Part shown: piece by piece, positions 1 to 64,000 of the stretch
Layout of the letters: each line of letters opens with the position of its first letter
How positions within the stretch are numbered: position 1 is the stretch's first letter
Assembly: GCA_965222615.1 (NCBI GenBank)
Contig: CBDCUI010000008.1
Coordinates: 480,001 to 544,000 of the forward strand
DNA: 64,000 bases
Reading direction: 5' to 3'
DNA from: Gammaproteobacteria bacterium
Lineage (GTDB): Bacteria; Pseudomonadota; Gammaproteobacteria; UBA4575
The notes under the pieces: model-generated
The model's database searches: none
Told to the model about the DNA's origin: nothing
Seen by the model: the letters and a program-made list of their open reading frames with translations, nothing else
Translations under genes and position numbers: made by a program

Positions 1-344
1 AGTTTGCTACTGCAGAAAATCTTGCAGAATTTGAAGCGCGTCGTGCGGAGTTAGAAAAACTTGCTGCCGATTCATTGACGACAGCGCAAGCACGTAAAGC
101 CGAGCTAGATGGCAGTACAATTACAATTACTGCAAAAACCTCAGGGGAGGAAGGTAAAATATTTGGTTCAGTAGGGACCGTTGATATAGCAAATGCATTA
201 AATGAGGCTGGCAAACACGTTGAAAAGAAAGAAATACGCTTGCCTTCAGGGGCATTTAGGCATGTTGGCGAATATCAAGTCGACATACATTTACATACAG
301 ATGTCAATGCCACAATAAATTTAGAAATTGTTGGAGAAGAGTAA
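1..344 (+). CDS. rplI: 50S ribosomal protein L9 (5' truncated by window edge)
   Basis: Frame is open from base 3 (FATAENLAEFEARRAELEK...). C-terminal L9 motifs GKIFGSV and IRLPSGAFRHVGEY are present; directly upstream of dnaB. Confidence 0.97.
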   Translation, partial: FATAENLAEFEARRAELEKLAADSLTTAQARKAELDGSTITITAKTSGEEGKIFGSVGTVDIANALNEAGKHVEKKEIRLPSGAFRHVGEYQVDIHLHTDVNATINLEIVGEE

Positions 345-377
345 TATAAGGCATCAAATTTTTTGTAGAATACTTTT

Positions 378-1793
378 GTGGCAGAACTAACAACCATCGG
401 TACAGACTTTAATGCAACCAATACAGAAAGCCTGCGCACGCCCCCCTATTCATTAGAAGCTGAGCAAGCTGTCCTTGGCGGGTTGTTACTAGATAATAGC
501 GCTTGGGATCAAATTGCTGACAAGCTAAATGAGACAGATTTTCATTTATTTGATCATCGTTTAATTTTTCGCGCCATCGATGAACTGGTCGACAAGTGTC
601 AGCCCTTTGATGTGCTCACGTTATCTGACCTGCTACGTCAAAGGAGTGAAATTAAAGATACCAATATTCTGGCTTATCTGGGGAGCCTTGCTAATGAGAT
701 TCCCAGTGCAGCAAATATCACTGCTTATGCAGATATCGTTAGAGAAAAATCCGTATTGCGTCAGTTAGTACAAGTTGGTACGGAAATAGCCTCCAGTGGT
801 TATTCACAAGACGGCAAAGAAATTAATCAACTTCTTGATGAGGCCGAGCAAAAAATATTTCAAATTACCGATCGTAGTGCGCAAGTAGGACAAGGCTTTG
901 TCAATATTAAATCACTATTGAAAACCACAGTTGAACAGATTGATGAGTTATTTGAACGCGATGACCATATAACAGGAATTCCGAGTGGTTTTGATGAATT
1001 TGATGAAAAAACTGCGGGTTTGCAAGATGGCGAATTGATTATTATAGCGGGTCGTCCCTCTATGGGTAAAACCAGCTTAGCAATGAACATCGTTGAGTAT
1101 GCAGCACTACGTAATAAAGCATGCGTAGCTATTTTTAGTATGGAAATGCCGGCCCGCTCTTTAACAATGCGAATGCTGTCTTCAATGGGTCGTATTGATC
1201 AACAACGGGTGCGTACTGGTAAGTTAACAGATGATGATTGGCCACGTTTGACTAGTGCAGTATCCATGTTATCGGAAGCGAATTTATATATTGATGATTC
1301 TGCCGCACTTTCTCCAACTGAATTACGTGCAAGGGCACGTCGTTTAAAACGTGAACATAATTTATCGTTAATTGTCGTTGATTATTTACAGCTGATGAAG
1401 ATCAGTGGTACATCTGAAAATCGTGCTACAGAAATCTCTGAGATTTCACGTTCTTTAAAGGCATTGGCCAAAGAATTAAATGTGCCCATCATTGCCCTAT
1501 CTCAGTTGAACCGAAGTTTAGAACAGCGTACTGATAAAAGACCGGTGATGTCTGATTTGCGAGAGTCAGGCGCGATTGAGCAAGACGCCGATCTAATTGT
1601 GTTTATCTATCGAGATGAGGTGTATAACGAAGATTCTCCAGAGCAAGGGACAGCAGAAATTATTGTAGGTAAGCAACGCAATGGTCCTATATTCAAAACT
1701 CGACTTACTTTTTTAGGCCAGTACACGCGATTTGAAAACTATGTTCCTGAAATCTATACCGGAGAAAATTTTAGCGGAGATAGCTTTACATGA
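378..1793 (+). CDS. dnaB: Replicative DNA helicase
   Basis: PPYSLEAEQAVLGGLLL, Walker A GRPSMGKT, DYLQL, SDLRESGAIEQDAD, KQRNGP. Confidence 0.99.
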   Translation: MAELTTIGTDFNATNTESLRTPPYSLEAEQAVLGGLLLDNSAWDQIADKLNETDFHLFDHRLIFRAIDELVDKCQPFDVLTLSDLLRQRSEIKDTNILAYLGSLANEIPSAANITAYADIVREKSVLRQLVQVGTEIASSGYSQDGKEINQLLDEAEQKIFQITDRSAQVGQGFVNIKSLLKTTVEQIDELFERDDHITGIPSGFDEFDEKTAGLQDGELIIIAGRPSMGKTSLAMNIVEYAALRNKACVAIFSMEMPARSLTMRMLSSMGRIDQQRVRTGKLTDDDWPRLTSAVSMLSEANLYIDDSAALSPTELRARARRLKREHNLSLIVVDYLQLMKISGTSENRATEISEISRSLKALAKELNVPIIALSQLNRSLEQRTDKRPVMSDLRESGAIEQDADLIVFIYRDEVYNEDSPEQGTAEIIVGKQRNGPIFKTRLTFLGQYTRFENYVPEIYTGENFSGDSFT

Positions 1794-2872
1794 GGCGAGC
1801 GGCGTACGCGCTGATTAACCTTTCTTATCTAAAAAACAATCTTGCAATCACAAGAAAGATTGTAAGTTCTTGCAAAATTATGGCAGTGGTTAAGGCCGAT
1901 GCCTATGGTCATGGGGTATTACAAGTTTGTAAAAGTTTGTCTGCTGCAGATGCATTTGGTGTGGCATATATAAGTGAAGCAATGGAATTACGTGAAAGCG
2001 GGGTGGGTAAACCAGTTTTGGCATTACAGGGATTTAATACAAGCAAAGAGCTAGACCTTGCGATAACGAATGACATTCAAGTTGTTATTCATCAATCTGA
2101 ACAATTAAAAATATTACAAAGTGTTTCGCTTACAAAGCCCTTAGATGTATACGTTAAGCTCGATACGGGTATGCATCGCCTTGGTTTTGAGCCAGTGTTA
2201 TTTAAACAAATTATCACCGAAATAAAATCCATTTTGCCAGCGAAATCCAATCTAAGTGTGATGACTCATTTAGCTTGTACAGATGAGGTGAATAATTCCG
2301 CCACACAACAACAATTAGCCGAATTTGATCATGCCCTGGTTGATCAGTATTACACACAAAGTGTGGCGAATTCCGCGGGGATTTTGGCGTGGCCACAATC
2401 TCATCGTGATTGGGTGCGACCGGGATTGATGCTCTATGGCCTAAATCCGTTGCAAGAGGCAGATGGACTGAGCATGCCGGGAAAAATACGGCCTGTGATG
2501 AGTCTTCGTGCCCCTTTTATTTCGATAAAGATTTGTAAAAAAGGCGCTAGAATTGGTTATGGTGGCGATTATTGTTGTCCCCGTGATATGGTCATAGGTG
2601 TGGTAGCCGCGGGTTACGCAGATGGGTACCCTCGGCATTTATCCCAAGCACCTAAATGTATGGTCCATGGGAAGCTTGTATCAATTGTTGGGCGGGTTTC
2701 AATGGATATGATTACGGTAGATCTATCAAACGTACAGGCAAAAGTGGGTGATGAGGTTGAGCTATGGGGAGAGCATGTTTCGGTAACGGATATCGCAAGG
2801 GATGCTGAAACCATTAGCTATGAGTTGTTGTGTGCTGCAGGCAACGCTGTGCATCGAAAGTACGTAGAATGA
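1790..2872 (+). CDS. alr: Alanine racemase
   Basis: AVVKADAYGHG PLP lysine, KLDTGMHRLG, GYADG, GRVSMD; ATGA overlap with dnaB. Confidence 0.98.
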   Translation: MRRAAYALINLSYLKNNLAITRKIVSSCKIMAVVKADAYGHGVLQVCKSLSAADAFGVAYISEAMELRESGVGKPVLALQGFNTSKELDLAITNDIQVVIHQSEQLKILQSVSLTKPLDVYVKLDTGMHRLGFEPVLFKQIITEIKSILPAKSNLSVMTHLACTDEVNNSATQQQLAEFDHALVDQYYTQSVANSAGILAWPQSHRDWVRPGLMLYGLNPLQEADGLSMPGKIRPVMSLRAPFISIKICKKGARIGYGGDYCCPRDMVIGVVAAGYADGYPRHLSQAPKCMVHGKLVSIVGRVSMDMITVDLSNVQAKVGDEVELWGEHVSVTDIARDAETISYELLCAAGNAVHRKYVE

Positions 2873-2909
2873 GTTCTCTATATAAAAATATATTTTTGGG
2901 TGGTCTAGC

Positions 2910-4571
2910 ATGGAAAAAGTTTGGTTAAAAAGCTATCCACAAGGTATTCCTGAAAATACCAATTTAGATCAATATAAATCTTTAGCACATATGTTTGATG
3001 AAAGTGCTGAACGGTATAGTTCGCTTCCTGCGTTTGCCAATATGGGGACCAGTTTAAGTTTTTCTGAACTTAATATCGAAAGCTATAACTTTGCTGCATA
3101 TTTACAGGCAGAACTGGGGCTAAGTAAAGGTGAACGCGTGGCCATTATGTTGCCAAATCTTTTACAGTTTCCGGTTGCAATGTACGGAGTCTTGCGTGCG
3201 GGCTTGGTGGCGGTTGATGTGAACCCTTTATATACTTCTCATGAACTTGGACATTACTTAAAAGATTCCGGTGCAAAAGCGATTGTAATACTAGAGAATT
3301 TTGCAGATGTATTGGCTGAAGTTATTAATGACACACCAGTAGAACATGTAATTCTTACACGTGTAGGTGATTTACTAAGCTTTCCAAAGTCTGCAATTGT
3401 TAACTTTGTTTTAAAGTATATACAGAAAAAAATTCCAAAATATAAATTAAGCAAGATCATCCCATTTAAAGAAGTCCTTGCAGTAGGGCAACAAAGACAA
3501 CTTGCAAAACCTGAAATCACTAAAGACGATCTTGCCTTTTTGCAATTTACAGGGGGTACAACGGGTTTAGCCAAAGGCGCAATGCTGACACATGGAAATT
3601 TGCTGGCTAATGTTTCTCAAGCAGAAGCATGGTTTAAACCGATTCTTGAAGAAGAGAAAGAAATTGTAATCACTGCATTACCGCTGTATCACATTTTCTC
3701 TTTGACTGCGAACTGTTTTTTATTTACGCGTATTGGTGGTTTAAATTACTTGATTACTAACCCGCGCGATATGAAAGGCTTTGTTAAAGAGTTAGGTAAA
3801 GTTAAATTTTCAGTGATTACTGGTGTAAATACGTTGTTTAATGGTTTGTTAAATACAGAAGGTTTTGCTGATTTAGATTTTTCGAATCTCAAAGTAACGC
3901 TTGGTGGTGGCATGGCCGTGCAGGAATCTGTTGCCGAAGAATGGCACCAAGTCACCGGAAATGTTTTAGCTGAAGCATATGGTTTAACGGAAGCTTCCCC
4001 TGCCGTTACTATTAACCCAATTACTTTAGAAAAATATAATGGTTCAATTGGATTACCCATTCCAAATACAGAAATTTCTATACAAGACGACGAAGGTAAG
4101 CATCTAGGAATTGGAGAAGCCGGCGAACTTTGTGTACGCGGACCTCAAGTTATGAAGGGTTATTGGAATCGCCCAGAAGAAACCAAAGCCGTATTAAGTG
4201 ATGAGGGTTGGTTACGAACAGGTGATATTGCCACAGTGGATGAACAAGGTTTTGTGCGAATTGTAGATCGTAAAAAGGATATGATCTTGGTTTCCGGATT
4301 TAATGTTTATCCTAACGAAATTGAAAATGTAGTTGCAGCCCATGCAGGAGTGTTGGAAGTGGCTGCGGTAGGGGTTGATGATGAAGAGTCAGGTGAAGTC
4401 GTCAAGCTATTTATCGTCAAGAAAGATCCCAATTTGACCGAGGAAGATGTGTTAGAGCATTGTAAGGACCGCCTGACACGCTATAAATGGCCTAAGCATA
4501 TCGAGTTTCGTGAGGAGTTACCCAAGACCAACGTCGGTAAAATCCTGCGTCGCGCACTTCGTGACGAGTAG
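2910..4571 (+). CDS. fadD: Long-chain fatty acid-CoA ligase
   Basis: FTGGTTGLAKG AMP-binding loop, YGLTE, TGDIA, DRKKDMILVSGFNVYPNE, LPKTNVGKILRR. Confidence 0.93.
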   Translation: MEKVWLKSYPQGIPENTNLDQYKSLAHMFDESAERYSSLPAFANMGTSLSFSELNIESYNFAAYLQAELGLSKGERVAIMLPNLLQFPVAMYGVLRAGLVAVDVNPLYTSHELGHYLKDSGAKAIVILENFADVLAEVINDTPVEHVILTRVGDLLSFPKSAIVNFVLKYIQKKIPKYKLSKIIPFKEVLAVGQQRQLAKPEITKDDLAFLQFTGGTTGLAKGAMLTHGNLLANVSQAEAWFKPILEEEKEIVITALPLYHIFSLTANCFLFTRIGGLNYLITNPRDMKGFVKELGKVKFSVITGVNTLFNGLLNTEGFADLDFSNLKVTLGGGMAVQESVAEEWHQVTGNVLAEAYGLTEASPAVTINPITLEKYNGSIGLPIPNTEISIQDDEGKHLGIGEAGELCVRGPQVMKGYWNRPEETKAVLSDEGWLRTGDIATVDEQGFVRIVDRKKDMILVSGFNVYPNEIENVVAAHAGVLEVAAVGVDDEESGEVVKLFIVKKDPNLTEEDVLEHCKDRLTRYKWPKHIEFREELPKTNVGKILRRALRDE

Positions 4572-4684
4572 TAAAGACTCAGTTGCCCCAAGGTAGTTAG
4601 AGTTGAAAAGAAAAGAAATACTGGATTTTTGTTCAAATTCCCATCAAATTTTGAGGTATTTGACTAAAATGTGACGAAATTCCG

Positions 4685-5281
4685 TTGATCCTACCTCGGA
4701 TATCCGTAACTATAGCCAAATCATCTCATTCCCCAAACAAGGCCTTTGCGGGCGATGGCAAAGCATTAGGAGTTGGTAATAATTTGAAATCGTACGAGCA
4801 GACAGAAGATGCCAAAGATGCCCAGCTTGCAATAGAGCGCCGTGATCGTACGGATCGCCGTAGACCGTCGTTAAAAGGGTTTGTCTATGGTTTATTTCGC
4901 GCGCGACGCAGAGGTCCTAGAAGAGCGGAAAATTATTTAAGCCACCACACCGATTGGTACGATGTAAAACTCTTGGTGCTATCCCTGAGTTTACTTTTGC
5001 TTTCTTGTCTAGATGCTGCCATGACCATGAAGTTATTGTCTTTTGGTGCAGTTGAGATAAATCCTATTATGGATGAGTTATTGAAGCAGGGGACGAAGTA
5101 TTTTGTGGCGATTAAAATTGCAGTTACTGCATTGTGCATTATCGTATTAGTAGCACATAATCGGTTTAAAATATTTAATACTGTCCGTGTAGATATATTG
5201 TTAATCGCAGCAGTATTTATTTATCTAGGGTTAGTTACTTATGAGTTCTACCTCTTCACTCTAGGTGCACCAACTGTTTAG
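4685..5281 (+). CDS. Membrane protein, DUF5658-like, with N-terminal ERR..DRR arginine-rich motif
   Basis: Three hydrophobic segments and LDAAMT..L..GAVEINPIM. The real start is probably TTG at 4784, after AGGAG at 4768. Confidence 0.6.
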   Translation: MILPRISVTIAKSSHSPNKAFAGDGKALGVGNNLKSYEQTEDAKDAQLAIERRDRTDRRRPSLKGFVYGLFRARRRGPRRAENYLSHHTDWYDVKLLVLSLSLLLLSCLDAAMTMKLLSFGAVEINPIMDELLKQGTKYFVAIKIAVTALCIIVLVAHNRFKIFNTVRVDILLIAAVFIYLGLVTYEFYLFTLGAPTV

Positions 5282-5290
5282 TATTAATAC

Positions 5291-5635
5291 TTAGTGCAAG
5301 TTTTCATTTGAATCACGACGAATTTTAGAGAGCTGTTTTTTCCAAAGAGTTATATTTTCAGGATTAATACCTTTTTCTATGCTATCTAGCCATTGATCAT
5401 GGCAATACATAACAAGCTCTAAACCATCATCAGTAAAATCTGAAAGTTTTATTTCAAAACTTTGCCATTCTTCAATATTTTTGGGCATGTTTTGTTTAAA
5501 TAGTTTGCTTTCAATTAAGAAGCCAAGAAGTGGCTCATAACGAGACTTGAATTTTTTAATGGCATCCATTTGAGCAGCACTGTCCATGTCCGCATAGATG
5601 TACCATTTACACGCATCGATTATGAATTCTTTCAT
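5291..5635 (-). CDS. Hypothetical protein (114 aa)
   Basis: Clean ATG-started ORF filling an intergenic gap; no motif securely recognised. Confidence 0.6.
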   Translation of the reverse strand: MKEFIIDACKWYIYADMDSAAQMDAIKKFKSRYEPLLGFLIESKLFKQNMPKNIEEWQSFEIKLSDFTDDGLELVMYCHDQWLDSIEKGINPENITLWKKQLSKIRRDSNENLH

Positions 5636-5800
5636 CGAGCATCCTTTTGTATATGTTATTTCCTTATAAAATGATGGCTCACTTATTGTTTAAGAAAACC
5701 ATAGGCGTATTGTTGTGGTAACAGGCTGGTAAATTCAATAACTGATATAGCAAGTTGTCTGTCAATAATTACCACTTGTCCTGGTTTAATATTTTTTAAC

Positions 5801-6565
5801 TTATACTTTAACGATCACAGAGTTGAAAAACCGTGAATAAACTTGTAAGGCTAAATCTTTGGCGTGGCCCAAATGTTCAGCGAGGGCAAGGTCAATTCCA
5901 CGAAAGTTGATATCGGTTGGACTACCTTGTTTATCATCAGATATATACAGAGGCGAATCACGATTCGTCAATAAAAAAGTTCTAGATATTGTGTTTTCAA
6001 CGGGTATATCAAGTGACATATAGTTAAGTGATGAAGCATGTTGTTTCGCATGTTGCTTGGCTGCAGTTGTAATATCGTCAAAGCGTGCAGATAAGACATC
6101 ACCTTGTTGATTTCCAAACCATTTATTTAATTGCTTACTTTGAATATTTAAGATCTCATCACCATGGATACTACCTAGTTCACTGATTGCATAAACGTAA
6201 AAGGTATAAAGTTGATATAGTTTTATCGAATTTTGAAAAACGGATAAAAATGCTTGTGGAGTAGAATCATCTGCTTTTACTGAATAGTTGAAAGGTGGTA
6301 AGTCATTGAGTAGTAGATGAAGTGGGTAGAATGCAACATTCTTAATGGTTCGTACCTCGCTTTTTAAGGCTTCATCTTCTGGGCCTAAGTGGTATTCCTG
6401 TAAACTAAGCAGGGCCGAAGATTTGCGATTTGCGACTTCATTAGCGGTGAGCCCCCATAAATCTGGGTAGTTGTCTTTATTTTTAGGCTGCGGTAAAGCC
6501 ACTGAAATTCTCCTCAAATGTAAGGTATTTCTGAGATTTAAAGCTGATTTTAGAAGTGGAGGCAA
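5801..6565 (-). CDS. Hypothetical protein (254 aa)
   Basis: Long non-overlapping ORF; start uncertain (TTG); no family recognised. Confidence 0.55.
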   Translation of the reverse strand: MPPLLKSALNLRNTLHLRRISVALPQPKNKDNYPDLWGLTANEVANRKSSALLSLQEYHLGPEDEALKSEVRTIKNVAFYPLHLLLNDLPPFNYSVKADDSTPQAFLSVFQNSIKLYQLYTFYVYAISELGSIHGDEILNIQSKQLNKWFGNQQGDVLSARFDDITTAAKQHAKQHASSLNYMSLDIPVENTISRTFLLTNRDSPLYISDDKQGSPTDINFRGIDLALAEHLGHAKDLALQVYSRFFNSVIVKV

Positions 6566-6776
6566 TTAGGACGCTACCGGCACGAGATCACACGTCATAT
6601 CTAATAGATGGATGGATTCAGTATATTTTCTCTAGTTGTGTAAACTCAGAAATTGACTAAATTTGTAGCTATGCCAGATGATTATAGAGATCAAATGGCG
6701 GAGACGGCCTATCCAATCTAATGGCAAAGGGTTAATATGAGGACATTCTGCAAATCTTACAATAAAGCAAAGTAAC

Positions 6777-7307
6777 ATGAGTGCAGCAAAAAAATCTATT
6801 AATGCTATGCTGAAATCAGAGAAAACTGATCTAGCTAATGGAAAGCTGATGGATAAGCAAAAAACTAGTGAGTTAGATACGCTTGATCAAATTAGGGAAA
6901 TGCTCTTTGGTGAGCAAGTTGCTGCATTGCATGAGAAATGTCAATTTTTAGATAGTAATCTAGAAAAAAATATTTCAGCTTTAAGAACTGAAATGAAATC
7001 TTCTATAGATGAGTTGAAGACATATATCGAGAAAAATATTGATCAGCTACAGAAACGTATCAATTCTGAAGAAACAGAACGAGAAGGCCTAGATGAGCGT
7101 CTTAGTACTTCACTAACTAATATTCACTCAGATATCAGCACAATGATTGATCTTGAAGCCAAACGGATTGATGAGGTGATCGAGCAGCATCACCAGGAGT
7201 ATGTACATCAGCTGGGTAAAGTAACTGAATCTTTAGTCAGTAAATTAGATAGAAAATCACTGGCTCAACTTTTTAATCAATTTGCTGATAACTTAGAAGG
7301 CTCATAA
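6777..7307 (+). CDS. Helical/coiled-coil hypothetical protein
   Basis: Heptad-rich E/K/L composition; LDQIREMLFGEQ motif; first gene of a 3-gene run. Confidence 0.75.
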   Translation: MSAAKKSINAMLKSEKTDLANGKLMDKQKTSELDTLDQIREMLFGEQVAALHEKCQFLDSNLEKNISALRTEMKSSIDELKTYIEKNIDQLQKRINSEETEREGLDERLSTSLTNIHSDISTMIDLEAKRIDEVIEQHHQEYVHQLGKVTESLVSKLDRKSLAQLFNQFADNLEGS

Positions 7308-7342
7308 GCGAAGTTATTGATGCTTCGCATCTGGCGAGAGTC

Positions 7343-9136
7343 ATGTTGCAGTCCCAAAAAAGTAATCGAGACACGAGTCTAAAGTCAAACCGTAGGCAAG
7401 CGACAGGCTTGAATGATCTAGACCAACTGCGCAAGTTACTTTTAGGAAGTGAATATCATGAACTTCTCGAGTTGCAGCGCGAGTTTTCAGATCATTCACA
7501 TACCAGCAAAAAAATTTCTGAAGTTATCTCTGAAGCTATTGCGCTGCGTTCAAAGCAGGATAATTCCCTAACCTATGCGCTAGCACCTTCTGTTGAAGAG
7601 GCAATTCATAGTTCGGTGAAGCGCAATCCAAGGCGATTAGCCAATGCTTTATTTCCAGTTATTGGACCAGCGATTAGAGAATCAGTTGCGGAAACGGTCA
7701 GTTCCATGATGCAGCAGGTGAACCAAGCTCTGGAAAACAGCTTTAGCATACGCTCGATTAAGTGGCGTATCGATGCATTACGTACTGATCGTACATTTGC
7801 AGAAGTTATGTTATCTGAAACTGTGCTTTACCAGGTAGAGCAAGTGTTTCTAATCCACCGTGAATCTGGTTTATTAATTAATCACCTTACCTCTAAAGAA
7901 GCAATTGTTAAAGATCCGGATATGGTTTCCGGCATGCTTACTGCAGTGACGGATTTTGTTAAAGATTCCTTCGTTGTTGATAAGCAACAAAATGTCAAAT
8001 CAATTAAATTCGGGCAGCTTAATTTATTATTTGAGGCGGGTCCTTATGCAATTCTTGTTGCTGCAGTTCGTGGTATCACGCCGCCGGATCTACAGATTAC
8101 ACTGCGCGAGCAGATAGAAGAGCTACATAGGTTATATAGTATGCAGCTCGAAACCTACGACGGGGAAGCACAGCAATTTCCCGACACCTATCCACAGTTA
8201 AACCGATGTCTATTAAGGAAAAGTATAAAAGAGTCGAGTGATAATCAAAGTAATATACCTTGGGCTGCAATTGTTACATTAAGTCTGCTTCTACTATTAC
8301 CTCTTGCTTGGTTAATCTTTCAAAAGATTGAGCAGTCTAGCGAGCAGTCTCAATGGAATAGTATTGTACAAGAGTTTCAACAGGAGCCCGGAGTAGTTAT
8401 TTTAGATTATCAAAAGCGAGATGGTGGATATATTGTAAGGGGATTGCGTGATTCACTGTCAAGAGATCCGCATGAGATTAGTTCAGCTATACAGGAATTC
8501 GAGCACCCAATCACCTGGAAATGGCAATCCTATTTTTCTAACGAAAAAAACATAGTATTACAGCGAATCAACAAGGTAATTGAACCACCACCAACCGTAA
8601 ATATCGATTACGACCGAGGAAAGTTAATATTATCTGGTAAAGCAGATTCAAATTGGATTGCAGAGCTATCGGCTAAGTTACCCTATGTTTGGGGTGTGCA
8701 AGAAATAGATTCGAGTGGACTTAAATCTAAGCTCGATTTCGAGCTGAAGTTACGACAGTTCATCGGTTCTCTTGAATCGATAGTCTTGGAATATCAGCCA
8801 AATGTATATGAACTAAAGCCTAATCAGTATAAGAAATTATCTGAAGTAGCAGAGTTAATTAGTGGGATAAATGAGGTTGCGGAAATGAAAAACGTCCAAT
8901 TAAAAATTGGGATTTTAGGTTTTGCGGATAAAACAGGCATAACCACAGTCAATCGCGAACTTAGTGAAAGACGTGCTCGAACTGTTCATGATGCGTTATT
9001 GAAGTTTGGTGTTCCTGAAGACTTAATGCTCGCGCAAGGATTGGGAGAGTTCGGATCTCGGGCGCGAGTTGCAAAATCTGCTAGTTGTGTGCATCAGCGT
9101 TGTGTAATATTTGAAGCTTATCCAAATCGGTTTTAA
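7343..9136 (+). CDS. Membrane-anchored OmpA-like peptidoglycan-binding protein with a large cytoplasmic N-terminal domain
   Basis: One TM segment (PWAAIVTLSLLLLLPLAWLIF). C-terminal OmpA_C motif GFADKTG...NRELSERRA...V...QRCV. Confidence 0.8.
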   Translation: MLQSQKSNRDTSLKSNRRQATGLNDLDQLRKLLLGSEYHELLELQREFSDHSHTSKKISEVISEAIALRSKQDNSLTYALAPSVEEAIHSSVKRNPRRLANALFPVIGPAIRESVAETVSSMMQQVNQALENSFSIRSIKWRIDALRTDRTFAEVMLSETVLYQVEQVFLIHRESGLLINHLTSKEAIVKDPDMVSGMLTAVTDFVKDSFVVDKQQNVKSIKFGQLNLLFEAGPYAILVAAVRGITPPDLQITLREQIEELHRLYSMQLETYDGEAQQFPDTYPQLNRCLLRKSIKESSDNQSNIPWAAIVTLSLLLLLPLAWLIFQKIEQSSEQSQWNSIVQEFQQEPGVVILDYQKRDGGYIVRGLRDSLSRDPHEISSAIQEFEHPITWKWQSYFSNEKNIVLQRINKVIEPPPTVNIDYDRGKLILSGKADSNWIAELSAKLPYVWGVQEIDSSGLKSKLDFELKLRQFIGSLESIVLEYQPNVYELKPNQYKKLSEVAELISGINEVAEMKNVQLKIGILGFADKTGITTVNRELSERRARTVHDALLKFGVPEDLMLAQGLGEFGSRARVAKSASCVHQRCVIFEAYPNRF

Positions 9137-9139
9137 TTT

Positions 9140-11002
9140 TTGATGGTTTCTACTAGCCTACAAACACTCCTTTCTCTTTATAGAAGATTGGGAATAGTCG
9201 TAATGGAGCAACAACAAGATAAAAGTCTTTGGTTGTTGTCACCAGAACCTAAGTGGTTCTCGCTGATTGGTAAGCTAGATGATAGCGATGATGCACAGAG
9301 GGTTACAACGGTCACCTCAAAATCTTTACAGACTTTTATAGATATAAATGTGCAAGATATGTGGCTAAGTAGCCAGGAACGACAAATATCCCAAATTTGG
9401 GTTGAATTGGATGCATCAGATAATAAATTCCCATTCGAAGCAACTGCCTTACGCCAAGTAGATAGTATGTTGATTGTAATTGAGCATGTCCCACAGACCT
9501 ATGAGGCTAAACAACTACAGGCCCAGCAAACACGCGAGAATGATTTGCTAAAAGGACTCTTAGAAAACAAAAAAGCAAAGCAGGCAGAAAAGATCGCTTC
9601 TCGTGAAGTTGAATTAGAACAAGAAATAAATGAGCGTATAGCTTTAGAGAAGCAACTTACTCATCTTGCATTTCATGATGCTTTAACTGGGCTTCCTAAC
9701 CGTTCGTTATTTGTAGATCGGTTGCAACGTGCCATTGCTGAAGCAGAACGTAAAAAAGAATCTGTAGTCGTGATGTTTATAGATCTAGATGATTTCAAAA
9801 AAATTAATGATTCTTTTGGTCATCATGTTGGAGATAAAGTGATTCAAGGTGCGGCATTGCAACTAAAAAGATGCTTGCGCGATATTGATTCAATCGCACG
9901 TATGGGAGGAGATGAATTTACGATACTTATTCCACATGTAGGTGGCAAAGAAGATATAGAAGTTATTGCTAGACGCTTAATTGAGTCTTTAGACAATCCG
10001 ATTGTGGTGGAAGGCTCTGAATTTAAAATGTCGATTAGTATTGGAATTTCTATCTTTCCTAATGACGCTAAGAATGAAGATAATTTACTAAGAAATGCAG
10101 ATACCGCAATGTATTTTGCTAAACATACACGTGGCCCAAGTTTTACTTTTTATGATTCGGAAATGGGAACCTCGCCATCGAAACGCTTGGCTTTAACTTC
10201 AGATATTGAGCTTGCGCTACAACAAAAAGAGTTTTTCTTGGTTTATCAACCGATTATTACTGTGCAGACAATGGAAGTTGTTGGTGCGGAGGCATTATTG
10301 CGTTGGCGGCGTTCCGACGGAGAAATCGTGGGCCCAGACCGATTTATTCCTTTGGCATGTGAGTCAGATTTAATTACTAAAATTGGATCGTGGGTAATTG
10401 AGAACAGCTGCCTTCAATTAAAAAACTGGAGGGGAATCTATGGGAATAAATTTAGAATAAATATTAATTTATCAGTGCGCGAATTTGAATCTAGCCTTTG
10501 TAAGGAGATGCTAAAGAAAAATTTAATAGATCTACATTTGCCTGATAAAAGTTTAGAAGTAGAGATTACAGATACAATGCCTATTGATAATACAAGTATT
10601 ATGCAATCTAATATTGAATCTTTGAAAAGTGTGCATATATCTACTGCCATAGATCGATTTGGCGAACGCAAGACTTCATTGAAATCAATTAAAACCCTTG
10701 GGCTGAATACAATAAAAATCGATCGATATTTTACTAAGGATATTGCAATGGATAAGGATAGCTATGAAGTATTCATGGGTTTGGTTCAACTAGGTTCCGC
10801 ATTATCTAATAGGGTTTTGGCAGAAGGTATTGAAACGGAGGAACAATTCGATTTGGCCCAAAAAGCGGGTATCGATGAAGTACAGGGGCATTTATTTACT
10901 CAACCGCTAGAGTCACACTTTTTTGATCAGTGGATGAAAGAATTTGATAAGAAACAAAAATCACAATTAAAATTAGTGCAGAAGAAAAAAAGCACAATGT
11001 GA
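9140..11002 (+). CDS. GGDEF-EAL protein (cyclase motifs intact, EAL degenerate)
   Basis: HDALTGLPNR, DLDDFKKIND, RDID I-site followed by GGDEF. EALLRW, KID and AEGIE are present, but DDFGTG is replaced by DRFGER. Confidence 0.92.
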   Translation: MMVSTSLQTLLSLYRRLGIVVMEQQQDKSLWLLSPEPKWFSLIGKLDDSDDAQRVTTVTSKSLQTFIDINVQDMWLSSQERQISQIWVELDASDNKFPFEATALRQVDSMLIVIEHVPQTYEAKQLQAQQTRENDLLKGLLENKKAKQAEKIASREVELEQEINERIALEKQLTHLAFHDALTGLPNRSLFVDRLQRAIAEAERKKESVVVMFIDLDDFKKINDSFGHHVGDKVIQGAALQLKRCLRDIDSIARMGGDEFTILIPHVGGKEDIEVIARRLIESLDNPIVVEGSEFKMSISIGISIFPNDAKNEDNLLRNADTAMYFAKHTRGPSFTFYDSEMGTSPSKRLALTSDIELALQQKEFFLVYQPIITVQTMEVVGAEALLRWRRSDGEIVGPDRFIPLACESDLITKIGSWVIENSCLQLKNWRGIYGNKFRININLSVREFESSLCKEMLKKNLIDLHLPDKSLEVEITDTMPIDNTSIMQSNIESLKSVHISTAIDRFGERKTSLKSIKTLGLNTIKIDRYFTKDIAMDKDSYEVFMGLVQLGSALSNRVLAEGIETEEQFDLAQKAGIDEVQGHLFTQPLESHFFDQWMKEFDKKQKSQLKLVQKKKSTM

Positions 11003-11006
11003 TTTC

Positions 11007-12221
11007 TCAGTCAGTTTGATTGTAATGACTCTCGACATATTGTTGCACGATATCTTGAAATTGTTGAGCAATATTGTCGCCTTTTAATGTAGTAAATTTA
11101 TTTCCATCAACATAAACCGGTGCAACCGGCTCTTCGCCTGTACCGGGGAGACTAATGCCTATGTTAGCGTATTTGCTTTCACCTGGCCCATTGACAACAC
11201 AACCCATTACGGCCACATTCATGTTTTCAACACCAGTATATTGTTGTTTCCAGTCCGGCATTTTTTCGCGAAGATAATTTTGAATGTCTGCAGCTAAATG
11301 CTGAAAATATTCGCTTGTAGTACGCCCACAGCCTGGGCAAGAAGTTACTTGCGGCGCAAATGAGCGTAAGCCCATTGTTTGTAAGATTTGCTGGGCTACA
11401 AGTACTTCTTGGGTGCGATCACCGCCAGGTTCAGGCGTGAGCGAAATACGAATAGTATCCCCAATACCTTCTTGTAAAAGTACCGACAATGCTGCAGTGG
11501 ATGCGACAATACCTTTAGATCCCATACCTGCTTCGGTTAAACCCAGATGCAATGCATAATCACATTTTGTTGCTAGATCTTTATATACACTAATTAGCGC
11601 TTGTACTTCGCTAAGTTTACAAGACAAAATAATTTTGTTGTGTGCAAGTCCAATTTTTTCTGCAAGTACAGCACTGTCTATTGCGGAGGCAATCAAAGTG
11701 TCATGCATTACTTGTTGTAAAGATTTAGGTTTTTTAAGAAAGGAATTTTCATCAAGTTTCTTAGCAAGCAGATCTTGATCTAGACTGCCCCAATTCACAC
11801 CTATACGGACTGGTTTTTCATAGCGGCAAGCAATTTCAATAATTTCGCTAAATTGTTTATCGTGTAAATTACCTCGGCCTACATTGCCTGGATTGATGCG
11901 AAACTTATCAAGCGATTTTGCGCATTCCGTGTATTTTTTTAACAGACGATTACCATTAAAATGGAAGTCTCCCACGAGGGGTGTTTCAACACTATTGATA
12001 CGCAGGCGCTCACGTATTTCAGGTACTGCTTGTGCTGCATTTTTATTATTAACAGTTATGCGTACGATTTCTGACCCAGCTTTAGCTAAAGCAGAGATTT
12101 GCTCAACTGTATGGGCGATATCAGCAGTATCTGTATTCGTCATAGATTGTACGACGATTGGTGAATCGCTACCGACTGGAACTTCGCCCACCATTACAAG
12201 TGTGCTTAAACGTCTGGCCAT
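11007..12221 (-). CDS. ispG: (E)-4-hydroxy-3-methylbut-2-enyl-diphosphate synthase
   Basis: [47 protein letters not shown]. Confidence 0.98.
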
Positions 12222-12358
12222 TACAATAGTTTTTTACACAATTTTATTTTGGAGATGTATTCTAAACAATGCTAAGTGGTTATGATATTACCTATCTTAG
12301 CAGAGCGATGATCTCAAATAGATACTTGGTGAATCAAAAATTTTAAATTTAACGAATA

Positions 12359-12775
12359 ATGTATTGGCAGGATAAATTTACCATTTCCTCAACGGGACGG
12401 GGTACATACAACATTAGTCAAAGTGTTGATGAGATGATACAACGTTCGGGTATTCAACAAGGCCTTTGTCACTTATTTATTCACCATACTAGTGCATCCC
12501 TTATTCTATGTGAAAATGCAGATCCTACAGTGCGGCATGATTTGGAAACCTTTATGGCAAAGATTAGCCCGGATGGAGATCCCATGTTTACACACCGCTC
12601 TGAAGGAGATGACGACATGCCTGCGCATATTCGTAGTGTACTCACGCAGACAGAACTAAGTATTCCTGTAATAAACGGCTGTTCTGCGCTTGGTATATGG
12701 CAAGGAATTTATTTATGGGAGCATCGCACTGCACCTCACCAAAGAAGTATTACGGTTACAGTACACGGCGAATAA
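12359..12775 (+). CDS. yjbQ: YjbQ/UPF0047 family protein
   Basis: HTSASL..ENADP.V, EGDDDMPAHI, LGIWQGIYLWEHR. Confidence 0.92.
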   Translation: MYWQDKFTISSTGRGTYNISQSVDEMIQRSGIQQGLCHLFIHHTSASLILCENADPTVRHDLETFMAKISPDGDPMFTHRSEGDDDMPAHIRSVLTQTELSIPVINGCSALGIWQGIYLWEHRTAPHQRSITVTVHGE

Positions 12776-12784
12776 CATTTTCAT

Positions 12785-13477
12785 ATGACTAATTTTTCTT
12801 CAATACGCTGCATTGCGTTTGATTTAGACGACACCTTGTGGCCATGTGATCCGGTAATTAATAAAGCAGAACAAGAGTTGTATGCTTGGTTAAGTAAACA
12901 TTATCCATTGATCACACGATGCTATTCACTTGAAGAAATAAAAATGCTTCGTGCACAATACGGTGAGAAACACCCAGAACTATCTCATAACGTTACTGCG
13001 CTACGACACCAATCTCTTGTTGAGCTAGCAAAAGAATTTAATTACCCAAATGAAATGGCTGATAGAGGCTTGGCATTATTCCGTTATTTTAGAAATAAAG
13101 TTGACTTTTTTGATGATGCATTTACAACTATCAACGAACTTAAAAAGTATTTTAAAATTTGCGCATTAACAAATGGAAATGCGGATTTAGATGAGATTGG
13201 AGTAAGCGACAAGTTTGATATTATCGTTACTGCGGAAATGGCTGGAGCTGCTAAGCCAGACGAAAAAATTTTTAAATATGCCGAAACTCAAGCGCGGCTT
13301 GACTGCAACCAAATGATGTTAGTTGGCGATGCGCCTAAAGTGGACGTAATTGGAGCACGACAATGTGGGTGGCAGGCAATTTGGTTTAATCCAGATAAAG
13401 ATCATTGGAGTGATAGCATTAAACCAAATGCTGAAATACAAAAATTAAGTCAATTAGTTTCACTTTTAATTAAATAA
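12785..13477 (+). CDS. HAD-superfamily hydrolase (YigB-like)
   Basis: FDLDDTLW motif I, TNGNAD, KPD, VGD...D motif IV. Confidence 0.92.
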   Translation: MTNFSSIRCIAFDLDDTLWPCDPVINKAEQELYAWLSKHYPLITRCYSLEEIKMLRAQYGEKHPELSHNVTALRHQSLVELAKEFNYPNEMADRGLALFRYFRNKVDFFDDAFTTINELKKYFKICALTNGNADLDEIGVSDKFDIIVTAEMAGAAKPDEKIFKYAETQARLDCNQMMLVGDAPKVDVIGARQCGWQAIWFNPDKDHWSDSIKPNAEIQKLSQLVSLLIK

Positions 13478-13509
13478 CTATCAAATTATACAATAGTACT
13501 GCGAGACAA

Positions 13510-13851
13510 TTGGAGGAGATGATGTCAGAATTGAATCTTGAAGATCGGGTTAAAAATTTAGAACGTATTGTTAACACAATGCGTATCGCCATAATTGTTT
13601 TTGTGGGATTTATACTTTATGATGTAATTTCAAAAGACTCAGGGTCGAGTATTATCTTTGCAGATAAGATTAAGTCACGAGAATTTGTATTGCTTGGCCC
13701 AGGTGATCAGCCCGTTGGTTTTTGGGATTATAAAGATACAAATGGTTTAAAGATGTATTCCAAAAAAGGCGATCACATTGTGTTAACCTCAGATGCAGTG
13801 ACTTTTTATGAGGATCGTTTAAATCCAGTTGTTAAATCTAGGCTTGACTAG
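13510..13851 (+). CDS. Small single-TM hypothetical protein
   Basis: GGAG RBS before ATG at about 13519-13522; one hydrophobic helix. Confidence 0.65.
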   Translation: MEEMMSELNLEDRVKNLERIVNTMRIAIIVFVGFILYDVISKDSGSSIIFADKIKSREFVLLGPGDQPVGFWDYKDTNGLKMYSKKGDHIVLTSDAVTFYEDRLNPVVKSRLD

Positions 13852-13877
13852 TTATTATTTTGAAATAGGTTCTAAAT

Positions 13878-15362
13878 TTAATCTAGAGATTCACCGTACT
13901 TCTTTTTGAAAAGTCTTTTGGATTGGCTAACCCATTTATCTCGCTGTATTCTATCAGGGAAGCTTTCGAGCGTATTGGCAAGTGATTCAATGTCATCCTT
14001 TGTAAGTCTACCTAGTTGCTCAAACGAGTAAACTCCAAAGTCATTTAGTTTATTTTCCATAACTGGACCAATACCCTTAATTTGTTTTAGGTCATCTTTG
14101 ACTTTTGCTGCCGCTATTTTTAAACCTTTTGCCGGTGCCTTTAAACCTTTTACAGGTTTGGAAGAAGGCTTTTTAGCTGATTTAGCTTTTTTTATAGCTG
14201 CACTCTTTCTAAGTCGTGGAGTAGGCTTTTGAACTAGCTTATTTTTAAAAGCCTCAATAGTATGTTCGTGTTCGCGTAACATGGCCAAATTACTATTCAT
14301 GGCTTGTAATTCGGTTTCAAGTTCTTGGATACGTGTACTACTTTTTTGAATTGTCGCAGCACTAGATGCCTGTGCTCTATTTTCTGCAGTGCGTACTTGC
14401 TCGCGCAAATCATCAATAATGGCATCTTTTTCTTCACAGGTATCCACATATACACGTTCTTTTTCAACTGCTTCACGTTTGACCTCGTTTATCTGCTTAT
14501 AAGTCCGGCCCAAAACAGTATTTTTCGAGGTGCCAACTAAACGAATCTTATCCATAAATCGATTAAATTTTGTGTCTTGACCTGGAAGGCCACCTTCTAG
14601 GGGTGTGAGCTGCTCAATTCGCTTTTGCAAAGACTCAGCGGCGAGTTGATGTTGAGTTTCCTGCTGCTGAAATTGCTCGGTATATTTCTTATCAAGTTCC
14701 GCAAGACGCCATTGAGCACTATTCTTTTGCTCTTCTATTTGAGGTTGAATGGTTCGCAAATGAGATGCTTCATTACGGTCGTTACGCCATTTGCTTTGTA
14801 CTTGCGCAATCATGCCGTAAAGACCTCGCATACTGTTTTCTGAATGGGTCACTTTAGTATTTAAACGTTGAACTTTAGGGATCATTTCACCCAACTGATA
14901 TTTATAAGCTTCTTGATCGGCTACGTGCTTGTTCAGGCGCTTAATTTTTTGATTTGCATCCAAATGCATTGCCGAATACTGCTCGGCAAGATTTGAGAAG
15001 TTATCTCGTTCTTCACAGGTTTGTAGGTACTTATGTTGAATTTTTTTCAACCATGATTGATATTTCGGTAATTCTTTTGCTTGTTTTAAAGTTGATTGCC
15101 AACGTGAAGTCATTAGCATTAAATCACTATTTTGTAATTCGTACTTCGATTGTAAATCTGCAAAACGCGACTTAAGTTGTGAATATTGTGAGTTTAATTT
15201 AGTAGTAGTTTCATTCAGTTCGCTCTTAGATTGGTCAAGCTCTTGTTGCAAGTTTGCTAAATCACGGTTACAGCCGCATCGGCGCATTAACCATCCAACT
15301 AAAGTTCCAAGTGCTGCAGCAACAATCAAATAGAGTAAAATTTCATTTAGTAAATAAGTCAT
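13878..15362 (-). CDS. Membrane-anchored coiled-coil protein with C-terminal helix-hairpin-helix (COG3743/DUF4332-like) domain
   Basis: N-terminal TM, long coiled coil, K/A/P-rich linker, then DDLKQIKGIGP...RIQRDKWVSQ. Confidence 0.8.
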   Translation of the reverse strand: MTYLLNEILLYLIVAAALGTLVGWLMRRCGCNRDLANLQQELDQSKSELNETTTKLNSQYSQLKSRFADLQSKYELQNSDLMLMTSRWQSTLKQAKELPKYQSWLKKIQHKYLQTCEERDNFSNLAEQYSAMHLDANQKIKRLNKHVADQEAYKYQLGEMIPKVQRLNTKVTHSENSMRGLYGMIAQVQSKWRNDRNEASHLRTIQPQIEEQKNSAQWRLAELDKKYTEQFQQQETQHQLAAESLQKRIEQLTPLEGGLPGQDTKFNRFMDKIRLVGTSKNTVLGRTYKQINEVKREAVEKERVYVDTCEEKDAIIDDLREQVRTAENRAQASSAATIQKSSTRIQELETELQAMNSNLAMLREHEHTIEAFKNKLVQKPTPRLRKSAAIKKAKSAKKPSSKPVKGLKAPAKGLKIAAAKVKDDLKQIKGIGPVMENKLNDFGVYSFEQLGRLTKDDIESLANTLESFPDRIQRDKWVSQSKRLFKKKYGESLD

Positions 15363-15364
15363 GT

Positions 15365-16177
15365 TTATTGTCTCCTGGTCACCTCAAAATCGATACGCCG
15401 ATTCGTTGCACGACCCTCTGCAGTATCGTTAGAGGCAATAGGTTTAGATTCGCCATAGCCGGTCGCATTCAAACGCTCAGATTGAATGCCTTGACTAATT
15501 AAGTAATTCATTACAGAAGCTGCTCGTTGTTGGCTTAGCTCAAGATTTAGATTTTTATCGCCGGTATTATCAGTATGGCCCTCAATTGCGATATCAAATT
15601 CGGGATGCTGATTTAATATCCTCACGACATCATTAAGAATGACAATGCCTTCAGCGGTAATCTCATCACTCCCAAACAAAAAAGTGATTCCCGAGAGATC
15701 TAAGGTTTGTAGGAGTCCTTCAACCGCTTCTTCTTCAGTTAAGATTTGCTCTGGTTCCTGAACCAGAGCCACTTGCGGTTGAGGATCTTCGGCAATTTCA
15801 GACATTGGTTGAGGCTGTTCAGCAATCTCAGCTTCCTCTATTGGTTTTGCTTCAATAATAGGTTTGCTGATGATTTCTAACTGGTTATCTACTATACGAA
15901 TACCGGCTAGAGAAGCAATAATCGTTTCAATTTCCTGAGATCGCTCTTCGGTTTCCACAGTGCCTGTGAGAATGGCATCTCGGCCATCCATATTTACGAT
16001 CACACCGCCAACTTGTTGATCAGAAAGTAAGCTATTACTTTTAATGCTTAGATCGTTTTCGATGAATTCGGCGCGGCTTTCTTTAGCCCACCAATATAAA
16101 GCGGATAGGCCAATGAGTCCTAGAATAAGAGGGATAAGCATGCATAACATGCAGCTATCTTTACGCTGATCCGTCAT
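15365..16177 (-). CDS. BON + OmpA_C domain protein (ArfA/Rv0899-like architecture)
   Basis: N-terminal TM; BON-like DGRDAILTGTV...GIRIVDNQL; OmpA motif EGHTDNTG...NLELSQQRA...NRRIDF. Confidence 0.88.
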   Translation of the reverse strand: MTDQRKDSCMLCMLIPLILGLIGLSALYWWAKESRAEFIENDLSIKSNSLLSDQQVGGVIVNMDGRDAILTGTVETEERSQEIETIIASLAGIRIVDNQLEIISKPIIEAKPIEEAEIAEQPQPMSEIAEDPQPQVALVQEPEQILTEEEAVEGLLQTLDLSGITFLFGSDEITAEGIVILNDVVRILNQHPEFDIAIEGHTDNTGDKNLNLELSQQRAASVMNYLISQGIQSERLNATGYGESKPIASNDTAEGRATNRRIDFEVTRRQ

Positions 16178-16422
16178 AGGCGAAAAAGTTATAGTCTTTA
16201 GTATTCGTTATTTATTGTGTCGCGGTTGACACTTTTCGACGATAACTAAGTATTGCTTGAACTAAAAAAATTCGCAAACAAATTTATGCAATAAGCTGCA
16301 AAATCCCTATGGATTAAAGCAGTATAAAAGTTTTTTACCTTAGTATTATTAGGGTGATTAAATGGACACAAAAGCTTATTAGGCATCTAGCCTAAATTTT
16401 AAGCTAAGCTGTAAACATAACT

Positions 16423-16842
16423 TTACGAGTGTGAAGCAGTAACTAAATTGTTACTAAGCTTCTCGATTAAAGACTCCAGCTGTTTAAAATCAGACTCAGA
16501 ATACTGAGAGAACATTTCTTTGTAAGCATTATCCATTAAAGAAATTCCCAGTTTGGCGAGTTTTTCACCTTTAGCAGTAAGTTTGATATCCACCACTCTA
16601 CGGTCCATTTGGTTGTGGGTTCGCTTAATACAATCGTTAGCCTCCAATTGATCAAGATAGCGACTAACAGTAGCGCGTTCTATCATGAGTTCGTCTGCGA
16701 GTTTTGCAGGTGTGTATACTGATTTTGAATATATGGTGTTAATCAATCTCCATTGATTGAATTTCATGCCATGAGCACCCAGCTCTTTGTTCAAAGTGGT
16801 GCGAGCAAAAGAATTTAACCGGTCTGCAAAAGAAAGAATCAT
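16423..16842 (-). CDS. MarR family transcriptional regulator
   Basis: QWRLI, HTH ERATVSRYLDQLE, DRRVVDIKLT.KG. Confidence 0.9.
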   Translation of the reverse strand: MILSFADRLNSFARTTLNKELGAHGMKFNQWRLINTIYSKSVYTPAKLADELMIERATVSRYLDQLEANDCIKRTHNQMDRRVVDIKLTAKGEKLAKLGISLMDNAYKEMFSQYSESDFKQLESLIEKLSNNLVTASHS

Positions 16843-17215
16843 AGGCTATATAAGTTTATTTAGTTAAAAATAAGTCAGCTTTTTCAAGTTAAAAAGTTTT
16901 GGTTTAGTTAATGTAAGTATCTAAATTATGGTTATTTTTTTAAGTAGTTACGATTTGTGATTACTAGTTTTAACACACTTGAGCAGTAATATAGCCTATT
17001 AAATAACAAATGTTACGAATGTTTACAGTTAGAAAATGGAATAGTTAACAACTGTAAACTTATGCACAAGTAATTGAACTTAGCTGGATAACTTCTGTTA
17101 CCCGCGATGAATTGAGGTCCATTTCAAAGCGGAAATTACAATCCGCTTTAAATGCAATCACAGCAGGATTTTCTAAGATTAAGGAAGTAATTAACTAAAT
17201 CGGCTATCTATCTAA

Positions 17216-17452
17216 TTAATTCGGTCTGTGAGTGGGTTTGTAGATTCCTCGAATTTCAGAATATTCAAGGACAGTTATGCTCAATGCGAGTTGAATCTCT
17301 TTTGATGTGAACCCTTTAGATTCTAATTCTATGATTAAATTTTCTATTGCATTAAAAACTTTTGCCAAAGACTTGAATTCATCAGCATATTTTTTTGCCG
17401 AGAATTTATTGGAATAATATGTCGAATCTTCACTCACAGTAAGAAGTATCAC
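17216..17452 (-). CDS. Small hypothetical protein
   Basis: 78-aa ORF in an AT-rich region next to the tRNA; start uncertain. Confidence 0.35.
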   Translation of the reverse strand: MILLTVSEDSTYYSNKFSAKKYADEFKSLAKVFNAIENLIIELESKGFTSKEIQLALSITVLEYSEIRGIYKPTHRPN

Positions 17453-17534
17453 TGATGAAAAGTATTTAATGTGTAATAAATTGTGAATTGAAGTTGCGGA
17501 AATAAATAATTATCAATTTAAATTTGATCAACTT

Positions 17535-17697
17535 TTTAATAAAAATTATGTAAACGTACTCCAAGGATAGTGGCGCCCCGAGTAGGAGTTGAACCACCCT
17601 TGCGTGGGGGTAGTCCACGCGAATAGCAGTTGTCGCGTGAGCGACACAAATTTAATAAAAACTATGTAAATGTACTCCAAAGATAGTGGCGCCCCGA
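17535..17697. repeat. 47-bp direct repeat including the tRNA-Arg 3' end (17535-17581 and 17651-17697)
   Basis: TTTAATAAAAAyTATGTAAAyGTACTCCAArGATAGTGGCGCCCCGA; 44/47 identical, 116-bp period. Confidence 0.9.
17571..17595 (-). pseudogene. tRNA-Arg 3' fragment (T-loop, acceptor strand, CCA)
   Basis: Minus strand reads GGTTCAACTCCTACTCGGGGCGCCA; no matching 5' half is adjacent. Confidence 0.7.
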
Positions 17698-17763
17698 CGA
17701 GGATTCGAACCTCGGACTTCATCCTTAGGAGGGATGCGCTCTATCCAGCTGAGCTATCGGGGC
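17687..17763 (-). tRNA. tRNA-Arg(CCT)
   Basis: GCCCCGATAGCTCAGCTGGATAGAGCGCATCCCTCCTAAGGATGAAGTCCGAGGTTCGAATCCTCGTCGGGGCGCCA. Full cloverleaf, stem CATCC/GGATG, anticodon CCT, encoded CCA. Confidence 0.97.
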
Positions 17764-18954
17764 ATTATTTTTTGCTATCAATAACATACACTCAAATTAA
17801 CATCTCTTTATTTTAAATTTACAACCACACTGGCACCACAACACTAAGTTGTTGATTTTAAATTAGTACATCCCCCTAAATAGGGACGACTATTTGTTTA
17901 ATTTATTCCACTTATCTAATGAAATTCTCTTAGCTGTAATTTCGCTTTGCTTTCGTTCATTGGGTTCATTGTATGCATAATTAAAATACCAAGTGCCCTC
18001 AATGTAGGATCTTATATTGGGAGCGTTAAAAGAAATAATATCTGGGCTGTATATAGTTCTATAGCAGGTAGGGCTTATAAATGTAGCAGATTTCACATCA
18101 CCGACATTCAAATGAAAATTATGATCTATCTCTATAAGATTAAAGTTCAATATGTTTTTCTCTTTTTCTCTTTTTCTCTCGCAAACTATATCAAATCTAA
18201 AGGTACCCCCACCTTTGTCAATAGCTTCTGGCGTCAGAAGTGACTCATGAGGAATTGAATGTTTAAACTTCCCTTTAAACTCTAAGTTCTGAATTATTAA
18301 AGGTTCATGCCAGCGGTTTACTAACAGTGCATTTACACCATAAGCGAATTCTCCTAAGTTTGTTTCCACCAGATACAAATCTAGTTTATGAAAATGTACG
18401 GTTGGTATCTGAGATTCAATGTGTTTTTTGTATGCAAAAGCTATAATGACAAAGATGATTAAAATCGAAATCAAAACCACCAATTGAAAAATATTATTCT
18501 TCAATTTTTTAGCATTAAAATTACACTTTAGACTAATTGATGAATCACTTGAAATTATCTTATCGAGGAATAAAGGTGTTATTAGCGTTAATGACGTAAT
18601 AATCAAAATTGCAAAGATATAGGGATTCAAATATATTGGAAATGGATTAAACACCCAAGCCAATCCTCCCAATATTGCAGCCCCGATTAAGTAAAGAGTA
18701 ACTTTTGTATCTTTTGTCATTCATACACTTTAGAAGCTTTGGTATAAATTTGCATATTGAATTCATAAAATCTGTGAATTCAGAGTATTTATTCTTAATT
18801 TATTGGTCACCCTGTGGTCACCTTCGAAGATTTAAGAATTGTTGAACCACACATACACCACATTCTTTTGGCACGATACGGCATTGAACAGAGCAGTTTG
18901 GTTCGTATATCAATAACTTTCATAACGCATTGATTATTTCTTAATCAAATACGA
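17764..18954. mobile_element. Degenerate integrative-island remnant at tRNA-Arg (no integrase)
   Basis: Bounded by tRNA-Arg and a 5' half-tRNA cut at the anticodon loop. AACCACAC-N3-CACCACA at 17823-17840 and 18845-18862; IHF consensus WATCAANNNNTTR on the minus strand at 17845-17857 and 18923-18935. Confidence 0.55.
17890..18720 (-). CDS. AT-rich hypothetical membrane protein (island cargo)
   Basis: 276 aa, three N-terminal TM segments, low GC; lies between tRNA-Arg and a tRNA-Arg half. Confidence 0.7.
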   Translation of the reverse strand: MTKDTKVTLYLIGAAILGGLAWVFNPFPIYLNPYIFAILIITSLTLITPLFLDKIISSDSSISLKCNFNAKKLKNNIFQLVVLISILIIFVIIAFAYKKHIESQIPTVHFHKLDLYLVETNLGEFAYGVNALLVNRWHEPLIIQNLEFKGKFKHSIPHESLLTPEAIDKGGGTFRFDIVCERKREKEKNILNFNLIEIDHNFHLNVGDVKSATFISPTCYRTIYSPDIISFNAPNIRSYIEGTWYFNYAYNEPNERKQSEITAKRISLDKWNKLNK

Positions 18955-18993
18955 TTAGGAGGGGGACGCTCTATCCAGCTGAGCTATCGGGGC
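18955..18993 (-). pseudogene. 5' half of a second tRNA-Arg(CCT), truncated after the anticodon loop
   Basis: Minus strand reads GCCCCGATAGCTCAGCTGGATAGAGCGTCCCCCTCCTAA, then unrelated sequence. Confidence 0.85.
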
Positions 18994-19329
18994 GATGTTG
19001 GGTTTGTAATTATAAAGAAAATTTTTTAAGAGCATGAATCGCTACATGATGCTTGATTTGCGTGGAATACCAGGTTTCGTCCATATCTATTAATTAAGAA
19101 GTTATTTGTTACACGAAACCTATCATCTATAGGTGGAAGAGAATAGGAGCGCGCTTCGCGGCGCTTAATTTACGTGGAGTCTCTCCACGCGAGCAGCAGT
19201 TCATTATTTGAGAACGAGGTAATAGGTGTCACTTGCGTGACAACTTCTATTTGTGATGAGCTCCCTCACGTTAATATATTTGTGTGGCTGCACCACCCTT
19301 AATTTGCGCATAGTACCCATGCGCACGTG

Positions 19330-19416
19330 TGGTGCCGGGAGAGAGACTCGAACTCTCACTCTGTTGCCAGAACCGGATTTTGAATCCGGCGCGTCTACCA
19401 GTTCCGCCACCCCGGC
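19330..19416 (-). tRNA. tRNA-Leu(CAA)
   Basis: GCCGGGGTGGCGGAACTGGTAGACGCGCCGGATTCAAAATCCGG...GAGAGTTCGAGTCTCTCTCCCGGCACCA; long variable arm, anticodon CAA. Confidence 0.97.
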
Positions 19417-19503
19417 ATTTCAGTGACCATCGAATGTTGAAGTGTAGCGTAAATTGATATGCTAGCAACAATCAACTTCTAATAAAGAATATTTCCTTTT
19501 ACA

Positions 19504-20529
19504 GTGAATCTTGATCAATTCGATTACGAACTTCCAGCCGAGCTAATTGCACAATTTCCATTAACTGAAAGAGCGGCAAGTAGGCTATTGCACTTTGTTG
19601 CGGGTGGTACAGATTTTAATGATTTAAAGTTTATAGATTTACCTGACTTGTTGCGTGAAGGAGACTTACTAGTGTTTAACGATACTAAAGTCATTGCCGC
19701 ACGGTTATATGCTAAAAAAGAATCAGGCGGGAAAGTTGAACTGTTACTGGAGCGTATACTTGATGCGCACACCATGTTAGTACAGCTTAAAGCAAGTAAA
19801 ACTCCTCGGTCTGGGACTAGAATAATATTTGAAAATAGTGTCGGGGCTGAGGTGATTGATCGACATAATGAGTTTTTCGTAGTGCAATTAAAGGGTGGGA
19901 TAGAAGTCAAAAGTCTATTAGACGAATGTGGGCAAGTACCCTTGCCACCCTATATACAGCGGAGGTCAGAGCCTGAAGATTTTAATCGCTATCAAACAAT
20001 TTATGCTTTGCACAAAGGTGCTGTAGCGGCACCCACTGCAGGCCTACATTTTGATAATGCTATGTTTGACCAGCTACGACAGCAGGGTGTGGAGTTTGCT
20101 TTTATAACTTTGCATGTTGGCGCGGGAACCTTTCAACCTGTCAGGACAAACAAAATTGAAGAACATGTCATGCATGCAGAATATGTGAAGGTACCTCAAG
20201 TGGTTTGTGACCAGATAAATAAGTGTAAGCGTCGTGGAGGAAGGGTGATAGCAGTTGGAACCACAGTTGTTCGTGCATTAGAGTCCATGGTTTTAAAGAA
20301 AACCCTGAGTCCTTACGAAGGCGATACTAATTTATTTATTAATCCTGGTTTTGAGTTTAAGGTTATAGATGCCTTGCTTACGAATTTTCATCTACCAAAA
20401 TCTACTTTGCTTATGTTGGTAAGTGCGTTTGCTGGATACGAAACTATTATGTCGGCATATCAACACGCCGTTGCCCAACGTTATCGCTTTTATAGCTTCG
20501 GTGATGCTATGTTTATTGAGAAAAAATAG
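19504..20529 (+). CDS. queA: S-adenosylmethionine:tRNA ribosyltransferase-isomerase
   Basis: FDYELPAELIAQ, PLPPYI, AAPTAGLHF, LHVGAGTF, TNFHLPKSTL, YRFYSFGDAM. Confidence 0.99.
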   Translation: MNLDQFDYELPAELIAQFPLTERAASRLLHFVAGGTDFNDLKFIDLPDLLREGDLLVFNDTKVIAARLYAKKESGGKVELLLERILDAHTMLVQLKASKTPRSGTRIIFENSVGAEVIDRHNEFFVVQLKGGIEVKSLLDECGQVPLPPYIQRRSEPEDFNRYQTIYALHKGAVAAPTAGLHFDNAMFDQLRQQGVEFAFITLHVGAGTFQPVRTNKIEEHVMHAEYVKVPQVVCDQINKCKRRGGRVIAVGTTVVRALESMVLKKTLSPYEGDTNLFINPGFEFKVIDALLTNFHLPKSTLLMLVSAFAGYETIMSAYQHAVAQRYRFYSFGDAMFIEKK

Positions 20530-21779
<1,250 letters not shown>

Positions 21780-21843
21780 TCCAAGAACGTGAAGACTATG
21801 GCATAATACGCCGCTGCAATTTTTTAAGAAGCACTAACAGCCT

Positions 21844-22170
21844 ATGTTTTTAATATCAGATGCCATGGCAGAGACAGCGCCTGCGCCGGTAAATCCCGGT
21901 TATTCTATGTTTATCATGATCGGAATATTTTTTGCGATTATGTACTTTATGATTATTCGACCACAGCAAAAACGACAGAAGGAGCATCAAAAACTGATTA
22001 GTTCATTGTCAAAGGGTGATGAAGTGGTTACATCCGGAGGGATGTTAGGCAAAGTCCTAAAAGTGGGTGAAAACTCTATTAAAGTCGAAGTTGCCGAAGG
22101 GGTGGCGATTAAACTGCAAAAAAATTCTATTTCTTCTGTGTTGCCCAAAGGTTCCCTAAAGAATGACTAA
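21844..22170 (+). CDS. yajC: Preprotein translocase subunit YajC
   Basis: YFMIIRPQQKRQKEH, KGDEVVTSGG. Confidence 0.98.
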   Translation: MFLISDAMAETAPAPVNPGYSMFIMIGIFFAIMYFMIIRPQQKRQKEHQKLISSLSKGDEVVTSGGMLGKVLKVGENSIKVEVAEGVAIKLQKNSISSVLPKGSLKND

Positions 22171-22238
22171 GTTGCAAGACTAATTCGCTTAAATACATCT
22201 TACCAACGAATATTATTTAGGAAGGTCAGGCTAAAACC

Positions 22239-24107
22239 GTGGTCCCAATGAATCATTATCCATTGTGGAAGTATCTGCTAATTTTATTATTGATTGCAGT
22301 GGCGGCTTTGTATGCGATTCCTAACCTGTATCCAAATGATCCGGCTGTACAAATATCACATCAATCCGGTGAACTACCGGGAAACACACTGACGGTAATT
22401 CAGAATGCGTTAAAGAAAAAAAATATTGAAGTGAAAAATGAAGAGCAGCAGGACAATAAAATTTTGCTGCGTTACGCTAATGAAGAACAACAGCTGGTCG
22501 CCAAAGAAGAAATTAAAGAAGCTCTTGATGAACGCTACAATGTTGCCTTAAATCTTGCTCCTGCCACGCCTGGTTGGTTACGTTCCATCAATGCATCACC
22601 CATGAATCTAGGCTTAGATCTACGTGGTGGCGTACATTTTTTGCTACAAGTCGACATGGATGCGGCGATTGAGAAGGCACTTAATAATAATGTTTCTTCG
22701 TTTAGAACTACACTGCGTGATGCGAATATCCGGCGCACTTCGGTAAGAATTGAAGACAATAAATTGTGGGTGAAATTTAAAGATGCAGAAAGTCGTACTC
22801 AGGGTCTTGAGGTGTTACGCAAAGAATATGTTAATGAGTTGAATTTTAGTGAAGAAGATAATGGTGGTGATTATTTTGTAACGGCCAGTATCAGTGAAGA
22901 TGCGGTACGTGAGATACAAAGTCTGGCCATTCAGCAAAACATACAGACCTTACGTAACCGCGTGAATGAACTCGGTGTGGCCGAACCGGTGATTCAGCAA
23001 CAAGGCGCGGAACGAATCGTCGTGCAACTTCCAGGTGTGCAAGACACAGCGGCTGCTAAAGAAATATTAGGTGCAACGGCAACAGTCGAATTCCGTATGG
23101 TCTGTGAAACCGAAGATCCCTTTCGTGCTGCAGAAACCGGCCGTGTCCCAATAGGTTGTATATTGTATGAAGAACGCGAAAGTGGTAATCCGGTATTGCT
23201 AAAACGTGAAGTGATGCTAACCGGTGATCGCATTATCAACGCGAATTCAGGTTTTGATGAAAACGGCTTGCCTGCAGTGATTATCACATTAGATGGTAGG
23301 GGTGCGAGCCGCTTTGCCGAAGTAACGGCTGCAAACATCAATAAATTAATGGCCGTTGTATTTATCGATAACAAAACACAATTAGTAGAAAAAGATGGCA
23401 AGCAAGAAAGAACAACCATCAGAGATGAGAAAGTTATCAATCAGGCGGTGATACGTGACACCCTCAGTAAACGGTTTCAAATTGAAGGTTTAGATTCCAC
23501 CCATGAGGCGTTGAAATTATCACTGCTATTGCGTGCCGGTGCCTTAGCGGCACCGGTGGAAATTGTTGAAGAACGCACGGTGGGCCCCAGTCTGGGGAAA
23601 CAAAATATTGAGCTGGGTAAAAAATCGATTCTGATTGGGTTGATCTTAGTGATGATCTTTATGGCCTTGTACTACAGGGTTTTTGGTATTGCAGCCAATT
23701 TTGCTTTACTAGCCAATTTGATTTTAATCATCGGTATTATGTCTTTGATACCGGGTGCAACTTTAACGCTTCCAGGTATTGCTGGGATTGTATTAACAGT
23801 AGGTATGGCAGTTGATGCCAATGTATTGATTTTTGAACGCATACGTGAAGAGTTGCGTAACGGCAATTCACCGCAAGCTAGTATTCATGCTGGCTATGCC
23901 AAGGCACTTTCCACTATTGCCGATGCCAATATCACCACTTTGATCGCAGCCGTTGTTTTATTTGTGTTTGGTACTGGGCCTATAAAAGGGTTTGCTGTGA
24001 CTTTGTCTATTGGTATCGTGTGTTCAATGTTCACCGCCATTATGGGAACACGTGCCTTAATCAATTTATTTTACGGTGGTAAAAAATCTCCAAAATTAGC
24101 GGTATAA
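22239..24107 (+). CDS. secD: Protein translocase subunit SecD
   Basis: LGLDLRGG, RNRVNELGVAEP, GMAVDANVLIFERIREE. Confidence 0.99.
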   Translation: MVPMNHYPLWKYLLILLLIAVAALYAIPNLYPNDPAVQISHQSGELPGNTLTVIQNALKKKNIEVKNEEQQDNKILLRYANEEQQLVAKEEIKEALDERYNVALNLAPATPGWLRSINASPMNLGLDLRGGVHFLLQVDMDAAIEKALNNNVSSFRTTLRDANIRRTSVRIEDNKLWVKFKDAESRTQGLEVLRKEYVNELNFSEEDNGGDYFVTASISEDAVREIQSLAIQQNIQTLRNRVNELGVAEPVIQQQGAERIVVQLPGVQDTAAAKEILGATATVEFRMVCETEDPFRAAETGRVPIGCILYEERESGNPVLLKREVMLTGDRIINANSGFDENGLPAVIITLDGRGASRFAEVTAANINKLMAVVFIDNKTQLVEKDGKQERTTIRDEKVINQAVIRDTLSKRFQIEGLDSTHEALKLSLLLRAGALAAPVEIVEERTVGPSLGKQNIELGKKSILIGLILVMIFMALYYRVFGIAANFALLANLILIIGIMSLIPGATLTLPGIAGIVLTVGMAVDANVLIFERIREELRNGNSPQASIHAGYAKALSTIADANITTLIAAVVLFVFGTGPIKGFAVTLSIGIVCSMFTAIMGTRALINLFYGGKKSPKLAV

Positions 24108-24127
24108 CAATATTCAGTATAACGACT

Positions 24128-25066
24128 ATGCAATTTCTAAAAGATAATTTAAAAATAGACTTCATGGGTAAGCGCAAAGTGGCTTTAGTACTTTCGCTTG
24201 CGCTGATTATTATTTCGATTGCGGCAATTGTCATACGTGGCTTAAATCTGGGTATCGACTTTACTGGTGGCACCTTGGTAGAAGTGGGTTATCCTGAATC
24301 CATAGAGCTTGAACCAGTGCGTGAAGCATTACGTGCAAGTGGTTATGAAGATGCTATTGTGCAGCACTTTGGTACCAGTAAAGATGTACTCATACGTTTA
24401 CCAGTAGTTGATGAAGACAAAGATAAAGCGGAGCTTAGCAATCGTGTGCTTGATGCGTTGGCACCCACCGGAAATCCGGAAATGCGCCGGGTTGAATTTG
24501 TTGGACCACAAGTCGGGGATGAATTGCGTGACAAAGGTGGACTAGCCATGCTGTATGCTCTAATTGGCATACTCATCTATGTGACATTACGATTCGAATG
24601 GAGGTTTTCACTAGGTTCAGTTGCCGCATTAATTCACGATGTGATTTTAGTGGTAGGTTTTTTTGCCATTACCCAAGTCGAATTTGATCTCACCGTATTA
24701 GCGGCTTTGCTCGCTGTAATTGGTTATTCCTTGAATGACACCATTGTAGTGTTTGATCGAATTCGTGAAAACTTTCGCCGCATACGTAAAGGCACTTCGG
24801 AAGCCATTTTAAATACTTCTATAAATCAAACGTTGTCTAGAACGTTAATAACCTCTCTTACTACTTTACTAGTCTTATTTGCGCTATTTCTATTTGGAGG
24901 CGAAGTGATTCATGCGTTCTCTATTGCTTTAATCGTAGGCGTCATTGTTGGAACCTATTCCTCCATATTCGTTGCGGGCTCGTCTTTATTAGCATTGAAT
25001 GTCAGTAAAGAAGACTTAATGCCGGTTGAAAAGGCAAACTTAAATGAAGACGGTAGTCAGGTTTAG
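24128..25066 (+). CDS. secF: Protein translocase subunit SecF
   Basis: GIDFTGG, GYSLNDTIVVFDRIRE, GTYSSIF. Confidence 0.99.
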   Translation: MQFLKDNLKIDFMGKRKVALVLSLALIIISIAAIVIRGLNLGIDFTGGTLVEVGYPESIELEPVREALRASGYEDAIVQHFGTSKDVLIRLPVVDEDKDKAELSNRVLDALAPTGNPEMRRVEFVGPQVGDELRDKGGLAMLYALIGILIYVTLRFEWRFSLGSVAALIHDVILVVGFFAITQVEFDLTVLAALLAVIGYSLNDTIVVFDRIRENFRRIRKGTSEAILNTSINQTLSRTLITSLTTLLVLFALFLFGGEVIHAFSIALIVGVIVGTYSSIFVAGSSLLALNVSKEDLMPVEKANLNEDGSQV

Positions 25067-25872
25067 GTATTATTACTAATTGCAATGTGAATCGAATTTA
25101 GCATTAAGCGAAATATTTTAGGGTTGGCGGCGACAATATCGCCAGTTTCTAAATGCATGGCACCGCCTTGTGGATCACCCACTAAACCCCCAGCTTCTTG
25201 TATGAGCAAACATCCAGCGGCAATGTCCCAGGTATGCAAACCAAATTCCCAAAAACCATCTAATCTTCCGGCGGCGACATAGGCAAGGTCCAGAGCCGCT
25301 GATCCTGCACGGCGAATTCCCGAGGTATGTAGCATAAGTTCACGCAAGCTCGCAAGATAGACATCGATATTTTGATTTTCTCGAAATGGAAATCCTGTGC
25401 CTAACAAGCTACCTGTATAGCTGCTTACTTTAGATACTCTTATCTTGCGGTCATTCAAGGTCGCACCATTTCCACGTCCAGCGCAATAAAGTTCATCTTT
25501 AAAGGGGTCATAGATTACTGCTACTTCTAAGCGCTGTTGATGACGTAATGCAATGGATACTGCATAGTGCGGAAACCCACGTAAAAAGTTTGTAGTACCA
25601 TCCAGTGGATCAATAATCCATTGGTATTCATCCCCTCCGCTATCACCAGAACTGTCACTAGCTCCACTTTCTTCCGCCAGAATACTATGACTTGGATAGG
25701 CTCGATGAATAATATTTATTATTTCTTGCTCTGCTAAGTGATCAACTTCACTTACAAAGTCATTTTTTTGTTTGGCTTGTATGTTGAGCGAATCAATTCG
25801 TTCAATGTTACGAAAGATTATTTTTCCTGCTTGGCGTGCGGCATTGATAGCGATCGTTAGTGTTGCTTGCAT
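25063..25872 (-). CDS. suhB: Inositol monophosphatase / Nus factor SuhB
   Basis: WIIDPLDGTTNF, RRAGSAALDLAYVAAGR, WDIAAG; divergent from trmJ. Confidence 0.97.
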   Translation of the reverse strand: MQATLTIAINAARQAGKIIFRNIERIDSLNIQAKQKNDFVSEVDHLAEQEIINIIHRAYPSHSILAEESGASDSSGDSGGDEYQWIIDPLDGTTNFLRGFPHYAVSIALRHQQRLEVAVIYDPFKDELYCAGRGNGATLNDRKIRVSKVSSYTGSLLGTGFPFRENQNIDVYLASLRELMLHTSGIRRAGSAALDLAYVAAGRLDGFWEFGLHTWDIAAGCLLIQEAGGLVGDPQGGAMHLETGDIVAANPKIFRLMLNSIHIAISNNT

Positions 25873-25975
25873 AGAATTGTTTGCTTATTAACATGCTTGT
25901 TATTTTGAACAGCATAGCATTGTCATGCGAAAATCCGTATACACTTCTCTTGTTGTGATACTAAAATTACATCCA

Positions 25976-26002
25976 TATCAGGATAAATCAGAGCTTCCTT
26001 AA
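25976..26002 (-). repeat. Solo end of the 29430-29564 element
   Basis: TATCAGGATAAATCAGAGCTTCC (25976-25998) is the exact reverse complement of 29433-29455, followed by TTAA. Confidence 0.8.
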
Positions 26003-26010
26003 GTCAGGCT

Positions 26011-26757
26011 ATGCGTACTTCAAACAAAATTTATATTGTGCTGGTTGAACCTTCGCATCCAGGTAATATCGGTGCGGCTGCACGTGCGGCTAAAACAATG
26101 GGGATCGAAAATATGCTATTGGTGAACCCAAAAAGCTTTCCAGATAAGCAAGCCACTATACGCGCAACCGGGGCTGTGGATGTTTTAGAACATGTGCAAG
26201 TTTTTGCTACTTTAAAAGAAGCGATAAGTGGCTGTACATTTGTAGTTGGAACCAGTTCGCGTCAGCGAGGTTTGCCTTGTCCACAAATTGCACCGAAAGA
26301 TTTAGGTGTAAAAGTTAGACAAGAGCTACAAAATGGAAGCGTAGCTATTGTTTTTGGTCGCGAAAGCAGTGGTTTGTCTAATCAGGAAATGGATCTGTGT
26401 CAGTATGCAACCACTATCCCTACTAGTTGGGAATTTGGTTCTTTAAATTTAGCTGCAGCGGTACAAGTGATTGCATATGAGATCTTTATGGCGACATTGA
26501 GTCAACCATCGAATGAGGCAGCTGCAGAACATGTGTTGGCGACGTCTGATGAGTTAGAACGCTTTTATGCACATCTTGAAGAAGTGCTCTTGAGCATCGA
26601 GTTTCTTGATCCCAAGCAACCCAAATTGTTAATGCGGCGCTTACGGCATCTATACAATCGTGCGCGCCCAACGCAAGTTGAAATTAACATTTTGCGAGGA
26701 GTACTGAGCTCAACCCAGAAAGTAGTTGATTCAGTCGATACCCAACAAGATGCTTGA
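26011..26757 (+). CDS. trmJ: tRNA (cytidine/uridine-2'-O)-methyltransferase
   Basis: HPGNIGAAARA.KTMG, FGRESSGLSN, SLNLAAAVQ; suhB-trmJ-iscR synteny. Confidence 0.95.
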   Translation: MRTSNKIYIVLVEPSHPGNIGAAARAAKTMGIENMLLVNPKSFPDKQATIRATGAVDVLEHVQVFATLKEAISGCTFVVGTSSRQRGLPCPQIAPKDLGVKVRQELQNGSVAIVFGRESSGLSNQEMDLCQYATTIPTSWEFGSLNLAAAVQVIAYEIFMATLSQPSNEAAAEHVLATSDELERFYAHLEEVLLSIEFLDPKQPKLLMRRLRHLYNRARPTQVEINILRGVLSSTQKVVDSVDTQQDA

Positions 26758-26842
26758 TTATTTCAAGTAATGGCATTTGATTTAGGTCCTGACCTAGTCC
26801 CTTACCAACGGGATAGTGTGACTTTATAGGCCTCTCCATATA

Positions 26843-26867
26843 ATACCTGATTAAAATACTAGGTTAT
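26843..26867 (+). promoter_or_regulatory. Probable IscR type-1 operator / iscR promoter
   Basis: ATACCTGATTAAAATACTAGGTTAT resembles the 25-bp IscR type-1 box. TATACT -10-like hexamer at 26872-26877, upstream of iscR. Confidence 0.65.
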
Positions 26868-26924
26868 TTGTTATACTGTATGCCTAGAATTGTGGATTAA
26901 TTTACAAATAAGGGGCGATTTGCA

Positions 26925-27383
26925 ATGAAACTCAGTACCAAAGGTCGGTATGCCGTGACGGCAATGTTTGATATCGCACTTCATCATAATGAAGGTCCAG
27001 TTTCCTTGTCAGAAATTTCTGAGCGACAAGGGATCTCGTTGTCATATTTAGAGCAGCTTTTCACGCGTTTGCGCGCGCAGGGTTTGGTAAAGAGCACCCG
27101 TGGACCTGGTGGTGGTTATACCTTGGCAATGGATTCAAAACAAATTGCAATTGCAGATGTGATTGATGCGGTGGATGAAAATGTAGATGCAACACGTTGT
27201 GGTGGTAATGCAAATTGTCAAAATCATGAGCGTTGTTTAACACACGATTTGTGGGAAAATTTGAGTGACCAAATACGTGATTACCTTACTAGTATCTCAC
27301 TTGCTCAGGCAGTGAGTGATTCCCAAGTGCGTGAAGTGTCAAATCGCCAAGATCATCGATTACACCAATTCGAAATGATGTAA
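26925..27383 (+). CDS. iscR: Fe-S cluster assembly regulator IscR
   Basis: [26 protein letters not shown], three Cys plus THDLW. Confidence 0.98.
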
Positions 27384-27428
27384 AAAATTTTGCTCTACAT
27401 TACATGAGATACACGTAAGGAGTAAGCA

Positions 27429-28652
27429 GTGACAGATATTAAATTACCAATATATTTGGATTACAGCGCTACAACACCTGTAGACAAACGTGTTGCAGAT
27501 GCAATGATGACATGTTTGACACAAGAAGGTAATTTTGGAAATCCTGCATCACGTAGTCACCAATATGGATGGAGTGCAGAAAAGGCCGTTGAAGAAGCTC
27601 GCAAAAACGTTGCTGGTTTAATTAATGCAGATCCAAAAGAAATTATTTGGACCAGTGGCGCAACAGAATCAGATAATTTAGCGATTAAAGGTGCTGCACA
27701 TTTTTATAAAAAGAACGGCAAACATATTATTACTTGTAAGACTGAGCATAAAGCAGTACTCGATACCTGTCGTCAACTTGAACGTGAAGGATTTGAAGTA
27801 ACTTATTTAGAGCCACGCGAAAATGGTTTGATAAATATGGAGGATTTAAAAGCAGCAATTCGTGAAGACACCATCTTAATTTCTATTATGCATGTGAATA
27901 ATGAAATCGGTGTGATTCAGGATATTAATTCCATCGGTAAGATAGCTCGCGAACATAAAATTATTTTTCATGTTGATGCCGCACAAAGTCCAGGCAAAGT
28001 GCCTGTAGATGTAGAAGACATGAATGTGGATTTAATGAGTTTGTCTGCTCACAAAGTGTATGGACCTAAAGGAATTGGCGCCTTGTATGTACGCAGGAAA
28101 CCGCGCGTGAGAATCGAAGCACAAATACACGGTGGTGGTCACGAACGTGGTATGCGTTCTGGCACCTTGCCCACACACCAAATTGTCGGTATGGGTGAGG
28201 CATTTCGTATTGCCAAACAAGAAATGGCAGCGGATAACGAGCGTATATTGATGCTTAGGAATAGATTGTTGAATGGGCTCAAAGATATTGAAGAAATTTA
28301 TGTTAATGGTGATTTGGAACAACGAATTCCTGGCAATCTCAATGTCAGTTTTAATTTTGTTGAGGGCGAGAGCTTAATTATGGCACTTAAGGATATTGCG
28401 GTGTCATCTGGTTCTGCATGTACAAGCGCCTCGCTTGAACCCAGTTATGTATTACGTGCTTTGGGCCGTGATGATGAGCTCGCGCATAGTTCAATTCGTT
28501 TTACGATTGGAAGATTTACTACAGTTGATGAAGTTGACTATGCAATAGACCTTATTAAGAAGGCAGTTGTAAAGTTGCGTGATCTTTCCCCTTTATGGGA
28601 AATGCATAAGGAAGGTATAGATCTTAAAACTGTAGAGTGGGCAGCCCATTAA
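27429..28652 (+). CDS. iscS: Cysteine desulfurase
   Basis: [33 protein letters not shown]-terminus. Confidence 0.99.
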
Positions 28653-28686
28653 AAGAAAAGCTTTTTAATTTAAGGAGACGATAACC

Positions 28687-29091
28687 ATGGCTTATAGTGA
28701 TAAAGTACTAGACCATTACGAAAATCCTCGTAATGTTGGATCACTTGATAAAGAAGACACAAATGTTGGTACTGGGATGGTAGGTGCACCAGCTTGTGGT
28801 GATGTGATGAAATTACAGATCAAGGTTGATGAGAATGGCGTAATTGAAGATGCCAAATTTAAAACCTATGGCTGTGGTTCAGCTATCGCATCTTCTAGCC
28901 TATTAACCGAATGGGTCAAAGGTAAAACTCTTGAACAAGCAAGTGAAATTAAAAATACCGATATTGCAGAAGAGTTAGCTCTGCCACCGGTTAAGATTCA
29001 TTGTTCTGTGTTGGCCGAAGATGCCATTAAGGCTGCCATTAGTGACCTTAAGTCCAAAGCTGAAGGTAGTGATCAAAAGAAGATTGCTTAA
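28687..29091 (+). CDS. iscU: Fe-S scaffold IscU
   Basis: [23 protein letters not shown]. Confidence 0.99.
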
Positions 29092-29108
29092 GGATAAGAA
29101 AGCAAGTC

Positions 29109-29432
29109 GTGTCGATTACCCTAACAGATAGTGCCGCAGAGCACGTAAAGTCTTACCTTGAAAAACGAGGTAAAGGAGTTGGTGTGCGTGTGGGAATTAA
29201 AACTACTGGCTGTTCTGGCATGGCTTATACCATCGAGTTTGCGGATCAAGTCGAAGAAGAGGATCATGTTTTTGAAAACAAAGGCGTTAAGGTTATCGTC
29301 AGCCCAAAAAGCATGGTGTATTTGTCAGGCACGGAGTTAGATTACGCAAAAGAAGGCTTAAACGAAGGGTTTAAATTTAATAATCCAAACGAAAAAGATA
29401 GATGCGGGTGTGGCGAGAGCTTCAGCGTATAG
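29109..29432 (+). CDS. iscA: Fe-S assembly protein IscA
   Basis: GCSGMAY, CGCGESF. Confidence 0.98.
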
Positions 29433-29564
29433 GGAAGCTCTGATTTATCCTGATACGTTGTTAAAAAATGTCTCAAAATGCTCATGTATTGTCATATACA
29501 CTCCGCTTTCTCGACATTTTTTGCCTCGTCTCAGCCATTCCATTAATAAATCAGAGCCTCCCTA
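29430..29564. repeat. 135-bp palindromic MITE-like element overlapping the iscA stop
   Basis: IR TAGGGAAGCTCTGATTTA / TAAATCAGAGCCTCCCTA (17/18). Core AAAATGCTCA-TGTAT-N6-ATACA-CTCCGCTTTCTCG. Confidence 0.88.
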
Positions 29565-29620
29565 GATGCAAATCTCGCTATTTTTAAAAACCATATATAA
29601 CCCTTAAAATTTAAATACCG

Positions 29621-30163
29621 ATGGATATTGATCTTACTCGGAACTATTTCGAGTTGTTTGGGTTTGCGGAAGGCTTTGAAATTGACCAAGATGAATTGGC
29701 AAGTAGATATCACACCTTCCAAACGATCTTGCATCCAGATCGGTTTGCTAATGCTAGCGATCAAGAACGGCGTATTTCGGTGCAAAGTACTGCATTTGTA
29801 AATGAGGCCTATGCTACGTTGAAAAGTAATTTAAAGCGGGCACATTATTTACTAAAATTAAAAGATATTGATTTTGATGCAGAAACAGAAACTTCCAATG
29901 ATGTTGAATTTCTTAATCAACAAATGGAATTGCATGAACGAGTAGAGAAACTAGATAGTTTAAAAGATCCTTTGCAGGCCTTGGGTGAGCTATCAAAAGA
30001 GTTTAAACAGCAACAGGAAAAATTAATTTCTCAATTCGCAACTCAGTATGCGATGAATAGTTTTAGCGAAGCTAAAAATTCTGCTTTGAAGTTACAGTTT
30101 TATGAGCGACTAACGAATCAAATCCAAAAAAAGCAAGAAAAATTTGAAGAAAAGCTTTTATAG
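29621..30163 (+). CDS. hscB: Co-chaperone HscB
   Basis: NYFELFG, J-domain HPD, NEAYATLK..RAHYLL. Confidence 0.97.
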   Translation: MDIDLTRNYFELFGFAEGFEIDQDELASRYHTFQTILHPDRFANASDQERRISVQSTAFVNEAYATLKSNLKRAHYLLKLKDIDFDAETETSNDVEFLNQQMELHERVEKLDSLKDPLQALGELSKEFKQQQEKLISQFATQYAMNSFSEAKNSALKLQFYERLTNQIQKKQEKFEEKLL

Positions 30164-30169
30164 CAACTC

Positions 30170-32044
30170 ATGGCGTTATTACAAATTTCTGAACCTGGTC
30201 AGTCAACAGCACCGCATGAACATCGGCTTGCAGCAGGTATCGACTTAGGTACGACAAACTCACTCGTAGCAAGTGTTCGTAGTGGGGTAGCACAAACACT
30301 GGCAGACGAAAAAGGCACTCATATTTTACCGTCGGTGGTTCGCTATTGTGATACGGGTGAAGTGATGCTAGGAGTGCAGGCCCTTGAGCACAGCCACTCT
30401 GATCCATTAAATACGATCGCGTCGGTAAAACGAATCATGGGAAGATCGGTGCAAGATCTTGCTACCTTACAAGGCTATTTGCCCTATCAATTTGTAGATC
30501 AAAATAGCAATGTGCCACGCATACAAACGGTGGCTGGTGTTGTGACACCTGTTGAGGTATCTGCTGAAATTTTAAAAGCGCTACGTCATCGTGCAGAAGC
30601 TAGTCTTGGTGGCGAGCTTGCAGGTGTTGTGATTACTGTGCCGGCATATTTTGATGATGCGCAACGTCAAGCAACTAAAGACGCTGCGAAACTTGCTGGC
30701 TTGAATGTATTTCGTTTACTCAATGAGCCAACGGCAGCAGCAGTTGCGTATGGTCTTGACCAGCAGGCCCAAGGGGTAACAGCAGTTTATGATTTGGGTG
30801 GCGGGACGTTTGATATTTCCATACTGAAACTTACTAAGGGTGTGTTCGAAGTATTAGCAACGGGTGGGGATACGGCATTGGGTGGGGATGATTTTGATCG
30901 AGAATTAGCCGCCTGGATATTACAGAAAATAAATTCAACAATTGATGACGACCATCCATTCATGCGTCGTGTAATGAGTGAAGCACGACGTGTAAAAGAA
31001 GTGCTTACAGATTCTGAAAACGCAGCAATTCGATTACAACTCAAAGATGGCTCATTTTTTGAAGACGAAATAACACGACCACAATTTGAGGAACTGATTG
31101 ATAGCTATGTTAAAAAAACCATTAACTGGTGTCGCAAAACGATACGGGCTGCAAATATTGAGGTCACCGATGTAGAGCATGTCGTTATGGTAGGGGGCTC
31201 AACGCGTACCCCCTATGTTCGCAATCAAGTCGAGGCATTCTTTGGTAAGCCGCCTTTAACAAATATAGATCCAGATAAAGTGGTTGCAATTGGTGCTGCG
31301 CAACAAGCGGATGTTCTTGCCGGAAATAAACCTAATGATGAGATGCTTTTACTTGATGTGTTACCACTTTCTCTTGGTATCGAAACAATGGGTGAGTTGG
31401 TTGAGAAAATCATTGAGCGCAATACAGTAATCCCAGTTGCTCGGGCACAAGAATTTACTACTTTTAAAGATGGGCAGACTGCTATGCGTATACATGTGCT
31501 TCAAGGAGAGCGCGAAAAAGTTAAAGATTGTCGTTCACTTGCAAAGTTTAATTTAACCAATATTCCACCTATGGTAGCGGGAGCAGCACATATTAAAGTT
31601 ACTTTTCAAGTTGATGCGGATGGATTATTGAGTGTGCATGCAGAAGAGCAAACAAGTGGTGCACACGCAGGTGTTGAAGTGAAGCCATCCTATGGGCTTA
31701 CAGATTCTGAAATTGAAACTATGCTAAAAGACTCTATTGAACATGCACAAGATGATATGTCTGTAAGGCAATTAGTTGAGCAACAAGTTGAAGCAGATCG
31801 AGTTTTACAGGCACTGCATGCAGCATTGACAAAAGATGGTAATGAGTTGCTTAGTGAAGAGGAGAAAACAAAAATAGAAATTGCAAAAGAAAAATTAGTA
31901 GCTGCACGACGAGGCAAAGATACTGAATTGATTAAACAGTCTATCAAAAAGCTGGAACAAGCAAGCGAAGAATTTATTGCGCGTCGTATGAATCGAAGTG
32001 TTCAACAGGTAATGAAGGGTCATAAAGTACAAGAGTTCGAATAA
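30170..32044 (+). CDS. hscA: Fe-S chaperone HscA
   Basis: [37 protein letters not shown]. Confidence 0.99.
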
Positions 32045-32382
32045 TGCCTAAATTAACCTTTTTGCCACATGAAGAGATTTGCCCAGAAGGTAAAGTCATT
32101 GAAGTCGATCCTGGCATAAGCATCTGCAATGCTGCATTGGCGAATGAGATTGAAATCGAGCATGCATGTGAAAAATCATGTGCCTGTACCACCTGCCATG
32201 TCTACGTTCGAGAGGGCTTAGATTCACTAAATGATGCTGAAGAGAATGAGGAAGACTATCTGGATAAAGCCTGGGGGCTAGAGCCCGACTCACGCTTGAG
32301 CTGTCAGGCGATTGTAGGTAAAGAAGATTTGGTGATTGAGATTCCCAAATACACCATTAACATGGTCTCGGAAAGCCGCTAA
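32044..32382 (+). CDS. fdx: ISC 2Fe-2S ferredoxin
   Basis: [19 protein letters not shown]. Confidence 0.99.
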
Positions 32383-32685
32383 AAATGCGTCTTTTGTCCC
32401 GATATTGTGTTGCTCCTCTTCACTGCGATGCTCATTTACTGGTGTGTAAACTGCGCTTCTTGCTCGGAACGCGCCTCATCTCGAAACAAAATTCGCTATT
32501 TTTAGCTAAGCAAGCGAGTCTTTTGTCCCGATATTGTGTTGCTGTTCCTCGCTGCGATGATCATTTACGGCTAGGGCTAGGTATACTTCGTTTCTCATTC
32601 GGGACGTGGCTCACCTCGAAACAAAATCCGCGATTTTTAGCCAAGCAAATAGGTCTTTTGTGCTGATATTTCGTTGCCGTTCCTC
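32378..32685. repeat. Tandem array (2 units plus a partial unit) of a ~130-bp palindromic element overlapping the fdx stop
   Basis: GTCTTTTGT recurs at 32389, 32518 and 32653. Unit 1 has IR GCTAAAAAT/ATTTTTAGC and core ATGCTCA-TTTAC-N6-GTAAA-CTGCGCTT. Confidence 0.85.
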
Positions 32686-32759
32686 ATTATTCTAGTTGTG
32701 AAAATCTTTTTATTTCTTAGGCACTTAATGTATGTACACTATTTCTTGAGGAGATTAAT

Positions 32760-32960
32760 ATGAGTTTAAAATGGACAGATAGCCTCGATATTGCCATCGA
32801 ATTAGATGAAGCCCATCCCGATGTGGATCCTCAATATATCCGTTTTACTGATTTACATGCTTGGGTATGTGCGTTAAGTGAGTTCGATGATGATCCAGAG
32901 GCATCCAATGAGAAAATTCTTGAGGCTATTCAAATGGCCTGGTTGGATGAACGCGACTGA
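32760..32960 (+). CDS. iscX: Fe-S assembly protein IscX
   Basis: [26 protein letters not shown]. Confidence 0.97.
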
Positions 32961-33131
32961 TAACTGGTTAATTCTTCCTTCTTTCTGACCCCTCTAAAGC
33001 ATTGCCTCTCACCTGTGGCTGGGAGTAGAATTCACTGAAAAATATAGAAAAATTTGCGGGCAAATCAAGTCGTAACAATTATTTTTTAGAATTCAAATTA
33101 ATTTTATTTTTTAAACGCAGGAGCAAAGCAC

Positions 33132-33560
33132 ATGGCAAGGGAGCGCACGTTATCCATTCTGAAGCCGGATGCAGTTAAAAGGAATGTAATTGGGAAAATC
33201 AAAGCAATGATAGAAGAAGCTGGTTTATCAATCATTGCAACAAAGATGCTTAGAATGAGTAAAGTGCAAGCAGGTGATTTTTATGAAATGCACAAGGGAA
33301 AACCGTTTTACGATCCCTTAATTGAGTTTATGACATCAGGTCCGGTAATTGTACAAGTATTGGAAGGTGATGAAGCAATTGCAAACTATCGAAAGGTAAT
33401 GGGTGCTACACAATTTGGTGAGGCTGAACCAGGAACCATACGCGCAGAGTTTGCAACATCAACTGCACATAATGCAGTGCATGGGTCAGATTCCAAGAAA
33501 AGTGCGAAACGTGAAATAAAATTTTTCTTTGCCGAACATGAAATTTTTCCACGAGAGTGA
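33132..33560 (+). CDS. ndk: Nucleoside diphosphate kinase
   Basis: [20 protein letters not shown]. Confidence 0.98.
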
Positions 33561-33573
33561 ATATTTTTTTAGT

Positions 33574-34722
33574 ATGAAATTTAATTCACAAAATATTGCT
33601 GGTCAAAATTTGATGGGGATGTGTCATCAAGACTTAGAACAATATTTTTCTGTATTAGATGAAAAGTCTTTTCGCGCTACTCAACTAATGAAGTGGACTC
33701 ATCAACAAGGAATTATAGATTACGAGTTGATGACAAATCTTAGCAAATCATTACGCGAATGGTTGAAAGAAAACACTTTGCTGGAATTGCCAGAAATGAT
33801 CGACGAAAAGATTTCCGCAGATGGAACACGTAAATGGTTGTTACGTATCGATGATAACAATGCTGTTGAGACCGTATTTATACCTGAGGATGATCGCGCT
33901 ACTTTATGTGTGTCTTCTCAGGCGGGTTGTGCCTTAGATTGCACTTTTTGTGCTACTGCACGACAGGGATTTGCCGGCAATCTTAGCTCTGCCCAGATCA
34001 TTTCTCAATTATGGTATGCAGAACATCGTTTGCGTGAATTATTTAATAAACAGCGTGTCATCAGTAATGTTGTATTTATGGGTATGGGCGAGCCACTGGC
34101 AAACTTTGATAATGTAGTGTCGGCAATTCGTATCATGATGGATGATAATGCCTACGGACTTGGCAAGCGAAAAGTCACTGTAAGTACATCAGGCATTGTT
34201 CCAAAAATAGATAAACTTCGTGAAGAGCTGGATGTGAGCTTAGCAGTTTCTTTGCATGCGCCTAACGATGAGCTTCGCAATAAATTGGTTCCGATAAACA
34301 AGCGTTACTCGATTGCAGAGTTAATGGAAGCTTGCCGACGTTTTGTAGAATGGAAAAATCGTAAACACACGATTACATTCGAATATGTAATGTTGCATGA
34401 AGTTAATGACAGCACTGAACATGCTTTGCAATTAATACGATTGCTGAAAGATTTGCCTGCTAAAGTTAACCTTATTCCGTTTAATACGTTTCCCAACTCA
34501 GGATTTCAACGATCAACAGTCGGCGCGATAAATGAATTTAGTGCTAGGTTACAAGATGCGGGAATTACCACGATTACACGCAGACCACGTGGTGAAGATA
34601 TTGCAGCAGCTTGTGGGCAATTAGCTGGAGAGATAACAGACAAGACCAAGCGAAAGCTCCATTTTGAAAAATTGCACAATACTAATGTTACAAACCATAG
34701 GATAGAGGCAGTATGCGTGTAG
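33574..34722 (+). CDS. rlmN: 23S rRNA/tRNA m2A methyltransferase RlmN
   Basis: CALDCTFC radical-SAM motif, MGMGEP, AACGQL. Start moved to ATG 33574 to avoid overlapping ndk. Confidence 0.98.
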   Translation: MKFNSQNIAGQNLMGMCHQDLEQYFSVLDEKSFRATQLMKWTHQQGIIDYELMTNLSKSLREWLKENTLLELPEMIDEKISADGTRKWLLRIDDNNAVETVFIPEDDRATLCVSSQAGCALDCTFCATARQGFAGNLSSAQIISQLWYAEHRLRELFNKQRVISNVVFMGMGEPLANFDNVVSAIRIMMDDNAYGLGKRKVTVSTSGIVPKIDKLREELDVSLAVSLHAPNDELRNKLVPINKRYSIAELMEACRRFVEWKNRKHTITFEYVMLHEVNDSTEHALQLIRLLKDLPAKVNLIPFNTFPNSGFQRSTVGAINEFSARLQDAGITTITRRPRGEDIAAACGQLAGEITDKTKRKLHFEKLHNTNVTNHRIEAVCV

Positions 34723-35495
34723 TGATTTCAAATATATTGGTTTTAATTGCGTTAGTGCTGAGCGTATTTGGTTGTGCAACCAATTCGAGTACAGACATCA
34801 ATACTGGTCCGAATAAAAAAGCTGCTGAGATTAATACTCAACTTGGCGTGAATTATCTGAGTCAAGGTAAATATAAATTAGCTGATGAAAAACTTCGTAG
34901 GGCCTTGAAACAAGATCCCAACTCATCGACTGCACATTGGGTATTTGCCTTATTGCAAGAAAGGTTAGGTGAGAACAAAGTGGCTGAAAGGCATTATCGT
35001 AAAGCAATATCCTTAAATCCAAAAGATTCCAAAGCGCATAACAACTACGGTACATTCCTATGTAACCAGAATAGGGTTCAAGAGGCAGAAAAAGAATTTC
35101 TTTTAGCGATTGAAAATCCACTGTATGCCCAAGCAGCATCTGCCTATGCCAATGCAGGACTATGTGCTTTAAAAATCCCAGACAAAGTAGCAGCAGAAGA
35201 CTATTTTCAAAAATCGTTGAGTATTAATCCAGAACAACGTTCGTCACTTATTCAAATGGCTAAGCTTTCATTCGAGAGAAAAGAATATGCGCAAACAAGT
35301 CATTATATTCAACGTTATGAACAAATTAGCAAGCATAATTCTGAGTCACTTTGGATTGCGTTTCAGTCAGAATCTAATTTAGGTAATCGAGAAAAAGCGA
35401 ATAGCTACGCAAACCAACTCAAGAAGCAATATCCTAGTTCACATGAGGCACGATTATTAGCTGAAACATATTGGCATGCAGAAAAAAGTAAGTAA
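34713..35495 (+). CDS. pilW: Type IV pilus assembly lipoprotein PilW/PilF
   Basis: Lipobox VFGC, TPR repeats, NNYGTFLC, NAGLC; rlmN-pilW-rodZ synteny. Confidence 0.92.
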   Translation: MRVVISNILVLIALVLSVFGCATNSSTDINTGPNKKAAEINTQLGVNYLSQGKYKLADEKLRRALKQDPNSSTAHWVFALLQERLGENKVAERHYRKAISLNPKDSKAHNNYGTFLCNQNRVQEAEKEFLLAIENPLYAQAASAYANAGLCALKIPDKVAAEDYFQKSLSINPEQRSSLIQMAKLSFERKEYAQTSHYIQRYEQISKHNSESLWIAFQSESNLGNREKANSYANQLKKQYPSSHEARLLAETYWHAEKSK

Positions 35496-36408
35496 TACAA
35501 TGTCGAAGCAGACGGCGCAAAAGAATACCGTAAGTATTGGTGCTTTACTTATTGATGCACGTAATAATGCTGCATTAAGCCAGGCCGATATAGCTGATCA
35601 GATTAATTTACCTCGTAGCACGATTATTGCACTAGAAAATGATGATTTTGAGCAGTTGCCAGAATCCACTTATATTCGTGGATATTTACGTAATTATGCG
35701 CGTGCTGTAGGGATCGATGCCGAAGATTTGGTGACTGTCTATAATGAACAACATCACGTTGAATCTGACATGGAGACAAGAACAAGCTCAAGGTATAGCT
35801 ATGATTCAACTATTTTATGGAGTACGGCTGCGGTATTTACTATTTTAGTTGGATTACTTATTAATTGGTGGATGGATGCAAGACCTGTTGCGGAGCAAGC
35901 TATTGAAGTAGTCGATGGCGAAAATTTTATAACCGTTGCTGATAATGAAACGAATGACGCTAAACAGTTATCGGGTTCTTCAAATAATAATCCTGAACAT
36001 AATACCGAGCAGGATATCGAGCAAGTATCAAACCAAACTTTCCCTCAAGAAGAGGTACAAGCTGCAAATACCAGCGAAACGCTAAGTTCAGATGTTGAAC
36101 AAGCCATGCAAGAAGAGTCTTTAAATCCAAACTTAGTTACACTTAACGAAGGCATGGATATCTTAACTGTTACCTATGTTGAAAAAAGTTGGACAGAAAT
36201 TCATGATGCAGACCAAAATCCACTTATACAAGGTTTGATTGAACCGGGAGTCGTGAGAAACTTAAGTGGTAAAGCGCCGTTTCATATTTTTCTTGGTAAT
36301 TCACCAGGTGTAGTTATTGAAGTAAATGGACAATATTTTGATCAATCCCAATATAATAGGAGTAACCGCACTGCGCGGTTTCAAATATCTGATAGTTCAT
36401 TTAACTAG
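35476..36408 (+). CDS. rodZ: Cytoskeleton protein RodZ
   Basis: N-terminal HTH (YIRGYLRNYA), one TM, C-terminal DUF4115-like SWTEI...LGN. Start may be 35500. Confidence 0.9.
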   Translation: MQKKVSNTMSKQTAQKNTVSIGALLIDARNNAALSQADIADQINLPRSTIIALENDDFEQLPESTYIRGYLRNYARAVGIDAEDLVTVYNEQHHVESDMETRTSSRYSYDSTILWSTAAVFTILVGLLINWWMDARPVAEQAIEVVDGENFITVADNETNDAKQLSGSSNNNPEHNTEQDIEQVSNQTFPQEEVQAANTSETLSSDVEQAMQEESLNPNLVTLNEGMDILTVTYVEKSWTEIHDADQNPLIQGLIEPGVVRNLSGKAPFHIFLGNSPGVVIEVNGQYFDQSQYNRSNRTARFQISDSSFN

Positions 36409-36437
36409 CCACTCACCTCTAACAATAAGAAGCACAA

Positions 36438-37700
36438 ATGTCTAAGCGGATTCAATCAATTCGCGGAATGCACGATGTATTACCACCGGCAAGTGAATTG
36501 CTACGGGAGATAGAGCGTGTGTCACAAGCTGTATTGCAGCAATACGGCTATCAAGAAATTCGTACGCCATTACTAGAGCAAACAGAATTGTTTAAACACT
36601 CTTTGGGAGAAGTAACTGATATTGTTGAAAAAGAAATGTATACCTTTGCAGATCGCAATGGTGATAGTTTAACTTTGCGTCCTGAGGGTACCGCAAGCTG
36701 TGTGCGTGCAGGAATTCAACATGGGTTTTTGTATGGACAGCCGTCGCGTTTGTGGTATTGCGGACCTTTTTTCCGCCATGAAAGGCCGCAAAAGGGACGC
36801 TATCGTCAGTTTCACCAGGTAGGTGTAGAGACGTTTGGTCTTGCAGGTCCTGATATTGATGCAGAGCTAATCATTTTAAGTCAATATATTTGGAAAAATA
36901 TTAATTTACCGCAAAATCCAAAACTGGAAATTAATAGTCTAGGTACTTCAGAAGTTCGACAAGCTTATCGTGAGAAATTGATTGCTTATTTAAAACAGCA
37001 TGAGAATAAACTAGATGCAGATGCTAAGCGCCGCCTACAGAGTAATCCAATGCGAATATTGGACAGTAAAAACCCTGACATGCAAGATATCATACAAAAC
37101 GCACCTAGCCTCACGGAATGTCTAGATGCAGAATCCGCAGAACACTTTGCGAAATTACAAACATTATTAAGTGCTGCCAATATCGAATTCACGATTAATC
37201 CGCGTCTAGTTAGAGGTTTGGATTATTACAGTAAGACGGTATTCGAATGGATAGCGGATGGTTTGGGAGCGCAAGCCACAATTTGTGCTGGCGGACGCTA
37301 TGATGGCTTGGTCGAGCAACTTGGTGGAAAACCTTGTCCTGCGGCTGGTTTTGCCATCGGCATAGAAAGAATTGCTGAATTGCTTAATGCTAGAAAACAT
37401 AGTATTGATGCTTATCTTGTGCTGGTGGGAGAACAGGCTGAGAGCTTGGGGATGAAACTAGCTACAGAAATGCGCTTAATACATCCTGAATTTTCTGCGG
37501 TCATAAATTGTGGTGGAGGTAGTATAAAATCACAAATGAAGCGGGCCGATCGTTCAAATGCTAGGCTTGCAATTATCTTGGCAGAAGATGAGATTAAAAA
37601 TAATACTGTGTCTGTAAAGTTTCTACGCGAACAACGGGAACAGGAAACCATACCACAAGATAATTTAATATCATTTTTAAATGAATACTTCAGTAAATAA
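36438..37700 (+). CDS. hisS: Histidine-tRNA ligase
   Basis: LRPEGTA, RHERPQKGRYRQF, RGLDYY, GGRYDGL. Confidence 0.99.
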   Translation: MSKRIQSIRGMHDVLPPASELLREIERVSQAVLQQYGYQEIRTPLLEQTELFKHSLGEVTDIVEKEMYTFADRNGDSLTLRPEGTASCVRAGIQHGFLYGQPSRLWYCGPFFRHERPQKGRYRQFHQVGVETFGLAGPDIDAELIILSQYIWKNINLPQNPKLEINSLGTSEVRQAYREKLIAYLKQHENKLDADAKRRLQSNPMRILDSKNPDMQDIIQNAPSLTECLDAESAEHFAKLQTLLSAANIEFTINPRLVRGLDYYSKTVFEWIADGLGAQATICAGGRYDGLVEQLGGKPCPAAGFAIGIERIAELLNARKHSIDAYLVLVGEQAESLGMKLATEMRLIHPEFSAVINCGGGSIKSQMKRADRSNARLAIILAEDEIKNNTVSVKFLREQREQETIPQDNLISFLNEYFSK

Positions 37701-37710
37701 GTGAGAGAGC

Positions 37711-38334
37711 ATGGCTGATTACGAAACCGAAGAACAACAAGTCGAGGCACTTAAAGAATGGTGGAAACAAAATGGCATTGCGGTAATCGCAGGTGCGGTA
37801 TTGGGTATTGCCGCTTTAGCCGGTTGGCGGGGTTGGAATTGGTATCAAGAAAAACAGGCAATGCAGGCATCTGATATCTATATTAATGTGCAAAATGCTT
37901 TGATTAAAAATGATACCAAAGCTTTGCAAACCCAAGCGGGCACCCTGCGTTCTAAATATAAATCCACACCCTATGCTGTATTAGCGACTTTGCATGAAGC
38001 AAAGCTACAGTCAGAAAAGGGTGATTTGAATGCGGCAGCTGAAAGTTTACGCTGGGCAATGAATAATAGCTCACAAGCTTCTGTCAAAGATATTGCACGA
38101 ATTCGATTGGCACGTGTGCTGGTAGCTGACAACAAGCTCGATGAAGCCGCGGCAACCATCAACCACAATTTACCTAAAGCCTATGCCTCATTGGTTAATG
38201 AAATACGTGGTGATATTTTTTTTGCAAAAGGTGAAACTGAACAAGCTAAACAAGCTTATGACCAAGCACTAGAATCTGCTGATGCAAGTAGCATCGAATA
38301 TCTGCGCATTAAACGCAATGATTTAGGCAGCTGA
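37711..38334 (+). CDS. yfgM: YfgM ancillary SecYEG subunit (TPR)
   Basis: ETEEQQVEALKEWWKQNG, TM segment, RLARV, RGD. Confidence 0.93.
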   Translation: MADYETEEQQVEALKEWWKQNGIAVIAGAVLGIAALAGWRGWNWYQEKQAMQASDIYINVQNALIKNDTKALQTQAGTLRSKYKSTPYAVLATLHEAKLQSEKGDLNAAAESLRWAMNNSSQASVKDIARIRLARVLVADNKLDEAAATINHNLPKAYASLVNEIRGDIFFAKGETEQAKQAYDQALESADASSIEYLRIKRNDLGS

Positions 38335-38349
38335 CATTTATCATTATTC

Positions 38350-39534
38350 ATGTTTGTGAAACCTCGAAACAAGATCTTTATCCTATTTGTTCTGACTTGT
38401 TGCTTATCGTTTTCCGCGTGCAGCGTATTAAAGAAACCAAAACAGTGGTTTGATAAAGAAGATGATCCTCGTGAACCAACGAAGTTAGTAAATATTGAAA
38501 CTGAAAAAGTAAATGTGAAATCTATTTGGCGTAATTCGGTGGGTAATTTAGAAGATGCCTATAATTTAATTCGACCTTACATAACAGATGAGCGTATTTA
38601 TCTCACGGATGCAAAAGGTCGTGTGGAAGCTTGGCAGCGAAGTGATGGCAAACGTATCTGGTCAGTGTCACTTAAGGAAAGTATTTCGGGTGGTGTGAAC
38701 GGTGGTGAGGGTATCGTTGCGGTTGGTACAGAGTCTGGAGAAGTGATCACACTCAGCGCTGCGGATGGAAGCGAAAAATGGCGAGCTTCGGTAAGCAGTG
38801 AAGTGATGACCATCTCAGAGTCAAAATATGGTGTGATTGTTGCGCGTACTAATGATAATAAAGTGCATGCACTGGATGTGGGTAATGGCAGCATTGCGTG
38901 GAGAGCCAGCCGAGGTACACCTCCATTGACGTTACGTGGAGCAAGTGAACCTAAAGTAGTAGGAGATACCATAATTGTTGGTTACGACGATGGCAAGATG
39001 ATGGCCCTTAATATGCGTGACGGTGAAACACTATGGGAAACCACGGTTTCAGTTCCGAGTGGACGCTCTGAATTGGATCGTGTTTCAGATGTTGATGGTG
39101 AAATCGATACATTCGATGGCATCGTATATGCCGTTAGTTTTAATGGGCGCGTAGTAGCGGTTGATATGGATACCGGTAAGAGTATTTGGACAAAAGATTT
39201 TTCTTCTTACGTAGGTCTGAGCGTAGATGAAACTCGAGTATATGTTACCGATGTAAGTGATAGTGTTTGGGCATTAGATAAAACTTCGGGTGCCACACTG
39301 TGGCGACAAGATAAACTTTTATATAGAAAACTTACCGCACCTAAAGTAATGGGTGATTATGTGGTCGTTGGTGATTTCAAAGGTTATATGCACTGGTTAT
39401 CTCAAGAAGATGGAAAAATTGTAGGTAGAGATAATGTTGCAGGAGACGCCATTGAAGTTTCACCAATCATTAAAGATGAGCTGGCGTACGTACTTTCAAA
39501 AAATGGTTCATTGAAAGTATTACAGTATCAGTAA
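38350..39534 (+). CDS. bamB: Outer membrane assembly lipoprotein BamB
   Basis: Lipobox FSAC, PQQ-like beta-propeller repeats, LTLRG, VVGDFKGYMHW. Confidence 0.95.
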   Translation: MFVKPRNKIFILFVLTCCLSFSACSVLKKPKQWFDKEDDPREPTKLVNIETEKVNVKSIWRNSVGNLEDAYNLIRPYITDERIYLTDAKGRVEAWQRSDGKRIWSVSLKESISGGVNGGEGIVAVGTESGEVITLSAADGSEKWRASVSSEVMTISESKYGVIVARTNDNKVHALDVGNGSIAWRASRGTPPLTLRGASEPKVVGDTIIVGYDDGKMMALNMRDGETLWETTVSVPSGRSELDRVSDVDGEIDTFDGIVYAVSFNGRVVAVDMDTGKSIWTKDFSSYVGLSVDETRVYVTDVSDSVWALDKTSGATLWRQDKLLYRKLTAPKVMGDYVVVGDFKGYMHWLSQEDGKIVGRDNVAGDAIEVSPIIKDELAYVLSKNGSLKVLQYQ

Positions 39535-39687
39535 TACTTTTTTCATTGCAGGCATCGCGATGCATTTTATGTGATGTGTGCCTCAAATGAATATTCGCAT
39601 TTCACTTGTCTGTAATCTTATCTGCTTGTTTAGCAAACAAGTAGTACGGTCTAAGAAGTGGTTTTATAGCGACTAGATTACAATGAA

Positions 39688-39710
39688 AATATGTTATATT
39701 ATAACGTAAT
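39688..39710 (+). promoter_or_regulatory. Zur-box-like palindrome
   Basis: AATATGTTATATTATAACGTAAT versus the gammaproteobacterial Zur consensus GAAATGTTATANTATAACATTTC; upstream of a metal uptake operon. Confidence 0.75.
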
Positions 39711-39764
39711 AATTTAAACTTATAATGGTCTAATCATCAAAGTTTAAGAAGTAAACTTAGTTCA

Positions 39765-40100
39765 ATGCTTATGAATTTCGCACCAAAGAAAATAGTTGTT
39801 ATTAGTTTGCTATTGATTTTGGTGAGCACTCAATATGTGCTTGCACGACATAGCATTTCCCACCTTGATTCAAATAATCATTCTACTCAACGAAGCACCG
39901 AGGATAATGAAAACAGTAGTGATATTTGTCAAACATGTGTTACTACGAAAAATTTAAGTCAGAAGTTTCTCCTTGAGACTAGTTATTTCTTCAAGTTATC
40001 AAAGCCTGGTTATTTAATATTTTGTTTACCGGGATTTGTTGGTTTTCAATCTCTTAACAAACCTTTTCGGTCACAAGCACCACCCATTCTTTTCTTTTAA
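39765..40100 (+). CDS. DUF2946-like leader protein (TM, His, CxxC, C-terminal QAPP)
   Basis: Hydrophobic N-terminus, HSISH...H, CQTC, ends FRSQAPPILFF; 36 nt before an outer-membrane protein gene. Confidence 0.65.
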   Translation: MLMNFAPKKIVVISLLLILVSTQYVLARHSISHLDSNNHSTQRSTEDNENSSDICQTCVTTKNLSQKFLLETSYFFKLSKPGYLIFCLPGFVGFQSLNKPFRSQAPPILFF

Positions 40101-40136
40101 GAATTTATTTTTTATTGAATTTAAAAAGGAAAGATT

Positions 40137-41492
40137 ATGTCCAGATTATATTCATGGGCAGTCACTTGTGTGGTGGCTGCCAGTATTTTGTGGAGTCAAA
40201 GTGGGTTTTCAGCTGAAAACACTGAGTTGACCGAATTAAAAAGTGAAATTGCAGAAATGCGAAAGCACTATGAAGATAAAATTAAGTCATTAGAGCAAAA
40301 GTTATCTTCATTACAATCTAAACAAGAACAATTAACTAAGCAGACACCTGTAACTCAGGCTGCAAATGTACCAGCTACTAATCAACGCAGGATTGCTTCA
40401 AATGATTTCAACCCATCCATTGGTGCAATTTTGCAAGGTAAATACAATAGCTTTTCAAAACGCCAATCTGAATTTGCTGGGTTTGCCGTAGGTGAAGAAG
40501 GTGAACGATCCTCAGAAGGATTTACATTAGATGAGACCGAAATCAATCTTGCGGCTAGTATCGATGATAAGTTCCGAGGTAGTTCAACAATTGCATTAGT
40601 CGAAGAAGACGGAACGGAAGTTGAACTCGAAGAAGCCTATATCGAAACCACTGGATTACCTTACGGGGTGAGTGCAAAAGCCGGAAGATTTTTTGCAGCA
40701 CTTGGTTACTTAAATGAATACCATAGTCATGCAGACGACTTCGCCGATCGTCCCTTGCCTTATCGAGTATTTCTAGATAATCAATACAACGATGATGGTA
40801 TTCAAACTACGTGGATTGCGCCTTTTGATTTGTATACAGAGCTTGGCTTCGGGGTATTTCGGGGACGTGACTTTCCAGGCGGGGGTGAAGGTGATTCCAA
40901 TATTGGTGCATGGAGTGCCTTTGGGCGCATTGGTGGTGATGTGGGCGATAATTCTGCATGGCGAGTCGGTTTATCGACGTTACAAGTTGATGATTTAGAG
41001 CGTTCCAGTAATGAGGACTTATTGGATTTTATCGGTGATAACAAAATCTATATAGTGGATGGCCGCTATATATGGGCACCTACAGGAAACAATCGTAACA
41101 AAGAATTAATTCTTCAGGCTGAATATTTTCATCGCGATGAAGATGGCACTTACGATGATCTCGATGTAGGTACAGGGCCGATTTCTTACGATGAAGATCA
41201 ATCGGGTTGGTATGCACAAGGCGTTTACAAATTTCATCCACAATGGCGCATTGGCGCACGTTACAGTGAACTTAATGCAGGAGATGTCCCAGCGGGCTTA
41301 ATTGGAAGTGCTTTGGATGATGAGAATCATGACCCATATAGCCTTTCATTGATGGCGGATTGGACTAATAGTGAATTCAGTCGTTTGCGTTTGCAGTACA
41401 ACTTAGAAGAACTAGCGGATAAAAATCGCGATCATCAAATTACGCTTCAATACATCATGAGCATGGGTGCGCATGCAGCCCATCCGTTTTAA
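40137..41492 (+). CDS. Outer-membrane beta-barrel of the zinc-regulated porin type
   Basis: Signal peptide, coiled coil, FNPSIG, EEAY, HSHADDFADRP, SEFSRLRLQY; ends GAHAAHPF (terminal Phe). Confidence 0.8.
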   Translation: MSRLYSWAVTCVVAASILWSQSGFSAENTELTELKSEIAEMRKHYEDKIKSLEQKLSSLQSKQEQLTKQTPVTQAANVPATNQRRIASNDFNPSIGAILQGKYNSFSKRQSEFAGFAVGEEGERSSEGFTLDETEINLAASIDDKFRGSSTIALVEEDGTEVELEEAYIETTGLPYGVSAKAGRFFAALGYLNEYHSHADDFADRPLPYRVFLDNQYNDDGIQTTWIAPFDLYTELGFGVFRGRDFPGGGEGDSNIGAWSAFGRIGGDVGDNSAWRVGLSTLQVDDLERSSNEDLLDFIGDNKIYIVDGRYIWAPTGNNRNKELILQAEYFHRDEDGTYDDLDVGTGPISYDEDQSGWYAQGVYKFHPQWRIGARYSELNAGDVPAGLIGSALDDENHDPYSLSLMADWTNSEFSRLRLQYNLEELADKNRDHQITLQYIMSMGAHAAHPF

Positions 41493-41503
41493 AGAGGTGA
41501 TGC

Positions 41504-42406
41504 ATGCATAAACGAGTATTGTTTTCTCTTATAATACTTTTAATTGCGCCTGCTACTTCTGTTGCGAAGTTAGACGTCTTCGCGTGCGCTCCTGAATGGG
41601 GCGCACTTGCAAAAGAAATCGGAGGAACAGAAGTGTCGGTGTTTACTGCATCGAAAGCCTCACAAGATCTCCACCACCTTCGAGCAAAACCTAGTTTTTT
41701 AGCTAAAATGCGCCAGGCAGAACTTGTATTTTGTACCGGTGCATCACTTGAGTCCGGATGGCTGCCTGTACTTTTGCAAAAAGCCGGAAATTCTACGGTA
41801 CAACCGGGTCAAGTCGGTCTCTTGCTGGCAAGTGAATATGTGCAAAGGCTTGAGATATTGGAATCTGTAGATCGTTCAATGGGTGATGTTCATAGTGAAG
41901 GGAATCCTCATATACATTTAAATCCATATAATCTAATCCAGATCGCTGAAGAGTTAGCAAAACGCTTGACGTTACTTTTACCTGCAAAGAAAAAATTATT
42001 TTTTAGTAATTTAGAAAACTTTAAACAAAGCTGGCAACAAAATATCGAAAACTGGGAACAGCAAGCACAACCACTCAGGAATAAAAATGTTGTGGTCTAT
42101 CATCAGAATTGGATTTATTTACTAGATTGGTTGAGCTTAAATCGAATTACAACTCTAGAACCGGTGCCTGGTATACCTCCACGCGTTGCTCATTTAGAAA
42201 TCGTTCTTGCATCCGTAAAAAATCAAGACATCAAAGCCATTTTGTTAACACCATATCAACAAAACAAAGCAGCCATGTGGCTTTCTGAGCATTCGAATAT
42301 CCCTGTCGTTATCTTACCCTACACAGTAGGTGGGAGTGAAAAAGCAAAAGATTTAAAGTCGTTGTTTAATGAAACTGTGCGAATATTGCTAGAAGTAAGT
42401 TCATGA
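41504..42406 (+). CDS. Zn/Mn ABC transporter substrate-binding protein (cluster A-I)
   Basis: QDLHH, GASLESGWL, GDVHSEGNPHIHL, YH, EPVPGIPP. Confidence 0.92.
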   Translation: MHKRVLFSLIILLIAPATSVAKLDVFACAPEWGALAKEIGGTEVSVFTASKASQDLHHLRAKPSFLAKMRQAELVFCTGASLESGWLPVLLQKAGNSTVQPGQVGLLLASEYVQRLEILESVDRSMGDVHSEGNPHIHLNPYNLIQIAEELAKRLTLLLPAKKKLFFSNLENFKQSWQQNIENWEQQAQPLRNKNVVVYHQNWIYLLDWLSLNRITTLEPVPGIPPRVAHLEIVLASVKNQDIKAILLTPYQQNKAAMWLSEHSNIPVVILPYTVGGSEKAKDLKSLFNETVRILLEVSS

Positions 42407-43173
42407 ATATATCTGCTGATTTGATTGTGTTACTACTTCCAGCCCTTGCAGCGGGATGTCTAGTAGCAACAACACACGTCCCGCTCGGAATAGAAGTATT
42501 AAAACGTGGGATTATTTTTATTGATCTAGCCATTGCACAAATTGCCGCCATGGGTGTGGTAATTGGTCATGCGGTATTTGATCAGGCGGGGCAAATTCAA
42601 TCACTCATACTAGCATTAGTATTTGCTTTATCAGGCGGCGGCTTGTTTGCATGGTTAGAAACAAAGCAATTCAGACATTTAGAGGCAATGATAGGAGCCA
42701 TTTTCGTAGTTAGTGCGTCCATAACGATTTTACTTCTCGCCAAAGATCCTCATGGAATTGAAGCGATGGAAAAATTATTAGCGGGACAGATTCTTTGGGC
42801 GAAATGGTGGCCAGATTTAATAATTACATTAATAGTGTATTTAGCAGTCTTATTTATTTGGTTTAGGCGAAATACTAAGAATGCATTATTATTTTATTTT
42901 ATATTTCCAGTAGCAATTACTTTTTCGGTTCAGATCGTAGGAATCTATCTCGTATTTGCAAGTTTGATTATGCCTGCTATTGCCACAAGTCGCATGAGTG
43001 AAAAAAATAAATTGCTTAATGCATATATGGTTGCCTTTATTAGTATCATTTTAGGGTTGGTTTTTGCAGTAATTGCCGATTTGCCTACTGGACCAATGAT
43101 GGTGTGTGTCTACTTTGCGATTTCTATGTTACTGCTTATTAGTGGCTATAGATCAAGTAAAATTGTGAGTTGA
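42403..43173 (+). CDS. Metal ABC transporter permease (ZnuB-like)
   Basis: HVPLG.EVLKRGIIFIDLAIAQIAA, multiple TM segments, DLPTGP. Confidence 0.9.
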   Translation: MNISADLIVLLLPALAAGCLVATTHVPLGIEVLKRGIIFIDLAIAQIAAMGVVIGHAVFDQAGQIQSLILALVFALSGGGLFAWLETKQFRHLEAMIGAIFVVSASITILLLAKDPHGIEAMEKLLAGQILWAKWWPDLIITLIVYLAVLFIWFRRNTKNALLFYFIFPVAITFSVQIVGIYLVFASLIMPAIATSRMSEKNKLLNAYMVAFISIILGLVFAVIADLPTGPMMVCVYFAISMLLLISGYRSSKIVS

Positions 43174-43301
43174 ATACATTATTTGTGGCCAACATAGAAA
43201 CTTAGATTTAGCAATTTCGTCCTTAATCTTGCCACTAGCCAATACGCATATCATGTTATATTGCGATGCTTTTTTAAATTTAGGCATATTCAAAAAGTCA
43301 C

Positions 43302-44708
43302 ATGAAACCCGTCATTGCCATCGTGGGTCGCCCGAATGTTGGTAAATCTACATTATTTAATTATTTGACCAAGTCAAAAGATGCGTTGGTTGCAGATCAA
43401 GCAGGGCTCACGCGTGATCGTATCTATGGCATAACTCGTAGGTTTGAAAACCGTTATATCGTGATTGATACAGGTGGTATTGCGCCGTCAGATGACCTTA
43501 ATGATCGGGATAAAATGAATATCGCGATCAGCACGCAAGCTTGGATTGCCATAGAAGAAGCCGATATGGTGTTTTTTCTGGTTGATGGGCTAAATGGGTT
43601 AGTGCCTCAAGATCAGGAAATATTTAATAAACTTCGAAATTCATGCCAAGAAGTCTTTGTACTTGTTAATAAAGTAGATACGGGTTCATCCAATACACTT
43701 GCCAGTGATTTTTACACACTAGGTGCAGAGCATATATTTGAAATTTCGGCAAAGTCTGGCAAAGGAGTGCGTAGCCTCGTCGATGAATTGAAAAAGCAAC
43801 TTCCTTCAGAACAACAGACACAAATAGATGTAGTCGATGAAAAAATTATTAAAGTTGCTCTAGTCGGCAGACCCAATGTCGGTAAGTCTACCTTGGCAAA
43901 TGCCCTGATTGGTGAAGAAAGATTTGTAACATCGGAAATACCAGGAACTACACGTGATAGTATTTCACAGCGTATTGAAAAATTTAGCACGACGTTTGAG
44001 CTTATCGACACCGCAGGAGTACGTCGCCGTAGTAAAGTGCATGATACGGTCGAAAAATTTAGTGTGGTAAAAACACTGCAAGCTATCGATGCAGCACATG
44101 TAGTTGTGTTGTTACTAGATGGCACGCAGGAGTTTGCAGAACAAGATGCGCGTTTGGCAGGTATGGTAGTAGAAAGTGGTTGTGCAGTAGTTATTGCGAT
44201 CAATAAAATAGATGTGTGCTCGCGTGATGACTACAAAGGTATTCAAAAAGGCTTTGATCTTAAATTGCGCTTTTTAACTTATGCCGAGCGACAATTTATT
44301 TCAGCTAAACATAAAGAGGGTGTTACTAAATTAATGCGTGCAGTGGTGCGCGCCTATCATTCTGCAAATATAGAAATTACCACGGGCGAACTAAACAAGA
44401 TGTTAGAAAGCGCAGTTGAAAGTTTTCAGCCGCCTTTAGTGAGAGGCCGTAGAATCAAACTTAAATATGCTGCACAAGTGAGTAAATGCCCACCAACGAT
44501 TTCTATCCATGGAAATCAAATTGCTAGGATCCCAGGATCCTATAAACGCTATTTGGAGAATTATTTTCGTAAGGCGTTAAAATTAGTGGGAACACCAATC
44601 GTTTTATTATTTAAGCAACCAGAAAATCCATATGCAGGTAAACGCAACAAACTCACACCGCGACAACAGCGCAGTAGAAAACGACTTATGAAAAAAGTCA
44701 AAAAATAA
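43302..44708 (+). CDS. der: Ribosome biogenesis GTPase Der
   Basis: Two GRPNVGKST P-loops, DTGG/DTAG, NKVD/NKID, KH-like C-terminus. Confidence 0.99.
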   Translation: MKPVIAIVGRPNVGKSTLFNYLTKSKDALVADQAGLTRDRIYGITRRFENRYIVIDTGGIAPSDDLNDRDKMNIAISTQAWIAIEEADMVFFLVDGLNGLVPQDQEIFNKLRNSCQEVFVLVNKVDTGSSNTLASDFYTLGAEHIFEISAKSGKGVRSLVDELKKQLPSEQQTQIDVVDEKIIKVALVGRPNVGKSTLANALIGEERFVTSEIPGTTRDSISQRIEKFSTTFELIDTAGVRRRSKVHDTVEKFSVVKTLQAIDAAHVVVLLLDGTQEFAEQDARLAGMVVESGCAVVIAINKIDVCSRDDYKGIQKGFDLKLRFLTYAERQFISAKHKEGVTKLMRAVVRAYHSANIEITTGELNKMLESAVESFQPPLVRGRRIKLKYAAQVSKCPPTISIHGNQIARIPGSYKRYLENYFRKALKLVGTPIVLLFKQPENPYAGKRNKLTPRQQRSRKRLMKKVKK

Positions 44709-44732
44709 ATGTGCTAATGTGACCAGAATAGA

Positions 44733-45554
44733 ATGAATATACAAGCATCAGTAATTGTTAGCACCTATAATCAACCACGTGAACTTGAACTGGTGTTGTG
44801 TGGGTTAACTATGCAAACGCATAATCCCTTAGAGATTATTATTGCCGATGATGGTTCTACGCAAGCAACTAAAGATCTAGTTAATCAGTGGGTGAAGAAA
44901 AGCCACATTCCGATTCAACATGTTTGGCATGAAGATGTTGGTCATCGGAAATCAACAATCAATAATATGGCGGCAAGCAAATCGACTGGTAATTATTTGA
45001 TTTTTCTGGATGGGGATTCGATTCCGCATCGGCTGTGGGTGAAAGATCATCTAAATGCAGCACAACAAGACACTGTGGTATGTGGCAGGCGTGTACGTTT
45101 GGGCCCCAAAATCAGTCGTGAAATCGATTTAACCTTCATTCAATCAAGAAAGCTTGAGAAACTTACCGGACCAATGCTTGTCAGTGCACTTCGCAGAGAC
45201 ACCAAACGCTATATGTTAGGAATACGTTTACCAAAAGGTGTGGCACGAATTTTTCACCCACAAGAGCGGCGTCTCATGGGCGTTAATTTTAGTTTATATA
45301 AAAACTTGTTTGAATGTGTTGGCGGTTATAAAGAATATGATGATGCAAGTTATACAACGACAGAAAATCTACGCGAAGATGCGTTATTAGAAATCCAACT
45401 TTTAAATGCAGGGGTTCGTCGGTATCCACTTATTAATCAAGCCATTGTTTATCATCTTTTTCACCCCGAAAGACCACCGAATAAGAAAATCGATGCAAAA
45501 ATACAATCGCTATATAAATCTGCCTTAGAAAAAAGAAGACTCAGTTCAAGCTAG
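44733..45554 (+). CDS. Glycosyltransferase family 2
   Basis: SVIVSTYN, IADDGS, FLDGD, ED, YHLFH. Confidence 0.92.
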   Translation: MNIQASVIVSTYNQPRELELVLCGLTMQTHNPLEIIIADDGSTQATKDLVNQWVKKSHIPIQHVWHEDVGHRKSTINNMAASKSTGNYLIFLDGDSIPHRLWVKDHLNAAQQDTVVCGRRVRLGPKISREIDLTFIQSRKLEKLTGPMLVSALRRDTKRYMLGIRLPKGVARIFHPQERRLMGVNFSLYKNLFECVGGYKEYDDASYTTTENLREDALLEIQLLNAGVRRYPLINQAIVYHLFHPERPPNKKIDAKIQSLYKSALEKRRLSSS

Positions 45555-45557
45555 ATT

Positions 45558-46049
45558 ATGAAAATACTTCATACGATTTTTACTGTATTGATTATTACTG
45601 CGATCGTGCAAACTATTTATTATTATCCACTACTGCCCAATACCGTTGCATCTCATTTTGATGGTCTGGACGACCCCAATGGTTGGTCATCAAAACTGGT
45701 GTTTTTTTTAATATACGCAGGGGTGTTATTGCTCACTACATTTATTTTTATTGCTATTCCGGCAAGGCTAGCTAAGAGAGTTGGCAAGGGCCTAAAGATT
45801 CCCAATAAAAGTTATTGGTTAGCGCCCGAGCGCATACATGACACTATTCAATTTTATCGAAACCATTTTTTATATTTTGGAATTGCAAATGCCCTGCTGG
45901 CGGTTTCTGTAATTCAATTGGTTATCATGGCGAATTTTAAAGAGCAGCCTAGACTAGATAACATCATCATATGGTTGCTGATAATATATTTTATTTTTAT
46001 AATATGTTGGTTAATTCTTTTTTATGCTAAATTCAGACGTCCAAACTAG
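45558..46049 (+). CDS. DUF1648 membrane protein
   Basis: YPLLPNTVASHFDG...NGWSSK; four TM segments. Confidence 0.8.
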   Translation: MKILHTIFTVLIITAIVQTIYYYPLLPNTVASHFDGLDDPNGWSSKLVFFLIYAGVLLLTTFIFIAIPARLAKRVGKGLKIPNKSYWLAPERIHDTIQFYRNHFLYFGIANALLAVSVIQLVIMANFKEQPRLDNIIIWLLIIYFIFIICWLILFYAKFRRPN

Positions 46050-46074
46050 CGGGTATTTGTCGATTATTACCAAC

Positions 46075-48141
46075 TCAAACTAATTTAAGTTGCAGTTGGT
46101 TTAAATTGCTTTTTAGTATATTCAGTTTTTCTTTTGTGCAGGCTTCGCTAGGGTTATACAGTAAACTATTCAGCATGTTCATGATTGGACGATAATCATT
46201 ATCGTTTAGTTTGTGTTCAACACCCAATTTCTCTATGAATTGTGCTGGTGATTCTTCAGGCCTGCGAATTGATCCTAGCTTGTGGAGTTTGTGCGTAAAA
46301 TTTTGAAAAATGGCTATCACTGGATGTTTATTGCGTCGACCTTGTTGCATCAATAGTGAAACTGCTACAAACATAACACTTAAAATCGCACCAGCTAGAA
46401 GAACTAGTGCAATTTTCATAATAGTTATTTTGCCAAGTAGTTTTTGTAAAAAGTCTGTTTGAATGTTAGCGTCATAGCCAATTACAAATAAATTCCAGCG
46501 GTGTTCAAGAGATTCGAACAGAAACATTAACTTGCGTAAACTTGGTATGCCTTTCAAGCGCATGGTAGTAAACGAAGACAGAGAGGCTAGGTCGGTTTCA
46601 GGCAATGCCGCATTTAAACCATCCATAATGCGTGAAGGTGCGACGGCTGCAGTGGGATCTATTCGTTGCCAGCCCTTATTAGGTAACCAAATTTCTGCCC
46701 AGGCATGTGCCATATATTGGCGCACGACTATGTGTTTTGTAAGTGGGTTGATTTCTCCGCCTTGATAACCTCCTACCATGCGAGCAGGAACACCTGCAGC
46801 ACGCATCATGTATACAAAAGCACCTGCATAGTGTGAACAAAATCCTGCGCGGGTATCGAACCAAAATTCATCTATACTATTTTTGCGCGATAGGGTTGGT
46901 GGTTCAAGTGTGTAGTGATAAGGCTTGTTTTTGATATGAGCCAAGATTTTTTCTACAAACTCTTCCGTACTTTTTGATTCACTATAAAGTCTACGTGCGT
47001 AGTCAATAATGCGTGGATTGTCGTTGTGATCAACATGTGTGGTTTGCAATTTAAGAAATTCTGGCAGCCAAGTGTTTAAAGTGGCATTCGGATAAGTATT
47101 TACTTCATAACGCAATAAAGACTGCACTGGTGAGCGATTCACTAATCGATAGTCCCACATAATTCCGGTAGATTTAGTTTGTGGTAATGCTAAGTCGAGA
47201 CCAAACAGCCAGCGATCATAAGTGGGTTCTAATAAAATAGAATAAGAAACTTTATTTTGTCCTCTTATATTTGGAACAAACCAGCTTACTTTTCTATTTT
47301 TTGCCCAATCTACTTTGGGAATATTTAGGAATTTTCTTGGGATACTGGCTTCAGACCAGGTACCATTTTCAAAATCCGAATAGACTCTGCCTCGCCAATA
47401 CATTTCATTGTTGTTAGGAGGAGAGTTTTCAAAAATTGCTCGAAATACAATTGCGTCGGAGCGCGTAAGATTGGCGATATCTCCAGGAGTCATTTCTGAA
47501 CTCAATCCAGTGCGTGCGGTTTGATTTGGATTGGCAATAGCCCACAGTGGACCAATTCTTGGAAATAAAATAAATAGAACAAACATCAATGGCATGGCCT
47601 GTGCCAATATTTTGGTAGAAATTTTTATAGAGACAAAAGGTGCCACTCGTGTGTGGAATTGATTCATGCCAACCATGGCTGCAGTGACCAAGACTAATGC
47701 AGCGAGCTCATAAATAACGATGCCGATACTGTGATTAAAGATAAATTCTACGGCAATGATGAAATAAGCGATAAATATCACCACATAGGCATCGCGCCGT
47801 GTTTTCATTTCTAATAGTTTCAGCGCAAAGGCGATTACTAATAATGCCGCCCAAGTCTCTAAGTTTTTAGTTATGCCTTCAAATACCAGGATGCCTACCG
47901 CACTTGTAGCTACTAATGCCGTTTTAAACCAAAAAGATGGAAAGTTTGCACGTCCTAAAAAAATCATCCAACGCCAAACTACACAAAATAGCCCTACACA
48001 GATGATCCATAATGAAATTTGTGCAGTGTGCGGGATTACCGTCATCGCAAATGCAGTCATTAACATGATTAAACTGTTGCGTGGTATTTGCGAGACGGTG
48101 CCGTGGTCCCACACTTTAAAGTGTTTAGTGCGGATGCCCAT
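46075..48141 (-). CDS. Transglutaminase-like membrane protein (TgpA / DUF3488)
   Basis: Multi-TM N-terminus, LKLLE, YWRG, GFCSHYA, HAWAEIW, DPT catalytic triad. Confidence 0.92.
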   Translation of the reverse strand: MGIRTKHFKVWDHGTVSQIPRNSLIMLMTAFAMTVIPHTAQISLWIICVGLFCVVWRWMIFLGRANFPSFWFKTALVATSAVGILVFEGITKNLETWAALLVIAFALKLLEMKTRRDAYVVIFIAYFIIAVEFIFNHSIGIVIYELAALVLVTAAMVGMNQFHTRVAPFVSIKISTKILAQAMPLMFVLFILFPRIGPLWAIANPNQTARTGLSSEMTPGDIANLTRSDAIVFRAIFENSPPNNNEMYWRGRVYSDFENGTWSEASIPRKFLNIPKVDWAKNRKVSWFVPNIRGQNKVSYSILLEPTYDRWLFGLDLALPQTKSTGIMWDYRLVNRSPVQSLLRYEVNTYPNATLNTWLPEFLKLQTTHVDHNDNPRIIDYARRLYSESKSTEEFVEKILAHIKNKPYHYTLEPPTLSRKNSIDEFWFDTRAGFCSHYAGAFVYMMRAAGVPARMVGGYQGGEINPLTKHIVVRQYMAHAWAEIWLPNKGWQRIDPTAAVAPSRIMDGLNAALPETDLASLSSFTTMRLKGIPSLRKLMFLFESLEHRWNLFVIGYDANIQTDFLQKLLGKITIMKIALVLLAGAILSVMFVAVSLLMQQGRRNKHPVIAIFQNFTHKLHKLGSIRRPEESPAQFIEKLGVEHKLNDNDYRPIMNMLNSLLYNPSEACTKEKLNILKSNLNQLQLKLV

Positions 48142-49114
48142 ATAACGCCAATTCTTTTAGTACACAATCTAAATGCGCTTTGCCTATATTGGGTTCAATC
48201 ACTAATTGTGGAAGTTTTAAGCCAAACTCTTTTTCATTGCGATATGCACTAAGTGCCATCCCTGTTAACTTACTTAAACGCAATTCCGGTTCGCCTTCGA
48301 TTTGATACCAATCCAGCAGCAAACGTGTATCCGCATAAGTAGCGAATTGCTTTACTAATAATTCGTCTTGCCGAGCGTAAGACCGCCATAGAATATGGCG
48401 GGGGGAATCTCCAGGTTGATAACTACGCATATCGTAAAAATCATCACTGCCGCTACGATGAGTTAAATGGCCTTCATCATCCGTGCCATAATTTATTAAT
48501 GGGTGATTATGAAACAAGGGCTTGGGATAAATAATGGCTTTGGCATCTAGATCCACCCAGGTCCATGCGCGTAATAAACCAAGTGGAAAATAGGTTTCTA
48601 CTAACAACCTATTTGGATTTAACCAGCCACGTCGTTTGGCTTTGACAAAAAGATGTATGATGGCGGATTCTGCATCATACAATTCAGCCCATTGTTTCAC
48701 TGCGTTTGGCCAGCCAAGCTGAATGCCTTCACGTTTAAAATTTTCAGGGCGTGTAACTTTGATAACGAATTCGATATCTTCTCCTGCAAAACCTGAGCCA
48801 CATTTTAGTAGTTCAATCGTTACACCAGATAGGTTTCTATAGGTGTAGAAAATAGTGATAAAGAAAACACTGCTTAACCAAAATACTAAACCAAAAATAA
48901 GCGAGTTTTCATAATTAATTGCACCAACAAGCAGAGTTAGTAATAAAGCACAAAAAACAAAACCTGTACGGGTAGGAAAAATAAAAATCGATCGCTGGTT
49001 AAGCGTGATAGTCTGTTGTGGTGGGATACGCCGTTGTAACCAGCGTTTAAATTGTTTTTTAAACGGTCTTTTAGGTTTAGAAAAGATATTTTTTGAAATA
49101 CTAAGCGAGGACAT
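48125..49114 (-). CDS. DUF58 domain protein
   Basis: FPTRTG, INYENSL, FPLGLLRAW, RSYQPGDS..HI.W. Start placed at ATG 49114, overlapping the MoxR stop. Confidence 0.9.
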   Translation of the reverse strand: MSSLSISKNIFSKPKRPFKKQFKRWLQRRIPPQQTITLNQRSIFIFPTRTGFVFCALLLTLLVGAINYENSLIFGLVFWLSSVFFITIFYTYRNLSGVTIELLKCGSGFAGEDIEFVIKVTRPENFKREGIQLGWPNAVKQWAELYDAESAIIHLFVKAKRRGWLNPNRLLVETYFPLGLLRAWTWVDLDAKAIIYPKPLFHNHPLINYGTDDEGHLTHRSGSDDFYDMRSYQPGDSPRHILWRSYARQDELLVKQFATYADTRLLLDWYQIEGEPELRLSKLTGMALSAYRNEKEFGLKLPQLVIEPNIGKAHLDCVLKELALYGHPH

Positions 49115-50069
49115 CGACACCGCTGAGAAGCTTTTGTGCAAGTGAGGTACCACCGTGTCCAGTAAAATCAGCGTTGCCTCGTAGTCGATGTTCAACCGCA
49201 CTGGGTAATACTTGTTGTACATCTTCAGGCACGACATGGTCACGTCGATGGACCAATGCCCAAGCCTTAGCTGCACGTAATAACGACAAGGCGCCACGTG
49301 GTGATAGACCAAAAGCGAATTCTTTTTCTTTACGCGAAAAATCAACTAAGCGCTGAACATAGTTTAAAAGTGCTTCTGCAACTTTTACGTGTTCAACTTC
49401 TTCCTGAATGGCCAATAATTTTTCTGCACTGATTACTGGTTGAAGCTTATCTAATTTACTACGGCGATCACCTTCAATTAAAAGTTCACGCTCTGCATTC
49501 TTATCAGGGTAACCGAGTTCGATACGCATTAAAAAGCGGTCCATCTGCGATTCAGGCAATGGGTAAGTGCCTGTCTGCGTTGCTGGATTTTGTGTAGCAA
49601 TTACATAAAACGGTTGCGGTAACTGATAAGTTTCTCCATCCACGGTAACAGTTTGCTCTTCCATTACCTCTAAAAGTGCACTTTGGCTTTTAGGCGTGGC
49701 TCGATTGATTTCGTCGGCGAGTAATACTTGAGTAAATATAGGTCCCGGCATGAAGCGAAAAGAAGAAGTATCTTTTTCAAAAATCGATACGCCAATAACA
49801 TCACTTGGTAATAGATCGCTAGTGAATTGAATGCGATTAAAATCCAATCCCAAAACTTGTGATAGGGTATGTGCAAGCAAGGTCTTGCCCATACCTGGCA
49901 AATCTTCAATAAGCAAATGGCCTCGAGCAAACAAACAAGCCAAGGCCAGTCTAATTTGCGTTTCTTTGCCCAATAAAATTTGGTTCACTGCATGGATGAC
50001 TGCATCTATAGTCTCTGCTTGCATGTTATCCACCGAAGCGAGCTTAGGTACAGTCGATTCGTTAGCCAT
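49101..50069 (-). CDS. MoxR-family AAA+ ATPase
   Basis: EDLPGMGKT, RIQFTSDLLPSD, DEINRATPKSQSALLE, ATQNP, LPESQMDRF. Confidence 0.96.
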   Translation of the reverse strand: MANESTVPKLASVDNMQAETIDAVIHAVNQILLGKETQIRLALACLFARGHLLIEDLPGMGKTLLAHTLSQVLGLDFNRIQFTSDLLPSDVIGVSIFEKDTSSFRFMPGPIFTQVLLADEINRATPKSQSALLEVMEEQTVTVDGETYQLPQPFYVIATQNPATQTGTYPLPESQMDRFLMRIELGYPDKNAERELLIEGDRRSKLDKLQPVISAEKLLAIQEEVEHVKVAEALLNYVQRLVDFSRKEKEFAFGLSPRGALSLLRAAKAWALVHRRDHVVPEDVQQVLPSAVEHRLRGNADFTGHGGTSLAQKLLSGVDVLA

Positions 50070-50311
50070 AAGAAGATTGCATATAAATTGAACTTTATTT
50101 GCCTAACCATAGCGTTTATCTAGCAATTGGGTCTATGTCACTGGTCAGGTATTTGCATCGAATGTGACCATTTTTATCTAGTCATGGCCTGAATTTGAAC
50201 GCAAATGGTTTAGCCTTGTTAACACGCAAAGAATTCAAAGACTTATCTATTTTACATGAGGATAGGGCTGAACCTTCGGAAATATTGAAATATTCATGAG
50301 AGTAAAAAGGG

Positions 50312-50369
50312 AAGCACTTTTAAGTGCTTGTGTTGGTGCGGTTTGCGGTTAGTACTAAATATTTAGTAC
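50312..50369. promoter_or_regulatory. Two palindromic candidate operators upstream of the aor operon
   Basis: AAGCACTT-TT-AAGTGCTT (50312-50329) and perfect 18-bp GTACTAAATATTTAGTAC (50352-50369). Confidence 0.5.
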
Positions 50370-50442
50370 CAGGTTTCTGCACAGTTAGCTTAGAAAGTTG
50401 GTAAAATAGTTCCTAATAACAATAAGCATAAAAGAGGTTGCT

Positions 50443-50910
50443 ATGTTTCGCGCTCTCAAAATTGAGCCAGAAAAATGTACTGGTTGTCTTCAGTGTGAGT
50501 TGGCCTGTTCACTTGAAAATGAAGGCATCATGAATCCCTCCAAATCACGTATCAAAGTTTTTACTTTCCATCACGAAGGTCGTTTTTCACCTTACACCTG
50601 TACGCAATGTGAAGAAGCATGGTGTATGCACGCCTGTCCTGTTGAAGCCATTGTGGTAAATGCAGAAACCGGTGCAAAAGAAGTTTTTGAAGATGTGTGC
50701 GTAGGCTGTAAGGTTTGTACGATCTCATGTCCTTTTGGCACGGTGAACTACAATCACGATAGTGGCAAAGTAATTAAATGTGATTTGTGTGGTGGAGATC
50801 CGGAATGCGCAAAGGCTTGTCCTACGGAGTGCATCACTTATGTAGATATTGATATGACCGGATACGATCGCATGCATGCATGGGCTGCAAAAGATGCAGG
50901 CGTAGCTTAG
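50443..50910 (+). CDS. 4x[4Fe-4S] electron-transfer subunit (AorA-like)
   Basis: CTGCLQC...C, CTQC...C...CP, CVGCKVC...CP, CDLC...C...CP. Confidence 0.92.
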   Translation: MFRALKIEPEKCTGCLQCELACSLENEGIMNPSKSRIKVFTFHHEGRFSPYTCTQCEEAWCMHACPVEAIVVNAETGAKEVFEDVCVGCKVCTISCPFGTVNYNHDSGKVIKCDLCGGDPECAKACPTECITYVDIDMTGYDRMHAWAAKDAGVA

Positions 50911-50922
50911 AAGGAGAGAAAC

Positions 50923-52791
50923 ATGGCTTGGACACAAAAGATTTTACGCATTAATTTAACTACCGGGAGCTGCCAGGAAGAACCTTTGAATATGGAATGG
51001 GCGCAAGCGTATTTAGGCCAACGAGGCTTGGCAACAAAGTATCTATGCGAAGAGGTCGATCCGAAATGCGATGCCTTGGGGCCAGATAACAAGTTGATCA
51101 TGGCGACAGGCCCACTAACCGGAACCATGGCTGCAACAGGCGGGCGTTATTCAGTGATTACGAAGAGTCCTCTTACCAATACTGTTGCATGTTCTAATTC
51201 TGGAGGTTTCATTGGTGCAGAAATGAAAATGGCAGGTTGGGATATGTTTATTTTTGAAGGTCAATCTAATTCACCTGTTTATTTATATGTACACAATGAT
51301 TCTGCAGAGCTATTACCTGCAGATGAATTATGGGGCAAGTCAGTATGGGAAGCCGATGAATTACTACATCGTAAATATCAGGATCCGCAACTGCGCATCA
51401 GTTGTGTAGGCCGTGCAGCAGAATCAGGGTGTTTATATGCAGCAGTGATAAATGATTTGCACCGTGCAGCAGGACGCTCAGGTGTGGGTACGGTGATGGC
51501 AGCAAAAAAACTGAAAGCGGTTGCAGTGCGAGGAACTAAAGGCGTAGGCAATATAAAAGATGCCAAACGTTTTTTTGTAGTCACTGCAGAGCATAAGAAA
51601 GTATTGGCGGAGAATGCAGTAACAGGTGAGGGTCTTCCTGTTTACGGCACTCAAGTATTAATGAATGTGATTAATGAAGCAGGTGCAATGCCAACCCGAA
51701 ATATGAAAGAAGTGCAATTTGAAGGTGCGCATAAAATTTCAGGTGAAGCCATGCATGAAGCACGTGAAACGGATGGTAAAGCCAATTTGACAACTAATGG
51801 TGCGTGTTTTGCTTGCACGATTGCCTGTGGGCGTATTTCAACGATTGATCAGGGCCATTTTAGTGTCAAAAACAAACCAGAATATTGGGGTAATTCGGGT
51901 GGCTTAGAATACGAAGCTGCATGGGCCTTGGGTTCAGATACCGGTGTAGACGATTTAGATGCCTTAACGTATGCCAACTTTATTTGTAATGAAGACGGTT
52001 ATGATCCAATTACTTTTGGTTCTACTTTGGCGGCTGCAATGGAATTGTATCAAGAAGGATTGATCACTAAAGAGCAAACTCATGGGGTGGAATTAAAGTT
52101 TGGTAATGCCGAGGCAGTAACCAAAGCGGCTGAGTGGGTGGCAAAAGGCGAGGGCTTTGGTTTAGAACTTGGTTTAGGATCAAAACGTCTATGTGAAAAA
52201 TATAAACGCCCAGAGCTTTCCATGACAGTAAAAGGGCAAGAGTTTCCGGCCTATGATCCACGTGGCATTCAGGGTATGGGTCTTGGTTATGCTACTTCGA
52301 ATCGTGGTGCTTGTCATTTGCGTGGTTACACCGTGTCTTCTGAAATCTTAGGGATTCCTGAAAAAACGGATCCATTAGTAAACGAAGGTAAACCAGCATT
52401 GGTAAAAGCCTTTCAAGACGCTACTGCTGCTGTCGATTCTGCCGGTTTGTGTGTTTTTACTACCTTTGCTTGGACACTAGATAACATTGCTCCACAAATC
52501 GATGCCGCCTGCGAGGGTGAGTGGACAACTGAAAAACTAGTTGAAGTGGGTGAGCGAGTTTGGAATTTAGAACGCGATTTTAATCTTGCTGCAGGAATCA
52601 CTGGTAAGGACGATACTTTGCCCAAACGCCTATTAAAAGATGCTGCACAAACGGGTCCGGCCAAAGGGCTTGCTAATAATTTACATCTAATGCTGCCTGA
52701 GTATTATAAATTGCGAGGTTGGACAGCAGACGGAGTGCCTACACAAGAGACACGACAACGTCTAGGCCTGAATCCACAGGGTATCGCATAG
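50923..52791 (+). CDS. Tungsten-dependent aldehyde oxidoreductase catalytic subunit (AorB-like)
   Basis: KSPLT, SNSGG, AGRSGVGTVM..KKLKA, CFACTIAC, EYE, RGACH, YYKLRGW. Confidence 0.95.
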   Translation: MAWTQKILRINLTTGSCQEEPLNMEWAQAYLGQRGLATKYLCEEVDPKCDALGPDNKLIMATGPLTGTMAATGGRYSVITKSPLTNTVACSNSGGFIGAEMKMAGWDMFIFEGQSNSPVYLYVHNDSAELLPADELWGKSVWEADELLHRKYQDPQLRISCVGRAAESGCLYAAVINDLHRAAGRSGVGTVMAAKKLKAVAVRGTKGVGNIKDAKRFFVVTAEHKKVLAENAVTGEGLPVYGTQVLMNVINEAGAMPTRNMKEVQFEGAHKISGEAMHEARETDGKANLTTNGACFACTIACGRISTIDQGHFSVKNKPEYWGNSGGLEYEAAWALGSDTGVDDLDALTYANFICNEDGYDPITFGSTLAAAMELYQEGLITKEQTHGVELKFGNAEAVTKAAEWVAKGEGFGLELGLGSKRLCEKYKRPELSMTVKGQEFPAYDPRGIQGMGLGYATSNRGACHLRGYTVSSEILGIPEKTDPLVNEGKPALVKAFQDATAAVDSAGLCVFTTFAWTLDNIAPQIDAACEGEWTTEKLVEVGERVWNLERDFNLAAGITGKDDTLPKRLLKDAAQTGPAKGLANNLHLMLPEYYKLRGWTADGVPTQETRQRLGLNPQGIA

Positions 52792-52793
52792 GC

Positions 52794-54047
52794 ATGACAC
52801 AACACGTCATCATAGGTGCAGGGCCTGCAGGAATTATTGCAGCAGAAACTTTGCGTAAACTTGACTCTGCTTCACAGATAACCGTCATAGGTTCTGAGCC
52901 AGAGCCGCCATACTCTCGCATGGCAATCCCTTATTATTTAATTAATGACATTAAAGAGTCCGGTACTTATCTACGCAAGAGTTCTAATCATTTTGCAGAT
53001 AGAAATATTGAAATTATTCAGCAACGAGTCAACACGGTTGATGACAAACAACATTCACTTAGTTTGCAAAATGGTAACACGATCAACTATGACAAGCTTT
53101 TGATTGCTAGCGGTTCGCATGCAGTTACTCCGACTTTACCAGGTATTGATGCCCCCTACGTGCATAATTGTTGGACGTTAGAAGATGCCCGCAACATTGT
53201 TAAATTGGCAACAGAAAATGCAAACGTGGTGTTAGTAGGCGCTGGATTTATTGGTTGTATTATTTTAGAGGCTTTAGCAAAACGTAAAGTGCAACTTAGT
53301 GTAGTAGAAATGGAAAATCGTATGGTGCCTCGCATGATGGATGATGAATCAGGTAGCTTGATTAAGAAATGGTGCGAGAATCAAGGCATAAATGTCTATA
53401 CCTCAACGCGTGTTGAAGAAATCGACAATAACACTGTGAGATTGAGTGATGGGGAGTCATTAAAAGCCGATTTAGTGATTATGGCAACCGGTGTAAAACC
53501 GAATACGAATTTTCTTGAGGGAACTGATGTAAAAATTGAAGATGGAGTTTTGGTTAATGAGTTTTTGCAAACTGACTGTGATGACATTTATGCTGCAGGC
53601 GATGTTGCACAAGGAAAAGATTTTTCAACCAATAATTATTCGGTTCAAGCTATACAGCCCACCGCTGCAGATCACGGAAGAATCGCGGCCAACAATATGC
53701 TGGGAAACAAATTACGCCACCAAGGCAGTATTAATATGAATGTATTGGATACCATGGGGCTCATATCCAGTTCTTTTGGTTTATGGATGGGTGCAGAAAG
53801 TGGTGATTCGGCCAAACTCAGTGATCCGGATCGTTTTCGATATCTCAATCTACAATTCCAAGACGATGTGCTAATTGGCGCAAGTAGTCTAGGTTTGACC
53901 GAGCATGTAGGGGTAGTGCGTGGCCTTATTCAGAGCAAGACAAAGTTAGGTAAATGGAAATCACGACTCAAAGCGGATCCCACGCGGCTTATGGAAGCCT
54001 ATCTAGGATGTACCCAGGCGGTTGGCCACAACGCTGGCATGATCTAA
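52794..54047 (+). CDS. FAD/NAD-dependent oxidoreductase (AorC-like)
   Basis: GAGPAG, PYSR, GAGFIG, AAGD. Start placed at ATG 52794, after the aorB stop. Confidence 0.92.
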   Translation: MTQHVIIGAGPAGIIAAETLRKLDSASQITVIGSEPEPPYSRMAIPYYLINDIKESGTYLRKSSNHFADRNIEIIQQRVNTVDDKQHSLSLQNGNTINYDKLLIASGSHAVTPTLPGIDAPYVHNCWTLEDARNIVKLATENANVVLVGAGFIGCIILEALAKRKVQLSVVEMENRMVPRMMDDESGSLIKKWCENQGINVYTSTRVEEIDNNTVRLSDGESLKADLVIMATGVKPNTNFLEGTDVKIEDGVLVNEFLQTDCDDIYAAGDVAQGKDFSTNNYSVQAIQPTAADHGRIAANNMLGNKLRHQGSINMNVLDTMGLISSSFGLWMGAESGDSAKLSDPDRFRYLNLQFQDDVLIGASSLGLTEHVGVVRGLIQSKTKLGKWKSRLKADPTRLMEAYLGCTQAVGHNAGMI

Positions 54048-54123
54048 AGCCAGCTCTAACTCGGCCTCACAAAAAAATTACTATTTTTAGAAATACCTTT
54101 AAGTATCACGCAAGGTAAATGTA

Positions 54124-54375
54124 ATGAAAATTACATTAAAACTGTATGCAACGCTGGGTGATCTGCTTCCTGATCATGCGCGTCAAAATATGGTGGAAAT
54201 CGAAGTAGCCGAAGACGCTACTCCAAACCAAGTAATAGATGAATTTAAAGTACCGCAGGAACTAGTGCATTTGGTGTTGTTGAACGGACGCTATGTTGAA
54301 CCCGAGCAGCGGGATCAATCGATACTTCAGCCTGATGACGCATTGGCAATTTGGCCCCCTATTGCAGGTGGGTGA
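54124..54375 (+). CDS. MoaD/ThiS sulfur carrier
   Basis: MKITLKLYATL ... PPIAGG C-terminal GG. Confidence 0.93.
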   Translation: MKITLKLYATLGDLLPDHARQNMVEIEVAEDATPNQVIDEFKVPQELVHLVLLNGRYVEPEQRDQSILQPDDALAIWPPIAGG

Positions 54376-54379
54376 TGAT

Positions 54380-54673
54380 TTGAGCAAAACAATCCGCTTT
54401 TCAAAAGAGATGGGCATCAGTCGTGACGATTTATATCGAGCCTTACCTTCTATATTCCAACAACAACCTTATAAAATTAAAGATGATTCAATCATTGCCA
54501 AGAAGAATCAAAGAAGTTTAGTGATTAATATATTAAAAGAAGATGTTCGTAAACTGGCTTCAATGAAAGTACCGCGTTTAGTATTAGATTTTTGTTTTGA
54601 AAACTACACTCAGGCGCAAGTGACCTCTTTTGAGAAGCGTTTTTTATTACACTTACAAAAAGGAGGCGGCTAA
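54380..54673 (+). CDS. Small conserved protein ending in GGG (AorE-like position)
   Basis: KEMGISRDD.YRALP ... FLLHLQKGGG. Start TTG 54380 (or GTG 54368) rather than 54293. Confidence 0.65.
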   Translation: MSKTIRFSKEMGISRDDLYRALPSIFQQQPYKIKDDSIIAKKNQRSLVINILKEDVRKLASMKVPRLVLDFCFENYTQAQVTSFEKRFLLHLQKGGG

Positions 54674-54689
54674 GCCACACATATTAATT

Positions 54690-55112
54690 TCACTTCCAGC
54701 CAACTGGTTCATAGCCTTTATCAACAAGGCAGCGCTCAACAATATATTTGAATTCCGGACTAGGCTCATTGGAGCGTTTTATTCCTGAAAAGAATCGGCT
54801 CAGACCACGGTTAATGGCGCCCACTGCAGCACCTACACCGGCATTCCCGGTCACGGCCCCGCTAGCGGCACCTGTGGCTGCACCTTCTGTAGCACTGCCA
54901 GCAGTTCCTTTCGCTATTTCTCCTGCACCATTGGCTTTCGCACCACTGTCTTTGGCAAGTTGTATACATTCGTCAATATCTTGCCTTACCTGTTTATCGC
55001 CCACCTCTTTAGCATGTTCGTTGGGATACAGAATAGGTTGCGAAGTGGCACAAGCACAAAGCATTGTCGTGGCAAACCATATAGGCAGAAAAGTTGATGA
55101 GCGATGCATCAC
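54690..55112 (-). CDS. Glycine-zipper lipoprotein
   Basis: Lipobox LCAC, GAATGAASGAVTG zipper, paired Cys, CL.DKGYEPVGWK. Confidence 0.8.
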   Translation of the reverse strand: MMHRSSTFLPIWFATTMLCACATSQPILYPNEHAKEVGDKQVRQDIDECIQLAKDSGAKANGAGEIAKGTAGSATEGAATGAASGAVTGNAGVGAAVGAINRGLSRFFSGIKRSNEPSPEFKYIVERCLVDKGYEPVGWK

Positions 55113-55187
55113 TGTATTTTACTCCTAATTCGCTAGTGTATTGTAAGACAAACTTTCAGAAATAAAGTTACAACTAAAAATGATGCT

Positions 55188-55266
55188 GGACTGCCACGCA
55201 AGCTAATGCTTGCTCGCAGTGACGGATTTTCTTGTCATTGCGAGTCATGAAATGACGAAGCAATCT
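55188..55266. repeat. Inverted pair of GTCAyTGCGAG...GCAATC-type palindromic repeats
   Basis: Minus copy GTCACTGCGAGCAAGC-ATTA-GCTTGCGTGGCAGTCC (55188-55223); plus copy GTCATTGCGAGTCAT-GAA-ATGACGAAGCAATCT (55234-55266). Confidence 0.75.
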
Positions 55267-55281
55267 AGTCAATTAATATAA

Positions 55282-56229
55282 TCAAGGCAGTTTGGCTTCT
55301 AAATCTTCGACATTTACTTTAGGGTGGGCTTGCTTGAATTTTTCCAATTGTCGAGCGGCCTCGGCATAATCTTTTCTGGCGATCAACTTCTCAATCATTA
55401 ACAACCAGTCTCCTACAGGTATAGGAGCAAAATCAGTATCTTCTTTAGATTCAGCTCTGTCATCATGCAGCATGGGCTCTTGTTGTGCATCCGATTCGAA
55501 ATCTTTTCTAGATCTTTCTCGCGACATCGTTTCGGTATTGCCATTTGTACTATATGTACCTTCTTGAACAGTGGATGGCTGTTCATTAAGTATAGCTCTG
55601 GGAGAATCTTGCAAGGGTTCTAAGGTTCTGTTTGGTCTTGACGATTTAACCTCAGACTTAGATTTCATACTGGGTGCTGCAACAGATGGTTGTTCAGCTG
55701 GAACTTGTTCAAGTTTATTATTCCGTTGATACTCATCTAGCTGTCGAGATTTTTCTAATGTCGGTGTTGGTTGTGATACTGTTTCCTGGTCAAGTTTTTT
55801 TCTTGCTTCTAATTTCTCTTGCGCCGCATTAGCAGGTGTTTGAGTTTCGGCACGACCAGATAATTCTTCTGTCTCTGTCGCAATGCCATCAGTAGGCATA
55901 GAAATTTCATCAATGGGTGCATTGAAATCACCAGCCCCGCTTTTATTCTTTGTCGTAGTTTGCATATCAGATTCACTCGAGGGAATGGGTGGAATTTCTA
56001 ATTGTTCAGGGCTTTGATCAAGTTGTACCAGTAGTGCAAAAACTAACACCACACTTGCGGCCAACGATAGAGGCACTTTCCAACCACCACCAAAATGACT
56101 GCCACCACGTTTTGATGATTGTTTGTTGGCGGCATACTCTAAAATCTCTTGATCAAGCTCAGCAGAAGGGGCTTCATTTGCGCCTTTTTTATAAAGCTGT
56201 TTTAAAACTTGATCGTCTTGAGAATTCAT
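55282..56229 (-). CDS. Putative anti-sigma factor (SbrR-like architecture)
   Basis: Follows the ECF sigma gene. EAPSAELDQEIL, TM WKVPLSLAASVVL, low-complexity periplasmic part, helical C-terminus EAARQLEKFKQAHP. Confidence 0.7.
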   Translation of the reverse strand: MNSQDDQVLKQLYKKGANEAPSAELDQEILEYAANKQSSKRGGSHFGGGWKVPLSLAASVVLVFALLVQLDQSPEQLEIPPIPSSESDMQTTTKNKSGAGDFNAPIDEISMPTDGIATETEELSGRAETQTPANAAQEKLEARKKLDQETVSQPTPTLEKSRQLDEYQRNNKLEQVPAEQPSVAAPSMKSKSEVKSSRPNRTLEPLQDSPRAILNEQPSTVQEGTYSTNGNTETMSRERSRKDFESDAQQEPMLHDDRAESKEDTDFAPIPVGDWLLMIEKLIARKDYAEAARQLEKFKQAHPKVNVEDLEAKLP

Positions 56230-56252
56230 ATCTTTAGTTCAATTTTACATAT

Positions 56253-56816
56253 TTAATTTATTAGAGCAGCTTTAAGTTTGTTTTTAGCATAACGCAAACG
56301 GCTTTTAGCCGTTTCAGGATTTACCTTAGTGATTTCAGCTATTTCATTCACATTCATGTCTTGTTCAAAATGTAACAACGCTGCTTCTTTTTGGCTTGCG
56401 GGAAGTTCATCAAAGGCATGCATGAGTTGTTTAGTTTTTTGTTTCAAAGTGAACTCATCTTCAGGTAATGCCAAGGTATTTGACGTGTTAGTAAGTTCAT
56501 AATTCATTTCGGCTTCCTCGAATTCAACCACCTGAGCGGGTTTACTTTTTCTGTAGTAATCGACCAGCGTATTGTGAGCAATCGTAAACAAATAAGTTGT
56601 AAACTTTGCTTTGGGTTGATATCGAGTAGCACTGTTAATCAATTTAATCCATACCTCTTGATAAAGTTCTTCAGATTGCGGTTCGTCACTGCAATGCTTT
56701 ATAAAGTAACGATACAATGCATCTTTATATCTGCGATATAGTGTCTCAAAGGCTGCTTGATCTCCTTGCTGGTATTGCAGCATTAAGGCTTCGTCAGATA
56801 CATGCTTGTCCTCCAT
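56253..56816 (-). CDS. ECF sigma-70 factor
   Basis: GDQAAFETLY, EELYQEVW, FTTYLFTIAHN, region 4 EIAEI...ETAKSRLRYA. Confidence 0.95.
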   Translation of the reverse strand: MEDKHVSDEALMLQYQQGDQAAFETLYRRYKDALYRYFIKHCSDEPQSEELYQEVWIKLINSATRYQPKAKFTTYLFTIAHNTLVDYYRKSKPAQVVEFEEAEMNYELTNTSNTLALPEDEFTLKQKTKQLMHAFDELPASQKEAALLHFEQDMNVNEIAEITKVNPETAKSRLRYAKNKLKAALIN

Positions 56817-56874
56817 AGAATAAGCAGACTAACCATGCCAACAAGGTAACGCAATACCGTTTGTTGCCTCTATA

Positions 56875-56902
56875 TAAACGAAAAAGTTTACATAAAGGGT
56901 TA
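56875..56902 (-). promoter_or_regulatory. Candidate autoregulated ECF promoter
   Basis: Minus strand TAACCC-N16-CGTTTA, about 60 bp upstream of the sigma start; fits the AAC/CGT ECF promoter pattern. Confidence 0.55.
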
Positions 56903-56956
56903 GTCCCAAGCGTGATTCTCACTACCGTTTATCTGATAGCATGCTAGGATATTTAA

Positions 56957-58120
56957 ATGGCGCTGTGCAGAATATCCAAACGCCTTGAGCAGCTAGAGTC
57001 GTTTCACGTCATGAGTTTAATGGCGGAGGCAAAACAGCTAGCAGCACAAGGGCATCACGTTATACACATGGAAATGGGTGAGCCCGATTTTTCCACGCCT
57101 GAACCTATAGTAGAAGCAGGTATCGCAGCATTACGTGCAGGCATAACGCACTATACCCCTACACTGGGACTGCCAGCTTTACGCGAAGCCATTGCAAATT
57201 TTTATCAAGAAGAATATGGCGTTACCGTATCTGCCGAACAGATTGTTATTACGCCTGGATCCGCCTTGGCATTACAACTGGTTTTAAATGTAATGATATC
57301 GGCTGGAGACCAAGTTGCGATTGCAGATCCTGCTTATCCAAGCACACATAATTTAGTTCGCTTACTGGGTGGTGTGGTATTGCATATGCCCGTGAGCGAA
57401 GCCTCGTCATGGCAACTTAATCTTGAATTATTAGAGCAAAATTGGAATGAATCCGTTAATGCAGTATTAATAGCAAGCCCCTCTAATCCAACTGGCACCA
57501 TACTCACAAATGATGAATTACAGAAAATTGTAGACTTTTGTGCAGAGAAGGGTGTATTTCTATTGGTCGATGAAATTTATCATGGACTAGTGTACTCGCA
57601 TGCACCTCGTACTGCAGTTGATATCAATGAAAATACATTCGTTATAAATAGCTTTTCGAAATTTTATGGCATGACGGGTTGGCGAGTGGGCTGGATTGTT
57701 GCGCCAAAAAGATATTTAAAAGAAATAAACAAACTTGCGCAACATACATTTTTAGCGGCCCCTACACCAGGACAATATGCAGCACTCGCAGCTTTTCAAA
57801 AAGACACAAAAGAGATTTTGCTAGCAAGACGTGAAGAATTTAAACAACGACGGGATTACTTAGTCAAAGCGCTCAAATCAATAGGTTTTGGAATTCCAGT
57901 AAAACCCGAAGGGGCCTTCTATATCTATGCTGATTCGTCAGCATTTTCAGATGATAGCTACGAATTTGCGCGCAAGGTATTAACAGAAAAACATGTCGCA
58001 TTTACACCAGGGATTGATTTTGGAGTAAACGGTGCTAAACAACATGTGAGATTTGCCTACACCACCAATCTAGAAAATCTAAAAATAGGTATTGAACGTT
58101 TAGCTGAAATAAAAGCTTGA
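56957..58120 (+). CDS. PLP-dependent aminotransferase class I/II
   Basis: GEPDF, SPSNPTG, DEIY, SFSKFYGMTGWRVG, GAFY. Confidence 0.95.
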   Translation: MALCRISKRLEQLESFHVMSLMAEAKQLAAQGHHVIHMEMGEPDFSTPEPIVEAGIAALRAGITHYTPTLGLPALREAIANFYQEEYGVTVSAEQIVITPGSALALQLVLNVMISAGDQVAIADPAYPSTHNLVRLLGGVVLHMPVSEASSWQLNLELLEQNWNESVNAVLIASPSNPTGTILTNDELQKIVDFCAEKGVFLLVDEIYHGLVYSHAPRTAVDINENTFVINSFSKFYGMTGWRVGWIVAPKRYLKEINKLAQHTFLAAPTPGQYAALAAFQKDTKEILLARREEFKQRRDYLVKALKSIGFGIPVKPEGAFYIYADSSAFSDDSYEFARKVLTEKHVAFTPGIDFGVNGAKQHVRFAYTTNLENLKIGIERLAEIKA

Positions 58121-58431
58121 ATGCATCCCAATAGATGCACTGATAAAAAAGTTTAACAAAAGAAAATAAATAATTATTAAAAGTAAGTTAATGATCTAAA
58201 TAATTAAAAAATAAAGAAACACAGCAATGACAAAATTTTGACACTTAACAAAACTGAACATTAATTATTCAGTTTTATAAAAAAACGTACAACAAACAAA
58301 CAACTTGAAATAACAACTTCATACAAAACAAGTGTAGTTACACAATAGAAACAAAAATAACTATTGAAATATACATTTAGACCGATATAGTTAAATCAAT
58401 AATCAAAATTAAGAAATTTTGGGGAGAATTT

Positions 58432-60030
58432 GTGGGGATTCCGGGGCAGAGTAAAAATAATCTAATTCATTTTTTTCGTTTAATTTTTTTGGTTTCAACT
58501 TTGTTCCTAGCTTATGGAGCATGTGTTCACGCTGGTGTTGGTCAATGTGTGTGCACATCAAATTGTGGCAATGTTCCATCAATAAATGCAAGTTCACCTG
58601 GGCAATGTTTTCCCTATTTTACTGAAGCATATAACAATACTTTTGGAACAGACTGTACTCACTCGCCAGAATTGATTGATAGTAATCACAATCCAAATGA
58701 AAATTTCACTTGGGATACATATGGCATGCATAACGTAGGTGGATCGCATGTAATTTGTCAAAATCCTGGTGGTGGTATGGTTCAATTCAGATACTGCTCA
58801 AATAACACTCAAAATTACCCAGAGTGTGAAACAAACCAAGTTTCACTTCCCAGCACATTAGGCGGGAAACAACCATCCTGCCCAAGAGGTAACCCAGTAC
58901 ACCCAGCCACAGGAAATAAGTTTCAAACTGAAACAGATTTTGCAAATACAGGTGAACTTTCGTTTACACGTTATTACAACAGTTTAGGAGAAGAAGAATA
59001 TGGGCTAGGCAAAGGCTGGAGTGCACAATATCACCAACATTTACTTATCTCATCGAGTATTTTAATAGTCCTAAATAACCAAGATGGACAGAGTCACGCA
59101 TTTAATTGTTCCTCTATAGGTGAATGTGAAAAGCTTGCAGATATAAAGGATTTACTAGAAAAAACTGCTACAGGCTTCCTGCTAACAACAGAAGATAATG
59201 TTGTTGAATCGTATGATCTTAATGGCAAACTTATCTCTATCACCTCGTTGTCAGGCCAAACTCAGACTTTAAGTTACAACAGCACGACAGACTTACTTGA
59301 GACCGTAACTGATAACAATGGCAGAATAATTAGTTTTACCTACGATACTCAAGAACGCCCTGCAACTATCACCGATCCAGATGGTGAGGTTTATACCTAT
59401 GACTACGATACCAATAACAACTTAGTTAAAGTTACCTACCCAGACAATACCCCAGGAACCAATACCGATAATCCAACCAGACAATATCAATACAACGACA
59501 CCAACTATCCAAATCACCTCACCGACATTATCGATGAAAATGGCAACACCTTTGCCAGTTTTGGCTACGACACCCAAGGCCGAGCCATCTTTACAGAACA
59601 TGCCAATGGAAATGAACGAATAGATCTAACCTACAACGCAGATGGTACTACTACAGTAACTGATTCACTCGGAGCAACCAACACCTACACCTATGAAATT
59701 ATGTTCGGGGTCCCCCGAACCTCAACCATAACTGGCGGACAGTGCGGAAGTGGATGTACCGGAGAAGGACAAGCACAAACCTATGATGCAAATGGATTTC
59801 TCGCAAGCCGCACCGACTTTGAAGGCAACATCACAACTTTTATTAATAACAGCCGAGGCTTACAAACTTCTCGAACCGAAGCCGTCAGCACCCCCGAAGA
59901 AAGAACCATCACCACCGAATGGCATTCCGATTTTAGATTGCCCACCAAAATAACCGAACCGGGTAAAGAAACCATCTTTACTTATGACACACAGGGCCGA
60001 CTCCTGTCGCGTGCGGAAAGAGAGATTTAA
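58432..60030 (+). CDS. Secreted YD/Rhs-repeat protein 1: Cys-rich variable N-domain + DUF6531-like + YD repeats
   Basis: Signal-like stretch ending ACVHA; CPRGNPVHPATGNK; RYYNS; YD repeats; ends YDTQGRLLSRAEREI. Confidence 0.9.
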   Translation: MGIPGQSKNNLIHFFRLIFLVSTLFLAYGACVHAGVGQCVCTSNCGNVPSINASSPGQCFPYFTEAYNNTFGTDCTHSPELIDSNHNPNENFTWDTYGMHNVGGSHVICQNPGGGMVQFRYCSNNTQNYPECETNQVSLPSTLGGKQPSCPRGNPVHPATGNKFQTETDFANTGELSFTRYYNSLGEEEYGLGKGWSAQYHQHLLISSSILIVLNNQDGQSHAFNCSSIGECEKLADIKDLLEKTATGFLLTTEDNVVESYDLNGKLISITSLSGQTQTLSYNSTTDLLETVTDNNGRIISFTYDTQERPATITDPDGEVYTYDYDTNNNLVKVTYPDNTPGTNTDNPTRQYQYNDTNYPNHLTDIIDENGNTFASFGYDTQGRAIFTEHANGNERIDLTYNADGTTTVTDSLGATNTYTYEIMFGVPRTSTITGGQCGSGCTGEGQAQTYDANGFLASRTDFEGNITTFINNSRGLQTSRTEAVSTPEERTITTEWHSDFRLPTKITEPGKETIFTYDTQGRLLSRAEREI

Positions 60031-60033
60031 TGT

Positions 60034-61623
60034 ATGAAAAAAAGTGCTTTACCTAACTTAAGTACATTAATACTGAAATCAGTTAGGCAACTACTTGTAC
60101 TAATTTTATTTTTATCAAGTACTACAAGTCTTGCTGCTGAGGTTTGGACACGAAGTGGGGGAATGGGTTATGGGTATTTTCCAACGGCTGCTGCATACTG
60201 CCAAGTATTTCAACAACAATTTTGTCACACAGAATGTAATCCATTCCCAATGACATGTGCGAGTCCTGACTGTAGCGCAGTGGGATGTACCGTTCAATAT
60301 AGAGTAACTCCTGCCACTAGTTTTTTGGTTGCAACTGAAATTATTTTAAAGGGGCCTTTACCAGCTGGAGAAACCATCAACAAAACCGAAAAAACCTTAG
60401 GCTCCCCTGCACCAGAGCAATGTGTGGGTAATCCAATTGATATTGCAACGGGAAACAAATATCAAAAAGAAACAGACTATGTTGATTCAAGAACCAGCCA
60501 AATTGTATTTGAACGCTACTACAACAGCATCGCGATAGATGATTCGCTTACAGGTAATCAATCATCACGTGCACTTGGGAACAACTGGAAACACACCTAC
60601 CAAAGAAGCATCTTTAACTCTGATGATGGTATTGATGAAGGCGTCGCGATTGCCTATCGACATACCGGTCGAGTTGAAAACTTCTTCTTGAATACAAGTA
60701 CTAATCAATGGGTACCCGATGCTGATATCACTAGCAGGCTTATACAACTAACGGATAGCACAGGAGATAAAATCGGTTGGGAATACACTACTGAACAAGA
60801 TGTAGTAGAAACCTACAATGCAACTGGTGTATTGCAAGCCATAACAAATAGAAACGGAGTTATACAAACACTCCACTATGATCTCGTGAGTGGCCTACTT
60901 ACTTCAATAACTGATTCATATGGCAATTCAATGTCATTCACCTATGACCTCAACGATCGTATACAAACCATGACCGATCTGGATGGCAAGTTATATCAAT
61001 ACACCTATTCACCTAATCTGATTCAAGTCGTGTATCCAGATGAGACACCTCAAAATAACGTAGATAACCCTATACGTGTCTACCATTACGAAGAAGCAAA
61101 TAAAACACTTCTTACAGGCATTACCGATGAAAATGGAAACCGATTTGCTTCTTGGGATTATGACGACACTACGAATAAAGCAATCCTCAGCGAACACAAC
61201 AGTGGGGTAGATAGGGTAACGGTAACGTATAACAATGATAGTACTACCACGATAATAGATGCGTTGGGCGCAAGTGACACATTTACGTTCCTAGATGTAC
61301 AAGGTGTAAGTCGTGTTTCAAATGTCGCAGGAGATCAATGTAATGTATGTGGAGCACAAGCACAGGCCTATACATATGACTCAAATGGATTTGTCGCTTC
61401 AGAAACCGACTTTGAAGGCAATCTCACTACCTTCATAAACAACAGCAGAGGATTACAAACAAGTAGAACTGAAGCGGTCGGCACACTCGAAGAAAGAACC
61501 ATCACCACTGAATGGCATCCCGATTTTAGATTGCCAACCAAAATAACCGAGCCAGGAAAAGAAACAATATTCACTTATGACGCTCAGGGCAGATTGTTGT
61601 CACGTACGGAAAGAGAGATTTAA
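60034..61623 (+). CDS. Secreted YD/Rhs-repeat protein 2
   Basis: Signal ending SLA; CVGNPIDIATGNK; RYYNS; ends YDAQGRLLSRTEREI. Confidence 0.9.
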   Translation: MKKSALPNLSTLILKSVRQLLVLILFLSSTTSLAAEVWTRSGGMGYGYFPTAAAYCQVFQQQFCHTECNPFPMTCASPDCSAVGCTVQYRVTPATSFLVATEIILKGPLPAGETINKTEKTLGSPAPEQCVGNPIDIATGNKYQKETDYVDSRTSQIVFERYYNSIAIDDSLTGNQSSRALGNNWKHTYQRSIFNSDDGIDEGVAIAYRHTGRVENFFLNTSTNQWVPDADITSRLIQLTDSTGDKIGWEYTTEQDVVETYNATGVLQAITNRNGVIQTLHYDLVSGLLTSITDSYGNSMSFTYDLNDRIQTMTDLDGKLYQYTYSPNLIQVVYPDETPQNNVDNPIRVYHYEEANKTLLTGITDENGNRFASWDYDDTTNKAILSEHNSGVDRVTVTYNNDSTTTIIDALGASDTFTFLDVQGVSRVSNVAGDQCNVCGAQAQAYTYDSNGFVASETDFEGNLTTFINNSRGLQTSRTEAVGTLEERTITTEWHPDFRLPTKITEPGKETIFTYDAQGRLLSRTEREI

Positions 61624-61691
61624 TGTTGTGCAATCACTTTATACTAACTTCATATTACTCACAATAAAAAATAACTGAATGGGAGACTATT

Positions 61692-63386
61692 GTGAAGAGA
61701 TTTGAAAATCCCATCTGGGAACATTCTTCCTCGAATAATAGAGAATTATCAGACACTCAGGACAATATACTTAAAGTATGTGTCCGAGTTATTATTTTTT
61801 GGCTTTTAGTTTTAATGCTATTAGTATCTTATGCAGATGCAGAAATAGCAGGGTGTAATTCAATATTCGATGACGCTTCGTTTGCGGAAGGTGTAGTAAG
61901 AACATTCGGTACAAATGTTAATAACCCGTTTGTAAACATAACGCATAATGAACCACCAATAGTATGTACAGCAGTTGATGGTCAGGGAGAGTATTGTGGA
62001 GATCACCCAATAACAGGGGACACTGCGTGTGTTGCACATAGATATAAATGTCCAAATGTATTTAATGTGTGGGTAGGCCCTGGTTCGCAGCACTGTCCTT
62101 CTGGTGACCCTTGTCCACCTGGGTGGGAAGATAATGGCGTAGGCGGATGTTCGTATGCAGATACAAACATCCAGTTCCCTAAGGAGAATGGCATGCCTGA
62201 AACTGCCTGTTTAGGCAACCCAATAAACCCTGCCACAGGAAATAAATTTCAAATTGAAACTGATATTACCTCATCAGATAGATTAACGTTTTCACGATAC
62301 TACAATTCAATCAAAGACGAAGAATTAGGAACTATAATAATTGAAGGAAAATGGACATTTGATTATTTTCAAAGTTTGAAAATCTACACAAATGTAACTA
62401 CAAATTTATATTTTGCATTTGTTAACAGACAAGACGGGAAAAAATACCAATTCACATGTTCGGAATTACCTGGACCTTGTAGTAGTGATACAGATGTAAA
62501 ACTAACTCTAGATAAAACAATCAATGGGTACACGCTACTGACTGAAAATAACATTACAGAAAATTACGATACCGATGGTAAATTGCTATCAATTACTGAT
62601 CTATCGGGGCGAACACAGACACTTAGCTATAACGTGGGCAATGGACTGCTTGAAACAGTAACAGATTTCTTTGGCAAAACACTTGTATTCACACACGATG
62701 TAAATAAACGGTTGGAAACGGTTTCTGATCCTGACGGGGACGTATATACATACATATATAACGCTACGACTGGAAATTTAGAAAGTGTCATTTATCCAGA
62801 CGATACGCCAGGCACCAGCACAGATAACCCTAAAAGAGAATATCTATATAATAACCCTAATTTTGATTCGCTCTTAACAGCTATTATAGATGAAAATGGG
62901 AATATATTTTCAGAGTGGGCTTATGACGCGCAAGGAAGAGCAGTCATGTCTAAATATGCAGGTGGGGCCGAACAAGTAAATATAACATACAATTCTAATG
63001 GTACTGTGAATGTTACGGATTCTCTAGGTGCAAGCAATATATATTCATTTGAAGTACATGCACACTCAAATAAATTATCTTCTATAAGTGGCGGACAATG
63101 CGGCAGTGGCTGTTCAAATCAAGGCCAAGCACAAACCTATGATGTGAATGGCTTCTTAGCCTCACGCACAGACTTTGAAGGCAACGTCACCACATTCATA
63201 AACAACAGCCGAGGCTTACAAACCTCACGTACCGAAGCGGTAGGCACACCCGAAGAACGCACGATCACTACCGAATGGCATCCGACATTTAGACTTCCAA
63301 CCAAGATTGCTGAGCCTGGAAAAGAAACCCTCTTTACTTATGACGCGCAGGGGCGTTTGTTAACACGTTCTGAAAGGGAGCTATAA
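61692..63386 (+). CDS. Secreted YD/Rhs-repeat protein 3
   Basis: GGGAG RBS at 61681; hydrophobic stretch ending YADA; CLGNPINPATGNK; ends YDAQGRLLTRSEREL. Confidence 0.9.
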   Translation: MKRFENPIWEHSSSNNRELSDTQDNILKVCVRVIIFWLLVLMLLVSYADAEIAGCNSIFDDASFAEGVVRTFGTNVNNPFVNITHNEPPIVCTAVDGQGEYCGDHPITGDTACVAHRYKCPNVFNVWVGPGSQHCPSGDPCPPGWEDNGVGGCSYADTNIQFPKENGMPETACLGNPINPATGNKFQIETDITSSDRLTFSRYYNSIKDEELGTIIIEGKWTFDYFQSLKIYTNVTTNLYFAFVNRQDGKKYQFTCSELPGPCSSDTDVKLTLDKTINGYTLLTENNITENYDTDGKLLSITDLSGRTQTLSYNVGNGLLETVTDFFGKTLVFTHDVNKRLETVSDPDGDVYTYIYNATTGNLESVIYPDDTPGTSTDNPKREYLYNNPNFDSLLTAIIDENGNIFSEWAYDAQGRAVMSKYAGGAEQVNITYNSNGTVNVTDSLGASNIYSFEVHAHSNKLSSISGGQCGSGCSNQGQAQTYDVNGFLASRTDFEGNVTTFINNSRGLQTSRTEAVGTPEERTITTEWHPTFRLPTKIAEPGKETLFTYDAQGRLLTRSEREL

Positions 63387-63389
63387 GAC

Positions 63390-64000
63390 ATGAATAAAAT
63401 TCGAAAATTAGATCAAATTATGTCTCTAATTTTTGTCTGTGTAACATTTTATTTTGGTACAACTAGTTTTTTATTTGCACATCAACCACCTTCTGCACCG
63501 AGTATTTGCATTGGTATGTTTTCGTCATGCAGCCCTGCAGCAAGGAGCACATGTTTTTCTGATTCTAGTTTTGTCCCAGAATGTGGTGCGATTATGAATG
63601 GTCCAGGGCTTTGTAGTGGGACAAACTTTTACCAATATAGACATACAAGTTTTGGGCATCTCCACCAATATGGATGCATTGATACTGGCGGGTGTTCTAC
63701 AAGTGAATATGCTGATGGTTTTGGAGCATGTGTAGCTGATACCCAACTAGATTTAGTAAGAACCTTGGGTGATCCAGAAGGATCATGTCCAAGAGGTAAT
63801 CCAATTCATGCTTCTACTGGTAATAATTTTGAAACTGAAATAGATTATTCCTTAAGTAATGGTGGTTTAAATTTCATTCGCTATTACAACAGTCTTTCTC
63901 AAAATGATGTTGACCTTGGAATAAAATGGACAGCGTCTTATTTCCAAAATCTTTCTGTTAACTTTTTTTTCGTCACAGTTAATCAAGCAGATGGTGGAAT
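63390..64000 (+). CDS. Secreted YD/Rhs-repeat protein 4 (runs off window; missing from the ORF track)
   Basis: ATG 63390, open to 64000: MNKIRKLDQIMSLIFVCVTFYFGTTSFLFA-HQPP...8 Cys...CPRGNPIHASTGNNFETE...FIRYYNS...LGIKW. Confidence 0.88.
   Translation, partial: MNKIRKLDQIMSLIFVCVTFYFGTTSFLFAHQPPSAPSICIGMFSSCSPAARSTCFSDSSFVPECGAIMNGPGLCSGTNFYQYRHTSFGHLHQYGCIDTGGCSTSEYADGFGACVADTQLDLVRTLGDPEGSCPRGNPIHASTGNNFETEIDYSLSNGGLNFIRYYNSLSQNDVDLGIKWTASYFQNLSVNFFFVTVNQADGG

Follow-up and report, generated by a model that had tools for sequence, protein, structure and literature searches.

The four co-oriented genes that close the window (the whole stretch of 64,000 nt analysed) and the gene that follows them on the contig probably encode a Sec-exported two-polypeptide Rhs cocoon, in which one toxin half could be fitted with alternative external heads. 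The initial annotation had proposed that the units are N-terminal halves (N-halves) of a split shell, sharing one C-terminal half (C-half) encoded beyond 64000; gene layout, colinearity with full-length genes, a conserved cut, arrays found elsewhere and a predicted fold all support the split shell. According to the scheme proposed, each N-half would contribute a signal peptide, a variable disulfide-rich outer domain, a DUF6531 plug and about the first third of the YD shell, and the C-half a separate signal peptide, the remaining two thirds of the shell, the closing Rhs core and a Cys-rich toxin end. A small membrane protein encoded after the C-half would be the likely immunity factor. Both halves, exported unfolded by Sec, would assemble outside the cytoplasm into a closed cocoon, the beta-spiral continuing across the cut. 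With four N-halves as alternative partners of one C-half, up to four particle versions differing in their external heads may be formed.

Table 1. Features of the array and of the region downstream (feature, coordinates, strand, description); coordinates beyond the window refer to C8, the contig of the genome carrying the array (G000).
Promoter-like site, best one upstream of the array	58364..58391	+	TTGAAA-16-TATAGT, 10/12; consensus match only
Shine-Dalgarno-like GGGGAG	58421..58426	+	5 nt ahead of the N1 GTG start; read from sequence
N-half 1 (N1)	58432..60030	+	532 aa, GTG start; signal-like start, 118-aa domain with 9 Cys, DUF6531, YD repeats; end ...RAEREI
N1 conserved tail	59743..60027	+	last 95 codons; 81-88% identity to the other units; pS 0.50-0.66; dN/dS 0.07-0.14
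N-half 2 (N2)	60034..61623	+	529 aa; signal-like start, 97-aa domain with 7 Cys, DUF6531, YD repeats; end ...RTEREI; starts 3 nt past the N1 stop
N-half 3 (N3)	61692..63386	+	564 aa, GTG start; signal-like segment, 123-aa domain with 9 Cys, DUF6531, YD repeats; end ...RSEREL
N-half 4 (N4)	63390..64000 in the window; gene end at 64952-equivalent = G000:C8:544952	+	520 aa, complete in the genome
C-half	C8:544955-547789	+	944 aa; second candidate start at C8:545051; beyond the window
Membrane ORF	C8:547796-548095	+	99 aa; beyond the window, starts 7 nt after the C-half
IS30-like transposase gene	C8:548432-549418	+	beyond the window
IS200-like transposase gene	C8:549466-550158	+	beyond the window

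The array is compact. At least four adjacent genes of the same layout had been recognized at first sight, and the list of open reading frames contains four, all on the + strand. They are separated by gaps of 3, 68 and 3 nt (N1/N2, N2/N3 and N3/N4, respectively), which leave no space for a small ORF, in line with the earlier remark that no immunity gene lies between units. The broader statement that toxin and immunity are missing holds inside the window, and fails at the genome level, where a C-half bearing a putative toxin end and a likely immunity ORF are found directly downstream (G000:C8:544955-548095). Shine-Dalgarno-like sequences (GGGAG or AGAGAG) precede each downstream start, and are embedded in the E-R-E codons of the preceding gene. 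Promoter-like sites are not enriched across the whole region (33, versus 32.0 expected from shuffles), nor did the terminator scan of the region exceed shuffles; no plus-strand terminator-like site falls between the array genes, the sole one being inside N1. Among the contigs of four runs, an independent one of 28,323 nt matches L010 1-7842 without a difference, and all units are also present in a second sample. A look-up of RNA datasets containing the stretch returned none.

DUF6531 and RHS_repeat are above the Pfam cut-off in N1-N3, and DUF6531 in N4 as cut by the window. YD repeats score 54.8-80.5 bits with PF05593 in N1-N3, and are matched by TIGR01643 as well. No other Pfam family exceeds the cut-off in the N-halves, which hence lack the Rhs core, as had been noticed for the complete units. 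The GNP, TGN and RYYNS motifs, pointed out earlier as shared, are invariant in the alignment of all four units, and the common stop point also stands, all ending with ...GRLL[ST]R[AST]ERE[IL]. The domains at the opposite end, described at the outset as unrelated and Cys-rich, are 97-123 aa long, carry 7-9 Cys, and exhibit pairwise identities of 18-28%. Each unit begins with what had been called a Sec-type signal; judged by eye, the starts are signal-like, with a charged start, a hydrophobic run and small residues at -3/-1. A crude rule applied to database N-halves was passed by 68 of 94 sequences; among the sequences it missed, some are truncated, and others seem positive on visual inspection. 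The N1 domain is 32% identical over 114 aa to P0003 (E = 1e-6), and this is the single match retrieved when the four N-domains were compared by BLAST with the 120 homologues, every locus ORF and the full-length kin. None of the N-domains is named by NCBIfam, and neither are the toxin end and the 99-aa ORF. A feature search of the ESM Atlas with the N3 domain gave no lead, and one with the toxin end a lead at 0.77, below the usable range. The alternative role envisaged initially for the N-domain, that of cargo, is unlikely, because the domain precedes the plug, and the region ahead of the plug sits outside the cocoon in the solved Rhs proteins (PMC8765631). The heads would most likely serve target or surface recognition.

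Frames, starts and stops are intact in all four N-halves. The tails (the last ~95 residues) are 80-88% identical among N1-N4, with pS of 0.50-0.69 and dN/dS of 0.07-0.14; in the bodies pN is 0.26-0.41, versus a saturated pS of 0.71-0.84. Purifying selection acts on all four N-halves. The notion that the units are decaying pseudogene fragments of former full-length rhs genes is hardly compatible with such a strong constraint, and is extremely improbable: no frameshifted continuation is found, since each stop is followed within 3-68 nt by the start of another gene, and the stop residue is common to all four units and to most of their homologues (see below). Full-length versions in the same genus and family, and the IS30-like and IS200-like transposase genes downstream, are what may be quoted in its favor.

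Reading downstream of 64000 had been suggested as a way to find the rest of the shell. A 944-aa gene, located 2 nt past the N4 stop, supplies the remaining YD repeats and the Rhs core, and the HMM searches suggested along with it divide the families between the two products as anticipated, DUF6531 being in the N-halves, RHS_repeat in both and the Rhs core in the C-half only (PF03527, 56.2 bits; TIGR03696, 76.3 bits versus a cut-off of 32.5). The C-half contains 10 RHS repeats (PF05593, 217.6 bits), and is the sole C-half-like frame found in the genome. Its core motif reads SxxxxDLxGA versus PxxxxDPxGL; three fixed positions differ, both aspartates are kept, and kin show DN and DQ at the same spot. 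The ~150 residues beyond the core have no family match, and plausibly correspond to a toxin domain, the 9 Cys of which fit an oxidising compartment. The hydrophobic 99-aa membrane ORF, which has no family match either, is likely the immunity protein. A Shine-Dalgarno site and an ATG lead to a 24-aa signal-like leader in the C-half, ending ...LLIA/FTYD. This leader is atypical, because of the two candidate starts, the short hydrophobic run and the lack of an Ala-x-Ala site, and could be an uncleaved anchor; C-halves elsewhere begin with plain signal peptides, placed immediately ahead of the first YD strand.

Joined end to end, N4 and the C-half align colinearly with full-length Rhs genes carried by sister genomes. 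In a 1707-aa Rhs from a genome of the same family, residues 63-551 align to N4 1-520, and residues 563-1189 to C-half 59-690; the same colinearity is seen in four more full-length relatives. These proteins, versions of which exist in the same genus and family, are continuous across the cut, and read ...TRTEKDL, about 9 residues, then FTYDSNGNVLTINGPRTD...; G000 reads ...TRTEREI, a stop, a new leader, then FTYDANGNVLTIDGPRTD. Shell, plug and core are thus not on one polypeptide here, a stop following ...EREI in the four units (EREL in N3), and the C-half being a separate frame. Programmed frameshift or readthrough from N4 into the C-half, the frame of which is open 15 codons upstream, was considered and dropped: N1-N3 share the stop position with an N-half following each of them, and the C-halves of other loci carry signal peptides of their own.

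The fold check proposed at the beginning was run for N4. The predicted complex of C-half 57-660 and N4 131-520 scores 0.76 (0.76, 0.75 and 0.76 in the single runs), the best of three controls 0.00; 116 of 157 solved complexes attain the score mark, as do 2 of 215 mismatched pairs, counts only roughly valid here, as the fold was run on custom alignments. At least 96% of contacts are common to the runs, and pLDDT of the partner is at least 84. In the model the halves form one continuous shell, joined edge to edge, C-half residues 57 and 59 touching N4 511-514, and contacts recurring about every 22 residues. Of the 66 contact positions predicted on N4, 40 do not vary among N1-N4, versus 112 of 324 positions elsewhere (Fisher p = 1.5e-4). 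N4 and the C-half plausibly fit as one cocoon. The fold may pass through likeness to solved single-chain Rhs and TcB-TcC cocoons, and as such speaks for a fit between the halves rather than for their binding. Similarly, the tail is equally conserved in unsplit relatives, hence its conservation alone is no evidence of docking; conservation of the tail, and much of that of the interface, is expected from the fold alone.

The same organization recurs elsewhere. Within the N-half length range 481 database proteins were found at E <= 1e-10. When the common end was located by BLAST of the tail, 98 of the best 120 homologues (286-910 aa) were seen to end 0-8 residues from the last position of N4, 97 of them within 0-3. 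The prediction that homologous arrays share the end residue, rather than stopping at random, is thereby borne out: among non-own homologues of similar length, 94 of 116 end at most 8 residues from the N4 end. Eighty-two loci were fetched, and 35 N-halves with a true stop were classified by the next gene, which is a C-half in 15 cases, another N-half in 13, a signal-bearing ORF cut by the contig end in 2, an unrelated gene in 1, and unreadable in 4. Metagenome arrays consist of 2 to at least 4 N-halves, terminated by a C-half that has a signal peptide of its own. Of the fetched arrays, the three traceable to the end (L042, L050 and L097) close with a C-half, as does the G000 array. The identity gradient seen among N1-N4, low in the N-domain and high in the tail, is repeated in L083 (N-domain 16-22%, body 49%, tail 85-94%) and L042 (20%, 47% and 86%, respectively). 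L053 looks decayed. Type II secretion genes reside beside the locus in just 2 of the 82 loci (L027 and L099), a hint which does not make a pattern. A full-text literature search returned no account of this split Rhs family; the layout is previously unreported, and present in many metagenomes.

The N-halves might alternatively be stand-alone secreted or surface proteins, for instance adhesins on a partial YD sheet, their adjacency to the C-half reflecting shared ancestry only. Each has indeed its own signal-like leader and a distinct Cys-rich domain; in L099 the second N-half has no C-half after it, and one N-half in L032 carries 234 extra residues past the tail, which implies that the N-half end is not always buried. 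This alternative is quite improbable, given the identity of the following genes and the closure of all traced arrays by a C-half. Moreover, the cut, which 97 of the best 120 homologues share to within 0-3 residues, would leave an open third of a spiral shell, and a plug with nothing to plug, and the predicted fold joins the halves edge to edge.

Bodies and tails of the N-halves differ in history. The bodies of N1-N4 are not mutual nearest kin, and lie in different sublineages, scattered alongside full-length genes of other genera. The N3 body is nearest to a full-length Rhs of another genus, and joins a 1707-aa gene at SH-aLRT 97-99. A single clade for the four bodies, a group named after the tree had been seen, is rejected by the AU test (p = 1.3e-8). 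The tails group together (support 88.9) in a tail-only tree that is poorly resolved, and with which a pairing of N3 and the G007 gene is compatible (p = 0.30). The split or full-length label requires at least 6 changes on the tree, 3 of them forced by starred branches, a count that, since the histories of body and tail differ, cannot separate repeated fission, fusion and recombination. A back-joint connecting the N3 tail to the N1 tail is weak, seen at depth 3 in the contigs of one run. Sister genome G001 carries classical C-terminal orphan pieces of the same family. The differing histories, the back-joint and the orphan pieces could also be accommodated by assuming that only N4 works with the C-half, and that N1-N3 are displaced modules, a store of spare heads mirroring the C-terminal rhs orphans and movable next to the C-half by tail-tail recombination. 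We deem this unlikely, as every unit retains an intact frame with a start of its own, preceded by a Shine-Dalgarno-like site, and a signal-like leader, and lies in a tight co-oriented block uninterrupted by plus-strand terminator-like sites. Synonymous sites are saturated, whereas dN/dS remains around 0.1 for the tails, and in the bodies pN falls well short of pS; being separate genes, the units need no rearrangement to be expressed. We favor the cocoon in which all four N-halves are alternative partners of the C-half; recombination in the conserved tail adjoining the cut may have built the array, and kept it diverse.

The solved structures nearest by sequence profile are 7q97 ('Rhs family protein'), 7pq5 (Tre23), 8qja-8qjd, Tse15 and Tse5. 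The relation to single-chain Rhs effectors is given by HMMs, and the resemblance extends to a YD spiral shell, a DUF6531-type plug, an Rhs core, a putative variable C-terminal toxin and a downstream immunity-like gene. In contrast to them, the shell stems from two genes, both halves start with signal-like leaders instead of PAAR or VgrG-binding parts, and diversity is N-terminal, in a tandem array served by one toxin end. Type VI-secreted Rhs effectors differ further, since the N-termini are signal-like here, and neither TssC (PF05943) nor PAAR (PF05488) had a match in the 99.8% complete genome (the controls matched in 1 and 3 of 14 genomes). The route across the outer membrane may possibly be a type II system, a type II secretion cluster being present in the genome. 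A signal-peptide Rhs toxin independent of type VI secretion is reminiscent of the WapA-type toxins of Gram-positive bacteria, described as Sec-dependent in the abstract of PMC12704120. WapA is however a single polypeptide of bacteria devoid of an outer membrane, and no N-half arrays are described for it in that abstract.

A closer parallel is offered by the Tc (ABC) toxins, in which, according to PMC8765631 and PMC7264150, TcB and TcC jointly form one Rhs cocoon around the toxin end of TcC. A cocoon made of two polypeptides (here predicted) would be common to both systems, one half carrying the core and the toxin (here putative), and several versions of one half being able to share a partner. 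The cut is nevertheless placed elsewhere, the N-part here being about a third of the shell, with no beta-propeller; variability resides in the N-half rather than in the toxin half, and both halves look Sec-exported. Pfam detects none of the TcB-type domains (SpvB, mid-N, beta-propeller) in the N-halves. A search of the genome for VRP1 (TcA family) gave no match, but the control search also matched nowhere.

Classical rhs loci swap their C-terminal toxin tips, and Jackson et al. 2009 and later work reportedly documented C-terminal displacement and orphan rhs-CT/immunity cassettes in them. The N-halves resemble the orphan cassettes as tandem leftovers or alternatives in which a conserved segment flanks a variable one, with recombination in the former as the likely engine. 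The polarity is however reversed, the variable part being N-terminal and the conserved part a 3' tail; the units are complete genes with starts and signal-like leaders, and have no immunity gene each. More tentatively, the data may reflect combinatorial Rhs particles outside the cytoplasm, self-assembled from two Sec-exported halves, in which an N-half array would offer exchangeable targeting heads to a single encapsulated toxin, and recombination at the conserved strand next to a preferred cut would move the heads between split and fused genes. Such a system would do at the N-terminus what toxin displacement does at the C-terminus, and would mean that the TcB/TcC principle arose independently a second time; it seems to be common among uncultured Gammaproteobacteria, including additional cut sites and even versions in three pieces.

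Rhs/YD toxins rank among the main classes of bacterial weapons, and the shell they form is under study as a container for protein delivery. If our reading is correct, nature has made a shell from two exported pieces, cut at a position kept in evolution, which would mark both a permissive split site and an assembly step. The arrays of N-halves would indicate that targeting, and not the toxin alone, is diversified in some Rhs systems. To our knowledge, how Rhs toxins outside type VI secretion find and enter their targets is poorly understood, and the heads may provide a handle on both processes.

N1 to N4, the four genes at the right end of the window (N-halves or units; see the table), are separated by gaps of 3, 68 and 3 nt. 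ORF list, Pfam search and alignment confirm the layout claimed by the initial annotation. Each unit has a signal-like leader (by eye), a Cys-rich N-domain of 97-123 aa with 7-9 Cys and just 18-28% identity among units, the motifs C-x(1-2)-GNP...TGN and then RYYNS, a YD-repeat body (37-55% identity), and a tail, the final 95 residues, which is 80-88% identical and ends with ...GRLL[ST]R[AST]ERE[IL] and a stop. Pfam matches above cut-off are DUF6531 and RHS_repeat in N1-N3, and DUF6531 in the window-cut N4; no other Pfam family exceeded the cut-off in the four units. Shine-Dalgarno-like sequences (GGGAG or AGAGAG) precede each downstream start in the array and, where genes are tightly packed, sit within the E-R-E codons of the preceding gene. 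The best promoter-like site lies ~40 nt upstream of N1, and such sites are no more frequent in the array region than in shuffles.

Coordinates of the split rhs locus of the source genome (G000; contigs C8 and C9) and of related features (L, fetched loci; L010, locus of G000)
Feature	Location	Size	Remarks
Whole window	G000:C8:480001-544000		
N1 ORF	window 58432-60030	532 aa	co-oriented with N2-N4
N2 ORF	window 60034-61623	529 aa	co-oriented with other units
N3 ORF	window 61692-63386	564 aa	co-oriented with other units
N4 ORF	window 63390-63998+	520 aa (complete in genome)	open at window end
C-half	G000:C8:544955-547789	944 aa	begins two bases past N4 stop
C-half core motif	G000:C8:547100-547330	residues ~716-792	
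Hydrophobic ORF	starts 7 nt past C-half	99 aa	likely immunity gene
IS30-like and IS200-like transposase genes	next after 99-aa ORF		
Overlapping ORF pair, then third ORF	G000:C8:550345-551450 (L010:12345-13450)	80 + 101 aa; 102 aa	past transposase genes
Genes upstream of array	window 55282-58120	315, 187 aa (minus strand); 387 aa (plus strand)	
Copies of upstream genes, sister genome	L030:15993-18346		close, same order
Short ORFs, genome G001	L025:1880-2578; L025:12069-12545		start within Rhs core, downstream of full-length rhs genes
Array L083		at least 4 N-halves	
Array L043		at least 3 N-halves	
Array L097	L097:1-8940	at least 3 N-halves	second cut site
Array L042		2 N-halves	
Arrays L050, L049, L047, L101, L102		at least 2 N-halves each	
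Possible three-piece versions	L077:1991-4212; L081:11941-14573; L086:2917-10839		
C-halves with extra front part	L027:9242-13912; L033:11245-15006		
Extended N-half	L032:1-1848		
Type II secretion genes beside split rhs	L027:142-7184 (minus strand); L099:12116-17676		
Type II secretion cluster	G000:C9:290213-296958		

The last 93 codons differ between units at a synonymous proportion (pS) of 0.50-0.69 (dS 0.8-1.9), with dN/dS of 0.07-0.14; this divergence argues that the tails are nearly identical because the protein is conserved, and not through recent copying. In the bodies pS is saturated (0.71-0.84) and pN is 0.26-0.41. To judge from the sequence, all four units have long been maintained as open frames. 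An independent contig (28,323 nt, from a run which may be of the same sample) matches L010 1-7842 without a difference, and assembly error in the genome record therefore does not account for the array. Contigs of run X1 carry, in a side table only and at depth 3, a joint from the N3 tail to the matching place of the N1 tail (L010:5152 to L010:1801, window 63152 to 59801; four letters between), whose origin could be recombination, duplication or chimeric assembly. In run X4, one contig (depth 2) is a base short at L010:470 (window 58470), inside the N1 leader; this may reflect a sequencing error or a strain in which N1 is disrupted.

As far as sequence can show, the gene directly after N4 confirms the predicted shared C-half beyond the window. 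It includes 10 RHS_repeat stretches and an RHS core (PF03527), and matches Rhs_assc_core (TIGR03696) with 76.3 bits against a cut-off of 32.5. Past the core, ~150 residues with 9 Cys form the putative toxin end, which has no family match among Pfam and NCBIfam profiles. The claim that toxin and immunity genes are absent holds within the window, but not for the locus, which has one putative toxin end and one likely immunity gene behind four N-terminal units. A whole-genome search with N2 retrieved the four units, a single C-half and two distant full-length rhs frames (1572 and 1474 aa). The leader of the C-half has two candidate starts, an ATG directly after the N4 stop, and an ATG 96 nt further on, preceded at 5 nt by GGGGAGAG; the latter yields a 24-residue signal-like peptide ending ...LLIA, immediately before FTYD. 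The core motif reads SDSIGL...NSTRYIDLDGA against the consensus SDPIGL...NPxxxxDPxGL: three conserved positions are changed, and both aspartates are retained. At the second site, kin from G001 and G007 carry DQ and DN. By eye, the three genes ahead of the array resemble an anti-sigma/ECF-sigma pair and an aminotransferase; in the sister genome their copies are found near a single full-length rhs gene, which stands on their opposite side.

Among 41 genomes searched (the source genome and 40 relatives), matches were found in four, G000, G001, G007 and G026. In G001 (same genus) and G007 (same family) they sit in open frames of 1297-1817 aa. Residues 63-551 of a 1707-aa G007 protein correspond to N4 1-520, and its residues 563-1189 to C-half 59-690; alignments with the other four full-length proteins show the same pattern. 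At the junction, ...LTRTEKDL is followed in full-length proteins by about nine residues and FTYDSNGNVLTINGPRTD; in the source genome, ...LTRTEREI is followed by a stop, a new leader and FTYDANGNVLTIDGPRTD. By these alignments, the locus is a split gene rather than a truncated one. The short G001 ORFs look like classical C-terminal orphan pieces, suggesting that both modes of diversification are present in the same Rhs family.

Units ending at the same residue, which the initial annotation proposed to seek elsewhere, are common. A database search with N4 among proteins of 286-910 aa returned 481 proteins at E <= 1e-10, and the end position was scored in the best 120, four of which are the window's own, by placing the last 70 residues of N4 on each. 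Ends fall 0-8 residues from the last N4 residue in 98 of the 120 (97 within 0-3), and in 94 of the 116 once the window's own units are set aside. The remaining 22 extend 9 to 300 residues further; six of them end together at +197, which points to a second cut site. By a crude rule, a hydrophobic N-terminal segment is present in 68 of the 94 homologues sharing the cut, and the 26 misses include start-less fragments and several positive by eye.

The set retrieved comprised six loci from genomes and 77 from metagenomes, the latter drawn from the best 80 of 260 confirmed stretches; 82 loci were classified, with L030 omitted since this G001 locus was already in the set. The gene reads through the cut site without a stop in 44 loci; 21 loci have N-halves with a genuine stop there, and six have N-halves stopping at the second site. 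Of the 35 N-halves, 15 have a C-half within 200 nt downstream, in some with an extra front domain; the next gene is another N-half for 13 (one at 344 nt), a signal-bearing ORF of no assigned type cut by the contig end for 2, and an unrelated gene for 1 (the second unit of L099); for 4 the contig ends before the next gene can be read. Arrays traceable to their end (L042, L050, L097 and that of the source genome) all close with a C-half. C-halves elsewhere have ordinary signal peptides just ahead of the first YD strand (as an example, ...LLGFTVNA then DQTTSYTYN...). The gradient of identity seen in the window recurs in L083 (N-domain 16-22%, body 49%, tail 85-94%) and L042 (20%, 47% and 86%).

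The second cut site lies ~183-199 residues further along the shell, where proteins end ...NRxQQxTGxxxx; it is found in L097, L072, L077, L081, L086 and L101, with tandem N-units and a signal-bearing downstream piece. In the possible three-piece versions a signal-bearing middle piece of ~490 aa ends just before the core region (...YLGDxPVAVxQM), and is followed by another signal-bearing ORF, in L086 of 2125 aa with Ig-like repeats. In the L027 and L033 C-halves the signal peptide is separated from the first YD match by several hundred extra residues, leucine-rich-repeat-like at the start (by eye). The L032 N-half continues 234 residues beyond the usual end, into a further domain, then stops, with a signal-bearing C-half 14 nt after it.

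The expected fit of N4 with its downstream partner is seen in predicted structures. C-half 57-660 (12-row alignment) and N4 131-520 (47 rows), folded from custom alignments, scored 0.76 (0.76, 0.75, 0.76), against 0.00 for the best of three controls; 116 of 157 solved complexes attain the mark, as do 2 of 215 mismatched pairs, counts which are only rough with custom alignments. Contact agreement between runs was >=96%, and partner pLDDT >=84. Predicted contacts join C-half residues 57 and 59 to N4 511-514, and further ones recur along the C-half at intervals of ~22 residues, in keeping with the next turn of a spiral sheet. The pass may stem from likeness to the single-chain Rhs and TcB-TcC cocoons already solved. 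What the model shows is a fit of the pieces into one shell, and it does not extend to binding. Predicted N4 contact positions are more often invariant among the four units than positions elsewhere (40/66 versus 112/324, p = 1.5e-4; body alone, 18/41 versus 63/254, p = 0.014), which could be explained by fold constraints alone.

In a tree of 81 N-parts, the units share a starred group (96) with two full-length genes from G001 and G007, N3 being sister to the G007 gene (99), and the split/full label requires at least six changes, by fission, fusion or recombination. In the body tree N3 groups with the G007 gene and the database homologue P0007 (97), N1 with homologues P0003, P0004, P0005 and P0008 (97), N4 with a G001 gene (83), and N2 falls in another group (97). 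In the tail tree all ...EREI-type tails cluster (88.9), as do four full-length tails (88). The AU test rejects monophyly both of the four bodies (p = 1.3e-8) and of the eleven ...EREI-type bodies (p = 3.7e-5), groups named after the tree had been seen; with tail data, the grouping of N3 with the G007 gene is not rejected (p = 0.30). The trees may be read to mean that split and fused genes have swapped bodies, through crossing-over close to where body and tail meet.

The abundance of Cys in the heads and in the putative toxin end is in keeping with folding in an oxidising compartment. TssC and PAAR have no match in the source genome (99.8% complete), where secretins give five matches and a type II secretion cluster is present. 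Type II secretion genes directly adjoin the split locus in two of the 82 loci, L027 and L099, and were not found in the other 80; in these two, GspE-, F- and K-like genes and pseudopilin-like starts are next to the split rhs. That the type II system provides the route across the outer membrane is a guess.

Classical rhs loci feature C-terminal orphan arrays, of which the N-half array is the mirror. Neither split, Sec-type Rhs genes nor N-half arrays turned up in a full-text literature search. Mussel symbionts have many YD-repeat genes (PMC4612132), and the N-half layout is not among the main-text passages on them. Profile comparison places single-chain Rhs effectors (e.g. 7q97, 7pq5) closest among solved proteins; in these, an N-terminal plug closes one end of the cocoon, anything before the plug being outside, and the C-terminal core closes the other and cleaves at PxxxxDPxGL (PMC8765631). 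TcB and TcC jointly make one cocoon (PMC8765631; PMC7264150). The split Rhs would likewise use two chains, but is cut at another place, has N-halves devoid of Tc-type domains (Pfam), looks Sec-exported, and diversifies the toxin-less half. That the locus belongs to the Rhs toxins, as a split variant, is well supported by comparative data and the predicted fold.
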